From contig OZ246956.1 in assembly GCA_965232105.1 (NCBI GenBank), positions 4,596,408 through 4,660,407 on the forward strand: DNA of 64,000 bases. Direction: 5' to 3'. The DNA is from Thermoanaerobaculia bacterium (GTDB lineage: Bacteria > Acidobacteriota > Thermoanaerobaculia > Multivoradales > Multivoraceae). Shown in pieces: positions 1 through 64,000 of this stretch. Below the pieces are notes generated by a model, which was given only the letters and a program-made list of their open reading frames with translations, was not told where the DNA came from and did no database searches. The position numbers and the translations under genes were made by a program. The stretch's first letter is position 1; each line of letters begins with the position of its first letter.

Positions 1-1
1 C

Positions 2-679
2 GGCGAGGCCGATCCCGACGCCAGGCTCTACCTTTCCCAGCGAGCGGCGGCGATGCTGATCGTCAGCGACTCTCTCGGCGAGCCCGTCCTGCTGTGGGCG
101 CGGAGCATGGCCGTCGATCGGCTCCAAGGCTCCGATCTTTTGGCTTCGGGCTCCGGCTACGACGTCGTCGCCGAACCGGCCAAGACCTACCTCGGCGACG
201 CGACGCCGGACCAGGCCACCATCGACCTGCCGATCGAGGGACGTGCCGTCCGCATCCTCCCCCGGCCGCCGCTCCTGGGCGACCGCACCCTCGGCGAACT
301 GCTGGAGCACTCCCCCGGCTACCGCGCCGGCATGGATGCCTTCACACCAAACGCCGCGGCGATGACCGCGCTACGCGAAGCCGGACCGGTCCGCGTTCGC
401 GTCTTCTTCGGCTCCTGGTGCGGCGTCTGCAAGCGGGTCCTGCCCAACCTGCTCGAGGTCAACGCCGGCCTCGAAAGCTCGAACATCGCCTTCGACTACT
501 ACGGCCTCGACGCACCGCCGGGCGGCTGGGAAGACCCCGAGGTCAAGGGCAACGGGGTCACCGGCCTGCCGATGGCGATCATCTACCGTGACAGCGAGGA
601 AGTCGGCCGCTTCGGCGGCGCGAACGACTTCGCGCAGCCCGCGCAGGTGCTGCAAAGCCTCCTTGCGGGCTCGCGATAG
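2..679 (+). CDS. Thioredoxin-family protein (5' end probably outside window)
   Basis: FFGSWCGVCK CxxC motif and downstream GLP cis-Pro motif; frame open from base 2, ATG at 53. Confidence 0.75.
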   Translation, partial: GEADPDARLYLSQRAAAMLIVSDSLGEPVLLWARSMAVDRLQGSDLLASGSGYDVVAEPAKTYLGDATPDQATIDLPIEGRAVRILPRPPLLGDRTLGELLEHSPGYRAGMDAFTPNAAAMTALREAGPVRVRVFFGSWCGVCKRVLPNLLEVNAGLESSNIAFDYYGLDAPPGGWEDPEVKGNGVTGLPMAIIYRDSEEVGRFGGANDFAQPAQVLQSLLAGSR

Positions 680-695
680 CCCGCCGACTCCGGTC

Positions 696-798
696 ACTGG
701 GTGCGCCGGCGTGCCATCCGTGCACCCGCCGACGGGTGCACGGACTGGTTCGCGTGTGGCGTGAGATCGCGCCACACGGGTTCTCGCCGGCATTCGGC
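696..798 (+). repeat. REP-like palindrome with 69-nt two-hairpin insert (copy 1)
   Basis: 103-nt ungapped match to 23631-23733 (17 mismatches by hand count); ends match the short REP at 11811-11844. Confidence 0.85.
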
Positions 799-1006
799 CA
801 CCGACTCACCAGCCGCGGCCCTTCAATCCGCAGAGGCGTTACCTCGCGAAGGAGATCGACGGCCGACGGAATCTCCTGGGGTGTCACCGACGTTGGCAGG
901 ACCAGTACCACCACAACACTGACGGCTATGGCGAAGCGCCCGGCCATTCCGGAACGCTAGCCGCCCGGCCTGCGAACAACAGGCTCGCTGAGAAAGGACA
1001 GCTCTC

Positions 1007-1849
1007 ATGAACACGGTTCAGCGGCGTTCGACGCTCTTCCTGATCCTGGCGCTTCTGCTGGTTCAATGCAGCGCGGTCACGTTGCCGCAACCCGGCGAGA
1101 CGTTTTCCGACCTGCTCAGTTCCGGGGAACCGGGACCCGAGATGGTGGTGATAGCGGCCGGCGAGTTCCTGATGGGTTGCTTCGGCAGCCCCCCGCCGCT
1201 GCCGGGTGTGGATTGCCATCCCCGCGAGGAACCTGTGCACAGGGTGAAGATCCCGCGGCCGTTCGCCGTATCGAAGTACGAGGTTACGTTCGAGGACTAC
1301 GACCGCTTCACCGGCGCGACGGAGCGAGCCGCCGACGATGGATGGGGCCGCGGTCGCCGTCCGGCGATCAACGTGTCGTGGCCGGATGCTCAGGCCTACG
1401 TCGAGTGGTTGTCGCGCGAGACCGGAGCAACCTACCGCCTCCTGAGCGAGGCGGAGTGGGAGTACGCTGCGCGTGCCGGCTCCACAGGAAGGATGGACTG
1501 GGGAGAGAACGAGGCGAACTGCGGGCGCTGCGGCAGCCGCTGGGATGGGAAACAAACCGCGCCGGCGGGCTCCTTCCCGGCCAACGCCTGGGGCCTCCAC
1601 GACATGCTGGGCAACGTCCAGGAGTGGGTGCAGGACTGCTGGAACCGCAACTATGTCGGCGCTCCGTCGGACAGCGTGGCGTGGATCGAAGGAAACTGCG
1701 AGCGACGTGTCATGCGCGGCGGTAGCTGGCTGAGTGGCGGAAGCTCGAGAACAGGGGATCCACTCAAGACTGAGGTTCGCAAACGCTGGCCCGCGTCGAG
1801 CGGCGTGCAGATCATCGGGTTCCGAGTCGCCAGAACGCTCGGTCGCTAA
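1007..1849 (+). CDS. Formylglycine-generating enzyme (SUMF1/FGE-sulfatase) domain protein, secreted
   Basis: Motifs FAVSKYEVT, RLLSEAEWEYAARAG, NAWGLHDMLGNVQEW, RGGSW, GFRVAR; AAAGGA RBS; signal peptide. Confidence 0.9.
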   Translation: MNTVQRRSTLFLILALLLVQCSAVTLPQPGETFSDLLSSGEPGPEMVVIAAGEFLMGCFGSPPPLPGVDCHPREEPVHRVKIPRPFAVSKYEVTFEDYDRFTGATERAADDGWGRGRRPAINVSWPDAQAYVEWLSRETGATYRLLSEAEWEYAARAGSTGRMDWGENEANCGRCGSRWDGKQTAPAGSFPANAWGLHDMLGNVQEWVQDCWNRNYVGAPSDSVAWIEGNCERRVMRGGSWLSGGSSRTGDPLKTEVRKRWPASSGVQIIGFRVARTLGR

Positions 1850-1880
1850 GCGCCCAAGAAAAAGGCCAACTGAGGGCGAC

Positions 1881-4604
1881 CTACTGCCCGGCCTCCCGGC
1901 CATTCACGATCACCGGCTCCTCCAGGGCTCCGCTGCTCCCGACATTGACCTCAGCACCCCACCGGCGGCCAGCCGCCCAAAACGAGACTTCGTAGGCGCC
2001 GGGAGTCACGCAACCGAGGCCGAGACGGCCGGCGTCTGAGAAGCGGACACCCTCGCCGGCGCCGGTCAGGTGGCTCACGATCTCGGCGCCCGACTCGGTC
2101 GTCACGCTGAGGAAGGAGAGGGGTTCACCGGCGCAGTCGGCGGCCCGGCACCGGAGTTCGAGCAGACGGCCGGTTGCCAGCAACTCCCGCACTCTGGATG
2201 TGCGGCCCTCTTCGACGTTAGACCCCACGCCGCCGACGCAGGCGGCAGTGTCGTTCCAGACCACCGACACGTCGCCCGTCTGCACCTTCGGATTCACGTA
2301 GCTGCCGGCAGCGGTCGCCAGCCCGGTTCCGACCACATCGCCTGAGGTGTTCACCAGTTGCAGCCAGGCACCCCCTGCGGGAGCTCCTCCGGCCCACCGA
2401 AGCTCCACTTCGACCACGCCCGACTCCTCGCTGCTGACTCTCAGCAACTGGTGCGGCGGCGGATCGAGACCGAGCAAGAGCTCCTGCGTCACTTTTCCGG
2501 TGACGCCGCTCCTTCCCCGGCGCACCAGCGTCGGCGACAGGCCCACATCGGCTTCGAGCCGGTACGAGCCCGGCGGCGCAGGCGGCAGTTCGAAGCTCCC
2601 GTGGTCGTCCGTTTCGGCGTAGGCGACCATCCTCCCCAGATCGCCGAGCAAGGAGACCTGGCCAGCGGCAGGCGCTCCGGTCTCATCGAACAACTGACCT
2701 GTGATGCGGACTCCGCTCAGGTCAACCTGGGGTAGTGGGTCCGCCGACCACAGGCGTCCGACGCTGGTCCCGTCGCCAGGAGACCAGGTCATCCACAGCA
2801 GGCCCGCTGGAACCCTCTCGACAGCAAAGGCGCCATTCGGGCCCACCTCACCGGACAATCTCCGGACAGAACCCGCACCCCCGGGGAACAGGCGCTGATG
2901 GTTGCCTCTGCCGCTCTGGCTGACGATCATGAACATCGAGGAACTCCGCCTCGGATTCAACACGCTGCCGAAGGAAACGGTTCCCCCGGACACCGGTCGC
3001 CCATCCAGAACCAGCACGCTGCGGATCGTTCGCGTCGGTAGCTGCACATCCACCGTCTGAACGTCGGCCGGGCCCTCCTCGACAGCAATCTCCTGCGAGA
3101 CGCGAAGCCCGCCCGTCTCATCCGACACCTCGAGACGATAGGTGCCCGGAGCGGCCAGAAACTCGGCCCGAACTCGCGTTTCCTTGTCGCCCCGCTCCCC
3201 GGCGCCGGCATCGGCCGAAGACTGCAGCGGCGTGTCGACGATCAGCGCCCCAGATTCCCGGAACCGGTCCAGCAAACGAACGGCGCCGCCGCCCAGCCCG
3301 TCGACGACGACCGCGACACGGCGGCCCGGGTGCAGCCACGATTCGCCCTGATCCGCCAACTCGTTCGCGCCCAGCGCGAGGAACCGGTCTGTAACCGGCA
3401 CGTCGGGGCACTGCAGACGCAGGTGGTAGCGGCCTACCTCAAGACCGCCGAGCAGGTACTTACCGTCCGCATCGGATACCGCCAGATGCTGGTCCCTCAT
3501 TCGAGCGGTTTGGATGGCTGGGCCGCCACCCGCCAGGAGGAGTTCGACCAGGCAGCCGGCAGCAGGTTCCGCACCCGCCGCGTTGAAGAGCCGACCCTGC
3601 ACGACCGCCCCGCGGTCCAGGGCGACCAGGCCGAGATCGGTCTCGCCGCCCGGTACCGGTGCAACGCGGATGAGTCGAGATCGGAGGTAGTCGTCGGCCT
3701 GGAACGCGATGTCGATCGCGGTCTCGCCGGCGAAAAAGGCGTTGATCGGCACCGACACCGGACCGTCCGCGTTCTCGACGGCGGACCCTGCACTTCCCCG
3801 CTGCGCCACCCCGAAGGCCCACATCGTGAAGTTCCGGATCGGCTCACCGACTCCCCCTACGAGTTCCACCCGAACATTGGCAGACGCCGGCGCGGCCTCC
3901 GCCCCTCCAGCCGCGTCCTCCTTGGCTACGAGCTCGAAGACGACGCGAGAGGGCCGCCGGCCCTGCTCGACGGTGCGCGCGTCCGTCTCGAAACCGGGCG
4001 CCTCAGCCGTCGCCTGGAGGTTCCCTGCCGGCAGGCCCGCAAGCTCGAAGAGACCCCGTTCGCCGCTGTCGACGCACCGCCTTGTCGGTCCGAACGAACC
4101 GAGAGACCCTGGGTTCCGCCAGAAGGCGCAGACCCGCGCTCCGGCTACCGTGTCTCCGTCCTCGCTCTCCCGGACGACGCCATTCGCCGTTCGCCCGGCT
4201 TGAAGTCGGATCACGCCGGGCGGCGGCTCGTTCGGATACGAGCCAAAGAACGGCAGGTGCGCGGGATGGTCTACGACCAGGCCAAGCCCGCGAAGCCGGG
4301 GCAGGTGATCCTTGACCACGCCCTCCGCGGTCGTCGCCGTCCGCAGCAGGAGCGCTTCCGTCGGGGAAGCGCCCTGAGCCGACGATTGAGGCGTGACCGC
4401 TCCGACAGCGGCAACCTGCTGTGCCGCCGGCCGAAGGACCGTGACCGTGGCCCCGGCGGCGGGTTCGCCATTCGCCCCGAGGACCACGACTTGCCCAGGT
4501 TCCGAAGCCACCTGGGAAACAGCCGGAGTCGCGGAAACAAGAGCACCAACCAGTAGGGACGTGCCGAGGACAGCGAGAACAGGAAACCACTTCATCACGA
4601 ACAC
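1881..4604 (-). CDS. Secreted carboxypeptidase-regulatory-like (prealbumin-fold) repeat protein, paralog A1
   Basis: Signal peptide; repeated GxV...GEPxxGAxV...GxFxLxGL units; GGAGG upstream; closely similar to 4641-7292, both end GREAGQ. Confidence 0.75.
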   Translation of the reverse strand: MFVMKWFPVLAVLGTSLLVGALVSATPAVSQVASEPGQVVVLGANGEPAAGATVTVLRPAAQQVAAVGAVTPQSSAQGASPTEALLLRTATTAEGVVKDHLPRLRGLGLVVDHPAHLPFFGSYPNEPPPGVIRLQAGRTANGVVRESEDGDTVAGARVCAFWRNPGSLGSFGPTRRCVDSGERGLFELAGLPAGNLQATAEAPGFETDARTVEQGRRPSRVVFELVAKEDAAGGAEAAPASANVRVELVGGVGEPIRNFTMWAFGVAQRGSAGSAVENADGPVSVPINAFFAGETAIDIAFQADDYLRSRLIRVAPVPGGETDLGLVALDRGAVVQGRLFNAAGAEPAAGCLVELLLAGGGPAIQTARMRDQHLAVSDADGKYLLGGLEVGRYHLRLQCPDVPVTDRFLALGANELADQGESWLHPGRRVAVVVDGLGGGAVRLLDRFRESGALIVDTPLQSSADAGAGERGDKETRVRAEFLAAPGTYRLEVSDETGGLRVSQEIAVEEGPADVQTVDVQLPTRTIRSVLVLDGRPVSGGTVSFGSVLNPRRSSSMFMIVSQSGRGNHQRLFPGGAGSVRRLSGEVGPNGAFAVERVPAGLLWMTWSPGDGTSVGRLWSADPLPQVDLSGVRITGQLFDETGAPAAGQVSLLGDLGRMVAYAETDDHGSFELPPAPPGSYRLEADVGLSPTLVRRGRSGVTGKVTQELLLGLDPPPHQLLRVSSEESGVVEVELRWAGGAPAGGAWLQLVNTSGDVVGTGLATAAGSYVNPKVQTGDVSVVWNDTAACVGGVGSNVEEGRTSRVRELLATGRLLELRCRAADCAGEPLSFLSVTTESGAEIVSHLTGAGEGVRFSDAGRLGLGCVTPGAYEVSFWAAGRRWGAEVNVGSSGALEEPVIVNGREAGQ

Positions 4605-4640
4605 ACCTCCTTGCGATTCAACCTGCGAAGGCTCGGTCCA

Positions 4641-7292
4641 CTACTGTCCAGCCTCCCGGCCGTTGACGATCACAGGCTCCTCCAGATCCCCCTTGCTGCT
4701 TGCCCTGACTTCCGCGCCCCAGCGGCGGCCAGCCGCCCAGAACGAGACCTCGTAGGAGCCGGGCGTCACGCAGCCAAGGCCGAGGTGGCCGGACTCGGAG
4801 AAGCGGACGGCATCGCCGGCGCCGGTCAGGTGGCTCGCCATCTCGGCGCCCGACTCGGTCGTCACGCTGAGGAAGGAGAGGGGCTCGTCGGCGCAGTCGG
4901 CCGCCGGGCAGCGGAGTTCGAGCAAACGGCCCATCGGGAGCGACTCCCGCAATGTCGACGTGCGGCCCTCCTCAACGTTCAGCCCGACGCCACCGGCGCA
5001 GGCGGCGGCGTCGTTCCAGACCACGGCCACCTCTCCGGCGGGCACGTTCCGGGTTCTCTGCCCGCCGGCCGATGCGAGGCCGCCTCCGATCACGTCGCCC
5101 GCCGCGTTGACGAAGTTGAGCCAGACGCCACCGGCCGGACTGCCGTCGGCACGCCGCAGTTCCACTTCGAGCGTGCCGGGTTCCGCCTCCTCGACACGCA
5201 GGACCTGGTGAAGCGGCGGCTCAGTGGCGACCACGAGTTCCTCGACCGCCGTTCCCGCCAGGCTGCTCCCGCCCTCCCGAGCACGGCTTGGGGACACCCC
5301 CGCACTGGCCTTGAGCCGGTAGTTCCCCGGCGGCGCCGGCGGCAGCACGAAGCGGCCGTCGTCACCGACCTCCGCGAACGCGACGACGCGGCCCACGTCT
5401 CCGATCAGGGCAACCTGGCCGCCGACCGGCGTGCCGTTCACGTCGAGCAGCGAGCCGATCACCCGAACACCGTCCAGGTCCATGCGCGGTACGGGCTCGG
5501 CCGGCCACAACCGCCCGACGTAGGTGCCGTCGCCGGCGTACCAAATCATCCACAGCAGGTCATCTGCCACGCCGTCGACCTCGAACGAGCCGTCCGCGCC
5601 GACAGTGGCGCGCACCGTGGGGCTTCCCATCCCCAACATCCGGCTCTGCTGCGCGCCGCCGCGGCGCTGCGAAGAGAGCTGGATCTTGAAGGTACTGCGG
5701 GACGGCTCGAAGACGCTGCCGAAGGTAACGGCGCCGCCCGCCGCCGGGCGGCCGTCCCGCACCAGGACACTGCGGATCGTCCGGGTCGACAGCGCCACGT
5801 CGACCGTCTGCACGTCGGCCGGCCCCTCCTCGACCGCGATCTCCTGCGACACGCGGAGGCGGCCGGCACCGTCGACGACGTCCAGCCTGTACAGGCCGGG
5901 AACCGCCAGGAACTCGGCTTGCACCGTCGAGTCCCCGTCGCCGCCTCGGCCTGCCCCGGCTTCCGCCAATGACCGCAGCGCCGTCTCGACGATCGGGCTC
6001 TCGATCTCCTTGAACCGGTCCAGAACGCGAACCATCCCTCCGTCCAAACCCTGGACACGCACCGCGACCTGCCGGCCGGAGCCGATCCAGGACTCGCCCT
6101 GGTCGGCCAGTTCGTTGGCGCCCAGCACGACGAGCCGATCCGTGACCGGCGCCCCCGGGCACTGCAGACGCAGGTGATAGCGGCCCGCCCCGAGGCCGCC
6201 GAGCAGGTACCGGCCCTCCGCACCGGAGACCGTCAGGTGACGCTGTCGCAACATCAGGGCCGCGATGGCGCCCGGGCCCGGATAAAGAAGCTCGACCACG
6301 CAGCCGGCAGCGGGTTCCGCCCCCACCGCGTCGAAGAGTCGCCCCTGCACCACGGCCCCGGGCTCGAGCGCGATCAGGCCGAGTTCGATCTCGCCGCCGG
6401 GGACCGGCGCGACGCGGACGAACCGGGACTCGAGGTAGTTCTCCGCCCGGAACGAAAGGTCGACCGCGGCATCGCCCGCGAACGAAGCGCTGATCGGAAC
6501 CAGCATCGGACCTTCGGCGTCCTCGACGTCGTGCGAGGCGCCGGCCATCCGGCCGACCCCGTTGGTCCGCATCGTGAAGTTCCGGATCGGCTCGCCGGCG
6601 GCGCCCACGAGTTCGACGCGCACTTCGCCGGCCGAGGCCGGCCCCGCCGACGCCTCGCCGGCCGGCTGCTCGCTGGCGATGAGCTCGAACTCGACGCGCG
6701 AGGCCCGCCGACCCTGTTCGATGGTGCTGGCGTCCGTCTCGAAACCGGGTGCCTCGGCCGTCGCCTGGAGGTTCCCGGCCGCCAGGCCAGGAAGCTCGAA
6801 CGCGCCGCGTTCGCCGCTGTCCGTGCAGCGGCGTAGGGTTCCAAACCAGTCGGGAAGTGCCGCGTCGCGCCAGGACGCGCAGACCTCCGCTCCAGTCACC
6901 GTGCGACCGGCGGCGGCTTCCCGTACGACGCCCTTCGCCGTCCGCCCCGGCTGCAGCCGGATCACCTCCGGCGGCGGCTGGCTCGGGTACGCGGCCACGA
7001 ACGGCAGGTGCGCCGGATGGTCGACGACCACCGTCAGTCCGTGCAGCCGCGGCACAGCGTCCTCGACGACGCCGTCCTGCGCCGTCTCGCTGCGCACCAG
7101 GAACGCGTCCACCGGCGACAGGCCGGCCCGGCTCGGCTGGAGCACCGTGACCGACGCGTCGGCGACCGGCCGGCCGTCCGCTCCCAGGACGACGAGCTGG
7201 CCCGGAGTAAGCGTTGGTGCCTGTTGAGCCGTGCCGAACGCCGCAAGCGGATGGAGGATGGCAAGGCAGGCGAGAACAGAACTCAATCGCAT
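4641..7292 (-). CDS. Secreted carboxypeptidase-regulatory-like repeat protein, paralog A2
   Basis: Colinear paralog of 1881-4604; signal peptide MRLSSVLACLAILHPLAAFGTA. Confidence 0.75.
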   Translation of the reverse strand: MRLSSVLACLAILHPLAAFGTAQQAPTLTPGQLVVLGADGRPVADASVTVLQPSRAGLSPVDAFLVRSETAQDGVVEDAVPRLHGLTVVVDHPAHLPFVAAYPSQPPPEVIRLQPGRTAKGVVREAAAGRTVTGAEVCASWRDAALPDWFGTLRRCTDSGERGAFELPGLAAGNLQATAEAPGFETDASTIEQGRRASRVEFELIASEQPAGEASAGPASAGEVRVELVGAAGEPIRNFTMRTNGVGRMAGASHDVEDAEGPMLVPISASFAGDAAVDLSFRAENYLESRFVRVAPVPGGEIELGLIALEPGAVVQGRLFDAVGAEPAAGCVVELLYPGPGAIAALMLRQRHLTVSGAEGRYLLGGLGAGRYHLRLQCPGAPVTDRLVVLGANELADQGESWIGSGRQVAVRVQGLDGGMVRVLDRFKEIESPIVETALRSLAEAGAGRGGDGDSTVQAEFLAVPGLYRLDVVDGAGRLRVSQEIAVEEGPADVQTVDVALSTRTIRSVLVRDGRPAAGGAVTFGSVFEPSRSTFKIQLSSQRRGGAQQSRMLGMGSPTVRATVGADGSFEVDGVADDLLWMIWYAGDGTYVGRLWPAEPVPRMDLDGVRVIGSLLDVNGTPVGGQVALIGDVGRVVAFAEVGDDGRFVLPPAPPGNYRLKASAGVSPSRAREGGSSLAGTAVEELVVATEPPLHQVLRVEEAEPGTLEVELRRADGSPAGGVWLNFVNAAGDVIGGGLASAGGQRTRNVPAGEVAVVWNDAAACAGGVGLNVEEGRTSTLRESLPMGRLLELRCPAADCADEPLSFLSVTTESGAEMASHLTGAGDAVRFSESGHLGLGCVTPGSYEVSFWAAGRRWGAEVRASSKGDLEEPVIVNGREAGQ

Positions 7293-8401
7293 GATGGAAC
7301 CTCCCCAGCGCGAATCGCGGCCGCGTCGATCAAGAGAAGCCGGAGCGGCGACCGGAATAGATCCTCAACACCGCTGCTCGACTCCTCCAGGACCCAGTAC
7401 GTCCGGCCAGGCAGCAAGCTCACATGGGCAGCGTTGGTCGGCAAGCGGACCTTGCCGACGACTTCGTCGCGTTGCGGGTCGATCCGGTGGAGGTCCCAGA
7501 CTGGTCGGCCAGCCGTCGCATCCCGCATCAGGACGTAGAGGCTGTCTTCGTCGCCGTAGAGACCGGCCGGATAGCTGGACGCCTCCAATGTCGCGTAGAA
7601 GGCTTCGCGCCCCTCGGGACCATCGCGAGGCAGCACTGGCATCGGCGCCGGCAGGTCCGGGAAGGCCTCCAGTCGCTGTCCGTCCGCTACGAGCTCTTGA
7701 ACGAACGGCCCAGCCGGCGAAAACCGCAATGCGAACACTGCGGCGGCTCGACCGTCGACAGACGCAAGATCGTGCAACGATCCATGCCACTCACGCTCCC
7801 CCTCCAAACCGGGCCAGGCTGCTACCTCTCGCAGCACACGCCTTGCGTCGCCAAGCCCGAGGTCAACCGCGAACTCGGCATACTCCCGATTGGCGCTTTC
7901 CGGGCCCGTGAAGCGATCGCCCTGTAGATACAAGCTGTCGCGCAGGGTGACCAACTCGTCAATGTTGGTGATCTCCTCGCCCTCCCAGCCGGTCGCAGTG
8001 CGTCTCGCGTCGCCCTCCCAAAGTGAGCGCAGCGGGCGTAGGTTGACGTCCAACTCAAAGAGCTGCTCGACACTGCGAAATGAATCGGCAACCACGAAGC
8101 CGCTCCCCAAAGGCTCGATGTCCATGGGTGACACGAAGCTCAGCTCCGGGTCGTCGGTCTCCCACCCGTTGACGATGCGAACGAGACCCTCGGACGTGCT
8201 GTAGACCAGGAGGCGGGACTGATGGAGATCGGCCAGCACGAAGCGCTCATCGTCCATCCAAGTACCGCGAGTACCACCCAGCAGAGGGAACTCGGAGACA
8301 TCCAGCGGGCGGCAGATGGGCTCGGGCGTACGCACCGCGGAACACCCACTGAGAAGCAGCAAAGTGACGACCGGGCCGGCCGCAGCAAACCTCAGTCGCA
8401 C
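7283..8401 (-). CDS. Lipoprotein, probable beta-propeller, paralog B2
   Basis: GTG at 8401 overlaps the B1 stop; lipobox LLSGC; shares LHQSRLLVY, FVSPMD, SSYPAGLYGDEDSLYVL with B1. Confidence 0.65.
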   Translation of the reverse strand: MRLRFAAAGPVVTLLLLSGCSAVRTPEPICRPLDVSEFPLLGGTRGTWMDDERFVLADLHQSRLLVYSTSEGLVRIVNGWETDDPELSFVSPMDIEPLGSGFVVADSFRSVEQLFELDVNLRPLRSLWEGDARRTATGWEGEEITNIDELVTLRDSLYLQGDRFTGPESANREYAEFAVDLGLGDARRVLREVAAWPGLEGEREWHGSLHDLASVDGRAAAVFALRFSPAGPFVQELVADGQRLEAFPDLPAPMPVLPRDGPEGREAFYATLEASSYPAGLYGDEDSLYVLMRDATAGRPVWDLHRIDPQRDEVVGKVRLPTNAAHVSLLPGRTYWVLEESSSGVEDLFRSPLRLLLIDAAAIRAGEVPSCD

Positions 8402-9750
8402 GACACAGGCTCCCCGGCACGAATCGCCGACGCGTCCAGCAGGAGGAGCCGAATTGGCGGCCGACGCGGATTCTCCAGCCCGCTGCTTGCCTCCTCCAGA
8501 ACCCAGTACCTGCTGCCCGGCAGCAGACTCACATGAGGCGCGTTCGTGGGCAGGCGCAGCTTGCCTACGACGGCGTCCAGCTCCGGGTCGATGCGATGCA
8601 GGTCCCACACGACCGCATCACCGGTCGCGTCGCGTATCAGGACGTAGAGGCTGTCTTCGTCGCCGTAGAGACCGGCGGGATAGCTGGACGCCTCTTGGGC
8701 CGCCCAGCCGACCCAACCGACCCCGCCGGCGCGAAGAAACTCCGCCAATGGCACCGGCAGGTCCGGAAAGGCTTCAAGCCGCCGGCCTTTACCAATGAGC
8801 TCTTGAACAAAGGGACCATCCGGTGCGAAGCGAAGGGCAAACATCGAACCCGTTCGACCACCCGTAGCGGCAAGGTCGGAGGCAGATCCGTACCACCCAA
8901 GCTCTCCCGCGAAACCCGGCCAGGCAGCTGTTTCCCGCAGCGCGCCTGCCGGCCCACTTGGCCGGGGTTCCGCCCCGAACTGCGCGAACTCCCGTTCCGG
9001 GTTCCCCTCATCGTCCTGCCGACTGGCCTCTACGTAGAGCCTGCCGCTCAGACCCGCCAACTGAGTGATGGCATTCACCTCCTCGCCGCTCCACGCGCCA
9101 TCCGACTGCTCCACGTCGCTCTCCCAGAGCACCCGGAGCGGTCTCAGCTTCCGATCCAGTGCGAGCAGACGATCCTCATTGCCGAAGCCGACCGCCAGCA
9201 CGAACCCTCGTCCCCACGGCTGGACATCCATCGGCGACACGAAGTTCAGCGCCAGGTTCTCGCTCTCTCGGCCGTTGACGATCCGCACGAGCCCCCGGGG
9301 AATGTCGTAGACGAGTAAGCGGGACTGGTGCAAATCCACCAGCACGAACTGCTCCTCGTCCAGCCATGTGCCCCTGACAAGGCCGAGCGCCGGCCGTTCG
9401 GCGGTCTCCAATGGGCGGCAGGCGGGACCGGGTGTGCGGACGGCCGCGCAGCCGCCGAGGAGCAGAGCGGCAACCAGGGTCGCTGCGAACAGTGGTGATG
9501 AACCTGTGAATCGTTCCGCCCTGCCGCCTGCGGTTCGTGCGCGCCGCTTCGCGGCGGCGCGCTTGATGGGGGCCAGAGGGCCCGCGCACCCAGAGACACG
9601 CTCCGGTGTGGCGCACTTCTCTACTGTGAGTGGCTTGACACCGCTGCGGGCGGATGCGGGCCGATCACGCACCGACCAACGGCCGGCTCCGTCAAGGCGA
9701 CGATGGCCGCGCCGACGGTCGGCGCGGATAGGGCGCTTCGGCCACCGCAT
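8392..9750 (-). CDS. Lipoprotein, probable beta-propeller, paralog B1 (start uncertain)
   Basis: Lipobox LLGGC; GGGAGG before ATG 9750; colinear with B2. Confidence 0.6.
   Translation of the reverse strand: MRWPKRPIRADRRRGHRRLDGAGRWSVRDRPASARSGVKPLTVEKCATPERVSGCAGPLAPIKRAAAKRRARTAGGRAERFTGSSPLFAATLVAALLLGGCAAVRTPGPACRPLETAERPALGLVRGTWLDEEQFVLVDLHQSRLLVYDIPRGLVRIVNGRESENLALNFVSPMDVQPWGRGFVLAVGFGNEDRLLALDRKLRPLRVLWESDVEQSDGAWSGEEVNAITQLAGLSGRLYVEASRQDDEGNPEREFAQFGAEPRPSGPAGALRETAAWPGFAGELGWYGSASDLAATGGRTGSMFALRFAPDGPFVQELIGKGRRLEAFPDLPVPLAEFLRAGGVGWVGWAAQEASSYPAGLYGDEDSLYVLIRDATGDAVVWDLHRIDPELDAVVGKLRLPTNAPHVSLLPGSRYWVLEEASSGLENPRRPPIRLLLLDASAIRAGEPVSCD
9542..9593 (-). repeat. REP-like element plus CGCCGCGAAGCGGCG hairpin
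   Basis: Minus strand CTGGGTGCGCGGGCCCTCTGGCCCCC; 15-mer at 9542-9556 identical to 13246-13260. Confidence 0.7.
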
Positions 9751-9776
9751 ACAACCTGACCTCCCTGTTACAAGGC

Positions 9777-11867
9777 TTACTCCAGGGCCAACGCCACCAG
9801 GGCCGGACTTTGTTCCCCACGGCCGGTGCCCACGGTGAACGCCACGTACTGCCGCCCTTCGTGGAGATAGGTCATCGGCGTGCCGTGCGGCGTCGGTTCC
9901 ACCCGGTGCTCCCAGAGCTTCGCGCCGTCGCGCTTGGCGTAGGCGCGGATGTGACCGGCGTCGCCCATGAAGGTCATCCGGCTCGGGTCGTAGTCGGCCT
10001 GGATGATGAAGATCAGTTCCTTCGTCAGCACCAGGCCGCCGTTCGAGAGGATGCCGTGGGAATCGCTGCCCAGGTCGGGCAGATCGAGGTGGGCGATCTC
10101 GGGATGGTCCTTCGGGCCCGGGCCGTGGGCGACCTGCCAGAGGTGCTCGCCGGTGTTCAGATCGATCGCGGTGATCCGGCTGTAGGGCGGCTTGACCAGG
10201 GGAAGACCTCGCGGCCCCGCCACGATGCCGAGAGCGTCGACGTAGCGGAACTCGGAGCGGGCCGGGTCGGCCGGGCGCACGCCGAAGCTCATCACCTTGG
10301 TGATCGACGGCACGTAGAGGACGCCGGCCTCGGGATCGACCGCGGCGCCCCGCCAGTTCGCGCCGCCGGCGGCGGACGGCAGCGTCACCGCGCCGAGCTT
10401 GCCGCCCTCCTTGACCTCGAGCGGCGGAGTGAAGATCGGGCCGAGCACGTAGTCATCGACGATCTCGAGCGCCTCGGCGCGCAGTTCCGGCGTGAAGTCG
10501 ATCAGGTCGTCCTCGGTGAGTCCGAGCCGTTCGAAGGGCACGGGCTTCGTCGGCATCGGCTGGGTCGGCGAACTCCATTCGCCGGGGACCGTCGTCTGCG
10601 GCACCGGGATCTCGTCGATCGGCCACACGGGCTCGCCCGTTTCCCGGTCGAAGACGTAGGTGATGCCCTGCTTGCTGACCTGGGCCACCGCCCTGATCTC
10701 GCGGCCATCGACCGTCACGTCGACCAGGTTCGGGGCGGAAGCAAAGTCGTAGTCCCAAAGACCGTGGTGAACGGCCTGAAAGTGCCACTCTCGCTCACCC
10801 GTGCGGGCGTCCAGCGCCACGAGACTCTCCGCGAACAGGTTGTCGCCCGGCCGGTGCCCGCCGTACCAGTCGTTCGTCGGCGTCGACACCGGCAGGTAGA
10901 CCATGCCGAGCTCGTCGTCGCAGCTCATCATCGTCCACACGTTCGTGTTCCCTGAGTACTCCCAGGATCCGTCGAGCCAGGTGTCGTTGCCGAACTCGCC
11001 GGGCCGGGGAATCGTGTGGAAGATCCAGCGCATCTCGCCGGTGCGCACGTCGTAGCCGCGGACATGGCCCGGAGGCATCTTCGGGCCGCGCGGGCCGTCC
11101 GAGATGATCGAGCCGAGCACGATCACGTCGGCGCAGACGATCGGCGGCGCCGAGTGGGTGTACTGACTCTCGTTGATCTCCCGGCCCAGGCCGAGGGCGG
11201 TGTTCACCATGCCGCCATCGCCGAACGCCGGGTCCGGCGCGCCGGTGATCAGGTCGAGCGAGATCAGGCGCCGGTGGTGGGCCGCGTAGATCAGCCGTTC
11301 GACGGGTTCACCGTCGACTTCCCCGCTCCAGTACTCGAGTCCGCGCTGCTGGAAGCCGGCGTTGGCCGGACGACCGGCGTCGTAGCTCCTCGGGTCGTAG
11401 ACCCAGCGCGTTTCGCCCGTGGCCGGGTCGAGCGCCGCCACCTGGCTGAGGGAGGTCGTGATGTAGAGGGTGCCGTCGATGTAGAGCGGCGTGCTCTTGT
11501 ACATCCCGCCGCGGAACTCCGTGTCGGCCTCGGTTTCGACCGAGGCCCAGCGCCAGACTTCGCGCAGTTGGTCGACGTTGGCGGGGTTGATCTGGTCGAG
11601 CGGCGAGTACTTCGTCGACGCGCGGTCGGCGGCGTAGTGGCGCCACTCGCCGACCGGCGCCTGGGTGCCTGCATAGGCGTCGCCAGTGCGGTCGCTGCCG
11701 CAGGCCATTGCATGGAGAGACAGGAGGAGCACCGCGGCGGGCGAGAACACGCGGAAGCCGGAAGCCGACCAGAGGGCCGGCGCACCCACTGTGCGGGCGC
11801 CGTGCCGAGAGCCGGATGCCGGCGGGGACGCCGGCGCACCCAGTAGGGAGGCGTTGTTCGTGGTCAT
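9777..11867 (-). CDS. PQQ-dependent dehydrogenase (glucose/quinate dehydrogenase-like), lipoprotein
   Basis: YSPLDQINPANV, STPL, HHGLWDYD, AGGANW, TPMTY motifs; lipobox AMAC; start may be GTG 11750. Confidence 0.9.
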   Translation of the reverse strand: MTTNNASLLGAPASPPASGSRHGARTVGAPALWSASGFRVFSPAAVLLLSLHAMACGSDRTGDAYAGTQAPVGEWRHYAADRASTKYSPLDQINPANVDQLREVWRWASVETEADTEFRGGMYKSTPLYIDGTLYITTSLSQVAALDPATGETRWVYDPRSYDAGRPANAGFQQRGLEYWSGEVDGEPVERLIYAAHHRRLISLDLITGAPDPAFGDGGMVNTALGLGREINESQYTHSAPPIVCADVIVLGSIISDGPRGPKMPPGHVRGYDVRTGEMRWIFHTIPRPGEFGNDTWLDGSWEYSGNTNVWTMMSCDDELGMVYLPVSTPTNDWYGGHRPGDNLFAESLVALDARTGEREWHFQAVHHGLWDYDFASAPNLVDVTVDGREIRAVAQVSKQGITYVFDRETGEPVWPIDEIPVPQTTVPGEWSSPTQPMPTKPVPFERLGLTEDDLIDFTPELRAEALEIVDDYVLGPIFTPPLEVKEGGKLGAVTLPSAAGGANWRGAAVDPEAGVLYVPSITKVMSFGVRPADPARSEFRYVDALGIVAGPRGLPLVKPPYSRITAIDLNTGEHLWQVAHGPGPKDHPEIAHLDLPDLGSDSHGILSNGGLVLTKELIFIIQADYDPSRMTFMGDAGHIRAYAKRDGAKLWEHRVEPTPHGTPMTYLHEGRQYVAFTVGTGRGEQSPALVALALE
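11757..11844 (-). repeat. Two tandem REP-like palindromes
   Basis: Minus strand ACTGGGTGCGCCGGCGTCCCCGCCGGCATCCGGC and AGTGGGTGCGCCGGCCCTCTGGTCGGCTTCCGGC. Confidence 0.8.
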
Positions 11868-11937
11868 CCGGCGAGTCTACGCGTCCATCTTGTACGCTAA
11901 GCGGCCCTCAACAACACGGCGCAACAGGAGAAGAGCA

Positions 11938-13233
11938 ATGGCGTGGGACTTCGAAACGGACCCTGAGTTTCAGGACAAGCTGGACTGGATGGACGAGTTC
12001 GTCCGGGACGAGATCGAGCCGTTGCGGTTCGTCCTCGGCAGCCCCTACGACCTCTCCTGCCCGAACCGCCAGAAGCTGATCCCGCCGCTCCAGGAGGAGG
12101 TCAAGAAACGACAGCTCTGGGCCTGCCACCTGGGGCCCGACCTCGGCGGCCAGGGGTACGGCCAGGTCAAGCTGGCGCTGATGAACGAGATCCTCGGCCG
12201 ATCGCCGCACGCGCCGATCGTCTTCGGCTGCCAGGCGCCGGACTCGGGCAACGCGGAGATCCTCGCCCACTACGGCACGGACGAGCAGAAGGCGCGTTTC
12301 CTGCAGCCCCTGCTCGACAACCAGATCGTCTCCGCCTACTCGATGACCGAGCCGCACGGCGGCTCCGATCCGAAGGTGTTCAAGACGAGCGCCGTCCTCG
12401 ACGGCGACGAGTGGGTGATCAACGGCGAGAAGTGGTTCTCCTCGAACGCACGCTACGCCTCCTTCCTGATCGTCATGGTGGTCACCGACCCGGAGGCTCC
12501 GCCCTACAACAAGATGTCCATGTTCCTGGTGCCAAAGGAGACGCCGGGCGTCAGAATCGTCCGCAACGTCGGCGTCGGCACGGGGACCGAGGAGGGCTCG
12601 CACGGCTACGTCCGCTACACGGACGTCCGGATCCCCAAGGATCACCTGCTGGGCCAGCGCGGACAGGGCTTCGTCGTCGCCCAGACCCGCCTCGGCGGCG
12701 GCCGCATTCACCACGCGATGCGGACGATCGCCAAGGTGCGCACCGCTTTCGACCAGATGTGCGAGCGGGTGCTCTCCCGCGAGACCCAGGGCGAGCTGCT
12801 GGCGCAGAAGCAACTCGTGCAGGAGAAGATCGCCGACTCCTGGACCCAGATCGAACAGTTCCGGCTCTTCGTGCTCCAGACCGCCTGGAAGATCGACAAG
12901 TACAAGGACTACCGGATGGTCCGCAAGGACATCTCGGCGGTCAAGACGGTCATGCCGAAGGTCTACCTCGACGTCTTCTCACGGGCGCTGATGATCCACG
13001 GCTCGCTCGGCGTCTCGAACGAGATGCCCTACTCGGCGGGCGTCATCGACTCGTTCCACATGGCCCTGGCGGACGGTCCGACCGAGGTCCACAAGGTCAC
13101 GGTGGCGCGCCAACTCCTGCGCGAGTACGCGGGCACGGACGACCTGTTCCCGACCACCCACCTGCCGAAGCTGCGGCAGGCGGCGTACGACAAGTACGCC
13201 GGCGTGCTGGAGCAGGAAGTGGCGGCGCTGTAA
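11938..13233 (+). CDS. Acyl-CoA dehydrogenase
   Basis: APDSGNAEIL, YSMTEP, INGEKWFSSNA, RLGGGRIHH, ADGPTEVH; AGGAG RBS before ATG 11938. Confidence 0.93.
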   Translation: MAWDFETDPEFQDKLDWMDEFVRDEIEPLRFVLGSPYDLSCPNRQKLIPPLQEEVKKRQLWACHLGPDLGGQGYGQVKLALMNEILGRSPHAPIVFGCQAPDSGNAEILAHYGTDEQKARFLQPLLDNQIVSAYSMTEPHGGSDPKVFKTSAVLDGDEWVINGEKWFSSNARYASFLIVMVVTDPEAPPYNKMSMFLVPKETPGVRIVRNVGVGTGTEEGSHGYVRYTDVRIPKDHLLGQRGQGFVVAQTRLGGGRIHHAMRTIAKVRTAFDQMCERVLSRETQGELLAQKQLVQEKIADSWTQIEQFRLFVLQTAWKIDKYKDYRMVRKDISAVKTVMPKVYLDVFSRALMIHGSLGVSNEMPYSAGVIDSFHMALADGPTEVHKVTVARQLLREYAGTDDLFPTTHLPKLRQAAYDKYAGVLEQEVAAL

Positions 13234-13245
13234 GACAGACAAGGT

Positions 13246-13302
13246 CGCCGCTTCGCGGCGCATCGTCTTCCAGAAGCCGGCCAGAGGGCCGGCGCACCCA
13301 GT
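13246..13302 (-). repeat. REP-like element between convergent genes
   Basis: Minus strand ACTGGGTGCGCCGGCCCTCTGGCCGGC followed by CGCCGCGAAGCGGCG. Confidence 0.8.
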
Positions 13303-13322
13303 GGCGGCGCTGTAGGCCGCAG

Positions 13323-13664
13323 CTAGGCGTGCGCCATGGCCGTGGCGCGGACGCCAAGACCGGCCACGACCGCGAACAGCAGCGCGAAGACCAGGTTCGC
13401 GATGCCGCCGGTTTCGCCCATCAGGCCCATCACCGCGAGAACGAGCAGCGCCACCGCGGTCAGAATCGAGAAGACGTTGCCCATCTTCTGGGCATCTTCC
13501 TCGCTGCCCCCCATGCAGCCGATGCGGACCAGGAAAAAGGTCAGCACGGCGAAGAAGGCCAGCAGGTTCCACCAGGAGCCGGCGGCGGCGTCGACCATGG
13601 CCTGACTGGCCCACCAACCGGCGCCGAGAAGGTACGCGATCGCAAACAGGAAGTTCTTCAACAT
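13323..13664 (-). CDS. Small membrane protein (about 4 TM), unknown function
   Basis: Four hydrophobic segments starting MLKNFLFAIAYLLG; GC3-rich codons. Confidence 0.65.
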   Translation of the reverse strand: MLKNFLFAIAYLLGAGWWASQAMVDAAAGSWWNLLAFFAVLTFFLVRIGCMGGSEEDAQKMGNVFSILTAVALLVLAVMGLMGETGGIANLVFALLFAVVAGLGVRATAMAHA

Positions 13665-13860
13665 GGCGAACGGGAATCTAGCCGACCGGCCCCGGATCGG
13701 CAAGCCCGGCGGGTCTTCCCAAGCGCCGGGACCGCTCGATCGAGTAGCGGAACACACACGTTCCTCACCGGACCTTCACACGCCAGCGTGCTAACGTCTC
13801 GCGTTCACCGAATCGTCACTCCCCGGGCCCCGGCCCGGCCTTCCGACGGAGGCACCCGAC

Positions 13861-14379
13861 ATGCTCCTCGATCTCGCCAAGAACCGTTCGATCCTCGTTG
13901 TGGCGGCAGCCGCGCTTCTGCTCTTCTTCGCCGGCTGCGCCGCGGAATCCGGTGAGGACCACGCGGACCACGACCACGCGGAAGGTGACATGGATCACGC
14001 CGAAGAAGTGGCCGATGACGGTGAGCCGAGGGTCTACTTCGTGGGGCTGGAGAACCACGCCACGATCCCGAGCCTGGTCAACCTGCAGTTCGCGGCCGAG
14101 AACTTCATCATCGAACCGGTAGGCGACGGCGCGATCAACGAGGGCGCCGGCCACTACCACATCGCGATCGACGGTGAGTGCCTGGAGCCCGGCATCGTGA
14201 TCCCCACCGCCGACCCGTGGATCCACTTCGGTGACGGCTCGGACTCGATCGAACTCGAGCTGGGCCCCGGCGAGCACTACCTCTGCCTGCAGATCGGCGA
14301 TGGCGAGCACCGCACGCTCGACGAGCCCGGTCTCTCGCAGTACATCATGGTGCACGTCGAAGAAGAGGCGGCCGAGTAA
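13861..14379 (+). CDS. DUF4399-family lipoprotein with His/Asp-rich linker
   Basis: Lipobox FAGC; GHYHIAID, IHFGDG, LELGPGEHYLCLQIGDGEH; GGAGG RBS. Confidence 0.8.
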   Translation: MLLDLAKNRSILVVAAAALLLFFAGCAAESGEDHADHDHAEGDMDHAEEVADDGEPRVYFVGLENHATIPSLVNLQFAAENFIIEPVGDGAINEGAGHYHIAIDGECLEPGIVIPTADPWIHFGDGSDSIELELGPGEHYLCLQIGDGEHRTLDEPGLSQYIMVHVEEEAAE

Positions 14380-14383
14380 CCCG

Positions 14384-16435
14384 CTACTCGAAGAAAAACG
14401 GGCTCGTCCAGGCGGCGCCACCGTCAGTCTGGACGACGCGCAGGTAGAGATAACCGCCGGACCGAAAGGCGGGCAGTGTGACCGTCAGGCTGCACTCGCG
14501 CTCCCGTTCCGGGCACAGGGCTTCGCCCGCGATCGCGCCGGTGCCGGTCGCACTCGGGCGGCTGATCACGTCGATCCGGGCGATCTCGGCCGGCGCCACC
14601 GCCCGCACCACGAGCGTGCCTTCCGGCACGCCGGCAATCGGCCCCACTTCACCGGCGGCTGCCGCGGCGGCCGGGATGTCGGCGCCGATCGGCCAGCCGG
14701 CGTAGCTCGCGCGGACCACGATCCGCGGTCCGTTCGTCGCGTATGTACGGCGAGCCCGCAGCGCTTCGTGTATCCCTTCCCGCGTCGCGTCGTCGGCGAG
14801 GATCGCCGCCACCCCGCCGCTGGGAGACGCGAGGTGCCCGAGACCGGGATGGCCGTCATGGCCGTCGCTCGAGCCGACGAATCCCAGCCGGTAGCCATGG
14901 TCGAGCGCGTCACGCACGTAGTTGCCCTGGAGGGCGCCCCGGACCACCACGCCGGGTGAGTCCGCCGACTCGCTCGACCCGTGGACCGAGACGATCTCGG
15001 TGACCGGCTCCAGTCCGGGCGGAGGCTCCTGCGACCAGTCCGTGGGAATCGGATCGCCGGCCGAATGGTGGGCGAAAGTCAGTGCGCGAACCCCGTCAAG
15101 CCCCGCCCACAGCTCGTGCGCCTCGCCGTAGCTCTCGTCGATCGAACTCAGGAGCAGACCGGCCGCCGCCTCGGTGGTCGGTTCGAAGAAGACGACGTGC
15201 CGGTGACCCTCGACCCAGTTCGTCCACTCGTATCCCGCAAGCGCCACGAAGCGGCCGGGATCGTGCAGGCGATCGACGGCGTCCAGCGTCCGCCTCCAGA
15301 TCGCCGGTTCGCGGTCCATGAAGCGCATGCCCCAGTGGTCGTGGTCGGTCACCGCCGCCGCGTCCAGGGCCGCGATCTCGCGGGCGTAGCGCAGGAGGTC
15401 GTCCGGGGTCGCCGAGCCGTCGGAGAGGCCGGAGTGATTCTGGAGGTCCGCCCACAGAATGCGCCGGCCGGCCGGTGAGACGAGGAGGGGAGTGCTCTCG
15501 GCTTCGAAGCCGGCGCCCGCCGAGCCGCCGTCTGCTCTACCCACCACGCGCACCACGCCGCCCAGTTCGGCGGAGAGCCGGAGCGGGACGACGAGGCGGC
15601 CGCGGTCCTCCTCCGCCAACGCCAGGGACACGACCCTCCGGGTAGCGCCGTCCCCGCCCGGTCTGTCGCGGCCGTCAGCCACCGCGACGCCCGCAGGCAG
15701 CCGCAGTTCGAGCGTGCCGCGAAACTCGGGCCAGCCGTTGCCGGCCGCATCGACCAGGGCCGCGACCAGGTCGACCGACTCCCCTGGTCGCGCCGTCGAC
15801 GGCAGGTGCAGCAGCAGGCGCGACGCCGGCCCCGGCAGCACGTCGACCGCGGGGGACTCCGAGATCAGCTCTCGCACGCCATCGCCGTCGCCGTCGACGG
15901 CCACCCAGAACCGGGAGTCCCGCTCCGCATACCGGTCCGCCAACGCGCCCGCGGGCCCGGCGCCGTAGGTGATCTCGATCAGCTCCCCTTCTTCCAACGC
16001 CCGGCCGCGGACATGGATGGCCAGCAACTGTTGATCGAGCGTCTCGGCCGACAGATCGACACCTCCGGCGTCCGTTGCAATCGTCGTGTAGCCCAAGGCC
16101 GCTTCGCGCTCCGTCTGCGGTGTGCTCCAACCCCAGAACGGCGATACCTGGAGGTAGACCGCACCGCCAACCGCTACGCCAAGCGGCCCCGCCCGATACA
16201 CGATGCGCCACGTCCCCGGCCGGCCCGCGACCGCTGGTCCGCTGATCTCCTCGACGGAAGCAGTGCCGCCGCCGTCCGACTCCGCGCGAGGCCTCGAGAG
16301 ATCGGCACGGAGCTCTTCGACGATCTCGACCCGCGGCGACCGGTCAGGCCAGTCACCGCCCGAGGCCTCATCCGGCGCGGGCCCACACGCCGCAACCGCC
16401 AGAACCGGGGCCATAGCGAATCCGAGAGCGCGCAC
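14384..16435 (-). CDS. PHP-like metallohydrolase (CehA/McbA or DUF3604-like), lipoprotein
   Basis: WADLQNHSGLSDG, AVTDHDH, GYEWT, GHRHV, GSSDGHDGHPG, RRTYATNG; lipobox VAACG; start 16435 (GTG) or 16414. Confidence 0.8.
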   Translation of the reverse strand: MRALGFAMAPVLAVAACGPAPDEASGGDWPDRSPRVEIVEELRADLSRPRAESDGGGTASVEEISGPAVAGRPGTWRIVYRAGPLGVAVGGAVYLQVSPFWGWSTPQTEREAALGYTTIATDAGGVDLSAETLDQQLLAIHVRGRALEEGELIEITYGAGPAGALADRYAERDSRFWVAVDGDGDGVRELISESPAVDVLPGPASRLLLHLPSTARPGESVDLVAALVDAAGNGWPEFRGTLELRLPAGVAVADGRDRPGGDGATRRVVSLALAEEDRGRLVVPLRLSAELGGVVRVVGRADGGSAGAGFEAESTPLLVSPAGRRILWADLQNHSGLSDGSATPDDLLRYAREIAALDAAAVTDHDHWGMRFMDREPAIWRRTLDAVDRLHDPGRFVALAGYEWTNWVEGHRHVVFFEPTTEAAAGLLLSSIDESYGEAHELWAGLDGVRALTFAHHSAGDPIPTDWSQEPPPGLEPVTEIVSVHGSSESADSPGVVVRGALQGNYVRDALDHGYRLGFVGSSDGHDGHPGLGHLASPSGGVAAILADDATREGIHEALRARRTYATNGPRIVVRASYAGWPIGADIPAAAAAAGEVGPIAGVPEGTLVVRAVAPAEIARIDVISRPSATGTGAIAGEALCPERERECSLTVTLPAFRSGGYLYLRVVQTDGGAAWTSPFFFE

Positions 16436-16486
16436 CCGGGAGATCTTCTCACGACCGCGAGAACGGCTGTAGTCTGGCCAACGCCC

Positions 16487-17050
16487 ATGCCCTTCAAGAT
16501 CGCCTTCATCGGCACCCACGGAGTCGGCAAGACGACCCTCGCCTACGGTCTGGCCGCGCGCCTGAAACGCCGGGACATCAACCTCGATGTCGTCGTCGAG
16601 GTGGCGCGCCGCTGCCCGCTGCCGCTCAACGAGCGGACGACCCTGGAGGCGCAGTCGTGGATCCTTCACTCCCAGATCGCGGACGAACTCGTGGCGGAAG
16701 CGCGCGCGCCGGTCGTGATCTGCGACCGCAGCGTGCTCGACAACTACGTCTACCTGCTGTTCGCCCGCGGCCGCCAACCGCCGCTCGAACCGCTGATCGA
16801 GTCCTGGTGCGCGACGTACGGCCTGTTGGTCTACGTACCCATCCTGCACGGCAGCGAGGCTCAGGCGGACGGCATCCGCGCTACCGACCCCGCCTTCCGT
16901 CAGCAGATCGACGACCGACTCTGGAACGAACTGGAGGATCGAAGGATCCCGGTTCTGGCCCTGCACCCCGAACAACGCGCCAAGTGGCTGGACACAGCGG
17001 AAGAGGCCGTGGCGAACGAGCTCCGCATGCCCCAACTCGATCTGCTGTGA
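16487..17050 (+). CDS. AAA_28/NadR-like P-loop NTPase
   Basis: IAFIGTHGVGKTT Walker A, EVAR, CDRSVLD. Confidence 0.85.
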   Translation: MPFKIAFIGTHGVGKTTLAYGLAARLKRRDINLDVVVEVARRCPLPLNERTTLEAQSWILHSQIADELVAEARAPVVICDRSVLDNYVYLLFARGRQPPLEPLIESWCATYGLLVYVPILHGSEAQADGIRATDPAFRQQIDDRLWNELEDRRIPVLALHPEQRAKWLDTAEEAVANELRMPQLDLL

Positions 17051-17175
17051 AGTGCCGGCGGCGCGCGTATACTCACGCCCCGAAAACGCTCGACACCGAA
17101 CACCGATACGCATTGACGACCGTGACTGCGGCCCCTCAGGCGAGCCGCAGGTCGACGAGCCCGAGAGGAGCCGCC

Positions 17176-18342
17176 ATGTCCCGTCCCTACCTTCGCACCG
17201 AACTCTGCGACATGCTGGGTATCGAGTATCCCGTTTTTTCCGCCGGCATGGGTCCGGTTGCGGGCGGCGCCGAACCCGTCGCCAAGGCCGAACTGGTGGC
17301 CGCCGTTTCCGAGGCTGGCGGTCTGGGCGTGATCGGAGGCGTTGCCTACAGCCCCGAGGACCTGCGGGCCGAAATCAACAAGGTGCGCGCGAAGACGGAC
17401 AAGCCGTTCGGGGTCGACCTGCTGCTGGCTTCGAACTTCCTCGAGAAGGCAGGCACCGGACCGACCTCGGCGACGGCGCCGACCCGCGACCTGGTGCCGA
17501 CGGAAACACGCGACGCACTCAGGAAGATGGCCGAGCACCTGGGTATCGAGTGGATCGAGGCGCCTCCCCCGGAGCCGAGTTGGGCGGTTCCCGAGGGCAA
17601 GAGCTACGCCGGCGCCCAGATGGAAGTCCTGCTGGAGGAGAAAGTGCCCGTGTTCGCCTCCGGTCTCGGTTCCCCGGCGCCCTTCTCGAGAGCGCTGAAG
17701 GACGCCGGCATCAAGATCGTCTCCCTGGTCGGTAACGCCCGCGCCGCGCGTCGCGTGGCCGACGGCGGCGCCGACATCGTGGTCGCCCAGGGCACCGAGG
17801 CGGGCGGTCACACCGGCAAGATCGGCACCCTGGCGCTTCTGCCCCAGGTCATGGACGCGGTGGCGCCGCTGCCCGTCGTCGCGGCGGGCGGCGTCGCCGA
17901 CGGCCGCGGACTGGCGGCGGTCATCGCGGCCGGCGCGATCGGCGGCTGGTGCGGCACCGCCTTCCTGGTTTCCGACGAGGCGAACCAGCCCGCACTGCAG
18001 AAGGAACGCATCATCGATGCATCCACCGAAGACACGGTCGTGACCAGGCTCTACAGCGGCAAGACGATGCGCAACATCACGAACCCGCTGATCGAGTCCT
18101 GGGAGCAGAGCGGCATCCGGGCCCTCCCGATGGGGCTCCAGGGCGTTCTCACGCGCGACCTGCTCCACTCCATCAGCACCGCCGGCAGGGACGACCTGCT
18201 GATGAACGCCGCCGGGCAGACGTCGGGCATGCTGACGAAGACCCGGCCGGCGAGCGAGATCCTCCACGAGATGGTCGCGGACGCCTCGCACCTCCTGGGT
18301 GCGCGGCTCTCGGAACGGGTTCAGGTCCAGGTCGCTGTGTAA
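17176..18342 (+). CDS. Nitronate monooxygenase / FabK-like flavin oxidoreductase
   Basis: AVSEAGGLG, AQGTEAGGH, AAGGVADGRG; GAGGAG RBS. Confidence 0.9.
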   Translation: MSRPYLRTELCDMLGIEYPVFSAGMGPVAGGAEPVAKAELVAAVSEAGGLGVIGGVAYSPEDLRAEINKVRAKTDKPFGVDLLLASNFLEKAGTGPTSATAPTRDLVPTETRDALRKMAEHLGIEWIEAPPPEPSWAVPEGKSYAGAQMEVLLEEKVPVFASGLGSPAPFSRALKDAGIKIVSLVGNARAARRVADGGADIVVAQGTEAGGHTGKIGTLALLPQVMDAVAPLPVVAAGGVADGRGLAAVIAAGAIGGWCGTAFLVSDEANQPALQKERIIDASTEDTVVTRLYSGKTMRNITNPLIESWEQSGIRALPMGLQGVLTRDLLHSISTAGRDDLLMNAAGQTSGMLTKTRPASEILHEMVADASHLLGARLSERVQVQVAV

Positions 18343-18343
18343 C

Positions 18344-18360
18344 CACTGCGTGCGCCGGCC
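18344..18360 (+). repeat. Partial REP-like element
   Basis: CACTGCGTGCGCCGGCC between convergent stops. Confidence 0.45.
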
Positions 18361-19451
18361 TACCAGCGTCGCGCGTCAGGCTCGATCGCCTCGAGGTCGA
18401 AGCAGTCGTAACCCGCCTGATGCCGCCAGAAGCGCTCCCGGTACGGGTACGTCCGCAGTGACGCCTGGTCCGTGGGCGCGTCGAGGCTGAACGTTGCGCA
18501 GAGTTCGTATGCCTTCTCCCCGGTGGTCCGGAAGGCGTAGGGCTCCCGGGTCTCCGGATCGACGATCGACACGATGTTGATGTCGCGTTCGCTGCTGAGC
18601 GCTTCCAGACTCGCGGGCAGGGAATCGCTCCTCTCCCAGTAGATGTCCACGCCCCGGACGATGTCCCGCAGGTTCCCCACCCGGGCCACATCGAGTCCCC
18701 GTTCGCGCGCCGTTCCGGGCGAACCGACGACAACCAGTCCCAGAACCACCGCGACGACGACGGAGACCGCGGATGCCCCGGCGAAGATCGCGGGCAACCG
18801 GGGCGCCTGACCGCCTTCGGCCGTCTCGACGTCATCCTGGCGCAGGTCCCAGAAGTAGTAGCCGAAGACGCTGCCCGCGATGGCGGCAACGACCGCCACC
18901 TTCAGGAGGAACCGCACGGCCAGTTCGCCGCCAAGGCCGAAGAAGACCAGGGCGATCAGGTCCCCGGCCAGGACGCCCGCCGCGACGAACAGGGTCAGGT
19001 ACGTGAGCCACTTCCTGATCCGCGACGAGCGGAGTTCCGGATCGCCCCGCAGTGCGCACCGCACCCGCCGCTGAATCAGCAGGAAGGCCGGGAAGGAGAT
19101 GACGAGATACGCCAGACCCCAGCGCAGCATCTCGGCGGAGGCCGCAGCCGGCGGCGTAAAGGCCACGTCCGTGAAGGCACGATTGATCAGCACGAACATC
19201 ACGTTGCCGAAGCTGATCGCCGCCGTGTAGAGGGCGGCGAAGAGGACCAGGTAGAGAAAGGCCTCACGGGCGCCCAGGTACGGTCGGGGCCGCGGGATCG
19301 GCGCCACGAAGTCGCGGTCGACCCAGGCGGCGAGCGCCTTGTCGATGTCCGCCGGTCGCCAACTCGCGTCGGCCAGTGCTTCCCTGATCTCCTCGTGGCT
19401 GGCGCCGCGCGACAGCGCCTCCCTTGTAAATCGGCTCAGTTCTTCGTTCAC
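18360..19451 (-). CDS. DUF5671-like membrane protein
   Basis: REAFLYL, IRKWLTYLTLF, C-terminal DPET...YELCATF; GAGGAG before GTG. Confidence 0.75.
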   Translation of the reverse strand: MNEELSRFTREALSRGASHEEIREALADASWRPADIDKALAAWVDRDFVAPIPRPRPYLGAREAFLYLVLFAALYTAAISFGNVMFVLINRAFTDVAFTPPAAASAEMLRWGLAYLVISFPAFLLIQRRVRCALRGDPELRSSRIRKWLTYLTLFVAAGVLAGDLIALVFFGLGGELAVRFLLKVAVVAAIAGSVFGYYFWDLRQDDVETAEGGQAPRLPAIFAGASAVSVVVAVVLGLVVVGSPGTARERGLDVARVGNLRDIVRGVDIYWERSDSLPASLEALSSERDINIVSIVDPETREPYAFRTTGEKAYELCATFSLDAPTDQASLRTYPYRERFWRHQAGYDCFDLEAIEPDARRW

Positions 19452-19467
19452 GGTGTCTCCTCGGCGC

Positions 19468-19512
19468 TGTTGACAACGTCAACATACACCGCTACCGGCG
19501 ACGGTGTCAACA
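19468..19512. promoter_or_regulatory. Palindromic operator-like site in divergent intergenic region
   Basis: TGTTGAC-AAC-GTCAACA at 19468-19484 and an extra GTCAACA half-site at 19506-19512. Confidence 0.5.
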
Positions 19513-19538
19513 GGCAAAGCGGCGCTATCATCCGCGCC

Positions 19539-20237
19539 ATGACTTCGACAGCCCTCCTCGACGCCCTCCGATCCCTCGACACGCCGACCGTCTGCAACGC
19601 CCTGGAGGTCGTGGTTCCCAAGCGCCGCGGCCACGGCTACACGGTGGACCCCCTGGTCTGCGCCAAGCCCGAGTTGCCGCCCATCGTCGGATTTGCCCGT
19701 ACCGCGCGCATTCGCGCCCAGCACCCGAGTTCCATCGACCCGAAGCAGGCCCGCCGCACGTCCGTCGGCTACTACGAGTATCTGGCCGCCGGCGACGACC
19801 CCACGATCACCGTGATCCAGGACCTCGACGACCACGCCCGCGGCTACGGCGCCTTCTGGGGCGAGGTCAACTCGAACATCCACCGCGGCCTGGGCTGCCT
19901 CGGCGTGATCACGGACGGCAGCATCCGCGACCTCGACGACGTCGCCGAGGGATTCCAATTGCTCGCCGGCCGCATCGGACCGTCACACGCCCACGTCCAC
20001 GTGGTGGACTACGGCGAGCCGGTGACCGTCGCCGGCATGGCCGTCGCGGACGGCGACCTGATCCACGCCGACCAGCACGGCGCCGTGGTGATCCCCGCCG
20101 ATGTCGCCGACCAGGTCGAAGCAGCCGCCGACCTGATCGCCCGGCGCGAACGGGTGATCATCGACGCGGCCAAGCAGGACGACTTCAGCTTCGAGAAGCT
20201 GAAGGCCGCCTGGGGCGAGGCGGCGGAGATTCACTGA
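19539..20237 (+). CDS. RraA/HMG-aldolase family protein
   Basis: DTPTVCNALE, WGEVN, TDGSIRD, GDLIHADQHG. Confidence 0.88.
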   Translation: MTSTALLDALRSLDTPTVCNALEVVVPKRRGHGYTVDPLVCAKPELPPIVGFARTARIRAQHPSSIDPKQARRTSVGYYEYLAAGDDPTITVIQDLDDHARGYGAFWGEVNSNIHRGLGCLGVITDGSIRDLDDVAEGFQLLAGRIGPSHAHVHVVDYGEPVTVAGMAVADGDLIHADQHGAVVIPADVADQVEAAADLIARRERVIIDAAKQDDFSFEKLKAAWGEAAEIH

Positions 20238-20281
20238 ATCGCCGGCGGGTCAACACCTTCCGCGCGATGGGGACACCCACG

Positions 20282-20341
20282 CCGTTCACGCTCAATTCTC
20301 GCTGGATTCACGCTCCCCGTTCACGCTCACTTCTCGCTGGA
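20282..20341 (+). repeat. Direct repeat (25 nt x2) with TTCACGCTC x3
   Basis: CCGTTCACGCTCA[A/C]TTCTCGCTGGA at 20282 and 20317. Confidence 0.7.
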
Positions 20342-20353
20342 CAGCACGAGGGG

Positions 20354-20400
20354 TTGACAACCGTCATCGACGGGTTTACCGTTACCCATCAGGTAACGGT
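20354..20400 (+). promoter_or_regulatory. Sigma70 promoter and inverted-repeat operator of higBA
   Basis: TTGACA-17nt-TACCGT; perfect IR ACCGTTACC-N5-GGTAACGGT overlapping the -10. Confidence 0.75.
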
Positions 20401-20406
20401 GGAGCC

Positions 20407-20739
20407 GTGGAGATCGCGTTCAAGACGAAACGGCTCCAGAAGACATGCAACTCACACGTTCTGCTCCAGAAGACCTACGGCAAGCTCGCAAAGAAGATTG
20501 AGGTGCGCCTCAGTCTGCTGAAGAACGCCCAGAATCTGAGCTTGGTGCCGACGACACCGCCTGTTCGGCGACACCTGCTCCGAGGCGACCGTCAAGACAC
20601 GTTCGCCGTCGACTTGGGCCACCCATACCGGCTGGTGTTCACGGCCAACCACGACCCGATTCCACGACGGTCCGACGGTGGCATCGCGACGGAGCAGGTC
20701 ACCGCTATCAGAATCCTCGAAATCACCGACTACCACTGA
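20407..20739 (+). CDS. higB: HigB-type (RelE/ParE superfamily) toxin
   Basis: MEIAFKTKRL...HLLRGDR...AVDLGHPYRLVF...EITDYH; upstream of antitoxin. Confidence 0.85.
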   Translation: MEIAFKTKRLQKTCNSHVLLQKTYGKLAKKIEVRLSLLKNAQNLSLVPTTPPVRRHLLRGDRQDTFAVDLGHPYRLVFTANHDPIPRRSDGGIATEQVTAIRILEITDYH

Positions 20740-20752
20740 CCCGGAGAACGAC

Positions 20753-21889
20753 ATGGCCACGGGAACCAACGCCTACCAACCCGACCACGCGGTTCCGCCC
20801 GGCTATCTGCTGGAGGAGTACCTCGACGCCAGAGCCTTCTCCCAAGCCGAGTTTGCACGCCGCTGCGGCCGGTCGCCGAAGCTGATCAGCGAGATCCTGG
20901 CGGGCAAGGCGCCTGTCGAACCCAAGACCGCAATCGAGTTCGAGAGGGTACTGGGACTGGACGCGAGCATCTGGCTCGGCATGGAGAGCGACTACCGGCT
21001 GTACGTTGCACGAGAGGCCGAGGCCTCGGCGCGGGCTGCCGAGTCCGCATGGGCCAAGGCCTTCCCCGTCGGCGAACTGGTCAAGCGTGGGTACATCCCA
21101 AAGGCCAGGTCACGCGCCGAGACGGTCGCCCATTTGCTGGCCTTTTTCAACGTGGCTTCGGCTGAAGCGTGGAACGCCAAGCACTTGACAGAGCAGGCCG
21201 CGTACCGGCACTCGCCGAGCTTCAAGAGCAGGCCGGAGGCACTCGCAGCGTGGCTCCGGCTTGGAGAACTTGAAGCGGAGAAGCAGGACTGCCCTGACTA
21301 CAACCGCAAGGCCTTCGTGGCGTCCCTCCAGGAGATCCGTAGCTTCACGGTCATGAATCCAGAAGCGGCGCTGGCTGAGGCCCAACGCGGCTGCAACGAC
21401 GCAGGAGTAGCCCTGGCGCGAGTGGAAGCCCTGCCTCGCGCCGCCGTCAGCGGCGCTGCCTGGTGGCTGTCGCCGAAGAAGCCTGTCATCGCGTTGAGCC
21501 TTCGTCACCGAACGGACGATCATCTTTGGTTCAGCTTCTTCCATGAAGCGGCCCACATCCTCCTCCACTCAAAGAAGCAGGTCTTCGTCGAGGGCGACCG
21601 CCACCAGACGGCAGGAGAAATGTCCGGCGCCCAGGATCCGCAACAGGACCAGGAAGCCGAAGCGAACAGGTGGGCAGCCGACTTCCTCGCACCACCGGAA
21701 TCCTGGCGCCGGTTCGTGGCGAAGTTTCGCGGCACCAAGGCGGAAGTACGAGCGTTCGGCGAAGAGTTGACTGTGGCGCCGGGCATCATCGTCGGTCGAC
21801 TACAGCACGAGGGTCACCTTCCCCACTCACACCTGAACCGCCTGAAGATCAGGGTGTCGCCATCTACAGCGAACAGTCCCACCCTCTAA
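20753..21889 (+). CDS. higA: HigA antitoxin: XRE HTH fused to ImmA/IrrE metallopeptidase
   Basis: PPGYLLEE, SQAEFARR, ISEI; FSFFHEAAH (HExxH); EAEANRWA. Confidence 0.88.
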   Translation: MATGTNAYQPDHAVPPGYLLEEYLDARAFSQAEFARRCGRSPKLISEILAGKAPVEPKTAIEFERVLGLDASIWLGMESDYRLYVAREAEASARAAESAWAKAFPVGELVKRGYIPKARSRAETVAHLLAFFNVASAEAWNAKHLTEQAAYRHSPSFKSRPEALAAWLRLGELEAEKQDCPDYNRKAFVASLQEIRSFTVMNPEAALAEAQRGCNDAGVALARVEALPRAAVSGAAWWLSPKKPVIALSLRHRTDDHLWFSFFHEAAHILLHSKKQVFVEGDRHQTAGEMSGAQDPQQDQEAEANRWAADFLAPPESWRRFVAKFRGTKAEVRAFGEELTVAPGIIVGRLQHEGHLPHSHLNRLKIRVSPSTANSPTL

Positions 21890-22046
21890 CGTAAGGTACC
21901 GGCTCGGAGCCGACCCCAGGGCGGATTCGTCCGTTGATTCAGCAAGAAGGGAGACGCCGCCCAATGGTAGTTGAACTCTTCAACTGCTCCTCGCTACCTT
22001 ACGAACACGAGAGTACTCATACTCGAGAGTCCCGATCTGCTCCCGA

Positions 22047-23591
22047 TCACCCCATCACGGGATCGATCGGCGTGATGATGCCGAGGGCGTCCTCGATCGC
22101 CTGGGCGGCTTCCAGGCAGAGGCCTTCGCGGTAGCGGCCGCCGATCACCTCGACGCCCTGCGGCAGGCCGTTGGCCACGCCGGTGGGCACGCAGACCGCG
22201 GGTAAACCGAGCAGGTTGATCGCGACCTCGAAGCGCATCTGGCGAAGCACCGCCCCGGGGTCCTCCAGGTCGAGGCCGATGACGAACGGCGGTTCAGTCA
22301 TTACGGGGCCTACGATCAACGGATAGTCCTCCTGGAACTCCTGCCAGGCGGTGGCGATCGCATGCCGGTTCGCGAACATCGCGACGTACTCGGTCGCCTG
22401 ATCGACACCGAACAGGTCAAGCGCCTCCGTGAGGAAACCGTACGCGTCCTCCGACATGATCTCCCGGAGCGCCGGACGGGCCAGGTTCAGCTCGTAGCCG
22501 AGGAAGACCTCCCAGGCCCGAAGCGCCTCGGCGGTCATCGGCGGTTCGACCTCCTCGACGGCGTAGCCGGCTGCCTCGAGCGCTTCCCCCGCGGCACGGA
22601 CGCCGGCGGCGACGTCCGGGTGGGTGGCGCCGCCGCTCGGTTCGGGCACGAGCGCGACCTTGACCGGCGACGCGGGGGGCTCCAGGTCGAGCGGCACGGG
22701 CACGGACCACGGATCGCTCGCGTGGTACCGCCCGAGGAGCTCGTACGCCTTGCGCAGGTCGGCAACCCGGCGCGCCATCGGGCCGTCGACGGCCATCAGT
22801 TGACCCGACAAGTCGCCGCCTGTCGGGCTGGCGATCCGACCCAGGGTCGGCTTGAGCGACGCGATGCCGTTGCACTGCGCCGGAACACGGAGCGAGCCGC
22901 CGATGTCGTTGCCGAGCCCCAGACAGCTCATCCCGGCGGCCAGGGCAGCGCCTTCGCCGCCGCTCGATCCGCCGACGTTGCGGTCGGCTGCCCAGGGGTT
23001 CCGGGTCAAGCCGTAGAGCCCGCTGTCGGTATGGACGCGCAGCCCCAAGTCGGGGAGATTCGTCCGGGTGAGCGGGATCGCGCCAGCCGCCTTGAGCCGG
23101 GAGACGATCAGCGCGTCCTCCTCCGCCACCACGTCGGCGAGGGCGGGAACGCCGTTCGTCGTCGGCGTGCCGGCGACGGCGATGTTGTCCTTGACCGAGA
23201 CCGGCACGCCGTGAAGCGGCCCCAGCTCGGCGCCGGCCGCCACCGCCTCGTCGGCGGCCTGCGCGGCCGCGCGCGCTTCGTCGGCGAGCACCCGGACGAC
23301 CGCGTTGAGATGGCCGTTCACCGCATCGACGCGCGCGAGGTGGGACTCGACGACTTCGAGGCTCGAGGCGTCGCCGCGCCGGATCGCCGCAGCGAGTTCG
23401 CCGGCACTGGCGCGCCACAGGTCGTCGGGCATCGGGCCGGCCGCAACATTGGCAGCGCCATCCGAAGGTGCTGCCGCCTCACCGTCGCACCCGGCCAGCA
23501 GGCCGGCGGCGCCGGCCAAGGACAGGGCGTGGATCACTTGGCGCCGCGAGACGCCCGCGATCTCCTGAGGTTCGGGTTCGTGGGTCGTCAT
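22047..23591 (-). CDS. Amidase (amidase signature family), Tat/lipoprotein signal
   Basis: GVPVSVKD, GGSSGG, GNDIGGSLR; SRRQV...LAGC; AAGGAGG RBS. Confidence 0.92.
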   Translation of the reverse strand: MTTHEPEPQEIAGVSRRQVIHALSLAGAAGLLAGCDGEAAAPSDGAANVAAGPMPDDLWRASAGELAAAIRRGDASSLEVVESHLARVDAVNGHLNAVVRVLADEARAAAQAADEAVAAGAELGPLHGVPVSVKDNIAVAGTPTTNGVPALADVVAEEDALIVSRLKAAGAIPLTRTNLPDLGLRVHTDSGLYGLTRNPWAADRNVGGSSGGEGAALAAGMSCLGLGNDIGGSLRVPAQCNGIASLKPTLGRIASPTGGDLSGQLMAVDGPMARRVADLRKAYELLGRYHASDPWSVPVPLDLEPPASPVKVALVPEPSGGATHPDVAAGVRAAGEALEAAGYAVEEVEPPMTAEALRAWEVFLGYELNLARPALREIMSEDAYGFLTEALDLFGVDQATEYVAMFANRHAIATAWQEFQEDYPLIVGPVMTEPPFVIGLDLEDPGAVLRQMRFEVAINLLGLPAVCVPTGVANGLPQGVEVIGGRYREGLCLEAAQAIEDALGIITPIDPVMG

Positions 23592-23630
23592 GAGTCGTGC
23601 CTCCTTGTTCCAGGAACTTGCGCCGCGGGA

Positions 23631-23733
23631 ACCGGGTGCGCCGGGGTGCCATCCGTGCGCCCGATGACGGGTCCACGGACTGGTTCGCGGTTGGCGCGGA
23701 TCCGCGCCAACCGGGTTCCCGCCGGCATCCGGC
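23631..23733 (+). repeat. REP-like palindrome with 69-nt two-hairpin insert (copy 2)
   Basis: Ungapped match to 696-798. Confidence 0.85.
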
Positions 23734-23765
23734 GCGACGCGTCGGCCTTCCTTCGTTCTACGGCG

Positions 23766-24914
23766 CTAACCACTGCCGCGCATGGCGTCGAGGTTGAGCG
23801 TCTCGCTGAGCACCGGCTCACCGTCGATGCCGCGAACTTCCACCGTGACGCTGCGGGACGACCAGTCGATCGACAGCGCGCCGTAGTTCTCGGGCCGGTA
23901 GGTCGGGCCCAATCGGTAGGGCCCCGCCTCTTCCCCGCTGCTGGATGGCGAGTTCAGCGAACTCGCGGTGAGTTCCAGGAGCGGGTAGTCGAGCGCCTCG
24001 TCGTGGCGGTAGATGCCTGCCCGGTGACGGTCTCCGGAGACGATCACGACGCCGTTGGCCTCCGTCTCGCGGAGCAGACCGTAGAGGCGCTCGCGCTCGG
24101 CCGGAAGATGCCGCCAGGCCTCGTAGCCGTGACCGTCGGCGATGACCTGGATCGACGACGCGAGGATGCGCAGGTCTGCCTCCTCGTCGAGGACGCCGCG
24201 AAGCCAGGCCCACTGCTCCTCGCCGAGCATCGTCTTCGCCGGGTCGGGATCCGGCAGGTAGCGCTCCTTTCCCGGCACCCCACGCTCGTCCGTCGGCCGC
24301 AGAGGGGAACGGAAGTAGCGGGTGTCGAGCAGGATGAGTTGGACGCGCTCGCCCGACGGGCCGTAGCTCACCGCGTCGTAGACGCCCGGCCGGGACGCCC
24401 GCTCGGAGTCCGCCGGCACGTCCCAGAAGTCCTCGAAGATACGCTGTGCTTCCTCGCGCCCGAAGAAGCCCGCACCGCCGTCGTTCAGGCCATAGTCGTG
24501 GTCGTCCCAGGTCGCGGCCAGCGGCACCGCCTCGCGCAGCCTGCTGAACCCGTCGGCCGCGGCCTGCATCGCGTACGCATCGCTCAGCTCCCGCAGGTCC
24601 TCCGACTCGACGTCGCCGTAAACGTTGTCGCCGAGGAAGACGAACAGGTCGAAGTCGTCGTCGAGGACGGCGTCGAAGATCGGCTGCGGCAGGTCCTGCT
24701 TCAGGCAGGAACCGACGCCGATGCGCTCGAGCGCCGGCTCGGCCGGAGCAGCCTCTGACTCCAACGCCGAATCTGCCGCGCCGCCGCAGGCCGCGGCGAG
24801 AAGAAGCACCGCCGGCAGCAGAGCGGCGAACGTCCCGCCCTGTCTGGTTGGATGCGGGAAGGATGCCCGCGTCCCCAACAGCAGCGTTTCAATCCGCGGC
24901 TTCACGGCACACAC
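23766..24914 (-). CDS. phoD: Alkaline phosphatase D family lipoprotein (start uncertain)
   Basis: GSC, LGDNVY, TWDDHDYG, LLDTRYFR, SGDRH. Confidence 0.85.
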   Translation of the reverse strand: MCAVKPRIETLLLGTRASFPHPTRQGGTFAALLPAVLLLAAACGGAADSALESEAAPAEPALERIGVGSCLKQDLPQPIFDAVLDDDFDLFVFLGDNVYGDVESEDLRELSDAYAMQAAADGFSRLREAVPLAATWDDHDYGLNDGGAGFFGREEAQRIFEDFWDVPADSERASRPGVYDAVSYGPSGERVQLILLDTRYFRSPLRPTDERGVPGKERYLPDPDPAKTMLGEEQWAWLRGVLDEEADLRILASSIQVIADGHGYEAWRHLPAERERLYGLLRETEANGVVIVSGDRHRAGIYRHDEALDYPLLELTASSLNSPSSSGEEAGPYRLGPTYRPENYGALSIDWSSRSVTVEVRGIDGEPVLSETLNLDAMRGSG

Positions 24915-25896
24915 TCTCGATCGTGAACTGCGACGGGTCGGGCAGCTTCCCCGCGACGACCATCTCCTCGATCAACTTCTCCGTCTCCGTGACCCGGTCC
25001 CTCGCCGAATAGGCCTCGCGCATCGTCCTCACCTGTGGATGTTCAAGCATTCGACAGTATCTCAGCATCCGCTGACTCACCTTCGGCCACTTCCGCCGCA
25101 TGACGATGTTCGGCTGGTAGGACTCGTCCCATTCGGGGGTCACGTAGTCACGCAGATCGAACGGCCGGCGAAGCCGCCACACGCCTTCGTCGTAGACGAT
25201 GTTCGGGTCGTCGCCCGCGCACAGATGCTCGTAGAACCACATGCCTTCGTAGTTCGCCTCCAGGTCGGCCAGGGACAGGACGCCCGAGACGGCCCGGCCG
25301 AGAATCGTGATCTCGTGGCCCAAGCCGCGACGAACCGCCCGATCCTCCGCCTCGGCGAGCGGCGCGCCCCGGGAGCGGGCCTTGCGGAACCAGCGATGGT
25401 AGTACCAGGCGGTTCCCAGCAGGTGGGTCAGCTTGTCCGTGCCGAACCGGACGCCGCCGACCTCCACCGTCGGACTTGGCGGCATCCACCGGCCGGTGTC
25501 GAACACCGACGATGTGCCCCCGTACAGATAATGCTGCTTGAACTCCCGCATCTCATCCGCTCCCGACGGTGACCGGCTGACCAGCGGTGAATTGACCGAC
25601 CACGTCTCGAAACCGTCGAAGAACAGCATGCGATGGCGCTTGAAGAACCGGAACCGCACCTTCTGGCACGGGCGGTCCCGGCCGTCCCGGTTCAACTCGG
25701 CAACGAGACGCTCGAGTTCCAGGTTGACGCGGGCGTTCAACACCCCGGTCATGTCCTCCAGGGGCCGGCCCCAGGCGAAGAACTGGTCCGTCTCGAGGCT
25801 CGGCGCGGCGCCGGCGCCGCCAAGTCCGAGGAACGCCGCCGCGACTGCCGCGACCCTGGCAAAGCGCACAGCCCCCCCACGAGCCGGATCCTGCAT
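24889..25896 (-). CDS. Secreted hypothetical protein
   Basis: ATG overlaps the upstream TGA; signal peptide; motifs ETDQF, GTDKLTH, SLADLEANYEG, WDESY. Confidence 0.7.
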   Translation of the reverse strand: MQDPARGGAVRFARVAAVAAAFLGLGGAGAAPSLETDQFFAWGRPLEDMTGVLNARVNLELERLVAELNRDGRDRPCQKVRFRFFKRHRMLFFDGFETWSVNSPLVSRSPSGADEMREFKQHYLYGGTSSVFDTGRWMPPSPTVEVGGVRFGTDKLTHLLGTAWYYHRWFRKARSRGAPLAEAEDRAVRRGLGHEITILGRAVSGVLSLADLEANYEGMWFYEHLCAGDDPNIVYDEGVWRLRRPFDLRDYVTPEWDESYQPNIVMRRKWPKVSQRMLRYCRMLEHPQVRTMREAYSARDRVTETEKLIEEMVVAGKLPDPSQFTIESVCREAAD

Positions 25897-26501
25897 CAGA
25901 AGCCCCAGCCGATCCCGGCGGTGTACACGTAGCGGTCGGCGTCCTCGTGAGCGGAGCTGATCCGCCGCAGGACGCCCAGGTTGAACGTGATGCGAGGCAG
26001 GGCGAACTGCCCTTCGAAACCGGCCAACGTCTGTCGCGCCGGATCGAGTCCGGAGTCCCCCCACGTGCGGACCAGCACGGCCCGAGCGCTCCAGCCGACG
26101 TAGACGTTGTTCAGGAACGCGGAACGCGGCTTGTGCGCGCCGATCAGGCGGGCGTAGCCGACGCCTAGCTGGCCGCCGGCCGAACCCGGCTCGAGCTGCG
26201 CGACGAACCCGCGGTACTCGCAGAAAGTGGCACAGTCATGGCTGGCCGGCACCCGCGCCACGACCACTCCGCCGCCCACCGAGAACTCAAGCGGGATCGA
26301 GTACCGAACCCGTGTGATGCCGAGCCAGCGAAGCGAGGTCTCGTCGACATCCGCTTGGACCCGCTCCACGAGCGACCCGGGGTCTTCTGACCGTGGCCGG
26401 GGGTCCTGCGAAGCCAGCGGCCCCGCCCAGAACCAGAGAAGAACAGCCCCCGCGGCCAAGTGCGACGAGCGAGCCCGGACAAATCGGAAAGCAGCTTGCA
26501 T
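25896..26501 (-). CDS. Hypothetical outer-membrane beta-barrel-like protein
   Basis: Signal peptide, alternating beta-strand pattern, C-terminal YTAGIGWGF. Confidence 0.6.
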   Translation of the reverse strand: MQAAFRFVRARSSHLAAGAVLLWFWAGPLASQDPRPRSEDPGSLVERVQADVDETSLRWLGITRVRYSIPLEFSVGGGVVVARVPASHDCATFCEYRGFVAQLEPGSAGGQLGVGYARLIGAHKPRSAFLNNVYVGWSARAVLVRTWGDSGLDPARQTLAGFEGQFALPRITFNLGVLRRISSAHEDADRYVYTAGIGWGF

Positions 26502-26636
26502 CGGCGGCGAACGCGGCGGGGCTGGGCCCGTTCCTTCTCTCAGCGCCGATGCTACACCCGTCAACACGGCCTGCGATCCGGCGGCGCACCGCCGAACCGG
26601 GCCGTAAAGGGCATCGAAGATGCGAGGGGCCGGTGG

Positions 26637-29600
26637 CTACGAACCGCCGCCGAAGCGATAGCTCATCACCGCCTTCAAGCGGCGACCCTTCGGGTTCGCG
26701 GTCAACGCGTCGAACGACTGCTCGAAGAAGACGAGCGGCGGATCCTCGTCGGTCAGGTTGAGCGCCGACAGAGCAAGATCGAAACCGTGCCGCGGGAAGC
26801 GCCACAGGAACGTCAGATCGAAGGTGAGCCACTCGTCGATCGGCAGCAGTTCAGGCGGCGTCCAGGCCACGTTGCTGTCCTCGTAGGACGAAATGTGGTT
26901 GGCCCAGCCGATCAGACTGTAGTCGCCCCAGCGATAGCCGAGCGAGGCCCGCGTCTTCATCTCCGGCAGCGGCGGCGCGATCGGCGTATCGCGATTCAGC
27001 AGACCGACGACATCCTTCTGCTCTCGATAGACGACGCCGTCGCGTTCGAGCTTCTTCAGTTCGTAGCTCTGCGTGTACGTGCTGTCGAGCCCGAAGGTGA
27101 GTTCGCCCCTGCCCGCGTCCACATGGCCGTGCAGATGGAAATCGAAGCCCGACGTCTTGATGCCCGGCCAGTTGATCAGGTCGATCCGCACGCGCTCGAT
27201 GTCCCCGGGAGAGCAGGACCCGTCCGCCAGGCCGCCCGGGCAGACGACGCGACCCATGACCGCGTTGAGAGCCGCCTGGCTGCCCGCGGCCCCCTCGGCG
27301 TAGAGCCGCACTACATCCTGCTGCGGCATCGGAGCGATCACATCATCGAAGTCGTAGCTCCAGTAGTCCAGCGTGACGTCGATCCCGGGCGAGGCGAAGA
27401 GCACCAGACCCAGGTTGTAGGTGAAGGCCTGCTCCGGAAGCAGCGACCGGCTTCCGAACGCGTCGACCGCCTTGTAGACGCCGACCGTGTTCAGGTACTC
27501 GAGGGTCGTTCGAACCTCCTCGTTCAGATCGTCGACCGACGGCGCCCGGAAGGTCGTCTGCACCGAAGTACGGAACGACAGCACGTGATCCTCGCCCGCC
27601 GAGAGCTGCCAGCGGCCGGAGAACTTCGGGTCGAAGCTGTCGATTTCGTCGTGAAGTTCGTAGTTCGCCGCGAACTGCATGTCGCCGCCCAGCGCGTTGA
27701 CCGACAGTTCGCCGAACACCCGGTGAACCGCCTGGGAGTCGCCGTACGGGTAGTAACCCGACGTGAACGTGAAGGCGCCGGCTCGGGCGCCGGTCTGCCT
27801 GCCGGTCACCGGATCGACGCAGGACCGGTCGCCCGGCACCAGGCACGGGTTCAACTCGTAGTTGCCGGCGTCGTTCGGAACCGCGGCCACGTCGAGAAAC
27901 CGGTACTGGTAACCCACGGCGTAGTCGAGCTTGCCGGGCAGCCAGTTCCCGGAGAGCGTCGCATCGGCGACGACGAGCTCGGCTTCGTTGTCGACGTTCA
28001 CCTCGTCGTTGATCCAGTCGAGAAGCGCCGCGCTGTTCTCCAGGCCCGCGCGGTACATCGGATTCGGGCTGTCCTCCCAGGGCGCGCCCGGCTGGGCGGA
28101 GAACTCGATCCCGTTGCCGAACGGGTTGAAGTACATGCAGGCGCCCACGCCCGGCTGGGCCGAGCCCGTGTCTCCCAGCCGCATGCCCGAGGGGGTCGTA
28201 CCGTCGGCCACGACGCCGACGCCGCAGTTCGGGCCGCCGTAGCCGCGGAAGGCGAGGAACTTGCGGTATGCGTACTCGGCCGCGTCGTTCATGTTGCCGG
28301 CGGTCCGCGAGTAGTTCACGCCGACATCCAGGTTGGCGGCCTTGCCGCCGATGGACAGGTCGTGGTCGATGTTCGCCGCGATGCGGGTCGTCTCCATGGC
28401 CCGCCGCAGAGCGCGTCCCGGTCCCGCGTTGCCGACCAGACGGCCCCAGAAGTACAAGTCGCCCTCCAGACAGGCCTCCTCGGAAGCGAAGCCGCCGATG
28501 CTGAAGGAACTCCCGCAGAACTCCGACCGACCAGGGTGCCCGCTTCCGACCTGATAGAGGCCGTCCAGCAGGGACACCGGCGGGAAGGAGGGCGTGGTGT
28601 CGTAGTCCGGGATGATCGACTCGGCGTACAGCGCCTCCACGTGATAGCGCGTGCCGTCCGCCAACGGCCCGTTCAACTCGGCGAAGAACCGGTTCGTCTC
28701 CGTCGCCTCGATCAGGCTGTCCCACGGCTGATAGCGGAAAGCGCAGGTCCAGCCGCGGTCGTAGCCCCCCAGACCGTTGCACGCGGGATCGACGAAGTAG
28801 TCCGTGCCGGCCGTACCGTTGCGCGCCCGGGCCAACTCCGTCACGAAGTCGGCGGCGGTTTCGTTGCCGCTCAGACGCGGACGCAGGAAGATGCCCGGGT
28901 TGCCGGTGTTGGACCAACCCCAGAACCAACCGTCGTCGCGCGGCATGAGCGTGTACGGCCGCTCCGCCGCTTCGAGATGCGAGCGCTCCGCCCGTTCGAG
29001 CGAGAACACGAGGTGATGCTCGGATCCGCCCAGCTTGCCGCCCCAGATCGCGCCCGCCGTCGAGTCTCCGGCGCCGTCGAAGCTCTCGTGCGAGAGAGCC
29101 ACCTCGAAGCCCGTAAACTCGTCGCGGGTAACGAAGTTCGCGACGCCGGCAACCGCGTCGGAACCGTAGATCGCGGCGGCGCCCTCCTTCAGGACCTCGA
29201 TGCGGTCGAGTGCGATCGAAGGAAACGCGCTGACATCGACGAAGCGGCCGCCGAACAGCCGCGCCGGCACCGGCGCCTGGCGACGACCATTGAGCAGCAC
29301 CAGGCTCCGCGACGCCCCGAGGCCCCGCAGGTTGACGTTCGCTACGTTCTCGGGAAGCGCATGACCCTGGTCGTTGTACCAACTGTTCGCCTCGCCGATG
29401 ACGCCGGACGAGGCGGTCAGGTTCTTCATCAGATCGACCACCTGCAACGAACCCTGCTCCTTCTGGGTCTCCCGGTTCAACACCTCGACGGCGAAGGGAA
29501 GGTCGACCGCCGGCTCCTCGATCGCCGAGCCGGTGACGACCACGACATCATGGGCGTGGAAGTCGAGGACGCCCTCCTCGTCCTCGTGCTCTTCGCCCTC

Positions 29601-29771
29601 GTGGTCCTCGTCGTCGTGTTCTTCGTCTTCCTGGGGCAAGGCCGGGTCAACCGGGGTAGCCGGGGAAGTCTCCGAGGGAGAACCGCCGGGGGCGTCGTCG
29701 GCGTCGACCGCGGCTGCCGGCGTCGCGACCAGTGCGACGATCGTCAGGATACGCAGAATCGCTGTGGGCAT
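26637..29771 (-). CDS. TonB-dependent receptor
   Basis: TonB box VVVVTGS, NLRGLG, RIEVLKEGAAAIYGSDAVAGV plug; C-terminal YRF; AGGAGG RBS. Confidence 0.95.
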   Translation of the reverse strand: MPTAILRILTIVALVATPAAAVDADDAPGGSPSETSPATPVDPALPQEDEEHDDEDHEGEEHEDEEGVLDFHAHDVVVVTGSAIEEPAVDLPFAVEVLNRETQKEQGSLQVVDLMKNLTASSGVIGEANSWYNDQGHALPENVANVNLRGLGASRSLVLLNGRRQAPVPARLFGGRFVDVSAFPSIALDRIEVLKEGAAAIYGSDAVAGVANFVTRDEFTGFEVALSHESFDGAGDSTAGAIWGGKLGGSEHHLVFSLERAERSHLEAAERPYTLMPRDDGWFWGWSNTGNPGIFLRPRLSGNETAADFVTELARARNGTAGTDYFVDPACNGLGGYDRGWTCAFRYQPWDSLIEATETNRFFAELNGPLADGTRYHVEALYAESIIPDYDTTPSFPPVSLLDGLYQVGSGHPGRSEFCGSSFSIGGFASEEACLEGDLYFWGRLVGNAGPGRALRRAMETTRIAANIDHDLSIGGKAANLDVGVNYSRTAGNMNDAAEYAYRKFLAFRGYGGPNCGVGVVADGTTPSGMRLGDTGSAQPGVGACMYFNPFGNGIEFSAQPGAPWEDSPNPMYRAGLENSAALLDWINDEVNVDNEAELVVADATLSGNWLPGKLDYAVGYQYRFLDVAAVPNDAGNYELNPCLVPGDRSCVDPVTGRQTGARAGAFTFTSGYYPYGDSQAVHRVFGELSVNALGGDMQFAANYELHDEIDSFDPKFSGRWQLSAGEDHVLSFRTSVQTTFRAPSVDDLNEEVRTTLEYLNTVGVYKAVDAFGSRSLLPEQAFTYNLGLVLFASPGIDVTLDYWSYDFDDVIAPMPQQDVVRLYAEGAAGSQAALNAVMGRVVCPGGLADGSCSPGDIERVRIDLINWPGIKTSGFDFHLHGHVDAGRGELTFGLDSTYTQSYELKKLERDGVVYREQKDVVGLLNRDTPIAPPLPEMKTRASLGYRWGDYSLIGWANHISSYEDSNVAWTPPELLPIDEWLTFDLTFLWRFPRHGFDLALSALNLTDEDPPLVFFEQSFDALTANPKGRRLKAVMSYRFGGGS

Positions 29772-30019
29772 GTCGTGTTCCTCCTGTTAGGACCCCGAGC
29801 ACCGAAGCTTCTCCGCGAACCAGATGAGAACGTCCGAAACCCGCCACGGTCCACGGCAAAGGGGCTTTGTTCTCTATAGGATACACAGCCGGCCCGCTTC
29901 CGCCACCCCCGCGGACGCTCCGGGCGGAGCGAGCCACCGCGGTTCGTGGCGGATTCCGGTCGTCCCTTCTTCGCGAAGCGCCGTCAACTAAGATCAACGG
30001 CGCAACAGGAGGTCAACAC

Positions 30020-30466
30020 ATGTCCAGACAAGTCCACCGAATCCTGCCCGCGGCCATTCTCGCACTGACCCTGAGCGCGGCCGGCCCCTCCCCCGCTCAC
30101 CACGCCTTCTCGGCCGAGTTCGACGCGAACCTGCCGATCAAGATCGAGGGCACGATCACCAAGGTCGAGTGGATCAACCCTCACGCCTGGGTCCACGTCG
30201 AGACGACCCTCGACAACGGCGAGACGATGACCTGGGAACTCGAGGCCGGCACCCCGAACACGCTGGTGCGCCGTGGCCTGACCCGCACCCTGCTGCGCCC
30301 CGGCACGGAAGTCGTCGTCCGCGGCTACCAGAGCAAGGACCGGATGTGTGTTCCGAACTGCCGCGGTAGCGGCCGCGACATGAAGCTCCCCGACGGCCGC
30401 AGCCTGTTCATGGGCTCATCCGGCACCGGCGCGCCGCGCGACGGCGCCGACCCGACCGAGCAGTAG
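30020..30466 (+). CDS. DUF6152-family secreted protein
   Basis: Signal then AHHAFSAEFD, EWINPHAWVH, W.LE.G.PN; AGGAGG RBS. Confidence 0.85.
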   Translation: MSRQVHRILPAAILALTLSAAGPSPAHHAFSAEFDANLPIKIEGTITKVEWINPHAWVHVETTLDNGETMTWELEAGTPNTLVRRGLTRTLLRPGTEVVVRGYQSKDRMCVPNCRGSGRDMKLPDGRSLFMGSSGTGAPRDGADPTEQ

Positions 30467-30529
30467 CCACGAAGGGGCGGCCAGCGCCACACCGGCGGCC
30501 ACCGGATGTGCTCGCCTGATGCCGACCGG

Positions 30530-30646
30530 CTACTGGTCGCCCGCCGGGTTCGACTCCGTCTCGTCGTCGATCAGACCGAACGCCGCGACGATCTCCAGGG
30601 CGATGAACGCCACCGCCAGGAGGATGAAGAAGTTGAAGTCACTCAT
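30530..30646 (-). CDS. 38-aa single-pass membrane protein (below ORF-track cutoff)
   Basis: MSDFNFFILLAVAFIALEIVAAFGLIDDETESNPAGDQ; GAGGGG RBS; strong GC3 bias. Confidence 0.6.
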   Translation of the reverse strand: MSDFNFFILLAVAFIALEIVAAFGLIDDETESNPAGDQ

Positions 30647-30715
30647 GTGCCGCCCTCTTGCCGCGCAATCGGCGAAGTTCCGCGCGCGGACGTTACCTCA
30701 CCGGATCGTCCCCGG

Positions 30716-31786
30716 CTACTGATCCTGCTCTTCCTTCGCGGCCTCCAGGGCCTCCCGCGCCGCGTCGACGCGGTTCTGGCCGCCGTACCAGCTCGCGAGC
30801 CAGTCCTTGCCGTCTTCGGCCTTGCCTTCCTGCTCGCGGTGGCGGGCGCCGCGCAGCATGAGGGTCATCGCGCGGTTGCCTTCGTGGCAGGCGTACTCGA
30901 GGACGGGGTCATCGCTGCGACGCATCTCCAGGGCGCTCGTCCAGGGCGCTTCGTACGACTCGGGATCGTTGACGGTGTACTCGTAGAGGAGGGCGTCGGG
31001 GCCGGTGCGGGTGAAGCGTTCAGTCAGGACCAGGTTCGGGCCGGTGCCGCGGAAGGCTGTGTGCTCCGTGTAGTTCTTCGTCGTCACGACGAAGGTGTCG
31101 CCGTCCCAGACGCCTGACGAGTCGCCCTTCCAGAAACGCATGCTCTCATCGGCGTGCTCGCGACCGTCGGTCGGGATCACCCGGTGGTCATTGATCATCT
31201 CGGTCATGATCGCGACGTAGCCCGGCGACTGGAAGATCTCCATCATGTTGTTGTAGGCGCCCGGGGTCATCGGCGGGCCGGCGTTGAAGCCGAGGATGCA
31301 GCGCTCGTAGGTGTTCCGCTCTTCCGGGCCGGCCGGCGGCTGACCCCAGAGGGCGTAGCGCTCGTTCGACCGGCGCTGCGCATCATCCGTCAGCGCGGGC
31401 ACACGGCCGTTCGGCGGATCGATGACCAGGGAAGTCCGCATCGTGCCGGAGACCTTGTCACCGAGATCGAGCCAGAAGGAGTTGTAGCCCACGTCGACGT
31501 CGCCCTGACTGGGATCGACATCCTGGACGCCGGAAGTCGCCCGCGCGGCGCGTTCCTCGCGGCGCCGCTCTTCCCACTCGGCCGCCTCTTCGGCGGTCAG
31601 GGTCGCCTTGTCGCCGAAGGCAGCCGGACGTTCGAGGGGCGTGATCGAGCGGAAGTCCCAGGTACCCTGCAGGTCGGGAACGCCCCAGGACGTCTTGAGT
31701 TCCGCGTCCTCGGCGGCTGCCAGGCCGGCAAAGGCGACGGCCGCAGCGACAAAACAGACGATGCTTGCAAGCGGTCGATTCCTCAT
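30716..31786 (-). CDS. Secreted uncharacterised protein, PDLxGxW...YACHEGN family
   Basis: PDLQGTW, RTSLVIDPPNGRVP, ERC, EYACHEGN. Confidence 0.8.
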   Translation of the reverse strand: MRNRPLASIVCFVAAAVAFAGLAAAEDAELKTSWGVPDLQGTWDFRSITPLERPAAFGDKATLTAEEAAEWEERRREERAARATSGVQDVDPSQGDVDVGYNSFWLDLGDKVSGTMRTSLVIDPPNGRVPALTDDAQRRSNERYALWGQPPAGPEERNTYERCILGFNAGPPMTPGAYNNMMEIFQSPGYVAIMTEMINDHRVIPTDGREHADESMRFWKGDSSGVWDGDTFVVTTKNYTEHTAFRGTGPNLVLTERFTRTGPDALLYEYTVNDPESYEAPWTSALEMRRSDDPVLEYACHEGNRAMTLMLRGARHREQEGKAEDGKDWLASWYGGQNRVDAAREALEAAKEEQDQ

Positions 31787-31828
31787 CTCTTCTGCTCCTT
31801 CCGATTCTTCAGACAGCGGCTGCCCGTC

Positions 31829-32644
31829 CTACTCCGGCGTCGCTCCACGACGCAGGTGACCGTAGGCGGCGTCCTCGCCGCCAAGGGGAATGCACTTGAA
31901 CTCGAGCAGCCGCGCGTTCTCTTCCAGGCGCCGGTAGAGCGGCATGCTGATCGTCCAGGGCTCGGTGAACACCTGGGGATCCGTGATCGTGGCCTCGTAG
32001 CGCATCGAGTTCGGGCCGGTCCGCGTTAAGCGTTCCTCCACCACGAGTTCTTCGCTGTGGAAGTTGCCCGAGGCGTCGAACCAGGTGTCCGCCACCTGGT
32101 CCGTCACCTCGACCACGAGGGTGTCGCCCTCGAAGCGGCCGAGCGAGTACCCCATCCACGACGGCAACTCGGCCCGCGTGCCTGGCCGGTCGAGCCGGAC
32201 CGCGCGGCTGTTGCCGCCCCACTCGTAGGCGAAGAAGACCGCCTTCGGCGTCTGCACGATCTGGAACGGCAGCGGCATGTAGGTAGCGCGCGGAATGCCG
32301 GGCATGAAGCACTTCGCAGCCGGGTCCAGGTTCAGCCAGTCCGCACGGTTCGCGTTGCGCTGCTCGAGCGCCCAGTCCTGATACGGAATGCTGCCGCCTT
32401 CGACCACGCTCAACCCACCCGGAATCGCTCCGAACGCGCCGTACTCCGGCACCGGAGTGCGCCGCGCATGGTGCGCTTCGAGATCCCAGTGCGCACTGTT
32501 CATCGTTTGCCAGATGCCGTTCAGGTCCGGATCGCCGTCGGGCGTCCGCGGCGCCTCGTAGGCGCCGTCTTGCGCCTGCGTCGCGGCAGACATGACCAGA
32601 AGCAGCATCGCCGGCAGCGACACGGCCAGACTGTGCTTTTGCAT
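31829..32644 (-). CDS. Secreted uncharacterised protein, related PDLxGxW subfamily
   Basis: PRTPDGDPDLNGIW, KCFMPGIPR, EGDTLVV, EFKC. Confidence 0.8.
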   Translation of the reverse strand: MQKHSLAVSLPAMLLLVMSAATQAQDGAYEAPRTPDGDPDLNGIWQTMNSAHWDLEAHHARRTPVPEYGAFGAIPGGLSVVEGGSIPYQDWALEQRNANRADWLNLDPAAKCFMPGIPRATYMPLPFQIVQTPKAVFFAYEWGGNSRAVRLDRPGTRAELPSWMGYSLGRFEGDTLVVEVTDQVADTWFDASGNFHSEELVVEERLTRTGPNSMRYEATITDPQVFTEPWTISMPLYRRLEENARLLEFKCIPLGGEDAAYGHLRRGATPE

Positions 32645-32671
32645 GATGGTGGACTATAACGAAGGCCGCGT

Positions 32672-34867
32672 TTACGGGAGGCGGAACACGAACAGACCGT
32701 TGCCGCTGCGGGGATAGCGAATCTCCGGACTGACCCGGGCCGGTACGAAGCGCGGACTGCCGCCGCCGAGGCCGGTGGAAACCGCCACGTACTGGACCTC
32801 GTCGACCGCGTAGCTGATCGGGAAGCCCTGCACCGAGGTCGGCAGACGGGTTCCCCAGAGCTCCCGACCGGTTGCGGTGTCCCAGGCGCGGAACCGGCGG
32901 TCGATGTCGCCGGCAAAGACGATGCCTCCCCCGGTCGTCAGCGCCGCGGTCAGGAAGGCGGGCCGCTGCTCGACGCTCCAGACTTCCTCCATCGTGTCCA
33001 CGTCGTAGGCCGCCAGCTTGCCGAGACGGCCCTCCGTTCCCGGCATCTCGAACCACTTGCGGTCTGCTCCCTCGCCGCCCGATCCCTCCTCGAACCGGAT
33101 CTCGCGGCCCGAGATCTCGAGACAGCTCTGGCTCAGCGGCACGACCAGCAGCCCGTGCGCCGGGCTGTAGGACGATGCCTGCCAGTTGTGGCCGCCCGCC
33201 GTGCTGGGACACACCGACACCCACTCGCCGACCTCGGCCGAGGCGATGTCCTCCCGGTAGCGGACCTCGCCGGTTTCGCGGTCGATGTGGTCGAAGACGT
33301 TCTGGAACACCATCTCCCTGAGCGCGACGAAGGCGCCGTCGGACCGGTCGAGCTTCCAGAGGATCCCGTGCTTGCCGGAGGTGAGCAGGAGCCTCTGCCC
33401 GCCGCGGTCGATCAGGACCTGCTCGAACGCTTCGTCGAAGTCGAGCGCCTCGCCCGGCACGTGCTGGCGGTAGAAGGCGATCTCCCCGTCGCCGGGACGC
33501 AGCGCCAGGGTCGAGTTCGTGTACAGCACCTCGTGGTCGATCGTCAGGCCCCGGCTCGCCGGCACCCACGGCTTCGCCTGGGCCACCGGCCAGTAGAGCA
33601 GTTCGAGCGCCGGATCGTAGCTGCCCGGAATCCACGAATCGCCGCCGCCTCGCAACATGAGCGGCAGATCACCCCAGGTCTCGCCTCCCGGCTCCCCGGG
33701 CCGGGCGATCGTGTACGTGCGCCATCGTTCCTCACCGGTTTCCGCATCGTGGGCGGTGATGAAGCAACTGTCCTCGAAGTAGCGGATGCAGCCGTTGATC
33801 CCGTTGATCACGAGTCCGTTTCTTGCGCCGGTTCCTTGCCCCCCCGCGCCGCGATCGCCCTCGGCGTGGATGTCCGGTACGACGATCGGTCCGCTCGTGT
33901 TCCGGTAACCCTTTGCCGGATCGGCGATCCGGGTCTCCCACACCGGCCGTCCGCTCCGGGCGTCGAGCGCGAGCATCGCCGCGTCCTTGGTGGCGACGAA
34001 GACCTTGTCGCCCCAGATCGCGAGGTTGCGGAGCTGGTTGAACCCGCGCGCCGCATCGCCCTCCAGGCCGCGCCGGTACTCCCAGATCAGCGTACCGGTG
34101 TCGGCCTCCAGCGCCTGGATGATGTTGCGCGGGTTGGCGAGATACATCACTCCGCGGTAGACCAGCGGCGTCGGCTGGTTCACGCCGTCCGCCATCGCCC
34201 AGGACCAGGCCAGCCGCAGCTCGCCGACGTTGCCCGCGTCGACCTGATCGAGCGGGCTGTGGCCCTGGCCGTCGTAGGTGCGCCGGAACATCAGCCAGTC
34301 GCCGGGGGCGGGATCGAGCAGTATCTCGGCGGTGACCGGCTCGAAGTCCTCGATCTCGCGTTCGCCGGGAGGCCTGACGACCTCCTCCGCTGTCGCCGCG
34401 ACCGGGCCGCGGCGGTCCGCGACGGCGGCCGGGGCCGTGGAACCAGCCGACGCCGGCCCGCCATCCAGGCCCAGGGTGCCCAACACCGCACTCAAGCCCG
34501 GTGCATCGGCCACCAAGGCTTCCTCACCGGCCACGGCGCCGTTCGCCTGCAGCACGAAGGCGGCGAGATCGTACGCCTGTTGGGGACTCAGAGAGTTCCG
34601 GTCCTCCGGCGGCATCGTGACCCGCATCGTGTCTGCGAGGTCGACGACGGCGCCGGTTCCCCAGGCGCCCAAAAAGTCCGCGCCACGCAGTGGCGGCGCC
34701 TCGTTCGCACCCCCGATCAGGCTCGACAGGTGGCAATCGACGCAAACCTCTTCGTAGAGTGCCCGCCCGCGCTCCGCCTGCTCGGTGGTGTAGATGCGCA
34801 CCGGCGCCGCCGGCGGTTGCGCCGCCGCGCCTGCTGCGACCGCCGCGAGCAGGGTCGCCCACGCCAT
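32672..34867 (-). CDS. Cytochrome c-fused PQQ-dependent dehydrogenase
   Basis: N-terminal CVDCH heme motif; [27 protein letters not shown]; start 34867 or 34891. Confidence 0.88.
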
Positions 34868-34889
34868 CGACCCGCATACACTCCGCGCC

Positions 34890-35897
34890 ATGGCACGCAT
34901 ACTAGTTGTCGGCGGGACGGGGCCGACCGGACCTCTGATCGTCAACAGTTTCCTCGCCGCCGGCTTCGAAGTATCGATCTTCCACTCCGGACGCCACCCC
35001 GTGGACTTCGACGGTCCCGTGGAGCGCATCGTCGGCAACGCCCGCGACCGGGACGACATCCGCTCGAAGATCGCCTCCCGCGAGTGGGATCTCGCGGTGT
35101 GCATGTACGGCCGGTTGCGGACGCTGGCCGAAGAACTCGCGGGCAAGACGACGCGCCTCGTTGGCATCACGGGCCAGCCCGTCTACAAGGGCTCGCAGCC
35201 GCCGACGCCCGAGGGACGTATCCCGCTGCCGGTGCCGGAGTTCGCCCCGCGCCAGTACGACGCGAAGAACTACACCGGCAAGGTCGCGGCCGGCGAAGAT
35301 CAGCTCTTCGAGCAGCACGGTCGCGGCGACTTCGAGGTCGTCATCCTGCGGTACCCCGGGGTCTACGGCCCGCGGACGCCAATGAACCACGAGTGGGCGG
35401 TGGTCAAGCGCATCCTCGACCGGCGGCCCTTCATGATCCTCCCCCACGACGGGGTCACCTACTTCCAGCGCGGCTACGCCGAGAACCTGGCCCGGCTCGT
35501 GTTCCTGGCCTCCACCCGGCCCGAGGCGGCGGGTCAGGCCTTCAACGCCGGCGACGAACGGGTCATCAGTTGCCGGGCCGTGGCGGAGGTCATCGTCGAC
35601 GAACTCGACGCCGACATGGAGTTGATCGGCGTGCCGGCCCCGTTCTGCCGCGGCGTCTTTCCGCTGGCCGAGAAGTCGAACCAGATCCTCGATATGTCGA
35701 AGGCCCGGACGCTGCTCGGCTACCGCGACACGGTGGACCCGGAAACCGCGACCCGCGCCACCGCCCGCCACCTTGCCGCCGACCCGCCCGACGAGAAGGA
35801 TCTCTACGCCGCTGGCACGGGCCGCTTCGACTACGAGAACGAGGACCGGATCGTCGAGCGCTGGCGGCGGGCCGTTTCCGTGATGGCCGCTGACTGA
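34890..35897 (+). CDS. NAD-dependent epimerase/dehydratase family protein
   Basis: [11 protein letters not shown] Rossmann motif, YxxK-like [13 protein letters not shown]. Confidence 0.85.
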
Positions 35898-35949
35898 GGG
35901 GTTGGCTGTTACCCTTCTTTCACCGAACGCTGAAACGGAGGAGTCGTCG

Positions 35950-36942
35950 ATGATCAGACGAACGATGATCGCTCTTGCCCTGGCTGCCGCCCTCGTCGCG
36001 GCGCCCGTCCTCGCGGCGGACGACTGGGAGATGCCACGCACTCCCTGGGGCCACCCGGACCTGCAGGGGTTGTGGACGAACACCACCCTGACGCCCTTCG
36101 AACGACCGGTCGAGATGGGGGACAAAGAGTTCCTGACCGAGGAAGAGGTCGCCCAGGCGGAGGCGGCGCGGCAGGCCATGATCGAGAACCGCGCCGAGCA
36201 GCCGGCACAGAAGGCGGAGGCCGGCCAGAACGTCGGCGCCTACAACCTGCACTGGCTGGAGCTGGGCACGAAGATCGTCGGCAGCCGGCGAACCTCCCTG
36301 GTCGTCGATCCCCCGAACGGTCGCGTGCCGGTGCGCCCGGTTGCCCAACAGGTCCGCACCGACAACCTGGTCAAGATGTTCGACTCCTACGAGTACATGA
36401 GCGTATGGGACCGTTGCATCACCCGCGGCGTTCCCGGGCACCTGTTCCCGGCCGGCTACAACAACAACTACCGGATCGCGCAGACGCCCGAGTACGTCGT
36501 CATCTACTCCGAGATGATCAATGACGTCCGCCTCATCCCGGTCGACGGCCGGGAACGGCTCCCCGAGGACCTCCACCTCTGGAACGGCGATTCCCGCGGC
36601 CACTGGGACGGCGACACGCTGGTCGTCGAAACGAAGAACTTCTCGGACAAGGGCTGGATCGCGACCAGCGGCTCCCAGGGCCGGATCAAGGGGATTCCGG
36701 TCAGCACGGAGCTGGTCACGGTCGAACGCTTCACCCGGATCGACGAGGATACGGTGGACTGGACGGTCACGATCGACGATCCGGTCAACTACACGGACAC
36801 CTGGACGGTGAACATCCCGCTCTACTTCGATCCGGACAACGAGATGTTCGAGTACGCCTGCCACGAAGGGAACTGGGCGGTCACGAACACGCTGAGCGGC
36901 GCTCGCCACCTGGAGAAGACGGGCGGGAACAGCAGCCCGTGA
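35950..36942 (+). CDS. Secreted uncharacterised protein, PDLxGxW...YACHEGN family
   Basis: PDLQGLW, RTSLVVDPPNGRVP, DRCITRG, EYACHEGN; GGAGGAG RBS. Confidence 0.82.
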   Translation: MIRRTMIALALAAALVAAPVLAADDWEMPRTPWGHPDLQGLWTNTTLTPFERPVEMGDKEFLTEEEVAQAEAARQAMIENRAEQPAQKAEAGQNVGAYNLHWLELGTKIVGSRRTSLVVDPPNGRVPVRPVAQQVRTDNLVKMFDSYEYMSVWDRCITRGVPGHLFPAGYNNNYRIAQTPEYVVIYSEMINDVRLIPVDGRERLPEDLHLWNGDSRGHWDGDTLVVETKNFSDKGWIATSGSQGRIKGIPVSTELVTVERFTRIDEDTVDWTVTIDDPVNYTDTWTVNIPLYFDPDNEMFEYACHEGNWAVTNTLSGARHLEKTGGNSSP

Positions 36943-36995
36943 GTCCGTTGCGCGCACCGATCACGCCGGGCTGGACGACCACCTGACCGCTCCCG

Positions 36996-39602
36996 GTGCG
37001 ACACGGTCTCGCCCGATCGGCGCCACTCCGTCGCCGCCTGCTCCAGGGCTGGCAGCGACTGCGAACCGCGGCGCCTCCCCCTCTGCCCGAAACCACCCGG
37101 GAACAACAGTACGTCTTCCTGCGCTTCGCAGGTTTGTGGTGCCTTGCCGTAGCCCAGCCGATCTTCGACCTGGTGGGGCGCAGCCCCGAGTTCTTCATCG
37201 CCCACGACACGCAACCGGGCCAGCTTCTGGTCCTTGTCGCCCTGATCAGCCTCGGCGGTCCCGGCGCCTGCCTGCTGATTGTCCGTGCCGTCGGCGTCGC
37301 CGGGCCGCCCTGGCGCCGACGTGCCGAAGCCGCCCTCTACGCGGGCCTCGCCGGCCTCATCGTGCTGATCATCCTCAACCAATGGTCCAGCGTTCCGGCG
37401 CGCCCGTCGGTGGCTCTGGCGGCGCTGGTCGGCGCGGCCGCCGCCGCTGCGATTCGCCGGCTCGCGCCGGCACGGACATTCGCCACCTTCCTGGCCTCCG
37501 CCGTGCTTGTGGCGCCAACGGTCCTCCTGCTCAAGCCGGGCGTCAAACGGATCCTGGCGCCACCAAGAGAAGTTCAGCCGATCGAAGGCGTGCAACTCGC
37601 CGCCACGCCGCCCGTCGTCGTCGTGGTCTTCGATCAGTTTCAACTGGGCGCTCTGCTCGATCGACAGGCCCACATCGACCGCGCGGCCTTCCCCAACTTC
37701 GCGGCGCTGGCCGACAACGCCATCTGGTTCCGAAACGCGACCGCGGTGGCGGAGTACACAACCTACGCGCTGCCTGCCGTGCTGACGGGAATGCGCCCGT
37801 CGCAAGGTCTGTCGCCAACGGCGGCCGACCACCCGGCGAGTCTGTTCACGTTGCTCGGCGGGCACTACCGACTGCACATCCAGGAACCGTTGACCCAACT
37901 CTGTCCGGAGACGCTCTGCCCGCGCGAGGCGGCCGGCTTCGTCGCTTCGCTCGCGGCCATCCTGCAGGATCTGACGATCGCCTATCTGACCGTCGCCCTT
38001 CCGGAGGAGTTGGCGTCGCCGCTGCCCCCGGTGAACCAGTCCTGGAAGGACTTCGCCGCCAGCGGACCGGACGACCTTGTCGGCGCCCGCTGGGCGCAGG
38101 AGCGCTCCGGCGACCGGAGAAAGACCTTCGACGAGTTCATCTCCGCCATCGACCAGGCCGCGAGGCCCACGCTGCACTTCGCCCACGTTCTGCTGCCTCA
38201 CGAGCCGTTCATCTACCTGCCGACGGGCCAGCAATTCACCTTTCACCGTCGGACCAGCGGCCTGCGCAACGACATGTGGAACGCGGACCGATGGGCGGCG
38301 GCGCTCAACCACCATCGCTACCTCCTGCAGGTCGGATTCGTCGACGAGGTCCTTGGCAGGCTGGTCGCGCGCCTGCGAGAAGTGGGCATCTACGACGATG
38401 CCCTGATCGTCGTCACCGCGGACCACGGCTGCAGCCTCCGTCCCGGCCATTCGTTTCGGGCGCCGTCGCGCTCGACATTCGCGGACGTCGCAGCGGTGCC
38501 GCTGTTCCTCAAGATGCCGGCCCAGGTTCACGGTTCGGTCGTCGACGCCAACGTCGAGGTGATCGACATCGTCCCGACGCTGGCCGCCGCTCTCGGCATC
38601 GATCTGCCGTGGCCGGCCGACGGATCGAACGTCCTCGAACCGGGGCATGAACCGCGCCCCTCCAAGGTGCTGTTCCACGCCAACGCAAGTCGCCGGATGG
38701 AGGTTCCGGGCGATCAGCTCACCGCCCTTCGGGAGAGCGCGTCTTCCAAATTCGAGTGGCTGGACGACCGCGATCTGATGGCGGCGCCAACGCCGGAGCG
38801 ACGCTACGACGACCTGATCGGCAAGGCGGTCGATCCGATGCGGGCGGAGTCCGCCGCCGACCTGGAAGTCACCATGGACCCGCAACCGATGTTTCAGGAT
38901 CTCGATTTGAGCGACGACTTCCTGCCGGCCCACATCACCGGCGCCGTGGCGGCCCCCGGTGGCGCGCAGCCGACGCCGGCGCTGGCCATCGCGTTGAACG
39001 GCCGGGTGGCGGCGGTCACGCGCCCCTACCCCTTTCGGGTAGGCGGTCGAAACGGAATGTGGGAGGCGATCATCCCTTCTCGACGCCTCGTCGCCGGCGC
39101 GACCTCACTGGAGGTCCTGGAGGTGCGGGAGCACGCCGGAGGCAGCGGCTTCACTCTTGCCGCCACCGCCGCCGGCCAGGATACCGATCGTCCACTGAAC
39201 CTGATTCGACAAACGGAACTTGAGTTCCTGCACGGCTCGGCGACGGGCTTTCACGGCGAGGAGTGGGTCGGCGCGGCGCCGCTGCGCTGGACGGATGGGA
39301 ATGCGCGTCTGAACGTTCCGTTCGACCCGAGGAAGCCGCCGGCCGTTCTCGAAGTCGACGTGGCGCTGACCGGCAAGAGAAAGCGGCTCAGCATCACGGT
39401 CGACGACTGCAAGATCTTCGACCATGAGATCAATGAGCCGTGGAGTGCCGAGCTCAGCCTGGGGGACTGCCGTCTGAGTTCGCCTTCGCTGAGCGTGGCC
39501 CTGAGGAGCGATACCCACGTTCCGAACACGCACGACACCCGGGAGCTGGGGGTCGGAATCAGCCGCATCTCCCTGCTTGGCCCCGCCAGGAAGACACCAT
39601 GA
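36996..39602 (+). CDS. Membrane-anchored sulfatase-like / LTA-synthase-like (alkaline phosphatase superfamily) protein
   Basis: N-terminal TM helices; VVVVFDQ, YTTYALPAVLTG, LPHEP, VTADHG. Confidence 0.78.
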   Translation: MRHGLARSAPLRRRLLQGWQRLRTAAPPPLPETTREQQYVFLRFAGLWCLAVAQPIFDLVGRSPEFFIAHDTQPGQLLVLVALISLGGPGACLLIVRAVGVAGPPWRRRAEAALYAGLAGLIVLIILNQWSSVPARPSVALAALVGAAAAAAIRRLAPARTFATFLASAVLVAPTVLLLKPGVKRILAPPREVQPIEGVQLAATPPVVVVVFDQFQLGALLDRQAHIDRAAFPNFAALADNAIWFRNATAVAEYTTYALPAVLTGMRPSQGLSPTAADHPASLFTLLGGHYRLHIQEPLTQLCPETLCPREAAGFVASLAAILQDLTIAYLTVALPEELASPLPPVNQSWKDFAASGPDDLVGARWAQERSGDRRKTFDEFISAIDQAARPTLHFAHVLLPHEPFIYLPTGQQFTFHRRTSGLRNDMWNADRWAAALNHHRYLLQVGFVDEVLGRLVARLREVGIYDDALIVVTADHGCSLRPGHSFRAPSRSTFADVAAVPLFLKMPAQVHGSVVDANVEVIDIVPTLAAALGIDLPWPADGSNVLEPGHEPRPSKVLFHANASRRMEVPGDQLTALRESASSKFEWLDDRDLMAAPTPERRYDDLIGKAVDPMRAESAADLEVTMDPQPMFQDLDLSDDFLPAHITGAVAAPGGAQPTPALAIALNGRVAAVTRPYPFRVGGRNGMWEAIIPSRRLVAGATSLEVLEVREHAGGSGFTLAATAAGQDTDRPLNLIRQTELEFLHGSATGFHGEEWVGAAPLRWTDGNARLNVPFDPRKPPAVLEVDVALTGKRKRLSITVDDCKIFDHEINEPWSAELSLGDCRLSSPSLSVALRSDTHVPNTHDTRELGVGISRISLLGPARKTP

Positions 39603-39693
39603 TCAGATGGAGTACGCTCGCTTTCGTCGCAGCGACGGCGCATTCGCCGCCTGGAAGACCGTGGCGGAGAACACCTGTGGAGAGTCGGACCGA

Positions 39694-40755
39694 ATGAGCT
39701 TCGAAGACCCCCGCTTTCCGGTTTCCGTCCGGAAGGATCTGACGACCGCGCTGCGCAGGTCGTGGGCCGACGTCGGCCGGCCCGGCGCCTGGTGGACCGG
39801 CCCTGAGCGCGTAGCCATCGCGGGTCTCGCGCGGGCCGAGCGCGTCCAGCGCAACGACCCGCCCTGGAGCCGCGACCGTTCGCAGCCGCTGCTGGCGCCG
39901 CTGCCTGAGAAAGCGATCGAGGCGGCGCGCAAGATCGGGGCGGATCCGACCCACCTCGACCGCGACTGGGCCGAAGCCACGATCGCCGGGCTCGGTGACG
40001 CGCTCTACGTCGAACTGGCCTCGGTCGTCGTGACGACGGTTGCCGCGGACGCCTTCTGCGAGGCAATGGGGATCGAGCACGAGCCTCTGCCCGAACCGGA
40101 GGCCGGCGAACCGACCCGGGAGCGCCCGGACGGCATGGGCGACATCGGCGCCTGGGTCCCGGTCCAGGTCGTCGACTGGAACCGGGCGAACGTCGCGCGT
40201 GCCCTGAGCCTGGTGCCGGAAGGCGTGCGCACCTTCTTCCGGATGGTCGCCGCCATGTACTCGGGAACGGCCACCGACTTCGAGAAAATGGTCTGGGACC
40301 ACCGGCCGCTATCCCGACCCCAGGTCGAGTTGCTGGCGGCGAGGGTTTCGGCCCTCAACCAGTGCTTCTACTGAACGACCGCGCACACCATGCTGCTCCG
40401 GGCGAGCAGCGACGCAGTCGGAGCGAAAGTCGACCTGAGCGCGGCGGTGGAAGATGCCGCTGACGGCGGCGTCGAGCACGGCGCGATCCTGACCGCCTTC
40501 GCGGAAGCCGTCGTCCGTGCCACGGACGAACTCGACGATGCCCGCGCACGCACCCTGGAAACCCTGGGCCCGGCAAAGTTCGTCGAAGCCGCCGCCACCG
40601 TCGGGATCTTCAACGGCCTCGTCCGCGTCGCCGACTCGACCGGCATCCCGAGCGACCCGATGACCCTGGAACGCACCGCCGACGTCCGTGGCGACCTCGG
40701 CTTCAATGACTGGGGCGGCGCCAGGTCATCCGGCGTCGCCGAGGCGCCCGCCTAG
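39694..40755 (+). CDS. AhpD/carboxymuconolactone-decarboxylase-like selenoprotein (Sec at TGA 40372-40374)
   Basis: LSRPQVELLAARVSALNQC-F-Y-TGA-TTAH continues in frame into the 40390-40755 ORF, rebuilding a CxxCxxxH-type motif; SECIS-like hairpin follows. Confidence 0.8.
40376..40420 (+). promoter_or_regulatory. Bacterial SECIS-like stem-loop
   Basis: Upper stem GCTGCTC/GAGCAGC (40392-40410), loop CGGGC starting 24 nt after UGA; lower stem CGAC.GCG/CGC.GTCG. Confidence 0.7.
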
Positions 40756-40764
40756 CGGCGCGAA

Positions 40765-42306
40765 CTAGCCCGCGAACTTCGGAACCGGCAGTTCCGCGAG
40801 GCGCCGGTGGCACATCTCGCAGCTCGACACGCCGCGGGCTTCGGCCGCGGGATCGAGTTCCTCGTCCACCCACCGCAGGAAGGAGCGATAGTTCCCGAAC
40901 ACGGTTTCGGACTTCGTACCGACCGCGCCAAGGTCGAAGTGGGGCGAGTCGACCTCGGCGGCGAACGGACAGGCGTGGAACCGGCCCTTCGTCGTCAGCA
41001 CCGGGAAGCACCGCACGCAGCGGGCGCCCATGCCGTGGTACTCCGACTCGCGATCCCGGTCGAACTCCTGCTCCGCCCCGCCTCCGGCGTGGAAGAGCAC
41101 CTTGTAACCCTGGAAGATGCGGTTCGGATTCTCGCGCGCCCAGTCCTCGAGGCGCTCCCGCGCATAGCGCGGCATCGGTTTGGCGTCGCGGCCGTGGTAG
41201 ATCGAGTAGTTGAGAACCGCTTCGCTCTTCGGGTCCGACTCGAGAATCGAGATCAGCTTCTCCGCCTGGATGCCGTTCGAAAACACGGTGATCAGGCCGG
41301 TGAAGCCACGCCCTCGCACGTAGCGCATCGCGGCGACGATCTCGGGCGTGTGCAGCGTGGGCTCGCCGCCGTAGAACTTCAGGTTGCCGTCGGCGGCCAG
41401 GGCGTCGAGCGCCTGGTCGAGCACCTCCGGCGTGTAGGCCTCGTACCACCCATTCGGCGAGCCCTGGATCGTGCACCAGGAACAGTCCCGGTTGCAGAAG
41501 TTGCCCTCGTAGAGGTGGAGTTCCCGCAGTTCGCCGTCCGCCTCGGCGAAGTGCTCCACCGGCTCATGGAACGTGATCGGGCCGATGTTCGGGTCACGGT
41601 GCGTGTCGTTCAGGCCCCAGTCGTAGGTGTTGTAGACGACTTCGTAAGCAGCGATCCGCTCTGCATCGAGGCCAGCGTGCTCGGCGACGAAACCCAGCAC
41701 GCCCCGCCGGTACTCCTCCGTCGAGCCGGCGCCGCCGGCGAAGTCCTCCGCGTACATCCGGAAGATGCGGGAGATGAAGATCTTCCCCGCCTCGTGGTCC
41801 ACCCGGCAGTTCCACGGGTTGGCCAGGAACGCCTCCGTCGCCTGGCGCAGCGTGTCGCGAAGACCTTCGCCGCGGTAGGCCGAGGGCCGCACCGCCGGAC
41901 AGCCGTTCGCGCCGCAGTTGATCGCGAAGTGAATCCGGGGCTCCGCGAAGTCCGAGCGCAGAATCTCGTGCTCGATGTCATCCAGACTGAGCGAGGCGCC
42001 GCCCGCGATGTGGCGGCGGCGCTGGAAGAACTGTCCGTTCCGCGTCTTCCAGACCGACCGGATCGGGTACTCGTCGACGATCGCGTCCAGGGTGAACGCG
42101 TTGTATGCGTTGATCCAGTACGCCAGCCCCTCCTCCTCGCTGCCGAAGAGTTCGGGACGGCTGTCCGGAGACGCCGCGCCGAGACCGACGACGAACTCCT
42201 TGAGCAGCCCGCGCCGCGCCGCGAGACGCTCGTAGTCGACCTTGCCGTCCTCGGCGACGACCTCGGCCAGCAGCCGGTCCCACGCGTCGTAGGAGAACGT
42301 GTCCAT
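40765..42306 (-). CDS. DUF547 - radical SAM fusion protein
   Basis: N-half: VDY, YWINAYNA, LDDIEH, PRIHFAINC...CP, YDWGLND; C-half: CNRDCSWC, GGEP, C-terminal CVRC...CPF...CEMC. Confidence 0.85.
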   Translation of the reverse strand: MDTFSYDAWDRLLAEVVAEDGKVDYERLAARRGLLKEFVVGLGAASPDSRPELFGSEEEGLAYWINAYNAFTLDAIVDEYPIRSVWKTRNGQFFQRRRHIAGGASLSLDDIEHEILRSDFAEPRIHFAINCGANGCPAVRPSAYRGEGLRDTLRQATEAFLANPWNCRVDHEAGKIFISRIFRMYAEDFAGGAGSTEEYRRGVLGFVAEHAGLDAERIAAYEVVYNTYDWGLNDTHRDPNIGPITFHEPVEHFAEADGELRELHLYEGNFCNRDCSWCTIQGSPNGWYEAYTPEVLDQALDALAADGNLKFYGGEPTLHTPEIVAAMRYVRGRGFTGLITVFSNGIQAEKLISILESDPKSEAVLNYSIYHGRDAKPMPRYARERLEDWARENPNRIFQGYKVLFHAGGGAEQEFDRDRESEYHGMGARCVRCFPVLTTKGRFHACPFAAEVDSPHFDLGAVGTKSETVFGNYRSFLRWVDEELDPAAEARGVSSCEMCHRRLAELPVPKFAG

Positions 42307-42320
42307 CAACGCCCTGGGAA

Positions 42321-43418
42321 CTACTCGAGCCCCCCGGAGCCCGTGCTGCCCGCCTCCGCCTTCTGCTCGTGGTACTCGCGCTCGAGCAACCGCGCGCCGC
42401 GCAGAATGCCGCCCATCGCGTAGTTGCCTTCGTGGCAGGCGTACTCGTAGTTCTGTTCGTCCGTCTGCGGCCAGATGAACTCGCCGCCGTAGGGCGCCGT
42501 GTAGTCCGGATCGTGGACCGTGAACTGGTACAGGAGCTCGTCCTTGCTCTGGCGCGTGAAGCGCTCGACAACCTTCAAGCCTTCGCGCGGCACACGGGGC
42601 GCGGCGAGGAAGTTCGTCGTCTCGACGACCAGGGTGTCACCTTCCCACCAGCCGATCGAGTCGCCGCCGAGCGAGCGCACGTCGGCCGGCGCTTGCTCCG
42701 CGTTCAGGCGCACCACCTTCGCCCAGTGCATCCATTCGACCAGGATGACCACATGGTCTTCGGTCTGCGTGATCGTCTTCATGTTGTTGTAGAGGATCGG
42801 CCGCGCCGGCGTGGCGGCCGCGCTGAGATACAGGCAGCGATCCAGCAGGGACAGCGTCTCGGGGCCGTCGTACGGATCATCGCCGGTCTCGATCCACCAC
42901 GCGGTTCCCGTGTTCTTGTAGGCATAGGGATGCAGGCCGGCGCGACGCGCCTTGCCCGCCTCCGAAACCGGCGGCATGCGGCCGTTCGGCGGATCCGTCA
43001 GGATCGAGGTCTGGAACTGGCCGTCGATCGCATGGCGCGTGCTGCCGCTGTCGGTCCAGAAGGCGTTGTAGCCGCCGACCGCGCCCGCGGGACCGCCGGA
43101 ACCGTCGCCTCCGGCCGGAGGCGCCGACCGGTTGGGGTCGCTGGCCGCGTTCGCTCTGGCCATCGCCGCCGCGGTCGCAGCCATGATCCGCTCCGCCTCC
43201 TCGACGCTCATGTACTTCTTGTCGCCGAAACGGGAATCCCGTTCGAACGGAGTCGAACTCGCGATGTTGTAGCGGCCGCTCAGGTCCGGCTTGCCGCTCG
43301 CGGTGCGCGGGATGCCGTCGCCGGCCGCCAGGGCCGGCGCCGCGACCAGCAGAGCGGCGCCAATGATCGAGAGGGCGCCAGGAATCGCGGGGATGGCAGT
43401 GAATCGTTCAGTACCCAT
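42321..43418 (-). CDS. Secreted uncharacterised protein, PDLxG...YACHEGN family
   Basis: PRTASGKPDLSG, TSILTDPPNGRMP, DRCL, EYACHEGN. Confidence 0.8.
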   Translation of the reverse strand: MGTERFTAIPAIPGALSIIGAALLVAAPALAAGDGIPRTASGKPDLSGRYNIASSTPFERDSRFGDKKYMSVEEAERIMAATAAAMARANAASDPNRSAPPAGGDGSGGPAGAVGGYNAFWTDSGSTRHAIDGQFQTSILTDPPNGRMPPVSEAGKARRAGLHPYAYKNTGTAWWIETGDDPYDGPETLSLLDRCLYLSAAATPARPILYNNMKTITQTEDHVVILVEWMHWAKVVRLNAEQAPADVRSLGGDSIGWWEGDTLVVETTNFLAAPRVPREGLKVVERFTRQSKDELLYQFTVHDPDYTAPYGGEFIWPQTDEQNYEYACHEGNYAMGGILRGARLLEREYHEQKAEAGSTGSGGLE

Positions 43419-43603
43419 GGAAGATGCCTCCGTTCGTTCGGCAGAAAGGGGCCGCGCCATGACGACGCAGGCTCAAGAGACAGGCACGAAGAGAGGCGTC
43501 GAGCCTACCCCACCGGACCCGGAGCGGACACCCCCGCTGGTAGAGTCCGAACCCGATCAGCAACCACCGATCATCAACCCGCAAGGGCGGGAGGGCGAAG
43601 CGT

Positions 43604-45244
43604 ATGAGGTTCCCGATCCACAGGCACCGGCGCCCACTCACGGCGCTCCTCGCGACCGCCGCACTTCTCGTCGCAACGGCCGCCGGCGCCGCAGAAACGC
43701 CCACGTTCAGCGGCGACGTCGCGCCGATCCTGTTCGAGAAGTGCGTCCAGTGCCACCGGCCGAACCAGGCGGCGCCGATGTCCCTGCTCTCGTACCGCGA
43801 GGCGAGGCCCTGGGCCCGTGGGATGGCGCGCGCGGTCGAAAACGGCGACATGCCGCCCTGGAGCGGCGAGTCCGAGCACGTCGTCTTTCGCAACGACCTC
43901 TCCCTCTCCGCCGAGCAGGTCGCCACGATCGTCGACTGGGCGGCTGGCGGCGCGCCCGAGGGAGACCCCGCCGACCTGCCGCCGACCCCGACCTTCTCCG
44001 AGGGCTGGACCCTGGGCGAACCGGACTACGTGCTCACGCTCGACCGGGTCGACGTACCGGCCGACGGCCCTGACCTCTTCCCCAAGCAGCGGATCGCGCT
44101 CGACCTGGGCGAGGAGCGGTGGGTGCAGGCGATCGAGTTCCTCCCCGGCGACCGCCGCGCAACCCACCACTTTCAGGCCTCCTACACGACGCCGCGGCGC
44201 GCCAGCGACGGAACGATCGGCGCCGGCGCGAGGGTGAGCGAGGGCGCCGCCGGCAGCGGCGTGTTCGGGATCTGGACCGCGGGCATGCCGCCCTACGTGT
44301 TCCCCGAGGGCACGGGCCGCGTTCTGGGCCCGGGCACGACGATCACGATGGACTCGCACTACCACCCGTTCGGCGAAGCGACGTCGGATGTGACCCGCAT
44401 CGGCATTCACTTCGGCGAAGGCGAACTGAAGCGGGAGGTGGCGACCGTCTCGGTCGCGAACACCGGCATCCGGATTCCGGCGGGCGCCGGTCACCACGCC
44501 GAGGAAGGCTTCTTCCAACCGGACGAGGACATGCAGATCCTCGCTTTCAGCCCCCACATGCACGTGCGCGGCAAAGCGATGACCTACCGCATCGTCCACG
44601 CCGACGGGTCCACCGAGACGCTGCTCGACGTGCCGAAGTACGACTACAACTGGCAGTGGCTCTACTACCCCACCGAGCCGGTCGATCTGCCGGCCTCGAG
44701 CCGGATCGAGGTCACGGCGGTCTGGGACAACTCGGAGGACAACCCGGCCAACCCCGACCCGACGCGCGAGATCATCTACCGGGGCGACGTATGGGGCGAG
44801 ATGTTCGTGGGCTTCATGGAGGTCGTCCGCAAGGAGGGCGGCTACCACAGGCCGAAGAAGAACGTCGACAAGTTGCAGGACCTGATCGCACGACACCCCG
44901 GAGGTACGTCCTTCCTGACCGACGGATTCCTGTCCGTTGCTTTCTGGGCGCCGCGCGATGGCGAGGGCATCCTCTACGTGGTGACCGGGCTGCAGATGTT
45001 CACGATCACCCTCGACGACATCGCCTGGTCCGGCGACCGTCTGCGGATCAAGACGCACTTCCCCACCCCGGAGGCATCGGCCATCACGACGGTGATCGAC
45101 GGCGAACTCGATGCGGAGGGAGTGCTCCAGGGCACGATCACGCTGGGCGCCGACACCGAGCGGCCCTTCGAGATGAAGATGGTCGGCCAGCCCGCGGGCC
45201 GGGCGCCGTCTACCGAGGCCGCCGGGGCCGCTGCCGGAGAGTGA
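43604..45244 (+). CDS. Cytochrome c - copper type II (PHM/DBH-like) monooxygenase fusion with extra C-terminal domain
   Basis: PTFSGDVAPIL..CVQCH, MPPW, HH, HYH, PHMH, YDYNWQ, GEM. Confidence 0.8.
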   Translation: MRFPIHRHRRPLTALLATAALLVATAAGAAETPTFSGDVAPILFEKCVQCHRPNQAAPMSLLSYREARPWARGMARAVENGDMPPWSGESEHVVFRNDLSLSAEQVATIVDWAAGGAPEGDPADLPPTPTFSEGWTLGEPDYVLTLDRVDVPADGPDLFPKQRIALDLGEERWVQAIEFLPGDRRATHHFQASYTTPRRASDGTIGAGARVSEGAAGSGVFGIWTAGMPPYVFPEGTGRVLGPGTTITMDSHYHPFGEATSDVTRIGIHFGEGELKREVATVSVANTGIRIPAGAGHHAEEGFFQPDEDMQILAFSPHMHVRGKAMTYRIVHADGSTETLLDVPKYDYNWQWLYYPTEPVDLPASSRIEVTAVWDNSEDNPANPDPTREIIYRGDVWGEMFVGFMEVVRKEGGYHRPKKNVDKLQDLIARHPGGTSFLTDGFLSVAFWAPRDGEGILYVVTGLQMFTITLDDIAWSGDRLRIKTHFPTPEASAITTVIDGELDAEGVLQGTITLGADTERPFEMKMVGQPAGRAPSTEAAGAAAGE

Positions 45245-45777
45245 CGACGGCCCTCCTCCCGAGCACCGGACCTCGGCGGCGCCTCGTCGCCCTGTTGCTG
45301 GCGGCGCCGCTGGCACTGCACTGCGGCGGATCGAGCATGTCCCAGCTCAAGGCGCTGGTGCGCGCGAGCTTTCCCGGCGTGCCCCAGATGAGCATCGAGG
45401 AACTCGACCGGCGGCTGGGCGAGGATCCGCGGCCCCTCGTGATCGACGTCCGGGAACCGTTCGAGTACGAAGTGAGCCACCTGCCCGGCGCCGTCCATGC
45501 CCAGGGCAAGGACATCGCGGAGGTGATCGCGGAGGCCGAACCGGAGCGGCCGGTCGTCCTCTACTGTTCCGTCGGCTACCGTTCGTCTGCGGCGGTCGCC
45601 GATCTGATCCAGTTGAACGACCCGGGCCTCTACGACCGGCTCTGGAACCTGGAAGGCTCGATCTTCGAGTGGGCCAACTCGGGCCGCCCCGTGTACCGGG
45701 GCCGGGAGGAGGTCGACCGCGTTCACCCCTACGGTGAACAGTGGGGCAAGCTGCTCGAGCCGCACCTGCGGCCCTGA
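45241..45777 (+). CDS. Rhodanese-like domain lipoprotein
   Basis: GTGA overlap with upstream stop; IDVREPFEYEVSHLPGA, YCSVGYRS, LEGSIFEW. Confidence 0.85.
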   Translation: MTTALLPSTGPRRRLVALLLAAPLALHCGGSSMSQLKALVRASFPGVPQMSIEELDRRLGEDPRPLVIDVREPFEYEVSHLPGAVHAQGKDIAEVIAEAEPERPVVLYCSVGYRSSAAVADLIQLNDPGLYDRLWNLEGSIFEWANSGRPVYRGREEVDRVHPYGEQWGKLLEPHLRP

Positions 45778-45859
45778 CAGGCCGCCACCGACGACCGCCC
45801 GAAAACGGGAAACCCGAATGGACTCCTGTCGTAGGCAGTACCGGCACGAGGAGGCTGTC

Positions 45860-48277
45860 ATGAGTTGGACGAAGTTCTCGGGCCTCTCCCTGGTCTGCAC
45901 TATGGCCATCCTCTGGTGCGGAATCCGTACTCCGGCCGGGGCCCAGGAAACGCGATCGGAGGAAGTCGAGGCGCCCGGCCAGACCTTCTCCGAGGAGCTT
46001 ACCGTGACGGCCCGCAAGCGCGAGGAGAACCTCCAGGAGGTTCCCTTCTCCGTCGTCGCGCCCAGCGAAGACGTGCTGCGCAACCGCGGCGCCTCCAACC
46101 TGGAGGAGATCGCGGCCAACGTGGCCGGGTTCACCGTGCAGAACCTCGGCCCCGGCCAGAGCCAGGTCGCGATGCGCGGCGTCGCCGCGGGACAGATCGT
46201 CCGCGACCAGCCGGGTGTCAAGGAGCAGGTGGGCATCTACCTCGACGAGTCGGTCATCTCGCTGTCGCTCTTTGTGCCGGACATCGACCTGTTCGACATG
46301 TCGCGGATCGAAGTCCTGCGCGGGCCCCAGGGCACCCTGTTCGGCTCCGGGTCGCTCGCGGGCACCGTCCGCTACATCACGAACCAGCCGCAGGTCGGCG
46401 TCTCGGAAGGGTTCGGCCAGTTCTCCCTCAACTCGGTCGGTGACGGTGGCAACGGCGGCAGCGCGAAGGTCGCGGTCAACGTTCCCGTCGGCGACACGTC
46501 GGCGATGCGGATCACGGCCTACCACACGACCTTCGGCGGTTTCATGGACGCCGTGCAGCCAGACCTGAGCGTCGACGAGAACGTGAACTCCGGCGAGCGG
46601 ACCGGCGCCCGCTGGGCCATGCGCTTCGAGCCCGGCGAAAACGTGACGGTCACTCCGCGCCTCCTCTACCAGGAACTCAAGATGGACGGCTGGAACCGCA
46701 TCGACGACTTCAACATCCTCGCCAACCCCTACACGACGACCCGACCGGCGGTGGACCTCGGCGAGCGCCAACTCTTCACGCAGTTCGAGGAGCCCTACAC
46801 GGACGAGTTCCTGCTCGCCGACGTGAAGGTCGAGATCGGCTTGCCCGACGGCTACTACTTCACCTCGATCACGTCGGCGACCGACCGCGACGTGCTCGTC
46901 GTGCGAGACTCGACCGCCCTCTTCGCCAGCGTCGCCGGGGCAACGATCGGCCTTCCGGAGCCGATCTACACACTCGACGCACCGCTGATCGACGCGACGA
47001 CCGCGACCGGCCTGACCCAGGAACTGCGGCTCGCCAGCGGCGACGAGTTCACGCACTGGGTCCTCGGCCTGTTCTACAGCAGCAGTGAACGGGACTACGG
47101 CCAGAGCCTGCCGGTCACGGGCTTCGAGGCTCTGAGCGGAATCCCCACCGCGGGCGCCTTCGGCGCCGCCACCGACGAGTTGTTCTACTCCGACCTCAGC
47201 TACGAGTTCGAACAGACAGCAGCGTTCTTCGAGATCACCTGGACCGCCAGCGAGAGAGTCGACCTGACGGCGGGCGCGCGCTGGTACGACTACGAGGAGA
47301 CCCGCAGCCAGGTCTTCGACGGCCTGTTCGCCGATCCGGGACCAACGGTTGGCGAAACCGGCGCGGACGGCATCGCTCCCCGCTTCATCGCCAGCTTCCA
47401 GGCCAGCGAGAACACGCGACTCAACGCCCAGGTCTCCAAGGGGTTCCGGCTCGGCGGCATCAACGATCCGCTCAACACACCCGTCTGCTCGCCGGAAGAT
47501 CTCGTGACGTTCAGCGGCCGCGACAGTTGGGACGACGAGGAACTCTGGAACGTCGAGGTCGGATCGAAATCCACGATCCTGGGCGGCCGCGGCACCTTCA
47601 ACGTCGCCGCCTTCACGATGGACATCGCGGACCTGCAGACGACCGTCACCGCGGGATCCTGTTCGTCGAGGCTCGTCTTCAACGTTCCGAGCGCCCGCAG
47701 CACCGGCCTCGAACTCGAGCTGACGGCTCAGCCCACGGGCGCCTTCGACTTCGCCATCTCCGCCAGCTACGCGGACTCCCAACTCGGGTCGACTCTGACC
47801 TCGACGGCGCCGGACGGCACGACCAGCGTCGTGTCCGGCATCGAGAAGGGCAATCGGCTGCCGACGGTGCCGGAGTTCCAGGCCGCGGTCGCGGCGACTT
47901 ACCGCTGGGAGGCCGGCGACTGGGGCGGCTACCTCTCCGCTGTGTTCCAGCACGTCGGTTCCCGCTACACCCAGATCGGCGACCATGCCCCCGGCTTCGG
48001 CACCGTGGACCTGTTGGCTCTCTCCGCCACGAACCCGGTCGGCGGTCCCCTGACGGGGTCCGTGTTCCGGTTCGATCCCGAACTGCCGGCCTACGACCTC
48101 CTGAACCTGCGGCTCGGCTTCCTCAACGAGCGTTGGGACGTCGCGCTGTTCGTCAACAACGCGCTCGACGAGCGGGCGTTGCTGGCCCTCGACCAGGAGC
48201 GCGGGACGCTTGCCCGGGTCGGCTACCTGACGAACCCTCCTCGGACGATCGGCATCTCGAGCCGCATCAACTTCTGA
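45860..48277 (+). CDS. TonB-dependent receptor
   Basis: LTVTARKREE, RIEVLRGPQGTLFG, terminal Phe; GAGGAGG RBS. Confidence 0.95.
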   Translation: MSWTKFSGLSLVCTMAILWCGIRTPAGAQETRSEEVEAPGQTFSEELTVTARKREENLQEVPFSVVAPSEDVLRNRGASNLEEIAANVAGFTVQNLGPGQSQVAMRGVAAGQIVRDQPGVKEQVGIYLDESVISLSLFVPDIDLFDMSRIEVLRGPQGTLFGSGSLAGTVRYITNQPQVGVSEGFGQFSLNSVGDGGNGGSAKVAVNVPVGDTSAMRITAYHTTFGGFMDAVQPDLSVDENVNSGERTGARWAMRFEPGENVTVTPRLLYQELKMDGWNRIDDFNILANPYTTTRPAVDLGERQLFTQFEEPYTDEFLLADVKVEIGLPDGYYFTSITSATDRDVLVVRDSTALFASVAGATIGLPEPIYTLDAPLIDATTATGLTQELRLASGDEFTHWVLGLFYSSSERDYGQSLPVTGFEALSGIPTAGAFGAATDELFYSDLSYEFEQTAAFFEITWTASERVDLTAGARWYDYEETRSQVFDGLFADPGPTVGETGADGIAPRFIASFQASENTRLNAQVSKGFRLGGINDPLNTPVCSPEDLVTFSGRDSWDDEELWNVEVGSKSTILGGRGTFNVAAFTMDIADLQTTVTAGSCSSRLVFNVPSARSTGLELELTAQPTGAFDFAISASYADSQLGSTLTSTAPDGTTSVVSGIEKGNRLPTVPEFQAAVAATYRWEAGDWGGYLSAVFQHVGSRYTQIGDHAPGFGTVDLLALSATNPVGGPLTGSVFRFDPELPAYDLLNLRLGFLNERWDVALFVNNALDERALLALDQERGTLARVGYLTNPPRTIGISSRINF

Positions 48278-48348
48278 TGCAGCACCAGAAAGGCCCGCGC
48301 TTCAGGCCGGCGTAAGCAGCCGAATCAGCTTCCAGACCCTGCCACTGC

Positions 48349-49230
48349 TCAGTGCATATCGGGCTGCGCCGTGCTCGTGAGCACGCCTGTAGCAACCAGG
48401 ACTAGCACGGCGAACACGACTTCCAGGGCCACGGTCCTCGGCAAGGGGTCCGTGTGCGAGTCGGGCCGGAAGTGCATCGAAACCGAGTTCGCGGCGCCGT
48501 AACCGAGCACGAGCACGCTCAGTCCGACCTTCGCCAGGACGATCTGGCCGTATGGCTCCATCCACAGCGTCTCCCAGGCCGGCAGGTAGCGGAACGCAAG
48601 CAGCGCACCGCTTGCCACGAGCAGTGAGGCGGCGGCAACCGCCAGGGGTGAGAAGGAGCGCAGCCAGTAGCGCCGTATCGATGCCGACTCCGCCCGAGAG
48701 GTACCGCCGAAGCCCAACGGCACAAGGAGCACAACAACCAGGGTGCCGATCCAGAACCCGGCGGCCAGAATGTGCACGCTCTGGGCAGTCCAGGCCAGCG
48801 AGTCGCCGTACGCGTGGCCCGTCATCGGCAATGCGGCGGCCACACCGAACGCGCCGACCCAGGCGAGCGAACCGCCGAGAACGGGACTCCTCAGGGCGAT
48901 GAACATGCCGATCGTCGTCGATGCGGCGGCTGCCGCCTGCCACTGCCACCTCATCCCCCACCGGCTCTCGATCGCCACTGTCCGCAGACCCTCGAAAGAC
49001 AGCCCCTCGATCGGCCCCCAGACCTCGATCGACTGGAAGACGCACCGGAGCAACAGCGCCGCAAGCAGCACGAGGGACGACAACCAGCCCAGACTTCCCA
49101 GACCGACTCGAGGATCCCGGACCGAGAGCGCGGCTCCCGGGGCAGCGACCAGGAGGCGGAGGCCCAGGACGCCGTAGACCAGCAGAAGCGGCAGGTAGAC
49201 CGACCAGCGGCCAGCCATCTCCCAGCTCAT
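48349..49230 (-). CDS. copD: CopD-family copper transport membrane protein
   Basis: TGHA, HILAAGFWIG, YGQIVLAK; directly downstream of copC. Confidence 0.8.
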   Translation of the reverse strand: MSWEMAGRWSVYLPLLLVYGVLGLRLLVAAPGAALSVRDPRVGLGSLGWLSSLVLLAALLLRCVFQSIEVWGPIEGLSFEGLRTVAIESRWGMRWQWQAAAAASTTIGMFIALRSPVLGGSLAWVGAFGVAAALPMTGHAYGDSLAWTAQSVHILAAGFWIGTLVVVLLVPLGFGGTSRAESASIRRYWLRSFSPLAVAAASLLVASGALLAFRYLPAWETLWMEPYGQIVLAKVGLSVLVLGYGAANSVSMHFRPDSHTDPLPRTVALEVVFAVLVLVATGVLTSTAQPDMH

Positions 49231-49252
49231 TGCCGGAAAGGCTGCCAGCGGA

Positions 49253-49636
49253 TCAGCGGCCGCCGCGGTCGACCGTGAAGGTCCATTCGCCGGTGAGGAC
49301 GTGTCCGTCGTCGCCCGCCGTCTGCCAGCGCGCCGTGTAGACACCGTCGGGCATCCGCCCCGTGACTCGAGCCATCAGGTCCTTCTCTCCCATCGAGTGA
49401 AGGCCTTCGACGTTCATCGCGCCGGCCGGACCCTCGAGCTCGAGCTTGCTGAGCGGCAAATCCGGCTCCTGGTTGAACCAGACACGAACGGTACGCGCAG
49501 GGCCGTTCAACATTGCGCCCTGTTCCGGACTCGTCTTGAGCGCCTTCAGGTGCGCGAAGGCCGCCGCCGCGAGCAGCAACGCGAACAGGACGACACCGAG
49601 TCCAACGATCCGGGGGAAGCGATTCCGGTCTCTCAT
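49253..49636 (-). CDS. copC: CopC copper-binding periplasmic protein
   Basis: Signal ending AFA then N-terminal His; SP, F, W...DDGH..G. Confidence 0.88.
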   Translation of the reverse strand: MRDRNRFPRIVGLGVVLFALLLAAAAFAHLKALKTSPEQGAMLNGPARTVRVWFNQEPDLPLSKLELEGPAGAMNVEGLHSMGEKDLMARVTGRMPDGVYTARWQTAGDDGHVLTGEWTFTVDRGGR

Positions 49637-49753
49637 CGAGATCGTCTCCGTACTTGCGTGGCGCCGACGCCAGTGCCGGCGCGGGTCATCCAGAGTAACA
49701 GCCCGCAGCGTGCCGTCCGGCGGCTCCGGTGTAGAGTCCCGCCTTCACCCCCG

Positions 49754-51145
49754 ATGAGCGATTCTCCCAGTCCGAGGAGCGATCCGTACACCGTCCGTGA
49801 GGGCGGCGCGGTCGAACCGCCGTCCACCTGGCGCAGCCGGCTGCGCTACCTCGGTCCCAGCATCGTCATCTCGGGATCGATCGTCGGCTCGGGCGAGATC
49901 ATCCTCACCTCGGGTCTCGGCGCCGCCGCCGGCTTCGTCATGCTCTGGTGGGTGCTCCTGTCGTGCTGGATCAAGTCTCTGATCCAGGCAGAGCTGAGCC
50001 GCTACATCCTGGTCTCGGGAGACACCTACGTCCGGGCAATGAACCGGCTGCCCGGCAAGATTCCGCTCGGCAGGGGACTGATCAGCTTCCCCGTCGTCAT
50101 CGCCCTGATCGCCATCATCCCGGGGTTACTGGGGCTGGGCGGGATCATCGGCGGCGCAGGGCAGGCGCTGACGCTGCTTGTTCCCGACGTGTCGTCGATC
50201 TGGGCCGCCGGTCTGATCGCCGCCGTGACGATCGCCCTGCTGGTCACCGGCTCCTACAAGGTGCTGGAAAACGCCATGCTCGGGCTGGTAATGATCTTCA
50301 CCGCCGCGACGCTGGTGTGCGCCGTCCTGATGCAGAAAACCCAGTACGCGGTGACCGGTGCCGACCTCCTGTCGGGCCTCACGTTCAGTTTCCCGCCCGA
50401 GTACCTGGTCGCGGCGATCGCCGTGTACGGCTACACCGGTGTCAACGCGTCGGAGACCTCCGCCTACCAGTACTGGTGCGTCGAGAAGGGCTACCCGAAC
50501 TTCATCGGCCGCAGCGACGCACCGGGATGGGAGGCCAGAGCCCGCGGCTGGATCAAGGTGCTCCAGACCGACGTCTGGGTCACGCTGGCGCTCCTGACCT
50601 GCGCCACCCTGCCCTTCTACATCCTGGGCGCCGGTGTCCTGCGCGCCCGCGGCAAGGTGCCGGACGGCCTCGAGACGATCTCCTTGCTGTCCGAGATGTT
50701 CACCGAGACCCTCGGAGCGTGGTCGCTGTGGCTGTTCGGCATCGGCGCCTTCTGCATCCTGTTCTCGACCATGCTCGCCGCGGTCGGCGGCGCCGCCCGT
50801 TTCATTCCGGACTACATCATGGAGCTCGGTTATCTCAACCGGCAGAACCTGGTCGCTCGTCGCAACTGGATCCGCGGCTACTGCACGCTCATCCCGGTAG
50901 TCGCCTTCGTCATCTACATGACGATCCCCAACCCCCGGCTGCTGGTGACGATCGGGGCTCTGACGCTGGCCATGCTGCTGCCGATCCAGAGCGGCGCGGT
51001 CCTGTGGTTCCAGAAGAACCGGATGGACCCGAGGATCCGGCCTGGCCCGTGGATCCGGCTCGCGATCTGGGGCATCTTTCTGTTCGAGTTGGCGATGACC
51101 TGGTTCGTCGTCCGCTACGTGGTCCTCGGCCCCTTTCTCGACTGA
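49754..51145 (+). CDS. Nramp-related transporter, paralog 1
   Basis: About 11 TM; LGPSIVISGSIVGSGE, YWCVEKGY, LFST. Confidence 0.8.
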   Translation: MSDSPSPRSDPYTVREGGAVEPPSTWRSRLRYLGPSIVISGSIVGSGEIILTSGLGAAAGFVMLWWVLLSCWIKSLIQAELSRYILVSGDTYVRAMNRLPGKIPLGRGLISFPVVIALIAIIPGLLGLGGIIGGAGQALTLLVPDVSSIWAAGLIAAVTIALLVTGSYKVLENAMLGLVMIFTAATLVCAVLMQKTQYAVTGADLLSGLTFSFPPEYLVAAIAVYGYTGVNASETSAYQYWCVEKGYPNFIGRSDAPGWEARARGWIKVLQTDVWVTLALLTCATLPFYILGAGVLRARGKVPDGLETISLLSEMFTETLGAWSLWLFGIGAFCILFSTMLAAVGGAARFIPDYIMELGYLNRQNLVARRNWIRGYCTLIPVVAFVIYMTIPNPRLLVTIGALTLAMLLPIQSGAVLWFQKNRMDPRIRPGPWIRLAIWGIFLFELAMTWFVVRYVVLGPFLD

Positions 51146-51174
51146 GGAGAGAACCACGACCGCACGTAAGTCCA

Positions 51175-52572
51175 ATGTCTTCAATCACTTACGTCGACCA
51201 GCGTAGCGATCCCTATACCGTCCGCGAAGGCGGCGCCACCGCACCGCCCACGAGCTGGCGAAGGCGGCTTCGCTATCTCGGCCCGAGCGTCGTCACTTCC
51301 GGAGCGATCGTCGGTTCGGGCGAGATAATCCTTACCTCGGGTCTGGGCGCCGCGGCGGGCTTCGTCATGCTGTGGTGGGTGCTCCTCTCCTGCTGGATCA
51401 AGTCCCTGATCCAGGCGGAACTCGCCCGGTACACGTTGGTCTCGGGCGACACCTACGTGCGGGCGATAAACCGCCTCCCCTTCCGGATCCGGATCGGCCG
51501 TGGCCACGTCAGCTTCGCCGTCGCCATCTCCCTGATCGCCCTGGTTCCCTCACTGGTGGGTCTGGGGGGAGTCATCGGCGGTGCGAGCCAGGCTCTGACC
51601 CTGCTGGCCCCGGCGGTGCCGTCGACCCTGGCAGCCGGACTGCTGGCCGCAATCACGATCGCCGTCCTGATCACGGGCTCCTACCGGATCCTGGAGAACG
51701 TGATGCTGGTGCTGGTCATGATCTTCACCGGCGCCACGCTCGTGTCCGCCATCCTGATGCAGGGCACGGAGTTCGCCGTCACGCGGGCCGAACTCGCCTC
51801 GGGCTTCACGTTCAGCTTCCCACCCGAGCTCATCGTCGCCGCCATGGCCGTCTACGGATTCACGGGCGTCAACTCCCTGGAGATCTCCGCCTACCAGTAC
51901 TGGTGCGTCGAGAAGGGCTACCCGAACTTCGTCGGCCGCAGCGATGCACCGGGGTGGGAGACGCGCGCCCGGGGGTGGATCAAGGTGATGCAGACGGACG
52001 TCTGGGTCACGCTGGCCTTGCTGACCTGCGCGACGGTGCCCTTCTACATGCTCGGTGCCGGCGTGCTGAAGAAACTCGGCAAGGAGCCCGACGGCCTGGA
52101 AACGATCTCCATGCTCTCGGAAATGTTCACCCAGACCCTGGGCCCCTGGTCGCTGTGGCTGTTCGGCATCGGCGCCTTCAGCATCCTGTTCTCGACGATG
52201 ATCTCGGCCGTCGCCGGCGGCGCCCGCTACATCCCGGACTACATCATGGAGCTGGGCTACCTGAAGCGTCGGAACCTGGCCGCCCGCAAGTCCTGGATCC
52301 GCGGCTACTGCACGGTCGGCCCGATCTTCTGCTTCACCGTCTACATGTGGATCCAGAACCCGCGACTGCTGATCACGATCAGCGCCCTGGTCGCCGGGCT
52401 GCTGCTACCGATTCAGAGCGGCGCCGTGCTCTGGCTGCACAAGAAGCGGATGGATCCCCGTCTTCTCCCGGGCCGGGGGATCCGGGCCGGAATCTGGGCC
52501 ATCTTCCTGGTCGAGCTGGCCCTGGTCGGATTCGTCATCCGCTACGTGGCTCTCGAGCCATTTCTCAACTGA
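51175..52572 (+). CDS. Nramp-related transporter, paralog 2
   Basis: Tandem near-copy of 49754-51145. Confidence 0.8.
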   Translation: MSSITYVDQRSDPYTVREGGATAPPTSWRRRLRYLGPSVVTSGAIVGSGEIILTSGLGAAAGFVMLWWVLLSCWIKSLIQAELARYTLVSGDTYVRAINRLPFRIRIGRGHVSFAVAISLIALVPSLVGLGGVIGGASQALTLLAPAVPSTLAAGLLAAITIAVLITGSYRILENVMLVLVMIFTGATLVSAILMQGTEFAVTRAELASGFTFSFPPELIVAAMAVYGFTGVNSLEISAYQYWCVEKGYPNFVGRSDAPGWETRARGWIKVMQTDVWVTLALLTCATVPFYMLGAGVLKKLGKEPDGLETISMLSEMFTQTLGPWSLWLFGIGAFSILFSTMISAVAGGARYIPDYIMELGYLKRRNLAARKSWIRGYCTVGPIFCFTVYMWIQNPRLLITISALVAGLLLPIQSGAVLWLHKKRMDPRLLPGRGIRAGIWAIFLVELALVGFVIRYVALEPFLN

Positions 52573-52581
52573 GGAGCAACG

Positions 52582-54258
52582 ATGTTCTCGCGATCGGCCA
52601 TTGGCATTCGCACACGCACAGGACTGGCCTTCAACACTGCATGTCTTGGCGCCCTGACCCTGCTGGCCGGGTGCGCTTCCCCGGACGCCGACGTGATGGA
52701 AGCGGGCGCCGCAGGCGTCCGAACGATCGGTGAGAGCGCCAGCTTCCGCGGCATCAACGGCATCCTCTTCGGACCGGACGGAGACCTCTACCTGACTTCC
52801 GTCGTCACCCCGGCGTTGGCGCGGATCGACCCGGAGAGCGGCGAGATCCTAGACAACTGGGGCCTTGAGGACGGAGCCAAGTCGCCTGACGATCTGGCCT
52901 TCGGATCCGATGGCTCGGTGTACTGGACCGACATCAGCAACGGCGAGGTCGCCATGCGCACGCCCACTGGCGAGACGCGCGTGGTCGCCTCGCCAGGCGT
53001 CGGGGTCAACCCGATCACCTTCTCGGACGACGGCCGGCTCTTCGTCTCCCAGTGCTTCATGGACACGAACCTGTTCGAGCTCGACCCGGCTGGCGAGGCC
53101 GAGCCACGGCTCATCCGTGACGACCTTGGGCCGGGTTGTGGCCTGAACGGCATGGACTGGGGTTCCGCCGACGGCAAGCTCTACGGCCCGCGCTGGTTCC
53201 GCGGCGAGGTCGTGCGCCTGGATGTCGACAGCGGCGAGATGGAGACGGTCGCCAGCGGCTTCGAAGTGCCGGCGGCGGTCAAGTTCAACAGCGAAGGCGT
53301 GCTCCACGTGCTCGACTCGCTCCGGGGCGAGGTCGTCCGGGTGAACGAGGACGGCGGCAAGCAGGTCGTCGCCCGCGTTCAGCCCGGGCTCGACAACTTC
53401 GCCTTCGACGCAGACGACCGCCTGTTCATCTCCAGCTTCGCCGACGGCTTCATCGTCGAGGCGCTGTCCCCTGAGACGAACCGCATGGTGCTCGAGGGCG
53501 GGCTGAACATGCCCGGCGGCCTGGCGTTGATCGGGGCCGGAGACGCGACCCGGCTCGTCGTCGCCGACTTCTTCGCCCTGCGCCAGCTCGACCCGGCAAC
53601 CGGCGACGTACTCGGCGTCGTCCGCGACGTGATCGGCTTCTCCGACATCGGCACGTCGATGTCGGTTCATGCCGCGGACGACGGCCAGATCATCCTCTCG
53701 AGCTGGTTCGACAACGCGGTGCGGCTCTGGGATCCGGCTGCGGACGCACTGGTCCAAATCTTCGGCGAACTGGCCGCCCCCATCGACGCGATCCAGTTCG
53801 AGGGCGACATCGTCGCCAGCCAGTGGGGCGCCGGCAACGTGATCGCGTTCTCGCCGCAGAGCCCGGAAGAGAAGCGAGTCCTCGCAGACGGTCTCGAAGG
53901 GCCGGCCGGTCTGACGGAGTTGGACGGCAGCCTCTACGTCACCGACAACCTCGCCGGCGCCCTGCTCCGCATCGGCGCCGCAGGCGCCGAGGAAGTAGCG
54001 AGCGGACTCGAGCAACCGGAAGGGCTGGCAGCGGCCAACGGCTCGATCTACGTCGTCGAAGCCGGCGCGGGCCGGGTCACGGCCATCGACCCCGTGAACG
54101 GAGCGACATGGGGCGTTGCCGAGAACCTCGAACTCCATGTGCCGCCAAGCGGCGCCTTCCCGAACACGATGCTGTTCAACGGGATCACGACCGACGGCGA
54201 GACCGCCTGGGTCGCCGGCGACGCCGCGAACACGATCTACGTGGTGGACCTGGAGTAG
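52582..54258 (+). CDS. SMP-30/gluconolactonase/NHL-like double beta-propeller lipoprotein
   Basis: Lipobox LAGC; repeated PxGLA/PDDLAF/NGMD blades. Confidence 0.75.
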   Translation: MFSRSAIGIRTRTGLAFNTACLGALTLLAGCASPDADVMEAGAAGVRTIGESASFRGINGILFGPDGDLYLTSVVTPALARIDPESGEILDNWGLEDGAKSPDDLAFGSDGSVYWTDISNGEVAMRTPTGETRVVASPGVGVNPITFSDDGRLFVSQCFMDTNLFELDPAGEAEPRLIRDDLGPGCGLNGMDWGSADGKLYGPRWFRGEVVRLDVDSGEMETVASGFEVPAAVKFNSEGVLHVLDSLRGEVVRVNEDGGKQVVARVQPGLDNFAFDADDRLFISSFADGFIVEALSPETNRMVLEGGLNMPGGLALIGAGDATRLVVADFFALRQLDPATGDVLGVVRDVIGFSDIGTSMSVHAADDGQIILSSWFDNAVRLWDPAADALVQIFGELAAPIDAIQFEGDIVASQWGAGNVIAFSPQSPEEKRVLADGLEGPAGLTELDGSLYVTDNLAGALLRIGAAGAEEVASGLEQPEGLAAANGSIYVVEAGAGRVTAIDPVNGATWGVAENLELHVPPSGAFPNTMLFNGITTDGETAWVAGDAANTIYVVDLE

Positions 54259-54348
54259 CGGCAAATCCGGGTGTCGTGCAGTAAGCGGTCAGGTCGTCGC
54301 AGGCGACGCCGCGGCCATAACCCCAGCCATCTACGTCATCGACCTCGA

Positions 54349-54858
54349 CTAGTCACCCAAACCGTGGTCGCCGTACGTCGTGGCCGCCCCCGTCCCGCCC
54401 GGCCCCAACCGGCCGCCCTCGCCGAAGTGCCCCTTGCCCGGGACGTGGTTCACCTCGACCCGGATGCCGTCCGGGTCCTCGACCAGGATCGAGTAGTAGC
54501 CCGGCGCGAACCGTGAACCCTCCTCGGGGCCGTGAACGATCGTCGCGTCGAGTTCCGACTCGATGAAGCGGTAGATCGAGTCGACATCCGCGCGGCTCCG
54601 GGCCCGGAAGCAGACGTGGTGGAGCCCCGGCCGATCCTGATCGAACCGCCTGTCCCGCTTGTCCGGCGGCGCCGCCCGCACCAGGATGCCGGTGCGACTG
54701 CCGATGCAGTACAGCACCTCCTCGCCGCGGATCAGTGTCTTCATCTCGAGGAAGTTGCAGAGCCGCTCCCAGAACGGCAGGCAGCGTTCCGGGTCGCGGA
54801 CCGTCAACTGGATGTGCGCGATCCCGTTGACGCCAACGGTCTGGCCGGCGCTGCTCAC
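54349..54858 (-). CDS. VOC/glyoxalase family protein
   Basis: IAHIQLTV, GLHHVCF, YYS..EDPDGIRVE. Confidence 0.88.
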   Translation of the reverse strand: MSSAGQTVGVNGIAHIQLTVRDPERCLPFWERLCNFLEMKTLIRGEEVLYCIGSRTGILVRAAPPDKRDRRFDQDRPGLHHVCFRARSRADVDSIYRFIESELDATIVHGPEEGSRFAPGYYSILVEDPDGIRVEVNHVPGKGHFGEGGRLGPGGTGAATTYGDHGLGD

Positions 54859-56162
54859 TCCCCGCCTGTCGCGGCCGACTTCGCCCTCTCGCCCGGATCG
54901 ACCTCGATCAACTCGAAGATGCCGACCATCATCTCGTCCGTCGACTGGAAGCCGAAGCCGACATCGCGGTTCGGATCCGGATTGACGGGGTTCGCCGCCG
55001 AGTTGTCGTAGTGCGCCACGACCTCGACCACGCTTCCCGCCGGCAGCAGTGTCGGCGCCTCCGGGTAGTAGAAGAGTTGCCAGTCGAAGTCGTACTCCGG
55101 CACCTCGAGAAGGACCTCGCGGCTGCCGTCCGGGTAGACCGCGGTGAATGACATCGCCTTGCCGCGCAAGTGCATGTGCGGGAAGTAGGAGACGATCCGC
55201 GAATCGGCCTTGAGTTCGTGACGGGCCTCGATCCGATGGTTCGTGGCGCCGGCCGGGATCGTGAAGTCCATTCTGCTCGCGAGGATCGCCTCGACCTCGA
55301 CCTCCAGCGGACCCTCGCCGAAGTAGAGGCCGATCCGGGTCCTGTCGGTACGTTCCGAGTCGCCATTCGGATGGTAGTGCTGGTTGATCACCAGCATGGC
55401 GCCGGGGTTCACCCAGCGCCCGGCGCCGTCCGGGAACACGGTCGGCGACGCTCCTACCGCCCAGATCCCGAGAATCTCCAGGTCAACGCCACCTGCTTCC
55501 CCGCCCGGCCGTTCCTGCTCCTTACCCGAACCCAGGCCGCCGAATCCGCCCATGAAGGCGACCTGGTGGTGGTTCACGGTGCGGTCGCCGGGGAGGAACT
55601 CCACCGCCCGCAGCCAGCGACGTTCCGGGATGTCCAGCCGCACGAGCGGATTGGGAACCAGGTCCGGCCCGGTCGCCGGCACGGTCACGGGAGGCAGTTC
55701 GATCACGTAGTCCGGTTCGCCCACCTGCCAACCATCCCTGAACCGCGGCGGCTCGGGCATCAGCGTCGGGTCGCCCGCTTTGGCGCCGCCATCGACCCAG
55801 GCGACGATCGTCTCCATCTCCTCCCTGCTCAGCCGGGCGTCGTTCGCCCAGACGCCGTGTTCAGGGCTCGCGAACCACGGAGGCATCTCGCCGCTCAAGA
55901 CGACGCGCCGGATCGAGCGCGCCCAGGGCCGCGCCTCCCGGTAGGTCAGGAGCGACATCGGTGCGATCTCGCCCGGCCGGTGGCAGCCGACGCAGTGGCG
56001 CATCAGGATCGGCGCCACGTCACTGCTGAACAGGACCCCGTCACCCTCCGCCGCGCCGACCGGCCCCGGGATGGCGGCCACGGCGACGATCAATGCCCCG
56101 GCACCCAGCACACACAAGACAGTGAAACCGGGCGAACGGACTACCGGCGACGGATGCTGCAT
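54855..56162 (-). CDS. Cytochrome c - copper type II (PHM/DBH-like) monooxygenase fusion
   Basis: DVAPIL..CVGCH, MPPW, NHH, HYHP, FPHMH, YDFDWQ, DEMM. Confidence 0.8.
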   Translation of the reverse strand: MQHPSPVVRSPGFTVLCVLGAGALIVAVAAIPGPVGAAEGDGVLFSSDVAPILMRHCVGCHRPGEIAPMSLLTYREARPWARSIRRVVLSGEMPPWFASPEHGVWANDARLSREEMETIVAWVDGGAKAGDPTLMPEPPRFRDGWQVGEPDYVIELPPVTVPATGPDLVPNPLVRLDIPERRWLRAVEFLPGDRTVNHHQVAFMGGFGGLGSGKEQERPGGEAGGVDLEILGIWAVGASPTVFPDGAGRWVNPGAMLVINQHYHPNGDSERTDRTRIGLYFGEGPLEVEVEAILASRMDFTIPAGATNHRIEARHELKADSRIVSYFPHMHLRGKAMSFTAVYPDGSREVLLEVPEYDFDWQLFYYPEAPTLLPAGSVVEVVAHYDNSAANPVNPDPNRDVGFGFQSTDEMMVGIFELIEVDPGERAKSAATGGE

Positions 56163-56234
56163 GGACGACTCCCTCCGAAGACCGACCTCAGACTACCGCA
56201 GCCACCAGGCCACTCCGCCCCGCATGCACGTGCA

Positions 56235-56283
56235 GGCGGACGGCGGAAGGACAAGGAGGGAAGTCCGGACTCCGCCGTCCGCC
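56235..56283 (-). promoter_or_regulatory. 5' leader hairpin with anti-SD loop
   Basis: Perfect 13-bp IR GGCGGACGGCGGA/TCCGCCGTCCGCC; loop UUCCCUCCUU on the minus strand. Confidence 0.55.
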
Positions 56284-56306
56284 CCACGGCAAAGACAACT
56301 CGGGAG

Positions 56307-56321
56307 GCAACCCATGTGCCA
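56307..56321 (-). promoter_or_regulatory. Sigma54 (-24/-12) promoter
   Basis: TGGCAC-ATGGG-TTGC, exact consensus spacing, oriented toward 54855-56162. Confidence 0.7.
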
Positions 56322-56612
56322 GCACTGGCTGTCACGGCACAAAGACCCCGAATCCTTGTCCCGACTACCCCGTTTCGGAGGTTCCGGGCCCCGAGGGAGC
56401 CATCCCGGGACAACAAAATCGTAGGGCCAGGGGACCACGCCGACATGAACGTCCGAGCCGCTCCCTTGGCTCGAGTGCAGCTCTTCCGCCCGAACCGGTG
56501 CCACCCGCTCCTCAAACAGGGGACGATTCCAACCTGAGGGAAGCACCTTTCCCTGGGCTGCTAAAGTCCGCCCCCAACATTCCAGCACCCCTTTTCAGGA
56601 GAACCACCCAGA

Positions 56613-57280
56613 ATGCACCGACACACCATCTGCCGCCTTCTCGTGCTCAGCTTGTGCCTCGCCGTCATGGGCTTCGCACCCGTCGCCGCGCAGGAGCGTC
56701 CGTCCAGCCCCGAGGGCGCCGCGTCGACCCAGATCGGCGACGCCTGGATCGACATCACCTACTCCCGGCCGATCCTCCGCGGACGCAACGGCATTTTCGG
56801 CGCGGGCGACGAGTACGGCCAGGCGCTCAACCCGCGGGGCGGACATCACCTACTCCCGGCCGTCTCGGGCGGGCGACGAGTACGGCCAGGCGCTCAACGC
56901 GGGCGGCCCCGTCTGGCGCGCGGGCGCGAACGACCCGGATCAAGACCGGAGCCGACCTGATGATCGGCGGCACGACGGTGCCGGCCGGCGAGTACAGCTT
57001 CTTCATCGAACTGAAGGAGGGCGCCTGGACCGCGATCATCTCGAAGCAGGACTACATGGAGACGTTCGACCGCGACAGGATGGCGGAGGGCCTCACCTGG
57101 GGCGCCTACGGCTACAACCCCGAGCACGACGTCGTACGGGCCGACATGGTCACGGCGACAGAAGCGTTCTCCATCGACCAGATGACGATCCTGTTCACCG
57201 GCGTCTCGGACGCCGGCGGCGAGATCGTCGTCATGTGGGACAACCAGATGGGCACACTGCCGTTCGGCGTCGCTCCGTAA
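56613..57280 (+). pseudogene. DUF2911-family secreted protein, disrupted by local duplication and frameshifts (possibly assembly artefact)
   Basis: RPSSP, ITYSRP, VWRAGAN, VPAGEYS, WGAYGY in different frames. Confidence 0.75.
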
Positions 57281-57308
57281 CGGCAGCCCTCCGGCAGTCT
57301 CAGTCTTC

Positions 57309-57343
57309 CGCGGCGACCCGGGCTTCCTCGGCCCGGGCGCCGC
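57309..57343. terminator. GC-rich hairpin between convergent genes
   Basis: GCGGCG.CCCGGGC / GCCCGGG.CGCCGC; no U-tract. Confidence 0.35.
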
Positions 57344-58339
57344 TCAGGCGTCGCACGCCCGGTAGGCGTCGATGACCGCGCGCTCGCCCTCGCGGCCCGG
57401 CTTCGCGTTGCCGTGCTCCATCCCCACGTTGCCGTCGAAGCCCCTGCTCTTCAGGTGACGGAAGACGTTGAGATAGTTGATCTCGCCCGTGGTCGGCTCC
57501 TTCCGCCCCGGGTTGTCGCCGACCTGGATGTACGCGATCTCGTCCCAGGCACGGTCGAGGTTCGGAATCAGGTTCCCCTCGGTGATCTGCTGGTGGTAGA
57601 GGTCGTCGAGGATCTTGACCGAAGGTGAGCCGACCGCCTTGCAGATCTGGTACGCCTGCGGAATCCCGGTCAGGAACACGCCGGGGTGGTTCGTCCAGTG
57701 GTTGAGCGGCTCGAGTACCGCGACCAGGCCGGCCGGCTCCAGGATCGCCGCGGCCCGTTTCAGGTTCTCGACCACGTTTACCGTCTGGTACTCCCATTCG
57801 AGGCCCGGGTCGAGCTGGCCAGGCACCACGGTGCACCACGTCGCGTTCACCCTCTTGCCGATCTCGACCGCCTTTCGCATGTCCGCCTCGATCGCCTCGC
57901 GCACCGAGGAGTCGGAGGAGGCGAAGCTCACGCCTCCCCAGGAGGTGTGGGCGACGAAGACGCCCATCTCCATGCCCAGCCGGTCGAGTTCGGCGGCGAT
58001 CTTCTCCTGGAGCGAAACCTCGCGACCGCCCATGCCGTTGTCCTCAAGGGCCCGAAAGCCCTCGTCGTGCATGAACCGGAGTTGATCGAGGTGGTCGTCG
58101 CCGGCGTGATGCCGGAACATCCCGAAGTGTGGCGCGTACTTGAGCCCGAATGCACCGTTCCCGGCGGGCTGCGCGGCCCGCGCTCTCGCCGCTCCCGGCA
58201 CGGAGACCTCGACCGCAAGCGCGGCGCCGGCCGCGGCGCCCCCGGCAAGCAGTTCGCGACGGCCGATCGGTCTCGCGCGGTGGCCCTTCGATTGACCGCT
58301 CCCGGCTTCGATCTCGGAGTCTCCATTTGATCGTCGCAT
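57344..58339 (-). CDS. Hydroxypyruvate isomerase-like TIM barrel, Tat-exported
   Basis: GRRELL Tat motif; LEPLN, DLYHQQITEG, GDNPGR.EP.TGEINY, GMEH. Confidence 0.88.
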   Translation of the reverse strand: MRRSNGDSEIEAGSGQSKGHRARPIGRRELLAGGAAAGAALAVEVSVPGAARARAAQPAGNGAFGLKYAPHFGMFRHHAGDDHLDQLRFMHDEGFRALEDNGMGGREVSLQEKIAAELDRLGMEMGVFVAHTSWGGVSFASSDSSVREAIEADMRKAVEIGKRVNATWCTVVPGQLDPGLEWEYQTVNVVENLKRAAAILEPAGLVAVLEPLNHWTNHPGVFLTGIPQAYQICKAVGSPSVKILDDLYHQQITEGNLIPNLDRAWDEIAYIQVGDNPGRKEPTTGEINYLNVFRHLKSRGFDGNVGMEHGNAKPGREGERAVIDAYRACDA

Positions 58340-58399
58340 CGTGGCAGAGTAGCACTCCCGCTTGCCGCCCCACCGCGGCCTGAACCGGAAGGAAGGACG

Positions 58400-61300
58400 A
58401 TGAGCAACCCCCTCAGGCAACGCATCCTCTGGACCGTCCTGGTCGCCGCCGCGACGGCTACCGCGACGTGGGCGGTCGACGTCTCGGACACCCGGCTCCT
58501 GTCCCAACCCGCGGTCAGCGACGAACACGTGGTCTTCGCCTACGCCGGCGACCTCTGGATCACCAGCCGCGACGGCGGATCTTCCCGGCGCCTGACTTCC
58601 CACCCGGGCAACGAGACGAGCCCCCGGTTCTCGCCCGACGGCTCGCTCGTCGCCTTCAGCGGCGAGTACGACGGCAACGTCGACGTGTTCGTCATTCCGG
58701 CCGCCGGCGGCGAGCCGAAGCGCCTGACCTGGCACCCGGGCGCCGATCTCGTCCAGGCGTTCACCCCCTCCGGCTCGGCGGTGCTCTTCGCCTCCCAGCG
58801 CAGCATGTTCACGAACCGTCACTTCCAGCTCTTCACCGTCCCGCTGACCGGCGGTCTGCCCGCGAAGCTGCCGATCCCGCACGGTCTGCGCGCCAGCTAC
58901 TCGCCGGACGGCAGCCGGATCGCCTACATTCCCACGCCCGAGCGTTTCCAGCAGTGGAAGAACTACCGCGGCGGCACGACCTCGCGAATCTGGATCTACA
59001 ACACTGGCGACCACTCGGTGCAGACGATCCCGCAGCCCGAGGGCCGCTCGAACGACACGAACCCGACCTGGATCGGCAGCCGTGTCTTCTTCCGCTCCGA
59101 CCGGGACGGCGAGTTCAACCTGTTCTCCTTCGACACCGGAAGCGGCGAGATCGTCCGGCACTCGGACTTCGAGGACTTCCACGTCGAGAATCTCTCAGGG
59201 TCCGCGGACACATTGATCTACGAACAGGCCGGCTACCTGCATCTCTACGACCCGGGTTCGGACCGCCACGAACGGCTACGGATCGGCGTCGCCGCGGACC
59301 TGACCGAAACCCGGCCCCGCTGGGTCGAGGGCCCCGAGTACATTCGCAGCGCCTCGATCTCACCCTCCGGGGCCCGCGCGGTCTTCGGCTATCGCGGCGA
59401 CATCCTCACGCTCCCCGCCAAGAAGGGCGACGCCCGCAACACGACCCGAACGTCCGCCATCCACGAGCGCTTTCCCGCCTGGTCGCCCGACGGCGCCAGC
59501 ATCGCCTTCTTTTCGGACGAGGGCGGCGAGTACGGGCTCCACGTCCGCGACCAGGACAGCGGCGAGGTCCGCCGCCACGAACTCGGCGGCGAGCGCGGCG
59601 GCAACGGCTTCTACGAGAACCCCGAGTGGTCGCCCGACGGCGAGCGGATCAGCTACGTCGACAATTCGATGTCCCTGTTCGTGATCGACGTCGAAAGCGG
59701 CGAGGTCGCCAAGATCGCCAGCGAGCACTACTACGGTCCCTCCGCTCCGGCGCGCGCCCCGGCCACTCCTGGTCGCCCGACTCGCGCTACATCGCCTACA
59801 CGCTGAACACCCGCTCCTACATGCAGCAGGTGTTCGTCTACGACGTGGAGGCCGGGACCTCCCATCCAGTGACCGACGGCCTGAGCGAGGTCGGCGAACC
59901 GGTGTTCGACCGCGGCGGCGACTACCTCTACTTCTCAGCCTCGACCGACGCCGGACCGGTGAAGCACTGGTTCGCCATGTCGAACGCCGACATGGAGGCG
60001 TCGAGTTCCATCTACGTCGCCGTCCTGCGCGCGGACGGCGAATCGCCCCTGGCCCCGGAGAGCGACGAGGAAGCCGTCGCGTCAGGCGGCGAGGAAGCGG
60101 ACGGCAAAACCAACGGGGACGAGGAAGCCGACGCCGAAGGAGAAGGCAACGAAGACGAAGACGAGGACCGGGTCGAGATCGACTTCGAGGGGCTCAACCA
60201 GCGCATCCTGGCGCTTCCCGTCCAGACCGGCGGCTACGGCAATCTGGAGGCCGGCGCCGCCGGCAAGCTCTACTACCTCCGCAGTTCGCCCGCCGGCAGG
60301 TTCGGGGGCGGCGGCGGCGATCTCGTCCGCTTCGACCTCGACGAGCGCGAGGAGACGGTCCTGCTCTCGGGGGTCGTCGGCTTCTCCCTCAGCGCCGACG
60401 GCAAGAAGCTGCTCTACGCCGGCCGGAACGACTTCGGCATCGCGGACGCCGGCGGCAAGATCGACCGCGCGAAGAGCGCGATCCCGACCGACAAGCTGAC
60501 GGTGCGCATCGACCCGCGGGCCGAATGGCAGCAGATCTACGACGAGGTCTGGCGGATCAACCGCGACTACTTCTACGACCCCGGCATGCACGGCGCGGAC
60601 TGGGCGGCGATGGCCGAGAAGTACAGCGGCTTCCTGACCGACGTCACGTCCCGGGCCGACCTGAACAGGGTGCTGCGCTGGATGTGCAGCGAGATCGCGG
60701 TCGGCCACCACCGCGTCGGCGGCGGCGACCAGCGCGCGGACCCGGAGCGGGTAGGCGGCGGGCTGCTCGGCGCCGACTTCGAGGTCGCCGACGGACGCTA
60801 CCGCTTCGCCCACGTGCTCGGCGGCCTGAACTGGAATCCGGAACTCCGCGCGCCGCTCACCGAGCCCGGCGTCTCGGTGACGACCGGCGAGTACCTGCTG
60901 GCGGTCGACGGAATCGATCTCGTGGCCGACGACAACGTGTTCGCCCGGTTCGAGAACACCGCCGGCAAGATCGTGGAACTGACCGTCGGCCCGAATGCGG
61001 ACGGCTCGGACTCGCGCACCGTCTCCGTGGTCCCGATCCCGAACGAGTCGGCGCTCCGCAACCGGGAGTGGGTCGAGCGCAACCTGGCCAAGGTCGAGGA
61101 AGCGACCGACGGCCGGGTCGCCTACGTCTACGTGCCGAACACGACCACCCTCGGCCACACGTACTTCAAGCGCTACTTCTTCCCGCAGGTCCACAAGCAG
61201 GCCCTGATCGTCGATGAGCGGTTCAACGGCGGCGGCCAGGTCGCCGACTACTACATCGACCACCTCCGGCGGCCCTACATCAGCCACTGGGCGACCCGTT

Positions 61301-61716
61301 ACGGCGCCGACTTCCGCACGCCGAGCGCGGCGATCCTGGGGCCGAAGGTCATGATCATCGACGAGACGGCCGGTTCGGGCGGCGACCTGCTGCCGTGGAT
61401 GTTCAACAAACTCGGTCTCGGCACCCTGGTCGGCAAGCGGACCTGGGGCGGCCTGGTCGGCACCCTCGGCTTCCCCGTCCTGATGGACGGCGGCTTCGTC
61501 ACCGCCCCGAACCTCGCGATCTGGACGGAGGACGGCTTCGTCGTCGAGAACGTCGGCGTGCCGCCCGACGTCGACGTCGAGCAGTGGCCCGCGGACGTCA
61601 TCGCCGGCCGCGACCCGCAACTCGAGAAGGCGATCGAGATCGTCCTCGAGCAACTCGAGGAGAACCCGCCCGCCGAACCGGTCAAACCACCCTTCCCCGT
61701 GCGGGTCCGCCGCTAG
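58400..61716 (+). CDS. Tricorn protease homolog (S41) with a single frameshift near 59740
   Basis: Propeller repeats, PDZ, DERFNGGG, AGSGGD, GKRTWGG, GV.PD; frame switch at GGTCCC|TCCGC. Confidence 0.9.
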
Positions 61717-61735
61717 GGTCGGCACGGCAACCGTC

Positions 61736-61777
61736 GGTGCGCCGGCCTTCTGGCCGGCATCGGGTCCGCGCGAAGCG
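61736..61777 (+). repeat. REP-like element
   Basis: GGTGCGCCGGCCTTCTGGCCGGCATC followed by CGCGAAGCG. Confidence 0.7.
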
Positions 61778-61797
61778 AAGCTACGGTCTGCGTCCAC

Positions 61798-62595
61798 ATG
61801 AACTTCTCCTACCTCCTCCCACGCATCCGCGCCGAGTGGCGCAAGACGATCGGGCGCGAGCTCTCCGAGGTCGACGTTCGTCCCCACTTCCGGGTGCGGG
61901 AACGACACTTCCGCTCGCCGCCGATGACGGCGGAGATGGTGGCCGCGATCGCCCGCCTGTCCCCCCAGTTCCACCTGGAAACAGGCGAGAGTTCGCGGGC
62001 GTTCTGGGAACTGACCCAGAACGGCTCCTGCTGGGGGGAGTTCGACGCCGCGGAGCCGGTGCTCCGGGCAATGCCGCGCCCAGCCAAGGCGCTCGACATC
62101 GGCTCCGGCCTGGGGCGCTCGACCGCCTTCTTCCAGCGCGCCTTGGGCTGGAGCGACACCGAGTTCCACCTCTACGACGGCGACGGTCCGCGCATCGACT
62201 ATCCGCGCAGCGCCGAGCGCACCGACCGCTCCTTCTGCGGCGACCTGAACACCCTCCGGGCGGTGCTCGAACACAACGAAGTCCCGAACTTCCGCATCTT
62301 CGACGCCCACGAGCTGGACCACCGCCTCGACGCCCTGCCGGGCCCGTACGACCTCGTCTACTCCTTCTACGCCGCCGGCTTCCACTGGTCCCTGGCCGAC
62401 TTCTGGAGCGAGTTCGAAGCGATCTCGCACGGGAGGACCGTCGGTATCTTCACGATCCACCGCAACTTCGAGGAGTTCCCGGCGCTACGGAACTGGGCCA
62501 CCCGCATCGTCCCCTTCGAGCGCAGCCTGATCAAGGACCGGCCCCACCGGCTGCTGATCGCCTCGCGCGACGACGAACTGCTGGCCGGCGTGTAG
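61798..62595 (+). CDS. Class I SAM-dependent methyltransferase-like protein
   Basis: ALDIGSGLGRS motif I, YDLVYS. Confidence 0.75.
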   Translation: MNFSYLLPRIRAEWRKTIGRELSEVDVRPHFRVRERHFRSPPMTAEMVAAIARLSPQFHLETGESSRAFWELTQNGSCWGEFDAAEPVLRAMPRPAKALDIGSGLGRSTAFFQRALGWSDTEFHLYDGDGPRIDYPRSAERTDRSFCGDLNTLRAVLEHNEVPNFRIFDAHELDHRLDALPGPYDLVYSFYAAGFHWSLADFWSEFEAISHGRTVGIFTIHRNFEEFPALRNWATRIVPFERSLIKDRPHRLLIASRDDELLAGV

Positions 62596-62696
62596 GCGCG
62601 ACGACGCTGACTTTGCAGACGACGCAACCACGCCAGGTGTTCCGGGCTCCCTGGTACGATCCGGCGGCCCCGGCCAGGACCTGACGAGAGCACACG

Positions 62697-64000
62697 ATGG
62701 AAGTACAGCCGACAACGGTGCGCCTTGCCTTCCCTCACGGGAAGCAGTACGCAATCCCCAGCTACCAGCGAAACTACGTCTGGACCCGCGATGGCCAGTG
62801 GGGGCCGCTCTGGGATGACCTGAAGACCTTGGCCGAACACTCCATCGAGGACTCCAGCACGAGGTCGCACTTTCTCGGCACGATCATTACGAAGCAAATA
62901 GGAACCCAGGGCTTTACGGATCGTTGGTCGGTAGTCGATGGGCAACAGCGCCTCACGACACTTCAGATTCTCATGGCGGCGGTTCGTGGTCGACATCCGG
63001 CTGGACCGTCAGGAGAACGGCCATGCAATCTTCGAAGCTCTGAATGCACGGGCTGAACCACTGACGGAGTGGGAGAAGACCAAGAACTACATCCTCTCGA
63101 TCGCGGCTCGGGATGATGACCCCGACGGCGACCGGGCCTACTCAGCGCATCTTGAGCGGTACGACAGCGATCCTTACTGGGACCAGTCCTTCTCCGAGCA
63201 GCGCTTCTCAGGGAAGCGCGTCGAGTACTTCCTGTTCTTCTTTGCTCAGATCGAGCTACCCAAGCGCCGCCATGAGGCGACTGGCAAGCCAGTCCTGGAC
63301 ACCCTGCCAAGAACCCGCCTCTATCGCGAGTTCCGGTCTGTCGGCGAGCATGACTACCGCCGCTCGCCAGAGGCCCTGCAGGGTTTCCTCCGGAGACTCA
63401 AGCGCTACGCGGACATTTACAGGCAGTTGGACGAGGCCAGCAGCGACACGTTCTCGGGCTACGCTCGGCTCGTCATGCATCGAAGACGCGGGCTCCGTCT
63501 CGCTTCTCTGATTCCAGTCTTCATGGTCCTCGTGGACAAGCTGGGCCACGACGAACGTCTAGATCGGGCGCTGCGAATCATCGACAGCTACTTGATGCGT
63601 AGAGTCGCAGTCAAGGCGAACTACTCCGGTTTTGACGACGTCGCCTTCCGCTTCGTGCAGGCACTTGCCGACACTGAGCCGAACGAAGTCGTAGCTGTCC
63701 TGATCCGACAGTTCGACCAGGCCACCACCTGGACGAGCCGATGGCCGAACGACGAAGAAGTAGGTGACCGCCTTCGGGAAACCGACATGTACCACCGATG
63801 CGCCGGCAAAGGGCTCTTGCTGAGCGGAATCGCCGAGCGGATGCACGACGAGCGTAGCGGCGACCTCACGATGCACTTCAGGCCCAAGGACAAGTTGACG
63901 GTCGAGCATGTCGCGCCGCAGAACTGGAACCGTCACTGGAAAAGCGAACTCGGCTTTGGCGACACCGACGAAGAGAGACACCGGTTGAACCGGCTCGTCC
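62697..64000 (+). pseudogene. GmrSD-type (DUF262 + DUF1524) restriction endonuclease, internally deleted/frameshifted, runs off window
   Basis: IPSYQRNYVW, HFLG, VVDGQQRLTT in one frame; IFEALNAR and LTVEHVAPQ in another frame from about 62983. Confidence 0.8.

Follow-up and report, generated by a model that had tools for sequence, protein, structure and literature searches.

Selenoproteins with a single AhpD-like domain have been described as two groups, "AhpD-like 1" (COG2128/TIGR01926) and "AhpD-like 2" (PF02627) (PMC2398784). Structures have been solved for Cys forms of such single-domain proteins, including 2pfx, 2prr, and 6k40. A further CxxU selenoprotein family was described in the Sargasso Sea selenoproteome study of 2005 (PMC1088965), and a table in a 2026 review identifies NF041238 as "hypothetical protein 1" of that selenoproteome (PMC13188914). 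NF041238 is the curated NCBI model for an "alkylhydroperoxidase-related (seleno)protein" and bears the name AhpD_rel_CFYUT. To our knowledge, no bench study of this family has ever been published.

The locus described here lies in a 64,000-nucleotide stretch of Thermoanaerobaculia DNA, the whole of which is referred to as the window. Positions 39694-40755 on the + strand very probably constitute a single, complete gene for a 353-aa selenoprotein of family NF041238. The window gene has the same CFY-U-T motif, length, and in-frame TGA as the family model and shows no family-defining difference from it; it belongs to a sub-group in which the CxxC of the N-terminal lobe has been lost. Since the family was reported in 2005 and a curated NCBI model for it exists, it is already catalogued and not new. 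An earlier note, made from the sequence alone, had called the selenoprotein "hidden", which was too strong a term for a protein whose curated model is named for the exact motif and whose relatives at 85% identity already bear the AhpD_rel_CFYUT name in NCBI records. Biologically, little is added to a family that has been reported and curated. The added value of the present analysis consists of a SECIS hairpin that has been documented in several phyla, a two-lobe, Sestrin-like fold predicted with high confidence, and a link between a paralog and a Prx-like selenoprotein, which provides a testable partner hypothesis for the family.

Gene layout and match to the NF041238 profile

The gene starts at ATG 39694-39696 (+), and its first open reading frame ends in AAC CAG TGC TTC TAC TGA, the TGA behind NQCFY being located at 40372-40374. 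As the earlier note had observed, an ATG (40390-40392) follows 15 nt past this TGA in the same frame, which is closed by TAG 40753-40755. When the TGA is read as selenocysteine (U), the frame comprises 353 codons, including the Sec-UGA, ahead of the TAG and contains no further stops or frameshifts. Its product carries the redox motif C224-F225-Y226-U227-T-T-A-H231 (CxxUxxxH; 40363-40386, with codons TGC TTC TAC TGA ACG at 40363-40377), so that the read-through proposed in the note was reproduced as residues 224-231.

The read-through protein matched the NF041238 profile end to end (339.1 bits, cut-off 175, E 3.2e-101; residues 12-340 aligned with profile positions 1-355 of 357), and a scan of the whole genome with this profile scored the window gene at 330.3 bits, with one TGA inside. 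A Pfam CMD match (PF02627, residues 198-237), present in all 28 family members, straddles the TGA; the first ORF by itself scored 19.6 bits, below the cut-off of 23, and the read-through protein 31.8 bits. Profiles TIGR01926 and TIGR00778 matched the C-terminal lobe. Since the TIGR01926 score of 41.9 bits is below the cut-off of 81.8, the window protein is a relative of that family and not a member. These results supported the earlier note's proposal of one 353-aa selenoprotein that is split at a Sec-UGA.

With translation table 11, the same segment is listed as two ORFs of 226 and 121 aa, and public gene calls for relatives end at the same place. Standard gene callers were suspected in the earlier note of splitting the gene, and 119 of the 120 best database relatives were indeed fragments of 199-271 aa with at most 64% query coverage; all ten aligned fragment relatives stop at CFY. 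That these calls reflect two genes, with UGA 40372 as a true stop after 226 aa and a second, 121-aa protein starting from ATG 40390, is nevertheless very improbable. The CMD/AhpD domain and the full-length curated model both cross the TGA, the second piece would contain the active-site His together with half of the fold, and the second ORF alone showed no family match in Pfam (best E 0.3). An in-frame ATG, GTG, or TTG occurs within six codons past the TGA in 62 of 81 relatives, as two genes would require, but the other 19 have no nearby start codon at all, and in 23 of the 81 the codon at the position of ATG 40390 is a non-start codon (ACG, GGG, ACA, TCG, or other). The Cys homolog discussed below, moreover, is one unbroken protein. 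For annotation, a single gene means that the two "hypothetical" ORFs are to be merged into one selenoprotein gene.

A 225-nt contig from an RNA library (X17 and X18) covers positions 40273-40497 across the TGA, which is unchanged in it. The X17 and X18 contigs are identical and may represent one data set that was filed twice. This contig gives a weak hint of a transcript that spans the TGA and could also derive from carried-over DNA. RNA runs X17-X20 yielded short contigs only, and parts of the gene that they leave uncovered carry no meaning; the X20 contig includes just 11 nt of sequence ahead of the TGA and was therefore left out as bridging evidence.

Conservation of the TGA, the downstream hairpin, and Sec machinery

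All 27 over-cut-off matches from 41 related genomes retain the TGA, as do seven of seven rows of a phylum draw and 82 of 82 motif matches at 80 loci from other lineages. These loci represent no fewer than eight groups at the rank of phylum or class, which according to the record titles include Acidobacteriota, Myxococcota, Acidimicrobiia, Gammaproteobacteria, Spirochaetaceae, Opitutales, Dehalococcoidia, and Binatia. Both NF041238 copies of the window's genome have the TGA as well. Homologs that were consistently split or that ended in TAA or TAG here would, according to the earlier note, have spoken against a selenoprotein; the homologs have TGA, never TAA or TAG. The same note had pointed to Cys in homologs as a sign of Sec at the UGA, and one homolog (P0118), a continuous protein of 367 aa with 38% identity over 95% of the query, indeed has Cys at the TGA position (NQCFYCTSAH). 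Among 28 aligned members, E212, C224, F225, Y226, position 227, and H231 are invariant, and the columns of the full-length alignment are on average 50% identical, with invariant residues before as well as after the TGA.

A single transversion is sufficient to turn TGC or TGT into TGA, and one Cys-form homolog is known. A pseudogene, in which mutation of the Cys codon to TGA had left the gene dead, is all the same next to inconceivable in view of a TGA that is fixed in all of the above matches from many phyla, of protein-level conservation that persists past the TGA, and of a frame without any other stop or frameshift.

In the Sargasso Sea study, the bacterial SECIS is described as a stem-loop just 3' of the UGA with a small apical loop that contains a G (PMC1088965). 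The window gene shows each of these features. Its minimum-free-energy fold contains a 7-bp stem, GCUGCUC/GAGCAGC, in which 40392-40398 pair with 40404-40410, and a 5-nt loop, CGGGC, at 40399-40403, which places the putative SECIS hairpin at 40392-40410 (+). The stem-loop 3' of the UGA had been recognised in the earlier note, and its measures proved correct: the distance from UGA to loop is exactly 24 nt (40375-40398), the spacer between UGA and stem is 17 nt, and G40400 occupies the second position of the loop. Folding energy was unremarkable for DNA as G+C-rich as this (z = -0.47 for a 91-nt stretch, with 58 of 200 shuffles folding as well). Since this z value is not significant, single-sequence folding energy was dropped as evidence for the hairpin and comparative data were used.

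RNAalifold predicted the same seven pairs from 81 sequences. In these sequences, 98.8% of cells were paired, as compared with 17.9-63.2% when the partner was slid, and neither the observed paired percentage nor the covariation score was reached in any of 500 shuffles. The closing pair shows a double change from C-G to U-A in seven sequences, at silent codon positions. Covariation is thin, in that double changes affect two of the seven pairs, a count reached by 56 of 500 shuffles. The loop base G40400 is invariant (81/81), and conservation at silent third positions is 90-100% within the stem and 36-57% just downstream. Because the stem encodes a conserved peptide, LLRASS, part of its conservation represents protein constraint. 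A scan of positions 40300-40500 against Rfam (E <= 10) returned four rows at chance level, none of them for a SECIS family, and Rfam showed no sign of containing a model for bacterial hairpins of this kind. Since the TGA is conserved throughout the related genomes and the other lineages (27/27 and 82/82) and the hairpin is kept in 81 sequences, the arrangement is more than chance, despite its plain folding energy.

Lack of Sec machinery, which the earlier note had named as the other observation that would count against a selenoprotein, did not apply, as selA, selB, selC, and selD were all found in the genome. Profile searches yielded 345 bits for selA, 320 bits for selB (352.6 bits with its C-terminal piece), and 255 bits for selD, which is encoded as an Ndh-SelD fusion; all three protein models scored over their curated cut-offs. 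A tRNA-SeC (tca) represents selC. With at least three selenoprotein genes, i.e., the window gene, its paralog, and a Prx-like gene, this genome is to be counted among Sec users. The probability that the UGA is recoded to an amino acid other than Sec, either Cys or Trp inserted by near-cognate read-through or the outcome of a genome-wide code change, appears to be very small. An 868-aa gene upstream stops with TGA at 39600-39602, which indicates that TGA is not a sense codon genome-wide. In addition, the encoded Sec machinery is complete, the conserved hairpin lies at SECIS distance, and the position corresponds to the redox Cys of CxxC, a classic Sec/Cys pair.

Predicted fold and comparison with AhpD, Sestrin2, and Bmp8

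An AF2 model of the 353-aa protein (pLDDT 90.0, pTM 0.91) consists of two AhpD-like lobes in one chain, with the redox motif in the C-terminal lobe only. The predicted C-terminal lobe (aa 147-353; 40132-40752, +) comprises an AhpD-like core with the active site. The family profile matched PDB AhpD-like proteins over approximately residues 168-318 (6k40, E 7.5e-15; 2pfx, E 3e-13). In structural comparisons with VIA, this lobe matched 2pfx (Z 12.2, rmsd 2.9, 165 aligned) and Mycobacterium tuberculosis AhpD (1gu9; Z 8.8, rmsd 2.8, 135 aligned). The CxxU/CxxC...H motif and the AhpD fold of the C-terminal lobe are thus shared with the single-domain AhpD-like proteins. Unlike the latter, which measure approximately 180-200 aa, the window protein has an extra lobe of approximately 146 aa in front. 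From M. tuberculosis AhpD it further differs by Sec at the position of the second Cys, by two lobes per chain, and by the absence of an adjoining AhpC gene. The Glu...CxxC...His constellation is represented by E212, C224, U227, and H231, in which Sec replaces the second Cys. Glu212 (codon 40327-40329), a candidate proton-relay residue that is invariant in 28 of 28 members, precedes Cys224 by 12 residues, the same spacing as that given for Glu74 and Cys86 of YP_296737.1 (PMC4674687).

The N-terminal lobe (aa 1-146; 39694-40131, +) is predicted to be a degenerate, AhpD/CMD-like helical lobe that lacks a redox motif in the window protein. The long CMD-like extension assumed in the earlier note was recovered at the level of fold and not at that of sequence. 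When this lobe was modelled alone (AF2, pLDDT 92.5), the top eight of 48,161 chains in VIA all had an AhpD/CMD fold, with 2pfx as the best match (Z 8.3, rmsd 3.5, 115 aligned), whereas a Pfam match to the lobe was found in none of 16 members. Four of 28 members have kept an N-terminal CxxC, and the window copy has a 7-residue gap at this place. Alignment of the two lobes with hhalign, as possible duplicates by sequence, gave only 39% probability (E 3e-4, 53 columns), which is suggestive and not proof; a sequence-based claim of duplication was not retained.

Human Sestrin2 was the closest structure to the model as a whole (5cuf; Z 16.6, rmsd 3.5, 241 aligned), with model residues 1-318 aligned by VIA on chain residues 76-474. 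Among 48,161 PDB representatives, no single-domain bacterial AhpD-like protein scored as high as Sestrin2. Sestrin2 is likewise a single chain of two AhpD-like lobes and has been described as twofold pseudo-symmetric (PMC4674687). However, sequence identity is 11% and the likeness is confined to the predicted fold. Moreover, the redox-active lobe of Sestrin2 is N-terminal and has a single Cys, whereas that of the window protein is C-terminal and has Cys and Sec. The Pfam Sestrin (PA26) model matched none of the 28 members at E <= 1, and on this ground classification of the window protein as a Sestrin was rejected. A Foldseek search against the PDB returned no row with E <= 0.001, with best values of 7e-3 for AhpD-like proteins and approximately 2e-2 for Sestrin2, so that the structural comparison required VIA. 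Second-best in the VIA comparison was the tetrabromopyrrole debrominase Bmp8, a CMD-fold thiol enzyme (6ohi; Z 12.6, rmsd 2.9, 168 aligned, residues 89-332); at 14% identity, this likeness is limited to the shared CMD fold.

On the strength of the predicted model, NF041238 could conceivably be a bacterial, Sec-using counterpart of the Sestrin architecture with its two AhpD-like lobes in one chain, although we consider this unlikely. If the fused arrangement were homologous, and not convergent, NF041238 would represent the root of Sestrins in prokaryotes and would offer a tractable bacterial model for Sestrin peroxidase chemistry. A literature search that combined sestrin, AhpD, and selenocysteine returned just unrelated reviews, as judged by title.

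Proposed mechanism, gene neighbours, and the paralog

In line with the established Sec pathway of bacteria, the hairpin at 40392-40410 would act as SECIS and be bound by SelB together with GTP and Sec-tRNA(Sec), upon which the SelB complex would deliver selenocysteine at UGA 40372-40374 in place of termination. In the folded protein, the C-terminal lobe alone would retain the AhpD constellation Glu212...Cys224-x-Tyr226-Sec227-x-x-x-His231. We take Glu212, Cys224, Sec227, and His231 to have the roles of their counterparts in the Glu...CxxC...His of AhpD, with Sec227 presumably in the position of the nucleophilic second Cys. By analogy with AhpD, the substrate attacked by Sec227 may be either a peroxide or the oxidised thiol of a partner, after which Cys224 would resolve the intermediate, yielding a selenenylsulfide that a cellular reductant would re-reduce. 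Based on this analogy, the protein would most likely serve antioxidant defence as a thiol/selenol peroxide or disulfide reductase.

Assignment of partner and substrate follows AhpD because the window copy has neither a Prx neighbour nor conserved neighbours. A Prx-like gene was found neither beside the window copy nor elsewhere in the window. The upstream sulfatase-family gene was kept in one of 80 loci and the downstream DUF547/radical-SAM gene in three, and gene neighbours were consequently dropped as a clue to the function of the window copy; a functional link with the radical-SAM gene next to it was rejected. Clustering of flanking ORFs identified only lineage-specific neighbours, such as a short-chain dehydrogenase (12 loci) and an enoyl-CoA hydratase (six loci).

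In some family members, among them the paralog that forms the second NF041238 copy of this genome, both lobes have redox motifs and the gene shares an operon with that of a Prx-like selenoprotein. A hint at function comes from the five paralog loci, at all of which the paralog is located directly behind the gene for this selenoprotein (UxxC; AhpC-TSA and DsbD_N). In the genome analysed here, the paralog, at G000:C1:2023777-2024829, and the adjoining Prx-like gene upstream of it together occupy G000:C1:2022564-2024829.

Reading frame, family membership and selenocysteine machinery

The reading frame that starts at ATG 39694 on the forward strand (gene 39694-40755) runs through AAC CAG TGC TTC TAC into an in-frame TGA (40372-40374) and continues in the same frame with ACG ACC GCG CAC ACC ATG to a TAG at 40753-40755. 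When the TGA was read as selenocysteine (U), the frame encoded 353 residues, including C224-F-Y-U227-T-T-A-H231. On re-reading of the sequence, the coordinates, frame, TGA, read-through and hairpin described in the earlier note were all correct.

The read-through protein matched NF041238 (AhpD_rel_CFYUT), an NCBIfam equivalog for an alkylhydroperoxidase-related (seleno)protein, with an E value of 3.2e-101 and 339.1 bits (cut-off 175), residues 12-340 aligning with profile positions 1-355 of 357. The CMD domain of Pfam (PF02627) spanned the TGA (residues 198-237) and scored 31.8 bits, above its 23-bit cut-off; the first ORF alone scored 19.6 bits, below that cut-off, and the second ORF by itself gave no meaningful Pfam match. 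This full-length family match and the CMD domain across the TGA bore out the proposal of a single 353-residue selenoprotein gene.

The selA/selB/selC/selD check proposed in the note was positive. In the 4.9-Mb genome (1 contig, 99.3% complete), SelA (345 bits), SelB (320 bits; 352.6 bits with a C-terminal piece), SelD (255 bits) and, by aragorn, a tRNA-SeC with anticodon tca were all detected. Elsewhere TGA serves as a normal stop, for example at 39600-39602, where the upstream 868-aa sulfatase-family gene ends. Judged from sequence, the gene encodes one 353-aa AhpD-related selenoprotein and has a conserved SECIS, and the genome carries the full Sec machinery. SelD in this genome carries an additional domain of the pyridine nucleotide-disulphide oxidoreductase type at its N terminus, giving a 772-aa fusion (L010:1396-3711 on the reverse strand of the fetched locus, corresponding to G000:C1 ~2633931-2634857), like the Ndh-SelD fusions reported in the GOS paper (PMC2398784).

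The gene had been described as hidden, a term that goes too far, as the curated model carries the motif's name. A table in a 2026 review equates NF041238 with 'hypothetical protein 1' of the Sargasso Sea selenoproteome (PMC13188914), for which the 2005 description gives four sequences in which a CXXU motif is conserved, without functional evidence (PMC1088965); AhpD-like CxxU selenoproteins are described as abundant in GOS data (PMC2398784). By these descriptions, the family had already been recognized as one of selenoproteins. The finding is real but not new, as the family has been on record since 2005, a curated NCBI model exists and close relatives are so labelled.

Conservation of the UGA codon and the SECIS hairpin

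Both family copies in the genome contain one in-frame TGA. Over-cut-off matches occurred in 23 of 41 related genomes. These 23 are the gene's own genome and 22 of the 24 others in its genus; the remaining two genomes of the genus, at 94% and 97% completeness, gave none. Each of the 27 matching rows contained exactly one TGA. When 300 genomes were sampled evenly across the phylum, only members of this genus carried the family (4/4 versus 0/296 elsewhere). A scan of species-representative genomes yielded 542 loci, of which the best 80 were taken for TGA and SECIS comparison; by record, these belong to Thermoanaerobaculia/Candidatus Multivorans, Myxococcota, Acidimicrobiia, Gammaproteobacteria, Spirochaetaceae, Opitutales, Dehalococcoidia and Binatia. 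All 80 contained N-[EQ]-C-F-Y-TGA-x-x-x-H, and all 82 motif hits, two loci having two each, carried TGA. In two Dehalococcoidia records (L109 and L115), the CFY-TGA motif retained by the script lies ~1.1 kb downstream of a tblastn match that has its own CFY-U motif, which suggests two family genes in tandem.

That standard gene callers split the gene was confirmed: among the best 120 protein-database relatives, 119 were fragments of 199-271 aa (query coverage ≤64%), and 10 of 10 aligned fragments ended at ...CFY. The sole full-length match among these 120 (P0118; 367 aa, 38% identity) has NQCFYCTSAH, thereby providing the Cys homolog that had been sought at the UGA position. In G025-G040, which belong to other families of the order, short hits (~190 aa; for example, G039:C27:26816-27364 and G034:C2:822261-822815) covered the model's C-terminal half at scores below the cut-off. 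Most of them have one in-frame TGA, and they are probably single-domain AhpD-like selenoproteins.

The minimum-free-energy fold of 40360-40450 contained a 7-bp hairpin (40392-40398 paired with 40404-40410; loop CGGGC, 40399-40403), with 17 nt between UGA and stem, 24 nt between UGA and loop, and G40400 as second loop base. Folding energy of the stretch was no better than that of shuffled sequence (z -0.47; 58 of 200 shuffles folded as well), and comparative support was therefore required. An ungapped alignment of 81 sequences (the gene and the 80 loci; 66 columns reaching from 9 nt upstream to 54 nt downstream of the TGA) showed an invariant G at the second loop base, and RNAalifold returned exactly the 7-pair hairpin. 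Standard pairs occupied 98.8% of 497 cells, as compared to 17.9-63.2% when the partner was slid by 1-3 columns, and neither the observed paired percentage nor the covariation score was reached in 500 shuffles. Double changes occurred in only two of the seven pairs, a count reached by 56 of 500 shuffles. Because the stem encodes the conserved peptide LLRASS, protein constraint adds to its conservation. Third-position majority fractions were 0.90-1.00 in the stem versus 0.36-0.57 over the next six codons, and the loop-closing pair, both sides of which are third codon positions, was C-G in 63, U-A in 7 and U-G in 1 of the distinct sequences. Both this pattern at silent sites and the compensatory change in the closing pair point to a constraint on the RNA as well. 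A scan of 40300-40500 against Rfam gave no match at the hairpin.

Predicted fold and active site

An AlphaFold2 model based on the 28-sequence family alignment was all-helical (mean pLDDT 90.0, pTM 0.91). Foldseek against the PDB gave no row with E ≤ 0.001, and the AhpD-like and Sestrin2 rows that it did return were weak. Exhaustive VIA-align comparison with 48,161 PDB representatives matched human Sestrin2 (5cuf_A; Z 16.6, rmsd 3.5 Å, 241 aligned, model residues 1-318), the Bmp8 debrominase (6ohi; Z 12.6, 2.9 Å, 168 aligned, residues 89-332), a peroxidase-related protein (2pfx; Z 12.2, 2.9 Å, 165 aligned, residues 150-329) and Mycobacterium tuberculosis AhpD (1gu9; Z 8.8, 2.8 Å, 135 aligned, residues 164-319). 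At the sequence level, a family profile matched AhpD-like proteins of solved structure (6k40, E 7.5e-15) across residues ~168-318.

The proposed N-terminal CMD-like extension was upheld at the level of fold, not of Pfam, as the N-terminal 146 residues matched a Pfam family in 0 of 16 members. Folded alone (pLDDT 92.5), this lobe had as its top eight structural matches only AhpD/CMD folds (2pfx, Z 8.3; 2gmy, 8.1; Bmp8, 6.9; 3lvy, 6.7; 1gu9, 6.0; 4g9q, 5.3; 2q0t, 4.7; Sestrin2, 4.5), and its assignment follows from this exclusivity; a Z of ~8 is moderate for a helical domain by VIA-align's own caution, and the unrelated proteins that followed scored ≤ 4.2. Profiles of the two lobes showed weak similarity only (hhalign probability 39%, E 3e-4, 53 columns). 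Four of the 28 aligned members, namely P0118 (the Cys form), the L013 paralog from this genome, and loci L105 and L114, retain an N-terminal CxxC. The protein studied here, like others of its type, has a 7-residue gap at this place (within residues 36-65). This pattern fits a degenerate second AhpD-like domain, and two redox centres may be present in some members. Sestrin2 is described as consisting of two AhpD-like domains related by pseudo-symmetry, of which the N-terminal one is the peroxidase (PMC4674687), whereas the active lobe of the present protein is C-terminal. The Sestrin Pfam model matched 0 of 28 members.

E212, C224, F225, Y226, position 227 and H231 were invariant in all 28 members. 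Glu precedes the first Cys by 12 residues, Tyr separates the two redox residues, and His follows the second of them by four. In AhpD, the second Cys of the motif is the nucleophile. By analogy with AhpD chemistry, Sec227 would be the nucleophile, Cys224 would resolve the intermediate, giving a selenenylsulfide, and re-reduction would be by a cellular reductant. The spacing of the invariant Glu, Cys, Tyr, position 227 and His is the same as that of Glu74/Cys86/Tyr88/Cys89/His93 of YP_296737.1 as reported in PMC4674687.

Gene neighbourhood, paralog and RNA-library contigs

The gene stands alone, between an upstream same-strand sulfatase-family membrane protein gene and a convergent gene whose product joins a DUF547 domain to a radical SAM domain (40765-42309, reverse strand). 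The former accompanied the family gene in 1 of 80 loci and the latter in only 3 of 80, so that no functional link to the DUF547/radical-SAM neighbour is suggested. No flanking gene was common to different lineages among the 80 loci.

The paralog (G000:C1:2023777-2024829) has one TGA and scores 427 bits against NF041238. Immediately upstream of it is a Prx-like ORF that combines AhpC-TSA and DsbD_N domains; an in-frame TGA in this ORF gives the UxxC motif of ...SAVW-U-PPC... Together, these adjacent forward-strand ORFs (G000:C1:2022564-2024829; ~288-2583 in L013) look like a two-selenoprotein operon. The pairing was present in all five fetched paralog loci (L013, L015, L016, L017 and L036) and in none of the loci whose family gene is of the 39694-40755 type. 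It echoes Prx-like/AhpD-like gene pairs described in the GOS paper (PMC2398784) and the 2026 review (PMC13188914), and no better hint is available that the family works with a peroxiredoxin-type partner. A second homolog of the Prx-like/DsbD_N protein was found at G000:C1:1379495-1380601 (38% identity over 374 aa).

Short contigs that were nearly identical in sequence came from four RNA-library runs. In two of these runs (X17 and X18), a contig of 225 nt spans 40273-40497 and bridges the TGA, which is unchanged. Since such contigs can come from library DNA, it gives a weak hint of expression, and because the contigs are identical in both runs, these may be one data set filed twice.

Elsewhere in the window, an 832-aa ORF (32672-35170, reverse strand) combines a PQQ-dependent dehydrogenase beta-propeller with a cytochrome c domain and looks like an ordinary quinohaemoprotein dehydrogenase.
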